Below, one piece after another: positions 1 to 30,715 of a stretch of DNA of 30,715 bases. The stretch covers positions 1 through 30,715 of IMG/VR virus record IMGVR_UViG_3300033402_000608, one strand, 5' to 3'. Under the pieces are notes generated by a model that worked only from the letters and a program-made list of their open reading frames with translations, was not told the origin of the DNA and did no database searches. Both the position numbers and the translations under genes were made by a program. Every line of letters starts with the position of its first letter. Positions within the stretch are counted from its first letter, which is position 1. The stretch is from a virus. Its lineage: Duplodnaviria > Caudoviricetes.

Positions 1-127
1 GATACTGCGTGCCCACCTGGTTCCCCAACGACTGCTGCTGTCCCAGCAATTGCTGGTTCAGCGCGTTGGTCTGCGCCAGTTGCTGGTCCGTCATCTGCCG
101 TGTTTGTGCCTGTGCCCCGCGTCCCAT
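1..127 (-). CDS. Partial (runs off left edge) Gln-rich protein, putative ejection/DNA pilot protein
   Basis: Not in ORF track. GGAGG RBS 7 nt before ATG at 127; reads MGRGAQAQTRQMTDQQLAQTNALNQQLLGQQQSLGNQVGTQY..; position downstream of the GNAT gene matches podovirus internal virion genes. Confidence 0.6.
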   Translation of the reverse strand, partial: MGRGAQAQTRQMTDQQLAQTNALNQQLLGQQQSLGNQVGTQY

Positions 128-182
128 GGCATTACCTCCAAGAGATCCAACTCTTTCCAATTTCGCCGAAGTTTTAGGATTG

Positions 183-1115
183 CTATTGCTGGAGCGGCGC
201 AGACGGCATGTCTGGCGCGCGTTGAACGTAGCGCAAGATTCCCTCGCGCCTGTGTTCCAGTATCAAGTTCCACATTCTGTCCCGATCGAATAGCGGCCAC
301 ATGGCCTGAAGTTCGCGCCGCGCCTGATCCTCACGGCCGCTGTAGAGGTACGCGAAGACGATTAGTAATATCTTTCTGACTGACTCCCGCACGACTGGTG
401 ATTCTGTTTCGCTCGGGTTAGTTTTCATCGAAACGACCTGCTTTATGTTCTCAGTAGTCAAGGCTTTCCGATTGTCCTGAACGATTCCATCGTATTCCTC
501 CATGTGCTCCGAATGGACGTCCACGAACCTATTGCCTTCGATTCTTAGAAAGACCTCCGGGAATGGGGTGCATGCATGACAAAGTCCGTCAAAGTAATCG
601 AATGCGCCGTCCTCAATGGCTAGATAGGGCTTCCCGGTTTTCTCGTCTTGCAGGAAATCGGCGTCGCGCTGATTCTCGAGTTTCACCATTAGGCGGGCAT
701 TTGGACCTGGCGAAATGAAGTAGAAGGTCCAGCAGCAATGAGCGCCCCCCGAATAGGCCTTAAGAATAAGATCAGGTTTGCCGTCCCCGTTCCAATCCAG
801 TCTTGTGTCGAGGATAGTAAAGGCTGCGTCGTCCTCCGCGAGGATCACCTTTTTTGCCGCGTCCTGCACCATGACGTGGCACCCAGGCCAATCCATCGCA
901 TCCTCGTCCTTTGTGGGCGTAAACGTGAAGTGAATGCCCGACAGATTCCTGATGACCTTGTGACTCCCCTTCCAGCATTCCCATTTTTCGGCAGCAACTA
1001 CCGCGCTGCCGCAGAGGATAAGCGCCATGATCCCAGCCACAGCGGCCAGTCGGAGCAGCAGAAATAACAGTCGAGCCTTAGACCGCTCTCTTACAGGCAA
1101 AGGCATTTCTCGCAC
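183..1115 (-). CDS. Exported protein, candidate immunity/inhibitor of the upstream transglycosylase
   Basis: 310 aa ORF with N-terminal hydrophobic signal-like segment ending VVAA, DWNGDGKPD loop and YSGGAHCC motif; directly downstream of the SLT gene; true start uncertain. Confidence 0.6.
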   Translation of the reverse strand: MREMPLPVRERSKARLLFLLLRLAAVAGIMALILCGSAVVAAEKWECWKGSHKVIRNLSGIHFTFTPTKDEDAMDWPGCHVMVQDAAKKVILAEDDAAFTILDTRLDWNGDGKPDLILKAYSGGAHCCWTFYFISPGPNARLMVKLENQRDADFLQDEKTGKPYLAIEDGAFDYFDGLCHACTPFPEVFLRIEGNRFVDVHSEHMEEYDGIVQDNRKALTTENIKQVVSMKTNPSETESPVVRESVRKILLIVFAYLYSGREDQARRELQAMWPLFDRDRMWNLILEHRREGILRYVQRAPDMPSAPLQQ

Positions 1116-1139
1116 CCCATGGGGTGAACAACCTCTCTA

Positions 1140-1808
1140 TCACCACTGTCTGTACTTTTCCAGAAAGTTCCGGTCCGCGCCATCTTGTGGCATTCCATCT
1201 CGTCTTTCCCTCAAGTAACGGTCGCGCATTCGTGGCTGACCGCCGTTGTACTGGGAATAAGCCTGTTGAGCATGGTCCTCTGCCGTAGCGCCTGGACCCT
1301 GTTCCAATTCTGCCAGCCTGTAGGCTGGAGCCAGGAGAGCGACGCCGGCACGCGCGTTAGCCTTCCAATCCGTCTTGACGTCATCGCCAATTTTGAATGG
1401 ATGTCCATGGGCGTCCTTCACGGGACCGTGGTCGATGTTGGAACTGTTGATCTGCATCACTCCGTAGTCGGTGCTCTTGATGATCGGGTTTCCGCGCTTG
1501 TCATGAGGGGGATGGCCGTGTTTGTCGTGCGCGTAATTGGGGCTCACGCGGTCCGCCTGAAAAGTGCTCTCCGCATCGGCTAAAGCATACACCAGTTTGC
1601 GCGGCAGACGATATTCATCTGCTAACTCGCCTAGATAGTTAAGAATCTCCTGGCGGCTCGGCGCAGCAGGGCGTGCCTGGGGCGCGGATGATTTCTGCCC
1701 AAGCAGCAGATACGGAGATTCCGCTCCAGTGTCGCGAGCGGCGCCCGACGACCCGCGGTCTATGTGATGATGAAGACCGGCCCGGAAGATATCGCCCAGT
1801 GATTTCAT
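1140..1808 (-). CDS. Lytic transglycosylase (SLT/lysozyme-like fold)
   Basis: Motifs ADAESTF (catalytic Glu), DYGVMQIN and YSQYNGG; start overlaps stop of the GNAT-like gene. Confidence 0.8.
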   Translation of the reverse strand: MKSLGDIFRAGLHHHIDRGSSGAARDTGAESPYLLLGQKSSAPQARPAAPSRQEILNYLGELADEYRLPRKLVYALADAESTFQADRVSPNYAHDKHGHPPHDKRGNPIIKSTDYGVMQINSSNIDHGPVKDAHGHPFKIGDDVKTDWKANARAGVALLAPAYRLAELEQGPGATAEDHAQQAYSQYNGGQPRMRDRYLRERRDGMPQDGADRNFLEKYRQW

Positions 1809-2260
1809 GTTTCGCGTCCCTTGATCAATTCAAATGTTGTGCCCAGACGCTTGCAGTACGGCGTCCACTCATCGTCGCGTACCCAGCCGAGCCGCGCGAG
1901 CCGTCTGCCAAACTTCGTGGCAATTTCCGGCGGCAGCCACGCGTGTACGTCTTCCAGCCCGCGCTGCCAGGCCTGGCGCCGCGCCGCTTCGTGCAACTCC
2001 AGCAACCATTGCCAGCGTTCTTTCGGCGTGCCGCGTTTCGGATCGAGCAGGAGATAGGCCTCCGCCGTCAGCCGCAGCAGGGCAGCGCCGGCAATTCCCT
2101 TCCCTTCGGCGGGATCCGATTCGTCGCCGGCCAGCACCAGCTTGGTCAGGAACAGCGGATTGCGCAGGTCGGGAAACTCGTACGGGAAGCCCTGCGCGGC
2201 ATGAATCGCCCGCAGCGCTTCCAGGTCTCCCTCGTCATACTCCCGTATCCGCAAGGTCAT
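1805..2260 (-). CDS. GNAT-fold (acetyltransferase-like) virion-associated protein
   Basis: 151 aa, starts LRIREYDEGDLEALRAIH, ends RLARLGW; sits between nozzle and ejection genes as in many podoviruses. Confidence 0.6.
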   Translation of the reverse strand: MTLRIREYDEGDLEALRAIHAAQGFPYEFPDLRNPLFLTKLVLAGDESDPAEGKGIAGAALLRLTAEAYLLLDPKRGTPKERWQWLLELHEAARRQAWQRGLEDVHAWLPPEIATKFGRRLARLGWVRDDEWTPYCKRLGTTFELIKGRET

Positions 2261-2273
2261 CCCGCGCGTTACT

Positions 2274-2477
2274 TTAGATCGTGACCGTCACCGTAATGGT
2301 GGCGGGATCCGACTGCGTCAGGGTCACGCGCGGCGTTCTTCCCTGCAGCGTGGTCAACACGCTCGCGACATTTTGCGTGTCGCTCGGATCGTTCAGATCA
2401 AATGTAAAACTTGCGGACAGCGTCACCGTATCCCCCGGGCTAAAATCCCAAGTGGCGTTGTATATGGTATTTGGCAT
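2274..2477 (-). CDS. Small beta-rich hypothetical protein
   Basis: 67 aa, AAGGAG RBS, co-oriented in the operon. Confidence 0.6.
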   Translation of the reverse strand: MPNTIYNATWDFSPGDTVTLSASFTFDLNDPSDTQNVASVLTTLQGRTPRVTLTQSDPATITVTVTI

Positions 2478-2507
2478 GGCAGCTCCTTCGTCCTTAGCAA
2501 TAGAAAT

Positions 2508-3050
2508 TTACAGAATCGTTTGCTTTACAATGCGCGCGCCCGTGGGCGTCCCGAATCCATTTCCGCCGCGCAGCAGCCCGTTCGGCAGGGTGCCGCTGCC
2601 GCTCGAGGGCAGCGGAGCAGGCCCGCTGGCACCTCCGCCCACCACGGCGATGGGGGGCGATCCAAAGCTAACCGGCGCTGAGGGCTGCGAGCCGATGTAC
2701 TGCGAGTAGGCGCGCCAATACAGCGTCTGATTCCCCAATTGCAGATACAGGTTTCGCGCCGCTCCGAGGAAGTGCACGCGTGGCGCGGAAAACGCCGGCG
2801 TCACATCCGACTCCGCGAAATAAAACAGCCCCGGCCGCGATGCCGCCGGATCTGCAATGGACAGGTCAAACCATCCGTTTGCTGCCTGCACCTGCAGCGA
2901 AGCAATGGGCGCGGGCGCGGGCGAAGGCGTCGCTGGGTCCACGCCCGCGTTCTGGCTCGTAGCGTTCACCGCGGACACTATCTTCGTCAGCGTCTCGTAC
3001 AAATACGGGTCCCTGTCCTTTAGGGGTGCTAGTTGCGCAACCGTCAGCAT
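2508..3050 (-). CDS. Putative tail-associated protein (Fn3-like beta domain)
   Basis: 180 aa, GGGAG RBS, immediately downstream of the nozzle; LYWRAYSQY strand pattern. Confidence 0.6.
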   Translation of the reverse strand: MLTVAQLAPLKDRDPYLYETLTKIVSAVNATSQNAGVDPATPSPAPAPIASLQVQAANGWFDLSIADPAASRPGLFYFAESDVTPAFSAPRVHFLGAARNLYLQLGNQTLYWRAYSQYIGSQPSAPVSFGSPPIAVVGGGASGPAPLPSSGSGTLPNGLLRGGNGFGTPTGARIVKQTIL

Positions 3051-3090
3051 GTATCTTCAGCTCCCAATTTCCGCCATCCGGGGCGATGGC

Positions 3091-6039
3091 CTAATTCACA
3101 CCGCGCACCGGGGCCCAGGGATCCGGCCGCACACTGGGCGTAAAGCGCTGCAGCTTGAACCACGCGCCCACCTGGTTCGTGCTCACCTGAAACGCCACCC
3201 GTTCCCCCAGCACATTGATCGGCAGTTCCAAATCTTCCAGACCGGGTGAGCTGAGGGGCAAGGGCTGCTGCGCCTGCGCCGCGCTCGAGGAATCCACATA
3301 GCTGGTCAGCCCCAAATTTCCCGCGCCCTCCACGTACATCGTCAAATAACTGAACAGCTTCCTATGCGCGCCCAATCCCAGCGAGCTTTCCACCGTGCGC
3401 TCCGGAAAATAGTGCGTGGTGTAGTAGCTCGCGATCGCCGTACCATCATCCGAATACTGCGTGTCGCTTAGCTGGTAGATCTTCCCCGTGGGTCCGCCGC
3501 CGCCCACGCCGGGATTCCCGCTGCCGAACGCGGCCGCCGCCGTCCCGTTGGCGCGCTCAAGCAAGGCGCAGCAATTCGCCGCAATCAACCACGGCGACCA
3601 TTTGCGCGCGTTATCCGTCGCCGCTTTTCTCCCCGTATAGGTGATGTTGACCGGTGGACTCGATGACAAGGCGCTGGCCGTATCAAGGTCGTGATAGTCC
3701 AGCATCAGCACCTGATTCGGTGTAGTCGCGCTTCCGAATGGCGCGCCCACGTAAATGCGGCGCTCTTTGGTATCCACCGTCACCCACAGCGTTTGCGCGT
3801 ACTGCCAATTGATCTGGTTCCACGTGGGCTGAATTTCCTGCGAAATCTTCACGGGCTCGCCGCCGGAAAACAGGTACAACCCGGTGCGGTGCGCGATTAC
3901 CGCCCAATCCTCGCCGAAGCCAACGCCCCGCACGGAGGGCGTGCCCACGCGCTGCGAAACTTCCGATATTGTCCATAGCGCCGGCTCGTTCGTTCCGTCG
4001 TCCTGCGTCACGTACATCGAATGTTCCTTCACGAAATACAGCCGCTCTCGCAGCTCAAACGCCGCCCGAATGGCTTGCCCGTTGTTCTCCGCCACGCTCA
4101 GCATCCCATCGAGCGCATCGTAGCTCTCCGGATCCTCCACGCGGCTCGCCCGCACCAGTGATGCATTTACGGGCTGGGTCGTCGGAAAAATCTCGATGCA
4201 ATCGATGTAGAACTGGCCGTTCTGGTTCGGCGTGCCATCGGCATACACGCGCAGCACCAGATCCCCTGGAATGACGGTCAGCGGTGCCGTCAGTTGCGCG
4301 CTGTATTCCACGTAGCTCGTTGTCAGTTGCGCCGCGGTCAGTTGCAGTCCCGTGGTATTGATTCCCCCGCTCGCGCTGTAGAGATGCACGTGCAGCGTTC
4401 CCTGGGTCAGCGAAGCATTCGACGCACACCGCGCCCGCACCGTGTAACTCGCATTCGCCTGAATCAGCGGCGCTCCCAGAGCATCCTGCACCGCGCCCTG
4501 GGTCACCAATCCGCGCGTGGCGGTCGATCCGTTCCCCACGATCGAATACGCCGCGCCCCATACCACAAAATTCTCTTCGTCCGTCCCGCCCGGCGCAAAC
4601 GTGGCATCCGGTGTCCAGCCCAACGGGTAGTGTGGCAGGGACGGCCCGGTGAACCCGCCGTCGAATCCCAGGTTCACCCAGTTGTCCATCTTGTTGCGTT
4701 CGCCCCACCAGAACAGCCGTTCCGAATAGCCGATCACCCCGGCGCAGTCGCCAAGTTCTATCAGCCGGAACATGTCATCCACGTTCGTCCCTGCCAGGAG
4801 AATCGGGTCGGAAAAATCCACCACCAGCGAGGTCGTCGTGTTGTCGCTGATGATCATGTTTCCACTGAACAGAGTTCCGCCTCCGCCCACATAGAAAAAG
4901 CTGGCGCCACCCGCCCCCGTGAAGCACAAGATGCGCGCCACCACATTGCTTGGCCCGGTCGGGATATTCGTTACCACGGCACGCTTCCCGCCGCTGGCCG
5001 TCCAGTTCGTCGCCGGCCCGGGTTTCGTTAAATAGCCCTGTCGCGTTTGGAACATCACGCACACCTGGTGCACGCCCGTGACGACATTCCCAGCCGCGGC
5101 CGCCGTGCCCCCGCCGGAAGCCGCAAGGCCGCCGGTTGTTGCGCTATAGGTGAAGTGCATCGAATCCGGCACACTGGCGATCGCAAACGTGCCGTTGTAC
5201 CCGCTCACACCCACGCCGGCAATCGTCACAAGCTGTCCCACGGACAAGCCATGCGCGGCGCTCGTTTGAATCGTGACCGTCGCGGAAGCCGCCGTGCCCC
5301 CGCCGGAGCTCGCCAGCCCCGCGGCGCCCGCAATGTACGTAAATTGCGTCGAACTCGGCACAGACACCACCGCAAACGTGCCGTTGTATCCTGCTACGCC
5401 GACGCCCGCCACCGTGACGCTTTGGCCCGTGGACAATCCGTGCGCGGCGCTCGTCGCAATGGTTACCAGGTAGCCGTTTTGCGTCGACCCGTTTGGGCTC
5501 GCCACGATCGTCACCGCAGCGGGCTGCGTCGCGCCATTGGGGCTGGCCACGATGCTCACAATCACATTTTCATCGACCACCGTTGGCCCGGCGCCTGGTC
5601 CGCACTGGCTCACGCGGTCGAAACTCGTGTCGTCGTACTGTCGCGGCAGATCGTTGCCCGTCATGCCATCGCTAATTGCCAGATATTCCCTGCCGAACAA
5701 GGTCGTGGAATTGGCATACGCGTTCGCGGCCAGGCCGCTGGCAAACTGTGTCAGCGTCCCCTCCGTGATCTCCTTATACAAATTCCCAGCGCCATCGAGT
5801 GCCAGCGTTCGCAGCGTCTCGTTCAGCGTCGTGTACGTTTTCACGTAATTCACCGTCGGGTTTCCCGCCAGCGGCCCAAACAGCGCCTGTAGCCCGGGCC
5901 GCGTCATCACGCCGCCGTAGCTGAAAACGACGTCCTGGCAAGCGGGCGACACCCCATGCGGCAGATCCGCGGGCGACATGTCGCTGACCAGCCCGCCGAA
6001 AATCTCAATCGGTGCATCCAATGATCCAATCGTCGACAT
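3091..6039 (-). CDS. Tail nozzle / packaged-DNA stabilisation protein (P22 gp10 / T7 gp12-like) with inserted domains
   Basis: 982 aa; N-term FGGLVSDMSP..ACQDVVF..VMTRPG; beta-propeller-like C-term (RLYFVKE, GLYLFSGGEPVKIS..IQP.W); two tandem AHGL..GQ.VT.AGV..GYNGTF repeats. Confidence 0.7.
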   Translation of the reverse strand: MSTIGSLDAPIEIFGGLVSDMSPADLPHGVSPACQDVVFSYGGVMTRPGLQALFGPLAGNPTVNYVKTYTTLNETLRTLALDGAGNLYKEITEGTLTQFASGLAANAYANSTTLFGREYLAISDGMTGNDLPRQYDDTSFDRVSQCGPGAGPTVVDENVIVSIVASPNGATQPAAVTIVASPNGSTQNGYLVTIATSAAHGLSTGQSVTVAGVGVAGYNGTFAVVSVPSSTQFTYIAGAAGLASSGGGTAASATVTIQTSAAHGLSVGQLVTIAGVGVSGYNGTFAIASVPDSMHFTYSATTGGLAASGGGTAAAAGNVVTGVHQVCVMFQTRQGYLTKPGPATNWTASGGKRAVVTNIPTGPSNVVARILCFTGAGGASFFYVGGGGTLFSGNMIISDNTTTSLVVDFSDPILLAGTNVDDMFRLIELGDCAGVIGYSERLFWWGERNKMDNWVNLGFDGGFTGPSLPHYPLGWTPDATFAPGGTDEENFVVWGAAYSIVGNGSTATRGLVTQGAVQDALGAPLIQANASYTVRARCASNASLTQGTLHVHLYSASGGINTTGLQLTAAQLTTSYVEYSAQLTAPLTVIPGDLVLRVYADGTPNQNGQFYIDCIEIFPTTQPVNASLVRASRVEDPESYDALDGMLSVAENNGQAIRAAFELRERLYFVKEHSMYVTQDDGTNEPALWTISEVSQRVGTPSVRGVGFGEDWAVIAHRTGLYLFSGGEPVKISQEIQPTWNQINWQYAQTLWVTVDTKERRIYVGAPFGSATTPNQVLMLDYHDLDTASALSSSPPVNITYTGRKAATDNARKWSPWLIAANCCALLERANGTAAAAFGSGNPGVGGGGPTGKIYQLSDTQYSDDGTAIASYYTTHYFPERTVESSLGLGAHRKLFSYLTMYVEGAGNLGLTSYVDSSSAAQAQQPLPLSSPGLEDLELPINVLGERVAFQVSTNQVGAWFKLQRFTPSVRPDPWAPVRGVN

Positions 6040-6048
6040 ATGTTCTTC

Positions 6049-6083
6049 TTTTGGAGTGCGGCAGTCTTGCTACCGCTTTTACG
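6049..6083. repeat. Intergenic REP-like element family E (TTTGGAGTGCGG...CCGCTTTT); related copies ~29564-29605 and 30200-30275
   Basis: Shared TTTGGAGTGC start and GC hairpin in three copies. Confidence 0.55.
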
Positions 6084-6316
6084 GTCTAACGAGTTGGCAA
6101 AAAGGTTCTTTCTACAAGAAGTTTCGTGTAGCGGCTGCTTTCTGCTTGACGCCGTGGGGGGCAGGAGCCTTTGCCACTTCCGCCCCGCCGCGCCTCGATC
6201 AATTCCCAACCACCATCACCCTAGCGGTCCACCGCTTCTGGTAGTGGGCTACTTTGATTCGGACACCCCAAGAAATTGACTTGCAGCGCGAGCGTTTGGT
6301 ATGGCATCGTACGCAC

Positions 6317-6577
6317 ATGCCAAAGCGGAATAAGCAGAAGCGCCCCGCCGATGTAAACCAATTGGCTCACCTTATAGGGGATATTTCTACCCAAGAGGTG
6401 ACACCAGAAACATTCCCCGTGCTTTCATCCACTCTATCCGCCTATATGTCTGCGATAGGGCGCAAGGGGGGTGAAATTGGTGGGAAGCGCCGCATGAAAA
6501 CTATGACCCCGAAGCAACGCCGTAAAATTGCACAAATAGCCGCTAAGGCCCGCTGGAAGAAATCGAAGAAGTCATAG
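6317..6577 (+). CDS. Small basic protein of the KRPxDxNQLA...GRKGG..GG..R...AAKARW family, commonly found in IS1-like elements
   Basis: 86 aa from ATG 6317, highly basic, characteristic motifs. Confidence 0.75.
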   Translation: MPKRNKQKRPADVNQLAHLIGDISTQEVTPETFPVLSSTLSAYMSAIGRKGGEIGGKRRMKTMTPKQRRKIAQIAAKARWKKSKKS

Positions 6578-6633
6578 ATTATTTCTTTCTAATACAGTAT
6601 CATGTCTTCCCTTCAATTGAGAGGAGTGCAACT

Positions 6634-7656
6634 ATGGCAACACCGCCAATACCTCCAAGTGCTCCACCCCCTGACCCAGAGGCCAAACTCAAGAAGTCAC
6701 CTATTTTTATGAGTGTTCTGAATGAATTGAATGTCAACGTTGATCAATTCCACAAGAGACAAAAACTCATCAACGAAATTGAAGGGGCACTCACGGCGCG
6801 TTACGGCAGCGCAAACCGTCTGATGAGCTATGTTTTGCGGTTTAATCATGCGCGAACAATTATGAATACCGCAGACATTCCGAATCTTGAAGCGGTTCTG
6901 AATTCAATTTCTGGCGCTGACCAGATAAACCTGCTACTTCACAGCCCCGGTGGTGACGGCACCATCATCGAAAAAATGGTAGATATGTGCAGAGCGCATC
7001 TGTCGGGCCAAAACCGAAAATTACGCGTGATTGTCCCGAATATCGCCAAGAGCGCAGCAACGGTACTCACACTTGGCGCTGATCAAATTCTGATGGGTTA
7101 CTGTTCTGAACTCGGCCCAATTGATCCACAGGTGCCGATAGCTGTATCAGGAATCACTCAATGGGTTTCTGCATTTGCCTTTATAGAGGCACGGGACAAA
7201 TTGATGAATCAGATTGCAGAGGCAGTCAAGAAAAAGGAACCAACTATTGGACTGCTCCAACAACTTGGCGGTCTCAATATTCCATTCACGGACGAAATGG
7301 AAAAGCAGATCGGTTTTGCAAAGACGACAGCCGTCACGCTACTCGATAAATTCATGCTCAATCCAACCTTCCCGGATGCGAAAGAGCGTTCCAAGAAAGC
7401 AAATGAAATCGCTGAAAAACTGCTATCCAAGCAGCTTTTCCCGGTTCACGGCCAATACATTGATGGTGCGACAGCCAAGAAACTTGGGTTAGAGATTGAA
7501 GTCCTCGATAAAGATGATAATTTGTGGAAACTGATTTGGGATTATTACGTCAGGTGCGAAATACAGATGAATATCCCGCTTCAAGTTGGGTCTATAAAGA
7601 CAAAACTGTTCGAGTCGGGAAATCAGGTTTCGCTAGTTTTCCAAGATACTCCCTGA
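6634..7656 (+). CDS. SDH-family Clp-fold serine protease
   Basis: LLLHSPGGDG, IVPNIAKSAAT (catalytic Ser), SELGPIDPQ (Asp), FPVHG (His); GAGGAG RBS. Confidence 0.85.
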   Translation: MATPPIPPSAPPPDPEAKLKKSPIFMSVLNELNVNVDQFHKRQKLINEIEGALTARYGSANRLMSYVLRFNHARTIMNTADIPNLEAVLNSISGADQINLLLHSPGGDGTIIEKMVDMCRAHLSGQNRKLRVIVPNIAKSAATVLTLGADQILMGYCSELGPIDPQVPIAVSGITQWVSAFAFIEARDKLMNQIAEAVKKKEPTIGLLQQLGGLNIPFTDEMEKQIGFAKTTAVTLLDKFMLNPTFPDAKERSKKANEIAEKLLSKQLFPVHGQYIDGATAKKLGLEIEVLDKDDNLWKLIWDYYVRCEIQMNIPLQVGSIKTKLFESGNQVSLVFQDTP

Positions 7657-7848
7657 TTACAAGGCACACTGGGAGTTATTCGGTATCGCCACAACATCGG
7701 TAGCCGTACCAAGCTCTCGTGGTAGTTCCCTAGCTTCGATTTCGCGAGCGCGGGCCGCGATTTCGAGAACCACGCGAATATCTGGGTTTTCGTGGAGGGC
7801 TTTCTCGATTGTTTGTTCGACAATCTGCTTCGTGTCCAAATTTTCCAT
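7657..7848 (-). CDS. Small hypothetical protein, convergent with the protease
   Basis: 63 aa, GGAG RBS, stop abuts the protease stop. Confidence 0.5.
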   Translation of the reverse strand: MENLDTKQIVEQTIEKALHENPDIRVVLEIAARAREIEARELPRELGTATDVVAIPNNSQCAL

Positions 7849-7941
7849 AATAATTTACTCCAAGCGGTTTATTTGATGCCTGAACCTATCCCGACGTTGC
7901 AAAGCCTACCACCATCTTGAACTAATTGTAGCATTTTTTAC

Positions 7942-7970
7942 TTGACATGCTAAAGCGGCTTTAGTAGAAT
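7942..7970 (+). promoter_or_regulatory. Sigma70 promoter with palindromic operator in the spacer
   Basis: TTGACA(7942)-N17-TAGAAT(7965); spacer holds the perfect inverted repeat CTAAAGC-G-GCTTTAG (7950-7964); ATG 7977 lies at the expected +1. Confidence 0.75.
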
Positions 7971-7976
7971 GTGCTC

Positions 7977-8080
7977 ATGAACAAACTTACACACGAACAG
8001 CGAGTCCGGGCTGTAAATTGCCTCATCGAAGGTTGCTCAATTCGCGCGACTGTCCGCATGACAGGAATCGCTAAAAAGAC
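7977..8080 (+). pseudogene. IS1-family transposase N-terminal HTH fragment, truncated
   Basis: MNKLTHEQRVRAVNCLIEGCSIRATVRMTGIAKKT then runs into a heptamer-repeat tract; no DDE domain follows. Confidence 0.7.
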
Positions 8081-8185
8081 AGATCGCTGGTCTCTGATCG
8101 CTGATATCTGCTATCCTGAAGTTGCTTCTCAGGCGTGCCCAGTTGCACGTTGCATTTTGTGGGCGGCGAACCTTCGCCGCCCTTT

Positions 8186-8824
8186 TTATTTCGCGCTTCC
8201 CTTTTCTCTCAGCTTCATGAAGTCCACCGGCTGCTCCGCTTCTCTCGGCATCAACCCAAACTCCGCGGCCTTCGCCCGGTTCAGAATCGCCCGGCAGGAG
8301 CGGCACACGGCCACGCCGGCCTTGATCTTTTCGCCGCACGCGGGGCATTCCGCCTGCGGCTTCGGGTCATACAACCAGGGCTTATCCAGCTTCAATTCCC
8401 GGGCCGCACGCCTCTCCAGGTCCGTGATGAACATCGGATTGTGCGAACGCTCCCACTCCAGGTCCGCCGCGTCCACCAATCGCCGGTGAAACGCATCCAG
8501 CTTCCTGTGGGCCTCCGCCAGCTCCGCTTCCGTCGGCAGCGGCCCTGCCGCCACGAACACGCCGTGAAAGCTTCCCTCGCCTGAATCGCCATTGATCTCC
8601 CTGGCCAAATCATCGGCGATCTCCCGCGCGGTGATGGGAAATTCCATGCTGCGCTTGTCCCCCAGGTCCATGATGCCTTTGCAGGCACGAATGGGGGTGA
8701 CCGCGAAGGCCTCGCCGGGTTGCGGCGTGCGGATCTCCAGCGAGCCAAAATAGGTGCGCTGGCGCGGCGGCCACTTTTGCGTGGAGATATTCACCAACGC
8801 AACGACATCGTTCTGCGTGTTCAT
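8186..8824 (-). CDS. Phage-associated protein with C-terminal double zinc ribbon
   Basis: 212 aa, CPACGE...CRSC, GAGG RBS. Confidence 0.7.
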   Translation of the reverse strand: MNTQNDVVALVNISTQKWPPRQRTYFGSLEIRTPQPGEAFAVTPIRACKGIMDLGDKRSMEFPITAREIADDLAREINGDSGEGSFHGVFVAAGPLPTEAELAEAHRKLDAFHRRLVDAADLEWERSHNPMFITDLERRAARELKLDKPWLYDPKPQAECPACGEKIKAGVAVCRSCRAILNRAKAAEFGLMPREAEQPVDFMKLREKGSAK

Positions 8825-8898
8825 ATTTTCCTCGAATTGTTTTCGTGAATTCTGAAGCCTAGGGTAATGCGGTGTTTCGCGTTTTCTGAGTTCTGCCT

Positions 8899-11800
8899 CT
8901 ACTGCATGCGGTACTGGATGGTCACATTTGCGTCGGCGGGTGAAGTTGTGCAGCCCGCCGCGGCCGTTTGCACGCTCAACGTCAACGGCGTCCCGGCCGC
9001 GTAGTTCTGCGCGATGGTGCCGGAATCGTTGGCCGCACCGGAAATCGTTACGTTGACGGGGTTAGTGCCGTCCGTGAGCCGCACCACCGCGTTGGTCGTG
9101 CACCCGGCCGGCGCCGTCTTCGCCTGCACTTGCACCCGCGTAACCGTGACACCCTTATCGGGCGTCCACGTCGAACCCGTCCACGTCGAAGTCAACGCAC
9201 TGGGAAGGAAGATGTTTTGTTCGCCGCGAGGAGAAGCCGTGAGGGCTTCACTGCCCAGATGGAGTTTGTACGTGGAAAGTCCGTTCGAGGAGAGTAGAGA
9301 AGACCCCGCGTAATTGGTGCCGTACTGTCCCGAGCCGCTGCAGTACGCGCCCGCGGAACTGTCAATTTCCGTTCCTCCCGGTGTAGAGATACCCGGCACG
9401 GGGCAGCTCGCTCCGTTGTTCAGGATTGCGTTGTAGGAATCGCGGTATACGTTCACGCCGACAGCGCCGTTCGGAAAAGTTGCCGGGGCGGTGATGGTCA
9501 CGGTCTGGTTGCCGCTGGTGGTCGTCGCGGAAATGGCTGGTCCCCACGATGTCTCGTTGCCGTCCGCGTCCACAGCGGTCAAGCGGTACGTGTGCGTCCC
9601 GACGGGGACTAAGCCGCCAGCACTCACCGTGGCGCTTGCTGGCGCTCCGGGAGGAGTCATTATGTACGCGACGTGCGAGGCGTTCTGCAGGCGGGTATTC
9701 CAGTTCAACTGGTCGGTGAACGAGTCTTGGGCGTAAGTCACTATGCCATTGTTGGCGCCGAGATAGGAGCAGGGAACGCCGAAGACTTGGATGCCATTGT
9801 ATTGCGTGCCCGTGTTGCCAACCTCAAAAAGAGGTTGGTAGCCCGTCGCGCACGCCGCGTTGGTGATGAGAATGTCCGCGTTGCCTGCCACATTCGTGAT
9901 GTCAAATGCCGGGGTCGCAAACCCGCCGAGCGGGTCGGCGTAACTAAAATCGTAGACGTTGAAACCCGCTCCGGGGCCTGGATAGTTCACGCGAATTCCC
10001 GGACCGTAGCCATTCTCCGTGAGCATTTCGGTGAACGTCCAATGCCCAAACCCGGCGCTCATGTAACTCGGTTGGCAACCATCGATCAGCAGGCCTCCGT
10101 AGATGGAAGTGAGGTAGGTGTAGCCGATGGAGGGGAACGATGCGTAGGCTTGTTCGCCCGTGCCGCAGTTGGTGGTGAACAATGCCGCCGTTGGTGTCGT
10201 GAAATCGTTCGCGCTCGTTTGCCAGATGCCGCGCGTCCAGAACCGCCCGAAGCCCGCCTTGGCGACGTAAACGTTGGAGTAGCCGTTCGTGTTGACAAGG
10301 TACACATCGTCGTAGCGGAAGTCGGTGGGACCATCGCCGTTCGAGGCTTCGTCTTCGTAGAGACAGGTCTGGTAGCCCTGGTTGCAGGTGATTTTGAGGT
10401 TGGCAAGAAAATCGTTGGTTGAAGACTGTCCGTTGATGTAGATCATCGGATAGGCGTAGCCCGCGATGAGCGTCAGGGGGGCTTCAAAGTAACCCGACCC
10501 CACGGACAGTTGGCCCCCGGCCCCGCCGCGCATCGTGATATTACGTCCAAGCTGCATGGGAGCGTTCAGCCAGAGTTCGCTCTGAAAATCAATCTCCGTT
10601 CCTCCGGGGCAGTTTGCCGCCGGGCCCCCTAGCGGAGTCGAACCAAAGCTGAAGTAGGATGAGAATGGGGCGTAATTGTAGGCCCCGGCTCCCGGTGTTG
10701 CGGGCGCAAACAGGATTGGCGCACCCGTGTTCGCCGGGATTGCCGCGCACGCGGCCTTGATGATTGGTGCGTTGTCATGCTTCACAACCGCGCCGGAAAC
10801 CGCATTCGTGGCTGCTGCCGCCAGCGTCAGAGTCGTCGTTCCGCCTCCCGAAGTAATCGTTGTCGAGAGCCAGCCATTCGATGTAGCTGTGGGAGCAGTT
10901 TGGAAAGCGTCCCCATTGTCCACGTTCGCCGCGCTCACCGTATAGCCGCGGTCGAGGAAATAACTGTCCTGCCCCTGCGCCACGCCCACGAGGTTGTAGT
11001 TGGCCGCATTCGCCGGGAGCGCGCAGGAACTGCCCGTGCAGCGATAGATGAGGTGCTTCAGAACGGTGTAGGTAGCCGGAGCGGCCCATTTCACCGCTAC
11101 CTGTCCCGCCACGCGAGCGTTGCCATACGTCACCGTGCCGCTGGTATCCGCCACGCCATACTGGTTATAGGTGAACGTGCTGCCGGAGGCCGAGGTCAGG
11201 GTGAACGCGCCCTCGAAGCCACGGTCGCCCGTGGAATAGCTCTGAATCTCAATCTGCGAGCCGTTGATGAAGTTGTGCGCCGCCGAAGTCGTGCAGGTCA
11301 CAACACCCGAAGCGCGATTGCAAGTTGAAATGGTATTCGTCTGCATCCCCAGCGTGGCCACTGCGTTCGCGACGCTACCCGCCGCGCTACAGGCCGTGCG
11401 CCCGTTCATGTAGTCTTCGTCCACCACGCAGTAGTAATAGGTTGTCGAACCGGTTGCGCCCACAGCCGCCGCTGTCACGGTCGTTGGCGTCGCAATCGTG
11501 GGCGTCGGGCCGGCGCCAAGAACCACCACGCCCTGTCCGTTAGCGAAATCTAGCGCGCTTGCCAGCGTCAGCGTCGAGGACGAAGCCGACATGGTTCCGG
11601 TCGTCCCGTTTCGGTAGTACGTGGGGCTGGTGTACCAGCCAAATTTTCTTAGATCATAGTAGGGATTCGGTCCGCCAAACTGCGTGTCGGCGTTGAAACT
11701 CTGCTGCGCCGTGAACGTGTTCGGCGTATTCGTCTGCGCGCCGCTGGCGGTCGCAATCGGACCCACCTCCGTCCCGGTTTCGTCCTTGTAATACAGCCGC

Positions 11801-12378
11801 TTGTCCACCGTCTTGGTGTACAAATTCACGGAGCCCGCACTCGGCGTGCCCGGCGGCGTGCTTTGATTCGAGAGGCTCAGCGTGCCGCTGGCCATATTCC
11901 CGGCCACCGTGGTACTGCCATTCACCGTCAGGTTGCCGGTGAGGCTCAAGGTAAACGCGTTGATCGCACCCGTTGAAGAAATGCTGCTGAATATTGGCGA
12001 GGAAGGATCGCTTGGTAGAATCACATTTGGCAATTGCTTGGTGGTAATTCCGGGGCCGGAGATCTCGATCTCATATCGCCCCGGCGCGGCGTAAAACGTG
12101 TAGTTCCCCATGCCATCCGAGGTCGTGGGATTTGCGAGCGCCTGCGTGAGAAGCGGATCGGAATAAATGAGCGCCAGCGGCGTGCACGGCTGCCCGCTCG
12201 CCGGCATCGCGCACACCCGGACCGTCGCACCGGCCAGCGGCACACCGCGCGAATTGAATACAATGTCGTCTTTGCGCGAGCCCTGCCCCTGTGCCGGCCC
12301 TACCACTCCCGGCAACACGTGCAGCGCCAGCGCCAATATCGCCCACAACATACCCATACTGACTTTTGATCGTATCAT
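8899..12378 (-). CDS. Tailspike/tail-fibre-like protein with apparent N-terminal signal peptide
   Basis: From ATG 12378: MIRSK + hydrophobic core + AQG; then a tailspike anchor-like domain (GVPLAGATVRVC..IYSD..LANP..DGMGNYTFYAAPGRY), Thr/Gly-rich beta repeats, DNAPIIKAA beta-helix cap and Fn3-like end. Confidence 0.7.
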   Translation of the reverse strand: MIRSKVSMGMLWAILALALHVLPGVVGPAQGQGSRKDDIVFNSRGVPLAGATVRVCAMPASGQPCTPLALIYSDPLLTQALANPTTSDGMGNYTFYAAPGRYEIEISGPGITTKQLPNVILPSDPSSPIFSSISSTGAINAFTLSLTGNLTVNGSTTVAGNMASGTLSLSNQSTPPGTPSAGSVNLYTKTVDKRLYYKDETGTEVGPIATASGAQTNTPNTFTAQQSFNADTQFGGPNPYYDLRKFGWYTSPTYYRNGTTGTMSASSSTLTLASALDFANGQGVVVLGAGPTPTIATPTTVTAAAVGATGSTTYYYCVVDEDYMNGRTACSAAGSVANAVATLGMQTNTISTCNRASGVVTCTTSAAHNFINGSQIEIQSYSTGDRGFEGAFTLTSASGSTFTYNQYGVADTSGTVTYGNARVAGQVAVKWAAPATYTVLKHLIYRCTGSSCALPANAANYNLVGVAQGQDSYFLDRGYTVSAANVDNGDAFQTAPTATSNGWLSTTITSGGGTTTLTLAAAATNAVSGAVVKHDNAPIIKAACAAIPANTGAPILFAPATPGAGAYNYAPFSSYFSFGSTPLGGPAANCPGGTEIDFQSELWLNAPMQLGRNITMRGGAGGQLSVGSGYFEAPLTLIAGYAYPMIYINGQSSTNDFLANLKITCNQGYQTCLYEDEASNGDGPTDFRYDDVYLVNTNGYSNVYVAKAGFGRFWTRGIWQTSANDFTTPTAALFTTNCGTGEQAYASFPSIGYTYLTSIYGGLLIDGCQPSYMSAGFGHWTFTEMLTENGYGPGIRVNYPGPGAGFNVYDFSYADPLGGFATPAFDITNVAGNADILITNAACATGYQPLFEVGNTGTQYNGIQVFGVPCSYLGANNGIVTYAQDSFTDQLNWNTRLQNASHVAYIMTPPGAPASATVSAGGLVPVGTHTYRLTAVDADGNETSWGPAISATTTSGNQTVTITAPATFPNGAVGVNVYRDSYNAILNNGASCPVPGISTPGGTEIDSSAGAYCSGSGQYGTNYAGSSLLSSNGLSTYKLHLGSEALTASPRGEQNIFLPSALTSTWTGSTWTPDKGVTVTRVQVQAKTAPAGCTTNAVVRLTDGTNPVNVTISGAANDSGTIAQNYAAGTPLTLSVQTAAAGCTTSPADANVTIQYRMQ

Positions 12379-12555
12379 GTGCTTCGCAGTCCTGTAGCTC
12401 AGACCTTCAGACCTGAGGTTTCTCTCTTGCCAGCTGGCAATGACAACTCCGGCTTCAGCGCCAGCCGCGACCACCAATTCGGGAGCGGCCTCCAAGAACC
12501 GTCTCCTGGTCGCGGATATCTGATCGCCGATATCCCTGATCCGACTTCCAGCGCC

Positions 12556-12903
12556 CTACAACAGTTTCCTCGCCGTGATGCTGAGCTGAACAATGTCCGA
12601 CGTCACGGTCGTCGGATACGCCCCCGCGCTCAGCTCCGTTCCTCCGCCGAGAAAGCATTTCAGCTTCCAGGTGTTCAGCGCGCTTCCCTGGACGGCCGTG
12701 TAGTACATGCTATTGCCGTTCTGGCTTCCGGCAAACGCCTGCACGATCGTATCCGACGGCAACTGGTTCGCCACCTGCGTGAAATCCAGCGTGTCTCCGC
12801 CCGTCGTATAATTTCCCGAGAACGTCAGCGTCGCCACCGCATACACAAAATTGCTTGCGCTGCTGTCCACGTTCAGTGGCGACAGCGAAATCGTAATTGC
12901 CAT
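12556..12903 (-). CDS. Small beta-rich virion protein (putative decoration/cement)
   Basis: 115 aa, GAGGGG RBS, FSGNYTTGGD motif, between adaptor and tailspike. Confidence 0.6.
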   Translation of the reverse strand: MAITISLSPLNVDSSASNFVYAVATLTFSGNYTTGGDTLDFTQVANQLPSDTIVQAFAGSQNGNSMYYTAVQGSALNTWKLKCFLGGGTELSAGAYPTTVTSDIVQLSITARKLL

Positions 12904-12984
12904 TCCCGCACCCCTCTCCTAGATGAAAACCGTGTTGCTGAAAACTCTTTACTTGAAACTTAAAACCGACAACTGAAAACGCTC

Positions 12985-13707
12985 TCAAAACGGCGTATAT
13001 CCGCTCCTCGTCGAAAACGGACGCCGCCTGCGGCCGCTCTGCTGCTCCCTCCGCACCGCCGCTACGACCAAGTCCTCGATCGCGTCGCTCGCCGCATCGT
13101 CCCACTTCTCTGCCAGCGGACTGCCCCTTGCCCATCCCGCCAGTGCTGCCGTGGCATACGCCAGCGCTTCCTGGGCGTTGCGCACCAGCACCGGTGAGGT
13201 CGCATCCGTGAAATCGGGATACGCTTTCAAATACCGCAAGCGGATCTGCGTGTCCTGCGTCGCTCCCAGAAACCACAGTCCGTCGGCGCGCCATTCCCAC
13301 ACGCTCAGGGTGACGTCCTGCACGCGGGAGGGCAGCCCGCCGTGCCTGGTCAGGTCCACCATCTCGTCAAACTCTTGTGTGGACAAATTCGGCCGCTCCC
13401 AAAGTTTCAGCGGCACCAGCAGGTCCGTCGGGAGCTGATTCGGCGGTGCGCTGGCGTCGCTCAGCGACACCTGCAGCGAAGCATCCTGCTCCGCCACCGC
13501 CGTCACCACCAACAGCACGTCATCCTGGATGAATCCCCCGCCGCCGGCGTTCCCAATCGCGCGCTGCACCTTGCGATAAGCGGAATTCAGATACGGCAAG
13601 AGCAAGGTATCCGTGAACAGGTTTCCCTGGGCATCATTCAGCAGCGACCTCACCAGTGACGTTATCTGCCCCGCCGTGTTATACGCACTCGATCCAACTA
13701 CGGGCAT
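12985..13707 (-). CDS. Head-tail adaptor (podovirus gp4/gp11-like)
   Basis: N-term TAGQITSLVRSLLND..FTD..LLPYLNSAY helix, LPTDLL motif, helical C-term; GGAG RBS before ATG 13707. Confidence 0.65.
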   Translation of the reverse strand: MPVVGSSAYNTAGQITSLVRSLLNDAQGNLFTDTLLLPYLNSAYRKVQRAIGNAGGGGFIQDDVLLVVTAVAEQDASLQVSLSDASAPPNQLPTDLLVPLKLWERPNLSTQEFDEMVDLTRHGGLPSRVQDVTLSVWEWRADGLWFLGATQDTQIRLRYLKAYPDFTDATSPVLVRNAQEALAYATAALAGWARGSPLAEKWDDAASDAIEDLVVAAVRREQQSGRRRRPFSTRSGYTPF

Positions 13708-13746
13708 TGTCCATTCTCCCGTCAAAGCATCGAAGTTCTTATCAGC

Positions 13747-13775
13747 TTGACATTATTACTATATACATATACATA
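13747..13775 (+). promoter_or_regulatory. Probable promoter of the tRNA-like gene
   Basis: TTGACA at 13747 followed by AT-rich TATACATATACATA; no exact consensus -10 at 17 nt. Confidence 0.45.
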
Positions 13776-13796
13776 CGAGCGGGGTCGGCGCGTCTC

Positions 13797-13885
13797 GGAG
13801 AATGCTCCCAGTGGGGGTACTGGACGCGCCTCTCAAGCGCTGAAGGCTGGCAACAGCCCCATGGGTTCGAGTCCCACATTCTCCG
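13797..13885 (+). tRNA. Allo-tRNA-like gene (8/4 fold), Ser-type body with CUC (Glu) anticodon
   Basis: Acceptor GGAGAATG/CATTCTCC (8 bp); D arm CCAGTG-GGGG-TACTGG; anticodon arm GCGC-CTCTCAA-GCGC; long variable arm GGCTG-GCAA-CAGCC; T arm TGGG-TTCGAGT-CCCA (4 bp); discriminator G; CCA not encoded. Confidence 0.8.
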
Positions 13886-13928
13886 TACCGCTTTCAGCGC
13901 GCCCAGAGCAACGCCCCCATAAGTACTC

Positions 13929-13957
13929 TTGACTAGTGCTTCATAGAGCCATAAACT
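13929..13957 (+). promoter_or_regulatory. Sigma70 promoter for the sRNA
   Basis: TTGACT(13929-13934)-N17-TAAACT(13952-13957). Confidence 0.75.
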
Positions 13958-13963
13958 CGAACT

Positions 13964-14032
13964 GCTTGAGAGGCGTGTCCAGCGCACGCAGTGGTTTTCG
14001 GGGCAGTCTTTACTGACTGCCCCTTTTTGTTT
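13964..14032 (+). ncRNA. Predicted ~70-nt sRNA antisense to the anticodon arm of the upstream tRNA
   Basis: GCTTGAGAGGCGTGTCCAG (13964-13982) pairs with tRNA 13820-13838 (18 Watson-Crick pairs + 1 G:U); bounded by its own promoter and terminator. Confidence 0.7.
14000..14032 (+). terminator. Intrinsic terminator
   Basis: GGGGCAGTC-TTTACT-GACTGCCCC followed by TTTTTGTTT. Confidence 0.85.
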
Positions 14033-14259
14033 CACTTCGAGTCCGGCAACGGCGACTTCTGCAAATAGGCCGCCACGCCAATCACCGCGTTGATCAGTGC
14101 TGCGGCCGTTCCAATCCGGACTGTCGCTCCCATTCCGGCCTGCAAATTAAAATGCGCCGGATCGATCCCCACCGCCGCCAGCCCGGTCATCACCCCACCG
14201 GCAGCTCCGCTAATCCCCGCCGCCACGATTCCCTTTAGCCAAACATGAAGCCGATTCAT
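14032..14259 (-). CDS. Holin-like small membrane protein
   Basis: 75 aa, two hydrophobic segments, YLQKSPLP tail, GGAG RBS. Confidence 0.55.
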   Translation of the reverse strand: MNRLHVWLKGIVAAGISGAAGGVMTGLAAVGIDPAHFNLQAGMGATVRIGTAAALINAVIGVAAYLQKSPLPDSK

Positions 14260-14437
14260 GAGTTCTCCAGTTGGGCGAAATGAAGCAAAGGAGGGAAATG
14301 AGGTACGGGAGATAAATGAGGCAATTGACGGAAAGGCTGGAGAGCGATAAATCGCACGCGATATTGTTCCCCTTAATGGTGCCCGCTACCTCGACTCCTT
14401 TACATCCTCTGCCTCTCAACTTCCTTTGCTTCCCTCT

Positions 14438-15166
14438 TCATTTCACTGTTACAAACGGCTGCCCGTGCAGCGCCGGCGCCGCGTCATCCATTAAGGTGTA
14501 GGCCCACTCCTCGTACTTCCGCTCTTCGCGCGATTCCCTTTCGTACAACATTCCCCGCTGTTTCGCCTTCGGGAAACGCTTCGCCCATTCGACCGCTCGC
14601 GCCACGTGCTCCACAATCGTCGGCGTCAACTGCACAAAATCGCCCTTCGGCCCTTGCAGCGTAAAACAATGCTCGTACTCGCCCCGCTCCGGATACGGGC
14701 CCAGCGCCGGCACGCTGGCTCCATTCGCGGTCTCCACCGTGTTCGCGTACCATTCCCGCGGGGACCCATACGTTTCCGGAGGCACCCAGCGTTCCACGTG
14801 CCAACGGTTCACCTGCGGATATTTCGGCTCCAGCCGCAATTCCACTATTTCCCGCACCAAATCCCCGTGCGCACCGCGGTCCTCGAACTTCCCGCCAATC
14901 CATGCCAACCGGTTCCAGCCCCAAACTACACGATAGTTGGGCTCGCCGAAGCGATTCCGTCCCCCGGCAGCTTCTAGACGCCGCGTAACCTCGTCTGGCG
15001 TCTCGTGCGTCTCTCGTACGACCTGGATCTTTCCCACCAAATTTTGAAGATTGTCATTCCGAGCGGAGTCCCGGCGTCTTTCGCCGGGACGTAGCCGAGG
15101 AATCGCGGCAAGCCCTTTCGGCTCAGCCGCGATCCCTCGACTCGCTTCGCTCACTCGGGATGACAC
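14438..15166 (-). CDS. Conserved phage hypothetical protein downstream of capsid (N-terminus overlaps a palindromic repeat; start uncertain)
   Basis: GGRNRFGEPNYRVVWG, PKYP..RWHVERW, GPYPERGEYE motifs; first ~40 aa are repeat-derived. Confidence 0.7.
   Translation of the reverse strand: MSSRVSEASRGIAAEPKGLAAIPRLRPGERRRDSARNDNLQNLVGKIQVVRETHETPDEVTRRLEAAGGRNRFGEPNYRVVWGWNRLAWIGGKFEDRGAHGDLVREIVELRLEPKYPQVNRWHVERWVPPETYGSPREWYANTVETANGASVPALGPYPERGEYEHCFTLQGPKGDFVQLTPTIVEHVARAVEWAKRFPKAKQRGMLYERESREERKYEEWAYTLMDDAAPALHGQPFVTVK
15052..15165. repeat. REP/RPE-like palindrome family A (GTCATYCCGARCG...GAGGRATC); other copies 17334-17408, 21642-21692, 22414-22482, 26506-26557, 30386-30465
   Basis: Terminal inverted repeat TGTCATTCCGAG..CTCGGGATGACA with internal hairpins; six related copies in the window. 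Confidence 0.85.
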
Positions 15167-15175
15167 GGGTCACTC

Positions 15176-16444
15176 TTAGTAGCCGCTTGGCCGCGCCAGC
15201 GTATCGATATACGCGCCACTGCGCGGGCTGTCCGAAAACAATTGAAAAGACGTGTCAAAATAAAAGATGTAAGACGCGGCCAGTCCGCCGCTTGCCCCGT
15301 AAATCGGGAACACCGTGTTGCCATTGACCTCGTAAAAATCAATGTCCTTCAACACGGCGCGGCCCCAGTGCGCCAGATCCAGGAAGTCCACGCGCGTCTG
15401 GTCCGCGTTTACGCTGGACTTGATGGGAATGCCGCTCATAGTCTTTCGTCCCGTGAACAGCAGATCCAGGTCGTTGGCGCTTCCGCCGCCGCCTTCCTTG
15501 ATGATGGAACTCACCGTGATGCCCAGATTTTCCCAGGCATGCTCCTGCTCAACCGCCATGTACGCGATGAGCTTGCTCAGATGATTGATCCCCAACGCCT
15601 TGCGCACCTTGTTGATCGCCAGGCGCACGTTGGCGGGCGTCAGCGCCGCGTTACCCGCGTTCACGCGCGGCGTCTGCAGTTGCACCGGATAAGTCGCCCG
15701 GTTTAGGTTCAGCCAGGTTCCCGTGGTGGAATTGTTCTGGTGATACTTGATTCCATACAACGAAACCGGCTGCGCCCCGCTCAATCCGTCATGCACGATC
15801 ACGTCCGTCGCCACCGTCCCTGTGGGAACGTTGTCCACGGTGATTTGCTGTGTGGTGATCGGATCCGCCGTCACCACGTTGGTTGTCACGCTTGCCGCGA
15901 TGTTGCGGTTGGTCGTCAACGTGGTGTCGTAAATCTGAATTGTTTGTCCGGGATACACCAGCGCCGCGCCGCAGGGCACCGTCATCGTGAAGGTTGTCCC
16001 GCTCACCGCGCTGATCGTGCCCAGGACACCGTTCCCGGCCGTCTGGATCAGCTTGTCGAGGAACGCGCGAAACTGCTTCATTCCGTTGGCCACTTCGCGC
16101 TTGGCCGCGTTTTCAATGGCGCGTTCCCTTCCGGTCGTCGCGTATTCCACCAGCTTCGTGATTTCAATCGCGAAGCGGAAGAAAATCGGCGACACCTGCG
16201 CCACGTCGTACTGTGTTCCCGAGCCGCGGCCCAGGTCGCCTCCGTCTGCGTTGTACGACCCGGCCTTCCCGCCGGGATTGACCTGCAACGGCAGGCGCAA
16301 GTTACGTGAAGAGATTTTCTCCACGTCGCCGCGCTGCTGGATCATCGTCAAAAGAATGTCGTCGCGCTCATACAGCAAAGGTACCTTGTCGCGCACCTTC
16401 TCGAGCTGCAACGCGATGACATTCGCGTTTTGCTGTGCTGGCAT
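15176..16444 (-). CDS. Major capsid protein (HK97 fold expected)
   Basis: 422 aa, AAGGAG RBS, follows scaffold; size, position and GLSG..LYGIKY..GTWLNLNR segment typical of podovirus-type coat proteins. Confidence 0.75.
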   Translation of the reverse strand: MPAQQNANVIALQLEKVRDKVPLLYERDDILLTMIQQRGDVEKISSRNLRLPLQVNPGGKAGSYNADGGDLGRGSGTQYDVAQVSPIFFRFAIEITKLVEYATTGRERAIENAAKREVANGMKQFRAFLDKLIQTAGNGVLGTISAVSGTTFTMTVPCGAALVYPGQTIQIYDTTLTTNRNIAASVTTNVVTADPITTQQITVDNVPTGTVATDVIVHDGLSGAQPVSLYGIKYHQNNSTTGTWLNLNRATYPVQLQTPRVNAGNAALTPANVRLAINKVRKALGINHLSKLIAYMAVEQEHAWENLGITVSSIIKEGGGGSANDLDLLFTGRKTMSGIPIKSSVNADQTRVDFLDLAHWGRAVLKDIDFYEVNGNTVFPIYGASGGLAASYIFYFDTSFQLFSDSPRSGAYIDTLARPSGY

Positions 16445-16568
16445 TGTTGTTTCTCCTTAGATGTGCTGCCCCGCTTCAGAAGGGCAGGCAGGCGTCTTGC
16501 GAGAAGGCGCCAAAACTTCGTTTTCGCGCACGGCAAATCCGAGCGCCCTGCGGCTTTTCGGTTGCTTT

Positions 16569-16603
16569 TGTGGCACAGGCACTCATGCCTGTGCTCTTGG
16601 GTT
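16569..16603. repeat. Palindrome family B (TGTGGCACAGnCACTCnTGnCTGTGCTC); other copies 17825-17852, 22602-22636, 26571-26605
   Basis: Four near-identical hairpins with covarying stem bases. Confidence 0.85.
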
Positions 16604-16653
16604 GTCTTTTCTGTGAACTCTGCGCGCTCTGTGATCTCTGCGTTGAACTCTTC

Positions 16654-18135
16654 CTACAAATCCAAAATCTGTTCGTCGCTCAACTTCCCGTAATCCACCC
16701 GCCCGCGGTTCCCCGTTCGTCCGCCAGCGCGCGGCTCCGAGCTCTCGCCGTGTGCGGAACTCTGGCCGGACTTCCCCGTCCGTGGCGCCGGCTTCGCAGT
16801 GGTTTCGCGCGCCTCTCGCGAATCACCAGTTACCATTTCCGCCGCTCGGCTCTTCCCTTTTGTCCCCAGCGTCGCCGCCGTCCAGCTCCCCACCACCCGC
16901 TTTACCGCGCCTGGCACCAACTGCTGCGCCCGCCCATCAATTACCCGCACCACCTGGGCCCGCGTGGCATCGTCAAACCGCCGCGCCCCCAGAATTTTCG
17001 CCACTTGCTCGCCTAGTTGCGCGTCACTCTTGAGAGCCGCTTCTACCTCCTCGCGCACCGCCGCGCCCAATCTCTCCTGTAAAGGTGTGCCCTGCGAAGC
17101 CGCGTCTCGCCCCGCTCGATCCAGGCTTCTCAGGTTTGGCAGCGCCTGCTCGATTGCTCGCGCAATGGCCCCGCCCACGCTCTTCTCCAACTCCGCATTC
17201 GTCGCCTTCTCAAAATTCACATACGCCGGCGGAATCTGAGGCACAACCGGCTGTCCATCGTTTCCGTCCCTGTAGCTCACCCCTTCAGGGGTGAGGCCTT
17301 TCCTGGCCCCCGGCCCGCGATCCAACTGACTGTTGTCATCCCGCCTGCCCTGAGCGTAGTCGAAGGGAGCGGAAGTCTGCGCATTTTGCCGACCGGAGTC
17401 GAGGGACCCTGGCTTGCTCCCCGCGTCTTGCCGCTGTTCGCTGCCCGGCGACGACTGGCCGCGAGCCTCCAGCAATCTCACTCCCGCGGCCACCATCTCG
17501 CGAAACGCCGCAGGATCCTGCTCCATCAATCTCTGCGCCAATTGCACCCTGGCCGCGCTTATCTCCTCCGCCGGCTTCCCCGCCGCGCCAAAATACGCGC
17601 CATCAAACTCATCCAACTGCCGTGCGCGTTCCGCCGCCGATTTCGCCTCGTTCACTCCGCCGGGATAAATCTCCTTCAGCGCGCGAGCCTCGGCAGGCGT
17701 TGCAATTGCCTCGCGATAAGCCGCCGCCTCCTGCCTCGCCTGCACCGCGCCTTCCCACAACTCCTTTGCCTCATCCCCATGCCAGGGATCGCGCATTCTC
17801 TCCGCCAGCCATTGTGGCGGTGCCTGTGGCACAGACACTCCTGTCTGTGCTCTCGGGGTACCTTCATCCGCCCCCCGCCTCTCTTCCGTACGCGCTTTCC
17901 CCGCTTCCGTAACTTCTTGCCGCGTCAGGTCCCCTGTCGCACCCTTGCCGTCCGCAACGTTCTCCGCCGCGCCCCGTTCTACGCTCGTTCCGGCGTCCTC
18001 CAGCAGTTGCTCGTCCGTCAGCGCTGCCCCAGGTGCTCCCTCCGGCTCCATCCCCAAGATCTGCTCATCCGTCAGCGCAAACACTTCCTGCAGCGATCCG
18101 CCAGTTCCAACCCCGGTTGCTACGCTTGCACTCAC
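16654..18135 (-). CDS. Capsid scaffolding-like protein with in-frame repeat insertions
   Basis: 493 aa, Ala/Glu/Arg-rich helical, lies between portal and capsid; L(T/S)DEQ(I/L)L motif twice at N-term and once at C-term. Confidence 0.7.
   Translation of the reverse strand: MSASVATGVGTGGSLQEVFALTDEQILGMEPEGAPGAALTDEQLLEDAGTSVERGAAENVADGKGATGDLTRQEVTEAGKARTEERRGADEGTPRAQTGVSVPQAPPQWLAERMRDPWHGDEAKELWEGAVQARQEAAAYREAIATPAEARALKEIYPGGVNEAKSAAERARQLDEFDGAYFGAAGKPAEEISAARVQLAQRLMEQDPAAFREMVAAGVRLLEARGQSSPGSEQRQDAGSKPGSLDSGRQNAQTSAPFDYAQGRRDDNSQLDRGPGARKGLTPEGVSYRDGNDGQPVVPQIPPAYVNFEKATNAELEKSVGGAIARAIEQALPNLRSLDRAGRDAASQGTPLQERLGAAVREEVEAALKSDAQLGEQVAKILGARRFDDATRAQVVRVIDGRAQQLVPGAVKRVVGSWTAATLGTKGKSRAAEMVTGDSREARETTAKPAPRTGKSGQSSAHGESSEPRAGGRTGNRGRVDYGKLSDEQILDL
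17271..17297. repeat. Palindrome family C (GTAGCTCACCCCTTCAGGGGTGAGG); copy at 21519-21545, variants ~12392-12420 and ~30331-30355
   Basis: Hairpin CTCACCCC-TTCA-GGGGTGAG; translated as PEGVSY in both scaffold and portal. Confidence 0.8.
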
Positions 18136-18147
18136 GTCGTTTCTCCC

Positions 18148-18175
18148 AATAAAAAAGCCGCAATCTCTCGCGGCC
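18148..18175 (-). terminator. Intrinsic terminator-like hairpin just upstream of the scaffold gene
   Basis: Minus strand GCCGCGA-GAGA-TTGCGGC followed by TTTTTTATT. Confidence 0.65.
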
Positions 18176-18324
18176 TAAATTCTTCGCTTAATTTCCGTAG
18201 TACCCAAGGACAACCGTACAAACGCCTGACCTAAGGGTCAGTCAATTGCGGACCTGTACCACTGTACCTAATTTCATCCGATGTGCAGTAGCCGTTCGTT
18301 CACGCTCATGTTTATGATCGAGGT

Positions 18325-18400
18325 GCGGCGGTAGCTCACAAGTACGAGAGCACCGGGTTGCTAACCCGGAGAAAGGGGTCCGAATCCCTCCGCCGCACCA
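18325..18400 (+). tRNA. Atypical/possibly degenerate tRNA with GCU (Ser) anticodon but short variable loop
   Basis: GCGGCGG/CCGCCGC-A-CCA acceptor; GCTC/GAGC D stem; CCGGG-TTGCTAA-CCCGG; 5-nt variable loop; GGGG-TCCGAAT-CCCT T arm; lacks D-loop GG and TTC; TATGAT -10 box at 18313-18318. Confidence 0.6.
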
Positions 18401-18454
18401 AATGCAATTACCATCTGACTGCGCCTCCTGATACATGTCAACTGTACGGACGGC

Positions 18455-18541
18455 CTATAACCCAGCCAGCCCAGGTACAGGTTTTGTGCCTTGGGAGACC
18501 ATCGCACGCAAATGCGCTTCCGCGTGTGCCCGCGCACATTC
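18455..18541 (-). pseudogene. Orphan duplicate of the portal C-terminal anchor with short alternative tail
   Basis: 18500-18541 matches 19891-19930 (2 substitutions, one 2-nt indel); reads RAHAEAHLRAM-VSQGTKPVPGLAGL*. Confidence 0.8.
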
Positions 18542-18548
18542 CGCGCGC

Positions 18549-19124
18549 CTACCGAGTTACCTCGATCCAGACCGGGTCAGAGGGGATCGATGGGGTATCG
18601 TCCCAGAGCGCGGGCAGGTCGCGCAATTGCGGCGCGACCATTTCCTTGGGAAGCCTGCTTCGGTATAGGAATCGGAGGGAGTACCTCCCCGGCTTAGGAA
18701 AGAAATCCCTGGCCACAAGATAATAAGATCTCCCGTAGAAGAACCCTGCGTCCAAGCGAACGAGGATGGATGTGTCCTCGCTAGGCGGCGGAGGCATCAG
18801 TTCCTCCTGGAGGTGAGGTAGTGGAACATCTTTACCCTGCTCATCGCGGACATCCAAGCCGAGACCGGTGCCAATTCCACAACAGAACATCCTCCTATCA
18901 ACGTAGATCGTCTCCTCGCCGGCGTTTTCGAGCAAAACATTCACCCTTACGTCATCGTTCAGGGAATACTTCCCATGGTCCGTACAAACGGTCACCTTGA
19001 TCGCCCGCGCCGGGCGGGGTGTCGCTTTCTGCTGTGCAACCCGGGTGGAAGCCGCATTGTCGCCTGTCTGAAAAAGGAAAATCGCGAAAGCACAAATCCG
19101 AAAGAATCTCACGAATAAGAGCAT
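18549..19124 (-). CDS. Exported Ig-like protein, candidate immunity/protease inhibitor
   Basis: ATG 19124 with AGAGG RBS, 13 nt after the portal stop; hydrophobic N-term; YSLNDDVRVNVLLEN..DEQGKDV..PGRYSLRFLY beta-sandwich pattern reminiscent of BsuPI-type inhibitors. Confidence 0.6.
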   Translation of the reverse strand: MLLFVRFFRICAFAIFLFQTGDNAASTRVAQQKATPRPARAIKVTVCTDHGKYSLNDDVRVNVLLENAGEETIYVDRRMFCCGIGTGLGLDVRDEQGKDVPLPHLQEELMPPPPSEDTSILVRLDAGFFYGRSYYLVARDFFPKPGRYSLRFLYRSRLPKEMVAPQLRDLPALWDDTPSIPSDPVWIEVTR

Positions 19125-19137
19125 GACGGACCTCTTG

Positions 19138-22100
19138 CTAATAAGTGTATCCCTTCTCCATGTGCTCTTGCATCGTTGCTCGATTTTTGTCATCCATCCA
19201 ATTCTGGAGAGAGCTTCTCTCATTGGGACTGAAACCAATCTTGTTCCCGATGCCGAGCTGAACCCTGCTTGCAGACTGCTCGTCTCTCCATCGTTCCGTA
19301 CCCGAATATTTGCCAGAGTTCAGGTAATGCTGCCCTTCATGCCCAAAGAGCGAGGCCAGCCAAGCAGCTGAAACGCCGGCAGCCTCCATGTAGTCCTTGG
19401 ACAAAGTCATGGAGCCCTTGCCGGTCGCACCGAGTTTGTCCTTGTCGGAAGCGGTCTCGAATACCGAGGAAATCTCCCCGATGGCTTTCTTTTCGTCGTC
19501 TGTTAGCTTGTCGGCATTCTTGTTGAGCAGGTCCACAGCAGCGGCAATCTCTTTGCTGGCTCGAAGCTTTTCCTCAACGGAGAGCCGTGGGTCGTAGGCA
19601 ATTGTCACGTCTTTGTTCAGAACCTTTATAGACGCAGCCGGCTGCGCCTGCGCCGGTTGCTTCCCCTGGGGCTCGCTGATCAAAACGTGATTGCCGTTAA
19701 TCGTAACCCAGTGATCCCCCTGACCATCACGCTCCGCGTCGGCGCGTGTTGAAGATTCTCTGGGCGTCCGAGCTACCATTGGCGCGCGCGGCTCATGCAC
19801 CGGAGCCGGGGCCGGCGGGGGACTGACCTGGCCTCGGCGCACGGCGGGCGGCTGCTGGGTCGAGGAGTCAGTCGGTGGTGCGAATGTCGTCATCGCGCGC
19901 AAATGCGCTTCCGCGTGCGCCCGCACATTCGCGAACCCCGCGGGATTCGTCATCTTCGCCGACTGCCCGGCTTCCGAATTGGCCCACCGCTTGCACTCCT
20001 CGAACTCCACCGCATGATCGTCAAGCAGTAAATCCACGGGCACGGACGGCAGCACGACAGTTCGTGGCCCGTGTTCCGTGTCCCGTGTTCCGCCGGAATC
20101 GTTCGGCGAGCCCTCTGGATTCTCTGCTTTGCCAGCCACGGACGAATCACGAGTCACGTTTTCGGACACATGTACAACGATTGGCACGCTTCCCAACAGC
20201 ACCTGGATCTCTCGCAACTGCTTATTCCGCGAGTCTTCTCCTGGGATCACCAACTCCGTCAAGCCCAGCACATTCTTGATGTACCCAAGATTTGCCGGCT
20301 CCGCCAACGCCTCTTGAATCAGCGGATCCTTCAGCCCAAATAACTGCTGCAGCACGCCGCGCTGCTGCGACTTCAACCGCGGGAACGTCTCATCCGCCTC
20401 CGGATGCACGCAGATATTTCCTTTCAAATCCCCCACCCGAATCATGCGTGCGTCCAGCGTCCCATCCGGACCCAGCAGCGGCACATCCACATCCTCCGGC
20501 CGGTTTTTCCGGAAGCAGTCCACCCCCAGCAGCATCACTTCGCCATAAAACTGTTTCAGCCGCCGCCACACCAATCCCAATCGCCCCATGGCCTGGTCGC
20601 GAGCCATTGCATAGCCGCTCGCCGTCTTCACATCCTCCATGTTTCCGCCGAACACCGCGGGAAACAGCCCGGTCAAGAATTGCGACACCGGCCCAATCAA
20701 ATCCTGCTGGTGGCGAACCAAGTCCGGAGGCACCTGGGCCGGCGCCGGCTGGAAAAATCCCGCCGCCAAAGGCTGGCCCGGGCGCGCTCGCGCGGGGAAA
20801 TGCGCTGCAGGCTCCGCCACCTGGTTGGCCAGCGCATCGAAGTCCAACACCTGCGGATCGGCGTAAATCGGCGGGATGCCGTATTCATACGTCTCCGCCT
20901 GCATGTTGCTCAGCGTGTTGTAGCGCTCCTGCACCTGCACCAGCGAATCGCCCACGCTCGGGCGGTTCTGCCCGTCCCCTGGCAGCGCGTGCAGCACCCG
21001 CCAGTGATCGTCCATACTTTCGTTGCGCGCCTCGCAGTACACATCGCCCGCAAACCCCACGTAGCAGCCATCCGGGAAGAGCGCCAGCAGTTCGTTGCGC
21101 ACCTCTTCATTCTCAATTCCGTAAAACGCCCACGGCCGCAGCCACGTGCGGTCGAACGTAATCAGGTTCATTAGCGCGTCGCCGGGATGAATCGACGGCA
21201 ACCCTTGCTCCACGCTCAGCCGCGACACGCGTGCGTACACATCCTCCGGCCCCTGGGAGGGCGCCGACTCGATTTTCCCCGCAGCCAGCGGATACGCCGC
21301 CTTCAATTTTGCGCGGTGCACTTCCGCCTGCCATTGCAGGTACGGATACTCGTGCATCTCGTTCGCCCAGACCGGCGTATTCAGTTCCAGCCCACCCGCA
21401 ATCGAGATCACTTCCTGGCCGTTCGCCACGCGCCGCGTCTCCACGACACGCGGCACCGTCACTCGCTCCGCCCTACGCAAATCCCTTTCGCCCAACTCCG
21501 CCCCGCACCCCGGACACGTGTAGCTCACCCCTTCAGGGGCGAGGCTTTCCCCAGCCAGGTCCACGGCGTACGCCGATTCGGGGTTGTGTCCTGTCCCAGC
21601 GCCGCTACCTACCGCTCCGTCATTCTCGCCAAATCCGAAATTGTCATCCCGAGCGGAGGTCTGCGCCTTCTGCAGACCGGAGTCGAGGGATCGGGGCAAG
21701 TTCCCTGCGTCTTGAATAGTTTCCTGATCGCTGATCGCGGAACGCGGATATCCGTTCTGTACTTCCTCATATCCCACGACCGGGGTCTCCCTGCCGCAGG
21801 AGGGACAAACCCACGTGTCAACCCCCAACGGAATCTCCACGGCCGCCAGGATCTCTTCCTCGCGAAAACCGAAGCGCTGCCCATCCTTCACGAACCGCAC
21901 GTACGCGCCCAGCTTCCCATCCGTCCACAGAAAATATCCGATCGACGTCAGCAGTTGCTCCACATGGTTATTTCGCTCGATGAGCTCCGCCACGTCGCTT
22001 GCCGCGCGCGCCGCGGCAATATCCACTAGCGATTGTGCGGATTGCGGGTAGAAGCGCACGCTGGGCACATCCTGCGAAAGCACCGCCACAAACGACAACC

Positions 22101-22584
22101 CAAATCCTTGATAAAAATTCGTCACAAACTGGTACCGCGGCATCTCTTCCAGCGTGCGGTCATCGTTGAACTTCTGCTCAAATGGCAGGTGCCAGTTCAT
22201 GTCATTGGGGTTCCACCAGGCATACTGCAAGCCCTGCCAAAAAAGCCGTGCCTGCCGAATCCGTCGGATCTCGTGCATCCGCGCCGCCACGCCCTCCACG
22301 CGGTATTGCCGCACCAGTTCCCGCAGCGCGTTCACCAGCTCCGGCCGTTCTTCCTCCAGCCTCTCGAAGTTCGGCCCCAGGTCCACTCCCTGGCTCACCT
22401 GACTCTGCAGCCCGTCATTCCGAACGGAGTCCGCGAAGCGCGGGTTTTGCGCCCCGTACGCTTCGTCGGGGCGAGGAATCTCTCCGAAACTTGCCCCCAC
22501 GTCTCCCGCCCCCGCATTGCCATCCGCCGGCGCGGTCATCCCGGCTTCCCAATTTGTGATCGCGTTGTCCATGCCGTCTCTCAC
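19138..22584 (-). CDS. Portal protein fused to a C-terminal HExxH metallopeptidase-like domain
   Basis: 1148 aa, second gene downstream of TerL on this strand; podovirus portal-like core (YQFVTNFY, VQVQERYNTL, KTASGYAMARDQA) ends at AHAEAHLRAM; then Pro-rich linker, WVTINGNHVLI and FGHEGQHY..DE domain. Confidence 0.8.
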   Translation of the reverse strand: MRDGMDNAITNWEAGMTAPADGNAGAGDVGASFGEIPRPDEAYGAQNPRFADSVRNDGLQSQVSQGVDLGPNFERLEEERPELVNALRELVRQYRVEGVAARMHEIRRIRQARLFWQGLQYAWWNPNDMNWHLPFEQKFNDDRTLEEMPRYQFVTNFYQGFGLSFVAVLSQDVPSVRFYPQSAQSLVDIAAARAASDVAELIERNNHVEQLLTSIGYFLWTDGKLGAYVRFVKDGQRFGFREEEILAAVEIPLGVDTWVCPSCGRETPVVGYEEVQNGYPRSAISDQETIQDAGNLPRSLDSGLQKAQTSARDDNFGFGENDGAVGSGAGTGHNPESAYAVDLAGESLAPEGVSYTCPGCGAELGERDLRRAERVTVPRVVETRRVANGQEVISIAGGLELNTPVWANEMHEYPYLQWQAEVHRAKLKAAYPLAAGKIESAPSQGPEDVYARVSRLSVEQGLPSIHPGDALMNLITFDRTWLRPWAFYGIENEEVRNELLALFPDGCYVGFAGDVYCEARNESMDDHWRVLHALPGDGQNRPSVGDSLVQVQERYNTLSNMQAETYEYGIPPIYADPQVLDFDALANQVAEPAAHFPARARPGQPLAAGFFQPAPAQVPPDLVRHQQDLIGPVSQFLTGLFPAVFGGNMEDVKTASGYAMARDQAMGRLGLVWRRLKQFYGEVMLLGVDCFRKNRPEDVDVPLLGPDGTLDARMIRVGDLKGNICVHPEADETFPRLKSQQRGVLQQLFGLKDPLIQEALAEPANLGYIKNVLGLTELVIPGEDSRNKQLREIQVLLGSVPIVVHVSENVTRDSSVAGKAENPEGSPNDSGGTRDTEHGPRTVVLPSVPVDLLLDDHAVEFEECKRWANSEAGQSAKMTNPAGFANVRAHAEAHLRAMTTFAPPTDSSTQQPPAVRRGQVSPPPAPAPVHEPRAPMVARTPRESSTRADAERDGQGDHWVTINGNHVLISEPQGKQPAQAQPAASIKVLNKDVTIAYDPRLSVEEKLRASKEIAAAVDLLNKNADKLTDDEKKAIGEISSVFETASDKDKLGATGKGSMTLSKDYMEAAGVSAAWLASLFGHEGQHYLNSGKYSGTERWRDEQSASRVQLGIGNKIGFSPNERSSLQNWMDDKNRATMQEHMEKGYTY

Positions 22585-22841
22585 AATCTCTTCTCTGCGC
22601 CTGTGGCACAGTCACTCCTGACTGTGCTCTTGGGTTCTTCTTCCAGCGCCACCAACTCATGATCTTGAGGGTGCCCCACCCTTCGCGAACTTCGCGAAGG
22701 GTGGGCTCTTACGATCAAACGCCTCGCTCCCTCTTCTCTGCGCCCTCTGTCTCCCTATCTCTGTGAGCTCTGTGTTACCGTCCTTCTTGCTTGCATTTCT
22801 CTTCTTCTCTGTTGGGTTTCTGTCTCCTCAATTCCCGCCCG

Positions 22842-23105
22842 TCATCCCCTCATCGCTTCCTGTTCTTTCTTCATCTGCATCTGCTGCCACGATCTCCGCC
22901 GCAATCTCGGCAACTCCACCGGCTTCACCGGCTCCGCAAACTCCACAGGCGGAAATCCCGCCGTCCCCAACAGCGAATTCAGCAGCGCCCGGTTCTCCCC
23001 CCGCAAACGCGCCACTTCCTCTTCCAGCAAACCCACATACCGGGTCCGAAAGAAGCCCCGGATCAAGCTTTGAGTGGTCATCATGTCAGATAGAATGTCA
23101 GACAA
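22842..23105 (-). CDS. Small coiled-coil phage protein between TerL and portal (start probably ~23081-23084)
   Basis: RYVGLLEEEVARLRGENRALLNSLL coiled coil; co-oriented. Confidence 0.55.
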   Translation of the reverse strand: MSDILSDMMTTQSLIRGFFRTRYVGLLEEEVARLRGENRALLNSLLGTAGFPPVEFAEPVKPVELPRLRRRSWQQMQMKKEQEAMRG

Positions 23106-23139
23106 AATGTCTTACAAATGTCAGATGCCATGCTATACT
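23083..23139 (+). promoter_or_regulatory. TA promoter with four direct-repeat boxes
   Basis: ATGTCAGA at 23083, 23095, 23118 and ATGTCTTA at 23107; extended -10 TGCTATACT at 23131-23139. Confidence 0.65.
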
Positions 23140-23160
23140 AGTTCAGCAAGGGAAACCGCC

Positions 23161-23436
23161 ATGTCAAGCCACACCAACCGCCGCAAAATCTCCACCACCG
23201 TAGCCCCGGAGACCGATGCCTTCCTCAAATCTCTCGTTCGCCGGGGTAAGGCCGCCAACCTCGCCGAGGCCGTCGATCGCGCGGTTGCTGTCGCTCGCCG
23301 CGCCGAGTCACGCCGCCGCCTGGAAGCCGCTACCGCCGCCTACCACGAATCTCTGTCAAAGGAGAACATTGCAGAAGACAACGCCGTAGGGCTTGCACTG
23401 GCTCACGAATCAGGGAAGGTGAGCTTCGATGAATGA
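23161..23436 (+). CDS. Ribbon-helix-helix-type antitoxin (MazE-role)
   Basis: RRKISTTV..AFLKSLVRRG..NLAEAVDRAV, acidic C-term; overlaps the toxin start. Confidence 0.75.
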   Translation: MSSHTNRRKISTTVAPETDAFLKSLVRRGKAANLAEAVDRAVAVARRAESRRRLEAATAAYHESLSKENIAEDNAVGLALAHESGKVSFDE

Positions 23437-23794
23437 CGCCTATCCTCTGTGGCCCGTCTCCCATCGTGGGGAGATTTGGGCTGCCAATCTCGGCGACCCT
23501 CCCATCCGCCACTGGGTGGTCATTCTCTCCGTCGATGCGCGCAACCTCAGCTGCCACATCGACTCCATCCTGGTCGTGCCTTTCAGCTCAAGGGGCATCG
23601 AGGGCCCTTCCGTAATCCGCATGGAACCTGGGGAATCCGGGCTGCCTGCTGTCTCTTGGTTGAAATGCTATTTCATCAGTACTGTCCGCAAGGCGCAGCT
23701 TGTGGACAGACTTCCCCGCCCATTGTCGAACCGGCGCATGCAGGAGGTCTGTCTCGCCGTTCGCCGCGCAATTGACCCGGACGCCCCGTTCTAA
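23429..23794 (+). CDS. mazF: PemK/MazF-family endoribonuclease toxin
   Basis: RGEIWAANLG..RHWVVILS.D.RN..ILVVPFSS..ESGLPAVSWLKC..ISTVRK..LSNRRMQEV. Confidence 0.85.
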   Translation: MNDAYPLWPVSHRGEIWAANLGDPPIRHWVVILSVDARNLSCHIDSILVVPFSSRGIEGPSVIRMEPGESGLPAVSWLKCYFISTVRKAQLVDRLPRPLSNRRMQEVCLAVRRAIDPDAPF

Positions 23795-23808
23795 TCTCGC
23801 GCCGGCTT

Positions 23809-25434
23809 TCACCAATTCCACCGCCTGCGCGGCAACCTCTGCGGCCCAAACTGCTTCCGCGCCTCCGCCTCCAGCCTCTGAAACTGGATGGCCCGCGAAG
23901 TCGGGTCTTCCGCGCTCACTTGCCGCGCGATCTGTTCGCCCAGCGGCATACCCGGCATAAATCGCACCTGAGAATAAAGGGGCGGAGCCTGCCCCGCCCC
24001 GGGTCCGCCTCTGGCGGATGCCCCAACACCGGCGTATCTTGCGCCGGGAACTATTCCATACCGCGCCGCGTCCGCCGGATCGTCGCCTTCCACCTTGCGC
24101 ACATCCTCAACGCGCCGGTTGTCCCGCACTAGTTGCGGCAAACACTCGATCAACTTCCCGCAATTCTCCGTGATCACCCAGGCGTCCTGCTCCAGCAATT
24201 GGTACATCAACTGCCATCCGCCAATCCGGTCGTCATCCGCCAGTGACGGACGCGGCAATCCATTCGCTGCCAGCACCTCTCCCAACTGCTCCGCAATCGA
24301 AGCCTCGCTTGTGCGGTGCGCAAACGCATCCGGCGAGAGGTAAATCTCCTGGATCTTTTCGTCCTTGCAACGCTCCGCAATCGCCTGCCCCAGCATCCGC
24401 GGCGAAAGCCCGTTCTGCACGAACTCCCGGTACGTTATGATCCTCGCCGCAGTGTCGCCCCCCGCATCGCTGCCTGGCGCTGGATTTCTGGTCGCTGATC
24501 GCTGATTGCTGATCGCTGTCAAGGGCTCCGCCGCGTGCCAATACACCGCGCTGGGATGCTGGAATCCCCAGTCAATCGAAATCCACCGCGGCCACCACGC
24601 CTGCATCCCAATCTCTTCCGGTCGCGCCGTGTGCCGCCCAATCTCGAAAAGATCGAAGTATTGGCCGGCGAAAAAGTCCCAGTTCCCTTCCAGAAACGCC
24701 TTGCGAAGTTGCTCCGGAAGCGCCTCGAGTGTCTTGCGGTAATTCAGGTCGTTCGCGTAAATCGGATTATCGGCAATCCGCGCGCGTATGAAGTCGTAAT
24801 CTGCCGGATCGTACTGCTCCGGCCGCTCGAATCCCGGCGGCGGCGCCTTGTCCACCCACAGCGCTTTGACCCAGGCATGGCCGATATTGCCGGGGTTCGT
24901 CGCCCCCGCCATGCAAGGGAAGACGCGCTTCCCCGTGTTGTTCCCGCTTGTGTAGTAGCGCACGGGACACCGGTTCCGCGAAGTAAGAAATTGCCATTGC
25001 TTCAACGTGAAGTGCGTCAGCTCATCGACGCCGATGAACATGAACTCCGCGCCCTGGTACTGGTAAACGTCATTCTCATTGCGGCAGTAGCCAAAGCGCG
25101 TCGTCGAGCCGTTCTTCCATGTAACGATGTGCTTCGCTTCGTTGTAGCTGCGGTATAGATTTCGCGGCACATCCCGCCGGAACTGGGCGATCAGCGATCC
25201 TTCGAGTTCCGGAAACGTCCGCCGAAGCAGCAGGGTGTCGCTGCAGGCTACCTCTTGCGCCTGTTTGATCGCCTCCGCCAGCAGCGCCTTCGTCTTTCCG
25301 GGTCCTGCCGCTCCGCCAAACAGGCGGTACTTTGCCCCGGAAGTATGGAATTCCTGCTGCCTCGCAAAGGGCTTGTACCACTCGGTTTCCCTGCTCTCTT
25401 GCCCTTTGCGCGCGCGCGCCATCACTGTGCCCAA
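23809..25434 (-). CDS. terL: Terminase large subunit
   Basis: PFARQQEFH Q-motif, Walker A GGAAGPGKT, Walker B FIGVDE, ATNPG, DNP, nuclease SIDWG, DDPADAARY. Confidence 0.95.
   Translation of the reverse strand: MGTVMARARKGQESRETEWYKPFARQQEFHTSGAKYRLFGGAAGPGKTKALLAEAIKQAQEVACSDTLLLRRTFPELEGSLIAQFRRDVPRNLYRSYNEAKHIVTWKNGSTTRFGYCRNENDVYQYQGAEFMFIGVDELTHFTLKQWQFLTSRNRCPVRYYTSGNNTGKRVFPCMAGATNPGNIGHAWVKALWVDKAPPPGFERPEQYDPADYDFIRARIADNPIYANDLNYRKTLEALPEQLRKAFLEGNWDFFAGQYFDLFEIGRHTARPEEIGMQAWWPRWISIDWGFQHPSAVYWHAAEPLTAISNQRSATRNPAPGSDAGGDTAARIITYREFVQNGLSPRMLGQAIAERCKDEKIQEIYLSPDAFAHRTSEASIAEQLGEVLAANGLPRPSLADDDRIGGWQLMYQLLEQDAWVITENCGKLIECLPQLVRDNRRVEDVRKVEGDDPADAARYGIVPGARYAGVGASARGGPGAGQAPPLYSQVRFMPGMPLGEQIARQVSAEDPTSRAIQFQRLEAEARKQFGPQRLPRRRWNW
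24485..24520. repeat. Heptamer tandem tract (CTGATCG-like), in frame in TerL; similar tracts ~8080-8118, 12510-12545, 21720-21752, 28250-28315
   Basis: GTCGCTGATCGCTGATTGCTGATCGCTG, period 7. Confidence 0.7.
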
Positions 25435-25443
25435 CGTGAATCC

Positions 25444-25608
25444 TTAGGCCCCGCGCAGCTTTTTGCCAACGTAGAACGCCGCGAATCCGCCGATGAGCGC
25501 CGCCGCTGCGCCCCAATGATGCAGGCTCAACACGACCCCGGCCACGACCGCGCCCACTCCCGCGATCTGCGCCACTTCCCCGATAAACACTACTTTTGCG
25601 CTTGCCAT
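25444..25608 (-). CDS. 54-aa two-TM membrane protein (holin-like)
   Basis: Below the ORF-track cutoff; GAGGAGG RBS; MASAKVVFIGEVAQIAGVGAVVAGVVLSLHHWGAAAALIGGFAAFYVGKKLRGA. Confidence 0.65.
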   Translation of the reverse strand: MASAKVVFIGEVAQIAGVGAVVAGVVLSLHHWGAAAALIGGFAAFYVGKKLRGA

Positions 25609-25617
25609 TTTTCCTCC

Positions 25618-25923
25618 TCAGTCTCTAACTGGTCGCGGAATATTCCACTCCGGGGTTTCGCTCTCTTCCGCCGCCCGCTCGGTCTTTTCGTAGGCCATTT
25701 CCAGTCCCTGCTCCAGCAATCGCCCCGACAGTTTTTCGTCGGGCGACCTCAGCAGCAGGTTCATCAACTCCATCACATCAATCTTCCGATTCAGCACCTG
25801 CAGGAATTCCCAGCCGTCCTTGGGTAGCTCCGGCCCGCCCTTCAGATGCATCCTCCGCTCCCAAAGCGCTTCTGTGCTCTCCGGATCTTTCTTTGGGGGA
25901 GTGCCCGTGGATTTCTTAGCCAT
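25618..25923 (-). CDS. Putative terminase small subunit / helical hypothetical protein (ORF is open upstream to 26172)
   Basis: ~101 aa helical protein with GAGGT RBS, two genes upstream of TerL; call rests on position only. Confidence 0.4.
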   Translation of the reverse strand: MAKKSTGTPPKKDPESTEALWERRMHLKGGPELPKDGWEFLQVLNRKIDVMELMNLLLRSPDEKLSGRLLEQGLEMAYEKTERAAEESETPEWNIPRPVRD

Positions 25924-26172
25924 GGAATCAGCCACCTCAGCGTTGGTTTCGCGGCCCGCAGCGGCTGCAGTGGAGGGTGCATCCCCGCCGGCGGTAGCCA
26001 CTCTTCCGTCGTCAGAGGCAGTTGCGCCCAATGGCGACTCGCGCGTCGCCTGGCTTGTTGACGCAGGCACTCCCCCGGCTCGCGGGGCCGGGCCCACCAC
26101 GAGCACAACTCCGGACATCGAACTCTCGTTTTCCCGAAACCCCTTCAGCGTCATGCGAACGGGCAACCCCAC

Positions 26173-26397
26173 TCACGTCCTCCGCCGCGCGCCCCGCTGG
26201 TTGCGGCTCACCTTGTCTGTTTCCAAGGGCGCTTCATCGTTCATTTCGGGCTCGTGAACTGCCGCCCCCAACATCGCTCCAAAGATGGCGTCCCCGTGCC
26301 TCCGGCAAAAGTTTGATCCCGCCTCCGCCCTCTGGACACACGGAATCCAAACCGTTCGCGACCCTGCGATCGGGTAATAGGCCCTGCACTTTTTCAT
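26173..26397 (-). CDS. Small Cys/His (Zn-finger-like) protein
   Basis: 74 aa, C..C..FCRRH. Confidence 0.5.
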   Translation of the reverse strand: MKKCRAYYPIAGSRTVWIPCVQRAEAGSNFCRRHGDAIFGAMLGAAVHEPEMNDEAPLETDKVSRNQRGARRRT

Positions 26398-26711
26398 TGC
26401 GATAGCTTGCCGGGGACCCCGGCACGGAGTGTGTGCCTGGGTCTTGGGTTTGGGTGCCCCAGGTTTGATTTTCTACCTGGGTCTTGGGTTTGCCCTTTCC
26501 TGCTTTGTCATCCCGACCGGAGTGCCGCGCCTTATGCGGCACGCAGTGGAGGGATCGCTGCACAGCCTCCTGTGGCACAGTCACTCCTGACTGTGCTCCT
26601 GGGTTTTTCTATTCTCCTCTGCGAACCTCTGCGTACTCTACGTTAGATCTTCTCGCACCCCTATTCCTCAAAAACTGTGAACTCTCGACTGTGAACTGTT
26701 AACTCTCCCCG

Positions 26712-27434
26712 TTACCGGAACGCCGGCATCGTGAAGCCTAATCTCGCCGCTCTTCCCCTGGGCGCGCTGCCGCCAGTTCCTCCGCCAGCCGGCGCGTTCA
26801 CAAACTCGTCCATCACCACCAACATCCCCAACCCTCGCGCGCCAAAATCATGATTCCACTCAAAATCGTCCCAGCCGAGATTCGGCACGGGCGGCGGTGT
26901 GAACGGCAGCTTCTCCGGCTGCTCGTCTTCCGCCGGAAAGGCCGCAAACCGCGCGAACGCTCGCTGCCAATCGGTCTCGTCCCAGGCCCACCCAGGCACA
27001 ATGGGCGTCAGCCCGGTCTCCGCCTCGCTTGTCGCTTGCGAGAACCATGTCCCCGCAAATCGTTGCCAGTCCACTTCATCAAAGGCCTTTGGCGCTTGCG
27101 GTGGCGTCAGACCCGTATCCGCCTCGGTGGTCGTTTGCGCGAACCACGTCCCCGCAAACCGCTGCCAGTCCACTTCGTCAAATACCGAGGGCGGCCGTCC
27201 CAGCAGGATCCATTGTGCATCGAACTCCGCGTTGGCTTGCAATCCCGCGCGAAATTCAGTCGCCTTGTACCCGCCCAACTCGTCGTAGAAGAATTCCGCT
27301 TCGGCCGGAAGCGGTGGAAGCAGGATTCTCCGCTCCTCCAAATCCAGCAAGCTTGGTGGAATTTGCCGGTTTGCGGGCGCGGGCTGCAGCGTCACGTCGT
27401 TGTACAGCCCCGCAACCCATGTTGTCGTCGCCAC
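26712..27434 (-). CDS. Acidic Trp-rich protein with 33-aa internal repeats
   Basis: FDEVDWQRFAGTWF twice plus two degenerate copies. Confidence 0.65.
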   Translation of the reverse strand: MATTTWVAGLYNDVTLQPAPANRQIPPSLLDLEERRILLPPLPAEAEFFYDELGGYKATEFRAGLQANAEFDAQWILLGRPPSVFDEVDWQRFAGTWFAQTTTEADTGLTPPQAPKAFDEVDWQRFAGTWFSQATSEAETGLTPIVPGWAWDETDWQRAFARFAAFPAEDEQPEKLPFTPPPVPNLGWDDFEWNHDFGARGLGMLVVMDEFVNAPAGGGTGGSAPRGRAARLGFTMPAFR

Positions 27435-27437
27435 GCG

Positions 27438-27926
27438 CTACTCGCTGAAAATGATCTTGAAGTTCACCGGGACGGATGTCCCCGTCGACTGGCTATCCAG
27501 CACCACCAGTCCATTCACGCCGGTGTTCGCGCCGGAAATGCCGATGGCCTCGTCCACGGTGAACGCCGCCCACAACCCCGTTCCGCGCTGATTGAACGCC
27601 AGCTGGATCGCCGGCACTGCGCTCAGCGCCCCAGTTCCCAACGATGGTTGCGTGGACGCCAGCGATGCCGCGGCCGGTGCATCGGGCACCAATTGCGCCG
27701 GTGTCACCGACGTTCCCGAGGCATACGTCCCGAGCGATGTCAGCCGGTGCAAGCGCAGGCGAATCGCATTGTCGGCGGGCGTTGCGTACGACCCTGCCTG
27801 CAGCTTCTGCACATACGCGCGCAATCCCGCGTTGGCGCTGGCCGTCTTCAAATCCGCCAGCAGCGTATCCGTGTTCGCCGTGGCGTTGCTATTCTGTTGC
27901 GAAGAAACCGCGTAATAAAATGGCAC
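27438..27926 (-). CDS. Beta-rich putative virion protein
   Basis: 162 aa Ala/Thr/Ser-rich, GGAGAG RBS, GTG start. Confidence 0.65.
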   Translation of the reverse strand: MPFYYAVSSQQNSNATANTDTLLADLKTASANAGLRAYVQKLQAGSYATPADNAIRLRLHRLTSLGTYASGTSVTPAQLVPDAPAAASLASTQPSLGTGALSAVPAIQLAFNQRGTGLWAAFTVDEAIGISGANTGVNGLVVLDSQSTGTSVPVNFKIIFSE

Positions 27927-27927
27927 G

Positions 27928-28152
27928 TCAACTCTCCTTTGTTCGCTTCAATTCCAATTCAGGCAACGGCATGCGTCCATATCTCTCATCGCATCCGTCG
28001 CACACCACAATCACTTCCGCCGGGGCCACGTGCGCGTAGCTTTCCATGCTCACCCAGCCATACGGCCGTCCGCAGATCGTGCAATAGGCCCGCTCCAGCG
28101 CCAGCGTCGGGTGCGTCACCCTCCCCGCATATCCCTTCAACCTCGAATCCAT
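27928..28152 (-). CDS. Small Zn-finger protein
   Basis: 74 aa, CTICG...CDGC. Confidence 0.6.
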   Translation of the reverse strand: MDSRLKGYAGRVTHPTLALERAYCTICGRPYGWVSMESYAHVAPAEVIVVCDGCDERYGRMPLPELELKRTKES

Positions 28153-28333
28153 CGCACCCGTCGTCTCTCCGCTCTTTCGGCGGCCCTCTTCTCCGTGTTC
28201 TCTGCGCACTCCGTGAAGTCTGTGTAAGCCTCTATTCTTGTCTTACTTTCCCGATCGCTGGCCGCTGGTCGAGGCTCGCTTCCTGCTCTCTGATAACTGA
28301 TCTCTGATACCCGCCATTCTCATCACAGTCCGC

Positions 28334-28621
28334 TCACTTCCGCCGGAAATACTCCCACGCCAACGCAAAATCCAACTCGCTTCTCTTCGGCGCCTCGCCC
28401 TTCCAACTCGCAAAAAACCGCTCCCGGGCTTCTTCCATCCTCCGGTCTCCATCGGGAATCTGCCCGCACCGGGGACAAAACGTCACGCAGTCCTGCGCCG
28501 TCGCTGCTTGTTGCAACGTGTCATGCCGCAGGACTTCCTCGACCGCGCGCGCCGCTTTCTCCCACACGTGCGTCTGCCGCATCCGCCAGAAGCGCCAACA
28601 GAATCGCATCCATTCACGCAC
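28334..28621 (-). CDS. Small hypothetical protein with CPRCG motif
   Basis: Co-oriented, GGGAG RBS overlapping the end of the upstream gene; start uncertain. Confidence 0.55.
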   Translation of the reverse strand: MREWMRFCWRFWRMRQTHVWEKAARAVEEVLRHDTLQQAATAQDCVTFCPRCGQIPDGDRRMEEARERFFASWKGEAPKRSELDFALAWEYFRRK

Positions 28622-28622
28622 G

Positions 28623-28934
28623 TCACACTCCCTGAGCGTCAATCTGGCTGATGAACAGCACGCCCGTCCCGCTGCTGACAATGGCGGCCAGCGTCGTGTT
28701 GGTATCATCCGTGTAATGCAGGTAATCCAGCTTGGCCGCTGCCGGGTGACTGTTCAACGTGGCCGTCACCCCCGTTGGCCCGAACTGGAAGAACAGATCC
28801 ACGCTCCCCCACAACCGGTAGTGCTGGTTCTGATTCAACTGTATCGAAGCGCTCGTCACGCCCACGTTCAGCACCAGGGGCGTGTTCAAATACCGCCCGA
28901 TCTGAATGGCCCGGCCCTGTGAATCGCTCCGCAT
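28623..28934 (-). CDS. Small beta-sandwich putative virion protein
   Basis: 103 aa, alternating hydrophobic strands, 3 nt after the upstream stop. Confidence 0.65.
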   Translation of the reverse strand: MRSDSQGRAIQIGRYLNTPLVLNVGVTSASIQLNQNQHYRLWGSVDLFFQFGPTGVTATLNSHPAAAKLDYLHYTDDTNTTLAAIVSSGTGVLFISQIDAQGV

Positions 28935-28937
28935 CGC

Positions 28938-29312
28938 CTAAACCAGGATCTTCGCCGTCAGTCCGCTCCCGCCCGTCGAGGAGTACAGCTTGATCCTCAG
29001 GAATTTCGCCTGCACTCCCGTCACCTGGCGCCCTTCGCCCGCCGTATTTGTAGAAGTGTCAAGGTCCATGTACTCCGCATCCACATCCGCCATGGCTCCT
29101 TGCAGACGTATATTGACGGCCGAGGGTGCGCTTCCATAAATCGTCTGCCACCGCACCGCGAATCCTGTCTCTGGCGCATACCCTCCCGGCGTGCTCAACG
29201 CAAACTGTGACCCAGAGGTGGTCGCCCCGGGAAACGCTTCATTGTTCCAGCTATATCCCACGTCGCCTGGATACAGCGCACTCGGCGGCGTCGCATTCTG
29301 ATAGGTTGGCAT
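28938..29312 (-). CDS. First gene of the cluster; jelly-roll-like putative virion protein
   Basis: 124 aa, GAGGAGAG RBS; VNIRLQGA..YMDLDT..AKFLRIK pattern typical of small phage beta-sandwich proteins. Confidence 0.7.
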   Translation of the reverse strand: MPTYQNATPPSALYPGDVGYSWNNEAFPGATTSGSQFALSTPGGYAPETGFAVRWQTIYGSAPSAVNIRLQGAMADVDAEYMDLDTSTNTAGEGRQVTGVQAKFLRIKLYSSTGGSGLTAKILV

Positions 29313-29435
29313 ATTCTCTCCTCAGGCACACCTCTCCGCGTGCCACAAACTGTTCTCAATTTCCTGTCGATTCGTTTTGCTAAGGGGAAGGCCGGGGTCG
29401 GCTTTTAGGCCTACGCCACTCCTGCGCGGCGCCCC

Positions 29436-29468
29436 AAAAAACAAAAAGCCCCGGAACGCGTCCAGGGC
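29436..29468 (-). terminator. Leader terminator directly after the cluster promoter
   Basis: Minus strand GCCCTGGA-CGCGT-TCCGGGGC-TTTTTGTTTTTT. Confidence 0.75.
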
Positions 29469-29491
29469 AGTTACACTTCTCTACGCTCCAT

Positions 29492-29519
29492 AGTTTACCA
29501 TATTTCACTAACTTGTCAA
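29492..29519 (-). promoter_or_regulatory. Sigma70 promoter heading the morphogenesis operon
   Basis: Minus strand TTGACA-N16-TAAACT with TGn extension. Confidence 0.7.
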
Positions 29520-29843
29520 GAGAAATCTTCATCACCCATAAAAATATTTTCTACCTGCAGGATATTTTGGAGTGCCCCGGCCTGTGTCCGCCTTTTTTCG
29601 GCCGTTAATCGGTTAACCAACATGCTGACGCCTCTCACTCCATAAATTCCCTAGGGCATTTAGCAATATCGTTATTCTTGTTTCCCGCGTCACAACCAGT
29701 TCGCTTTCCCCGGGATCTGGTTTCCAAATTCAATGCCCAGAATTAATTCTTGCTCACATCTGTTCTTTCGTCTTGACACGCGCGTCACAGCGGCGCAGGG
29801 TTACATCCCCAGGCCTTTCGCCCTCTTCCAGAAAGAGACCACC

Positions 29844-30200
29844 ATGTCCCGCTATTGTCTCCAGATAAGTTTTACCAATCAGGCTTGGAGTCAGTTGCCT
29901 CACAGTCCGCAGGACCGTGCGGCGGTGGTTCAAGCTCCCATTGAGAAGCTTGGCGGCTCCATCCATGCCACCTTTTTCACCACCGGCCGCTTCGACCTCC
30001 TTGCCATCGCCGAATTCCCGGAGCACATCACGCCTGCGGAGATTTCCGTTGCTTTCGCCCACGGTGGTGCCGTCGCCTCCATCAACACCTCGCCGCTCCT
30101 CACCTTCGCGCAAGCCGTCGAAGCCCGCAACAAGGCACTTGCCGCCGCTTCCTGCACCATTCGCACGCAACGCCATCTGGTCGCCGTCGCCGGCAGCTAA
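29844..30200 (+). CDS. GYD domain protein (host gene)
   Basis: YCLQISFT..W..PQDRAAVV..IEKLGG..FFTTGRFDLLAIAEFP..T.PLLT. Confidence 0.85.
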   Translation: MSRYCLQISFTNQAWSQLPHSPQDRAAVVQAPIEKLGGSIHATFFTTGRFDLLAIAEFPEHITPAEISVAFAHGGAVASINTSPLLTFAQAVEARNKALAAASCTIRTQRHLVAVAGS

Positions 30201-30546
30201 TTTGGAGTGCGGCTTGCCCTAAGCCACGAAGGGCGGATCGTTTACCCTGAGCGGCGAAGGGCCGCCGCTTTTACGGTTGCCCGCGCGCCACCAATCTCCT
30301 ATTCCTCTCCCACCCCCGCCCACGGATGCTCCGGCTCAGACTTCAGACCTGAGTTTTTTCTCGCATTACTCTTCTACCGTAGATCTATCATCCCGAGCGG
30401 AGTGGCCCGACGTTTTTTCTTCGCACCGTTTTTGGGCGCGTCGGGTCACGTAGTCGAGGGATCCCTCTTCGATTTCAGCCTTCCCTTTCACTCCATGTAG
30501 ATTTGGCCTGCGGCGGCTTGCCGTCAACCTCTGCTAAACTCTTTTT

Positions 30547-30715
30547 GTGTCTCTTACGAATGTAGCCCCCCGCATCGCGAATCTGCGCCTCCATCCCATC
30601 AAATCACTCGACCCCATCACCGTCAGCGAGGCGCGCATCGGTCCTTCCGGCGGCCTAGCGCTCGACCGCGCCTGGGCGCTCTATTCCGTGGATGGACGCT
30701 GGGTCAATGGCAAGC
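30547..30715 (+). CDS. MOSC N-terminal beta-barrel protein, partial (host gene)
   Basis: Not in ORF track; PRIANLRLHPIKSLDP..GGLALDRAWAL..DGRWVNGK; TAAACT box 7 nt before GTG. Confidence 0.8.
   Translation, partial: MSLTNVAPRIANLRLHPIKSLDPITVSEARIGPSGGLALDRAWALYSVDGRWVNGK

Follow-up and report, generated by a model that had tools for sequence, protein, structure and literature searches.

The locus at 13708-14041 of the window, the whole analysed stretch of 30,715 nucleotides of phage DNA, raises the question of why a tRNA gene of atypical shape should be followed by a short segment complementary to its own anticodon arm. The reading favoured here, to which a probability of about 0.7 is given from comparative sequence analysis, is that the cassette would encode an RNA-RNA toxin-antitoxin pair with a mistranslating tRNA as the toxin. 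The features are as follows, homologues being counted among the 118 loci defined below.

13708..14041, + strand: whole cassette, on the opposite strand to the phage structural genes
13747..13775, + strand: candidate promoter of the tRNA precursor, TTGACA followed by an AT-rich stretch without a clean -10 box
13787..13794, + strand: leader segment complementary to tRNA 13823-13830 (5' anticodon strand), from sequence and fold
13797..13885, + strand: (8/4) allo-tRNA with 8-bp acceptor, 4-bp T stem, long D stem, long V arm and G73
13832-13834, + strand: anticodon CUC within the allo-tRNA; CCA is not encoded
13893..13900, + strand: trailer segment that is the complement of tRNA 13837-13844 (3' strand of the anticodon stem, V-arm start), from sequence
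13929..13957, + strand: predicted sigma-70-type sRNA promoter TTGACT-17-TAAACT, conserved in 101 of 118 homologues
13964..14030, + strand: predicted non-coding RNA of about 67 nt, placed from promoter and terminator
13964..13982, + strand: anti-anticodon segment complementary to tRNA 13820-13838, with covariation
14000..14028, + strand: intrinsic terminator with a 9-bp stem and T run (hairpin with T run 14000-14023), found in 103 of 118 homologues

The gene at 13797-13885 is labelled tRNA-Glu(CUC) by ARAGORN, and its predicted structure has the features of an (8/4) allo-tRNA, the 8-bp acceptor and 4-bp T stem giving a 12-bp branch and the D stem being long, as in tRNA-Sec. Identity as tRNA-Sec was ruled out by the CUC anticodon (not UCA), the 12-bp rather than 13-bp branch and a score of 39.6 bits with the tRNA-Sec model, below the cut-off of 47. 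Judged by sequence and predicted fold, the tRNA is of an already published kind, the (8/4) allo-tRNA described by Mukai et al. in 2017 (PMC5389517), and by eye it resembles rows 555-557 (type C8a, CUC) of the available supplement with few differing positions. The allo-tRNAs described there and in the accessible text of a review (PMC7609411) have the same fold, G73, a long V arm and a non-serine anticodon, and come from Acidobacteria. According to the accessible text of PMC5389517, an (8/4) allo-tRNA with a GAG anticodon inserted serine at its non-serine codon in E. coli, an induced (8/4) allo-tRNA other than the window's was serylated and killed E. coli, and other groups of allo-tRNA lacked translation activity; protein toxin-antitoxin systems near allo-tRNAs were also remarked upon. 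The window tRNA combines a serine-type body with a Glu anticodon and is predicted to be serylated and to read GAG. Reassignment of GAG to serine in the phage itself was rejected, since phage GAG codons stand opposite Glu at 148 of 174 aligned sites in relatives and Ser is outside the six commonest residues there.

The first-pass annotation of this DNA had proposed that a dedicated small RNA is made downstream of the tRNA, from a TTGACT-N17-TAAACT promoter to a 9-bp terminator. Both elements are present as sequence, at 13929-13957 and 14000-14023, and predict an RNA of about 67 nt. The complementarity it had claimed also holds: aligned antiparallel, 13964-13982 and 13820-13838 form Watson-Crick pairs at 18 of 19 positions and a G:U pair at the remaining one, G13826, and the target comprises the 3' D strand, the 5' anticodon strand and the entire loop, together with two bases of the 3' strand. 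A further pair, T13963:G13839, lengthens the complementary run to 20 pairs. No longer run of complementarity to the tRNA exists on the window's + strand than that of 13964-13982, and when the downstream flank was shuffled 300 times the best match was never above 15 of 19. Taken singly, the transcription signals of the window are at chance level (promoters 1 against 0.8 in shuffles, terminators 2 against 2.5), and promoter and terminator are significant only because they are conserved in homologues. A -10 box with a -35 box or extended -10 is found just upstream of the complement at 101 of 118 loci (2.9 with shuffled spacers, maximum 8), the TAAACT box being seen again in loci L257 and L285, and a terminator at no more than 70 nt occurs at 103 of 118 (control windows 22/118 and 1/79).

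The homologous sRNAs are predicted to be 50-84 nt long (median 62), a closed ORF of at least 10 codons is present in 5 of 89 of them, and no family in Rfam matched the sRNA. In predicted sRNA folds the anti-anticodon is about half unpaired, and no free single-stranded toehold stands out clearly in them. Between tRNA and complement, a terminator was found at only 3 of 118 loci, so that an RNA reading through from the tRNA would carry the complement in cis as well. Three RNA or presumed-RNA runs of 24 (share of each at most 0.06), taken together with one DNA run, yielded nothing but short contig fragments of relatives, and no transcript of the sRNA was seen among them.

If the complement serves to recognise the tRNA, it should follow the anticodon when the latter changes, and the covariation test proposed with the first-pass annotation was run from both sides. 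A motif scan from the tRNA side gave 12 viral and at least 123 genome loci (about 520 genome loci estimated), nearly all in Acidobacteriota; under the first viral pattern 10 of 17 matches were not tRNAs. With the window there were 138 distinct tRNA-side matches, of which 131 fold as 8/4 and seven were dropped, the survey being confined to the (8/4) type. Twelve kinds of anticodon occur among the 131, none of them a serine anticodon, and the codons read are commoner than the remaining codons (p about 0.001, on non-independent data). CCA is encoded in 2 of the 131. The position before the tRNA is able to pair with the discriminator (N-1:N73) at 119 of the 131 loci and in 35 of 47 housekeeping tRNAs, and this pairing could lead RNase P to cleave at a site that leaves the tRNA unchargeable.

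With the pairing register set from 19 positions outside the anticodon, and a complement called at 12 or more Watson-Crick pairs, such a segment was found downstream of 122 of the 131 allo-tRNAs and upstream of 12. Opposite the anticodon itself the match is perfect at 102 of the 122 loci (10,000 permutations: mean 22, maximum 37), and 114 pair when G:U is allowed (mean 33, maximum 48, again in 10,000 permutations). The eight loci left unpaired somewhere in the anticodon consist of four that were misregistered and four true single mismatches (two in L060, one each in L079 and L135). All these counts of loci take in related, non-independent sequences. A tree was built without the paired parts from the 118 rows that remain after removal of the four misregistered ones, which also underlie the later counts; it comes from a short alignment and its supports are rough. 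On this tree the anticodon changes 46 times, the anti-triplet 42 times and both jointly 48 times, and among 19 sister pairs that differ in anticodon the difference is compensated in 15, absorbed by wobble in one and left in three. At the core sites G:U was found at 53 of 658 eligible positions against A:C at 14 of 876, an excess that points to selection on pairing at the RNA level and not to a DNA palindrome.

The reverse scan used a motif of promoter plus sRNA in which the anti-anticodon was left free, and returned 8 viral and 120 metagenome loci with 91 distinct matches. All 51 matches that have an upstream allo-tRNA fit its anticodon, over six different anticodons (permuted mean 10, maximum 22); four of these 51 loci are contigs already present in the tRNA-side scan, and over 460 nt L226 has the same sequence as the window. 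The rest comprise 34 without a recognised tRNA and six too short to judge. The complement tracks the anticodon, far above permutation, from the tRNA side and from the sRNA side.

A complement of this kind is rare around the control tRNAs. One score rule was passed by 118 of 131 allo-tRNAs, by none of 30 tRNA-Sec and by two of the 47 tRNAs of the single-contig genome G003, namely a borderline tRNA-Lys and an extra tRNA-Asp that is itself a module of the G3:U70 type described below. The sRNA pairs better with the neighbouring tRNA than with any housekeeping tRNA of G003 at 117 of 118 loci. With G003 as a stand-in host, the pairing energy of the window sRNA is -42.8 kcal/mol with its own tRNA, against -37.4 kcal/mol with tRNA-Gln(CUG) and only -16.2 kcal/mol with tRNA-Glu(CUC). 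Ranked over all 118 allo-tRNAs, the own tRNA is the best partner of the sRNA in 77 cases and among the top five in 109.

Complementarity of leader and trailer to the anticodon arm, which was absent from the earlier annotation, is a further property of these loci. Runs of at least seven Watson-Crick pairs occur in the trailer of 106 of 118 homologues (about 19 when shuffled) and in the leader of 56 (about 20 when shuffled), the latter mostly with the 5' anticodon strand. The leader tracks the anticodon weakly: position 35 pairs in 64 of 102 cases against 38 permuted, and positions 34 and 36 stay within the permutation maxima. The predicted probability of the anticodon stem is 0.39 with natural flanks against 0.61 with shuffled flanks, a moderate misfolding, and the precursor of the window is predicted to fold into two long non-tRNA hairpins. 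As to its promoter, a -10-like box lies 24-36 nt upstream of the tRNA at 81 of 118 loci (14 in shuffles), with a -35 match of at least five of six in only one of the 81; a tRNA promoter required to have a -35 box or extended -10 was found in 6 of 118 homologues, fewer than in shuffles (11). Because the -10-like box is conserved and a good -35 box is almost never present, the sequences suggest that the tRNA promoter is weaker than that of the sRNA.

The sRNA unit also occurs apart from its tRNA. At L109 an insertion follows the tRNA and the intact cognate unit lies 2.5 kb away; L285 is the cassette of the window with the tRNA deleted and the sRNA retained; and in L204, L224, L255, L258, L279 and L289 remnants of a tRNA, or a damaged one, precede an intact sRNA unit. 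Four phage contigs (L163, L165, L172 and L178, with the slot just before position 3001) bear promoter, anti-CUC segment and terminator without a tRNA in the phage slot that the cassette occupies in the window, and stand-alone anti-CUC units without a tRNA are present also in L222, L230, L253, L264 and L280. By motif scan a CUC allo-tRNA was not found elsewhere in the former four contigs, which are partial; one of them bears a GAC module with an sRNA of its own. Among the 34 tRNA-less matches to the sRNA pattern 14 pass the terminator filter, including L268, where an intact tRNA is present that had been overlooked by the tRNA finder; many of the remainder are fortuitous matches to coding sequence, and the filter also removed a few orphans whose hairpin can be seen. 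L055 represents the converse case, its tRNA looking intact and the nearby sRNA being non-cognate only.

In the window the cassette lies in a phage structural region in which the terminase, major head, tail and SLT genes are all on the - strand, between a 75-aa ORF (14032-14259, -) and an ATG at 13707 (-). Contigs of one DNA run have the same flanks with different DNA in place of the cassette, the joints being 13707/14042 and 13708/14044; 13708-14041 is an exchangeable cassette. Among 26 related phage contigs none has the tRNA in this slot and four have the sRNA alone. Other relatives carry an allo-tRNA module between the terminase and the next large gene, the place occupied in the window by a MazEF-like pair (23074-23794, +, with the PemK toxin domain at 23429-23794) that runs against the late operon behind the terminase gene. 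In further relatives the module is placed where the window has a ClpP-like SDH-type protease gene (phrog_11747; 6634-7656, +), likewise inserted against the operon. The host of the phage is probably an acidobacterium, because related prophage genes flank the allo-tRNAs of the Acidobacteriota MAG contigs L055 and L070.

Most homologues lie in chromosomal intergenic sites, some of them shared, such as xdhC/adh and lhr. Sampling 151 genomes of the class gave three with the allo-tRNA motif, among them the centre genome, which had been picked for having it. A Pfam scan of 137 of the 254 neighbouring ORFs extracted revealed no conserved partner, synthetase or Cas gene; the neighbours were mostly housekeeping and not defence genes, though three loci have PIN toxins nearby and two have PD-(D/E)XK nucleases. 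The modules of L046, L047, L050, L067 and L068 occupy one chromosomal site (xdhC-like/alcohol dehydrogenase) with GCC or GCG anticodons, an apparent case of vertical inheritance with anticodon switching, as far as can be judged from their sequences. L060 has four module copies within 1.9 kb and L053 two divergent copies, with differing anticodons; some copies in these clusters have one anticodon mismatch to their own sRNA and match the type of a neighbour.

A second family of loci is organised in the same way around standard-size tRNAs with G3:U70 and A73 and anticodons GUC or GCG (L187-L194 and L390). The combination of G3:U70 and A73 constitutes the identity marks of alanine. Promoter, cognate complement and terminator were recognised by eye in all eight of L187-L194 and also in L390, and most of these loci have a trailer hairpin with its loop complementary to the anticodon loop. 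Examples are found in the slot of L177 and at G003:C1:712300-712371, the GUC members being named tRNA-Asp by ARAGORN, and four genomes of the class, out of 401, have the family. In the first 151 genomes to be sampled, the carriers of the allo-tRNA motif (G001, G099 and G113) are also the carriers of the G3:U70 family.

The mechanism that we propose for the cassette would proceed in three steps. A weak promoter would give a precursor whose leader and trailer pair with both anticodon strands, yielding an inactive fold that matures slowly. The stronger internal promoter would supply an RNA of about 65 nt in excess, the 5' end of which pairs over some 20 bp with the anticodon loop and arm; decoding would be blocked and the duplex probably marked for RNase III. 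If the supply of sRNA stops, through loss of the element or shut-off of transcription in an infected cell, the precursor pool would mature, serine would be placed at GAG (Glu) codons and growth would halt, the outcome being addiction or abortive infection. Stand-alone sRNA copies in related phages would then be counter-measures. The toxin-antitoxin reading had been put forward in the first-pass annotation, and the part of it that stands is the predicted, separately promoted anti-anticodon RNA, which covariation and the orphan and separated units make antitoxin-like. Release by read-through of the late operon, which it had named as a trigger, is unsupported because the homologues are mostly chromosomal and intergenic and the read-through RNA would be antisense to the tRNA too. 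A wider proposal is that two unrelated scaffolds, the Ser-type allo-tRNA and the Ala-type G3:U70 tRNA, are reprogrammable toxins in conflicts between Acidobacteria and phages, each held by an anti-anticodon RNA, with anticodon switching to escape neutralisation and with stand-alone anti-tRNA RNAs of phages as counter-defence against modules of a given anticodon; we put it forward tentatively, at a little under even chances.

The arrangement could be explained without a separate RNA if the complement had a cis role alone, a single long precursor folding its 3' end onto the anticodon arm. This would agree with the 115 of 118 loci that have no terminator between tRNA and complement and with the presence of the pairing in the predicted minimum-energy structure of the read-through RNA; however, promoter boxes directly preceding the complement are conserved (101/118), the unit of L109 is intact 2.5 kb off behind an insertion and units stand alone in phage slots, which makes a purely cis role quite unlikely. 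That the pair serves the host as a switch for regulated mistranslation, for stress adaptation or proteome diversification, and not a conflict system, is unlikely as well. Deliberate mistranslation by tRNA-ProX has been described (accessible text of PMC11415595), and chromosomal copies do lie amid housekeeping genes, some at shared sites (xdhC/adh, lhr), but occurrence is patchy (3/151 genomes of the class), anticodons switch rapidly, no conserved partner protein or synthetase was seen among the neighbours scanned, the unit is carried in exchangeable phage slots and tRNA-deleted copies exist.

The tRNA might also be a non-decoding mimic or decoy for SerRS, EF-Tu or a nuclease, controlled by the sRNA, as the possible N-1:N73 pairing (119/131), the rarity of encoded CCA (2/131) and the translation inactivity of other allo-tRNA groups (accessible text of PMC5389517) might suggest. 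Such a role is very unlikely, since it is the anticodon that varies among loci and is followed by the complement, the tRNAs read frequent codons and never a serine codon, and the allo-tRNA with the GAG anticodon (8/4) inserted serine in E. coli (same source, as accessible). The energy of -37.4 kcal/mol between the window sRNA and tRNA-Gln(CUG) of G003 could be taken to mean that the real target is a host tRNA; nevertheless, the neighbouring tRNA is preferred to every housekeeping tRNA of G003 at 117 of 118 loci, tRNA-Glu(CUC) reaches just -16.2, and the related idea that the pair recodes GAG to serine for the phage conflicts with the 148 of 174 aligned GAG sites that face Glu and with the absence of Ser from the six commonest residues. 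Either version is considered highly improbable. Both arms form a quasi-palindrome on the DNA, and template switching could account for their joint change, so that the complement would be a functionless by-product of inverted duplication kept alike in this manner. This has to be set against the roughly five-fold excess of G:U over A:C per site, the conserved promoter and terminator, the control tRNAs without a complement and the same layout around an unrelated tRNA scaffold, and its likelihood is judged to be minimal.

The toxin-antitoxin pair proposed here has partial counterparts among known systems. In hok the primary toxin transcript is kept inactive by flanking sequences, as is proposed for the present precursor. 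Type I systems such as hok/sok further share scattered intergenic copies and a short antisense RNA that has a promoter and a terminator to itself (PMC8610362), but their toxin is a peptide encoded by an mRNA, whereas here there is no peptide and the antisense segment is directed at the anticodon arm within a conserved tRNA fold. Type VIII comprises pairs in which both components are non-coding RNAs, to which the tRNA fold and the ORF scan of the sRNA correspond. Two validated type VIII systems, CreTA and SdsR-RyeA, are given by TADB 3.0 in the accessible part of its description (PMC10767807). SdsR-RyeA is similar in that an RNA toxin is masked by an antisense RNA (PMC8610362 and PMC10767807, as accessible); it differs in that SdsR is an mRNA-targeting sRNA with RyeA opposite at the same locus, while here a tRNA is followed by a tandem gene on the same strand, so that complementarity must be maintained by coevolution. 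CreTA is likewise an all-RNA pair that hits translation through a tRNA, but CreT acts by sequestering a rare host tRNA and is itself repressed at transcription by CreA through Cascade (PMC8501985), whereas the present model needs no Cas protein and the putative toxin is the tRNA itself. No linked CRISPR-Cas was found, with no Cas family among 30 ORFs of the window and no CRISPR repeat family matched via Rfam. The pseudo-ToxI of phage PhiTE is a phage-borne look-alike of an RNA antitoxin without its toxin (PMC3475682), as the orphan sRNAs would be, with the difference that ToxI binds a protein toxin and that the role of the orphan sRNAs is deduced here. The tRNA-ProX of Streptomyces are natural bacterial tRNAs with mismatched anticodons that mistranslate and can be toxic in E. 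coli; they have a dedicated synthetase, and the words 'antisense' and 'antitoxin' are absent from the accessible text of PMC11415595.

The text of Mukai et al. 2017 (PMC5389517), figure images aside, describes no antisense RNA, promoter, leader or trailer, and 'antisense', 'complementary', 'promoter' and 'terminator' are absent from the accessible text of its supplement. Full-text searches of a literature collection with few subscription papers found no antisense RNA to an allo-tRNA and no tRNA toxin with an RNA antitoxin. The sRNA gene and the paired system appear to be undescribed, the tRNA being of a known kind. The model offers a testable answer to a question open since 2017, namely how cells bear allo-tRNAs that are lethal to E. 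coli and why the anticodons are so diverse. If confirmed, this would be a toxin-antitoxin system with a tRNA as toxin, and its antitoxin would come from a natural antisense gene devoted to a tRNA; the system would be formally of type VIII yet with no component or mechanism common to SdsR-RyeA or CreTA. Since the unit is about 330 bp long, does without any dedicated protein and can be reprogrammed through three bases, it is directly testable in E. coli, and it could serve as an RNA switch for suppressor tRNAs. The 'extra' tRNA-Asp, -Glu and -Arg genes annotated in these genomes may be mistranslators.

The window has a second irregular tRNA at 18325-18397 (+), in a separate intergenic slot, with a GCU (Ser) anticodon, a short variable arm and A73; it may be another mis-charged tRNA, and no complement to it was found within 200 nt. 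At L139, in a record of Candidatus Aquilonibacter, presumably a genus outside Acidobacteriota, an allo-tRNA-like match with a damaged acceptor stem is accompanied by a cognate antisense segment, for which transfer and misbinning are the candidate readings. Finally, the ribosome-binding region of the downstream - strand gene (13712-13719) consists of the same eight bases as the 3' acceptor strand of the tRNA, an identity that is probably a coincidence.
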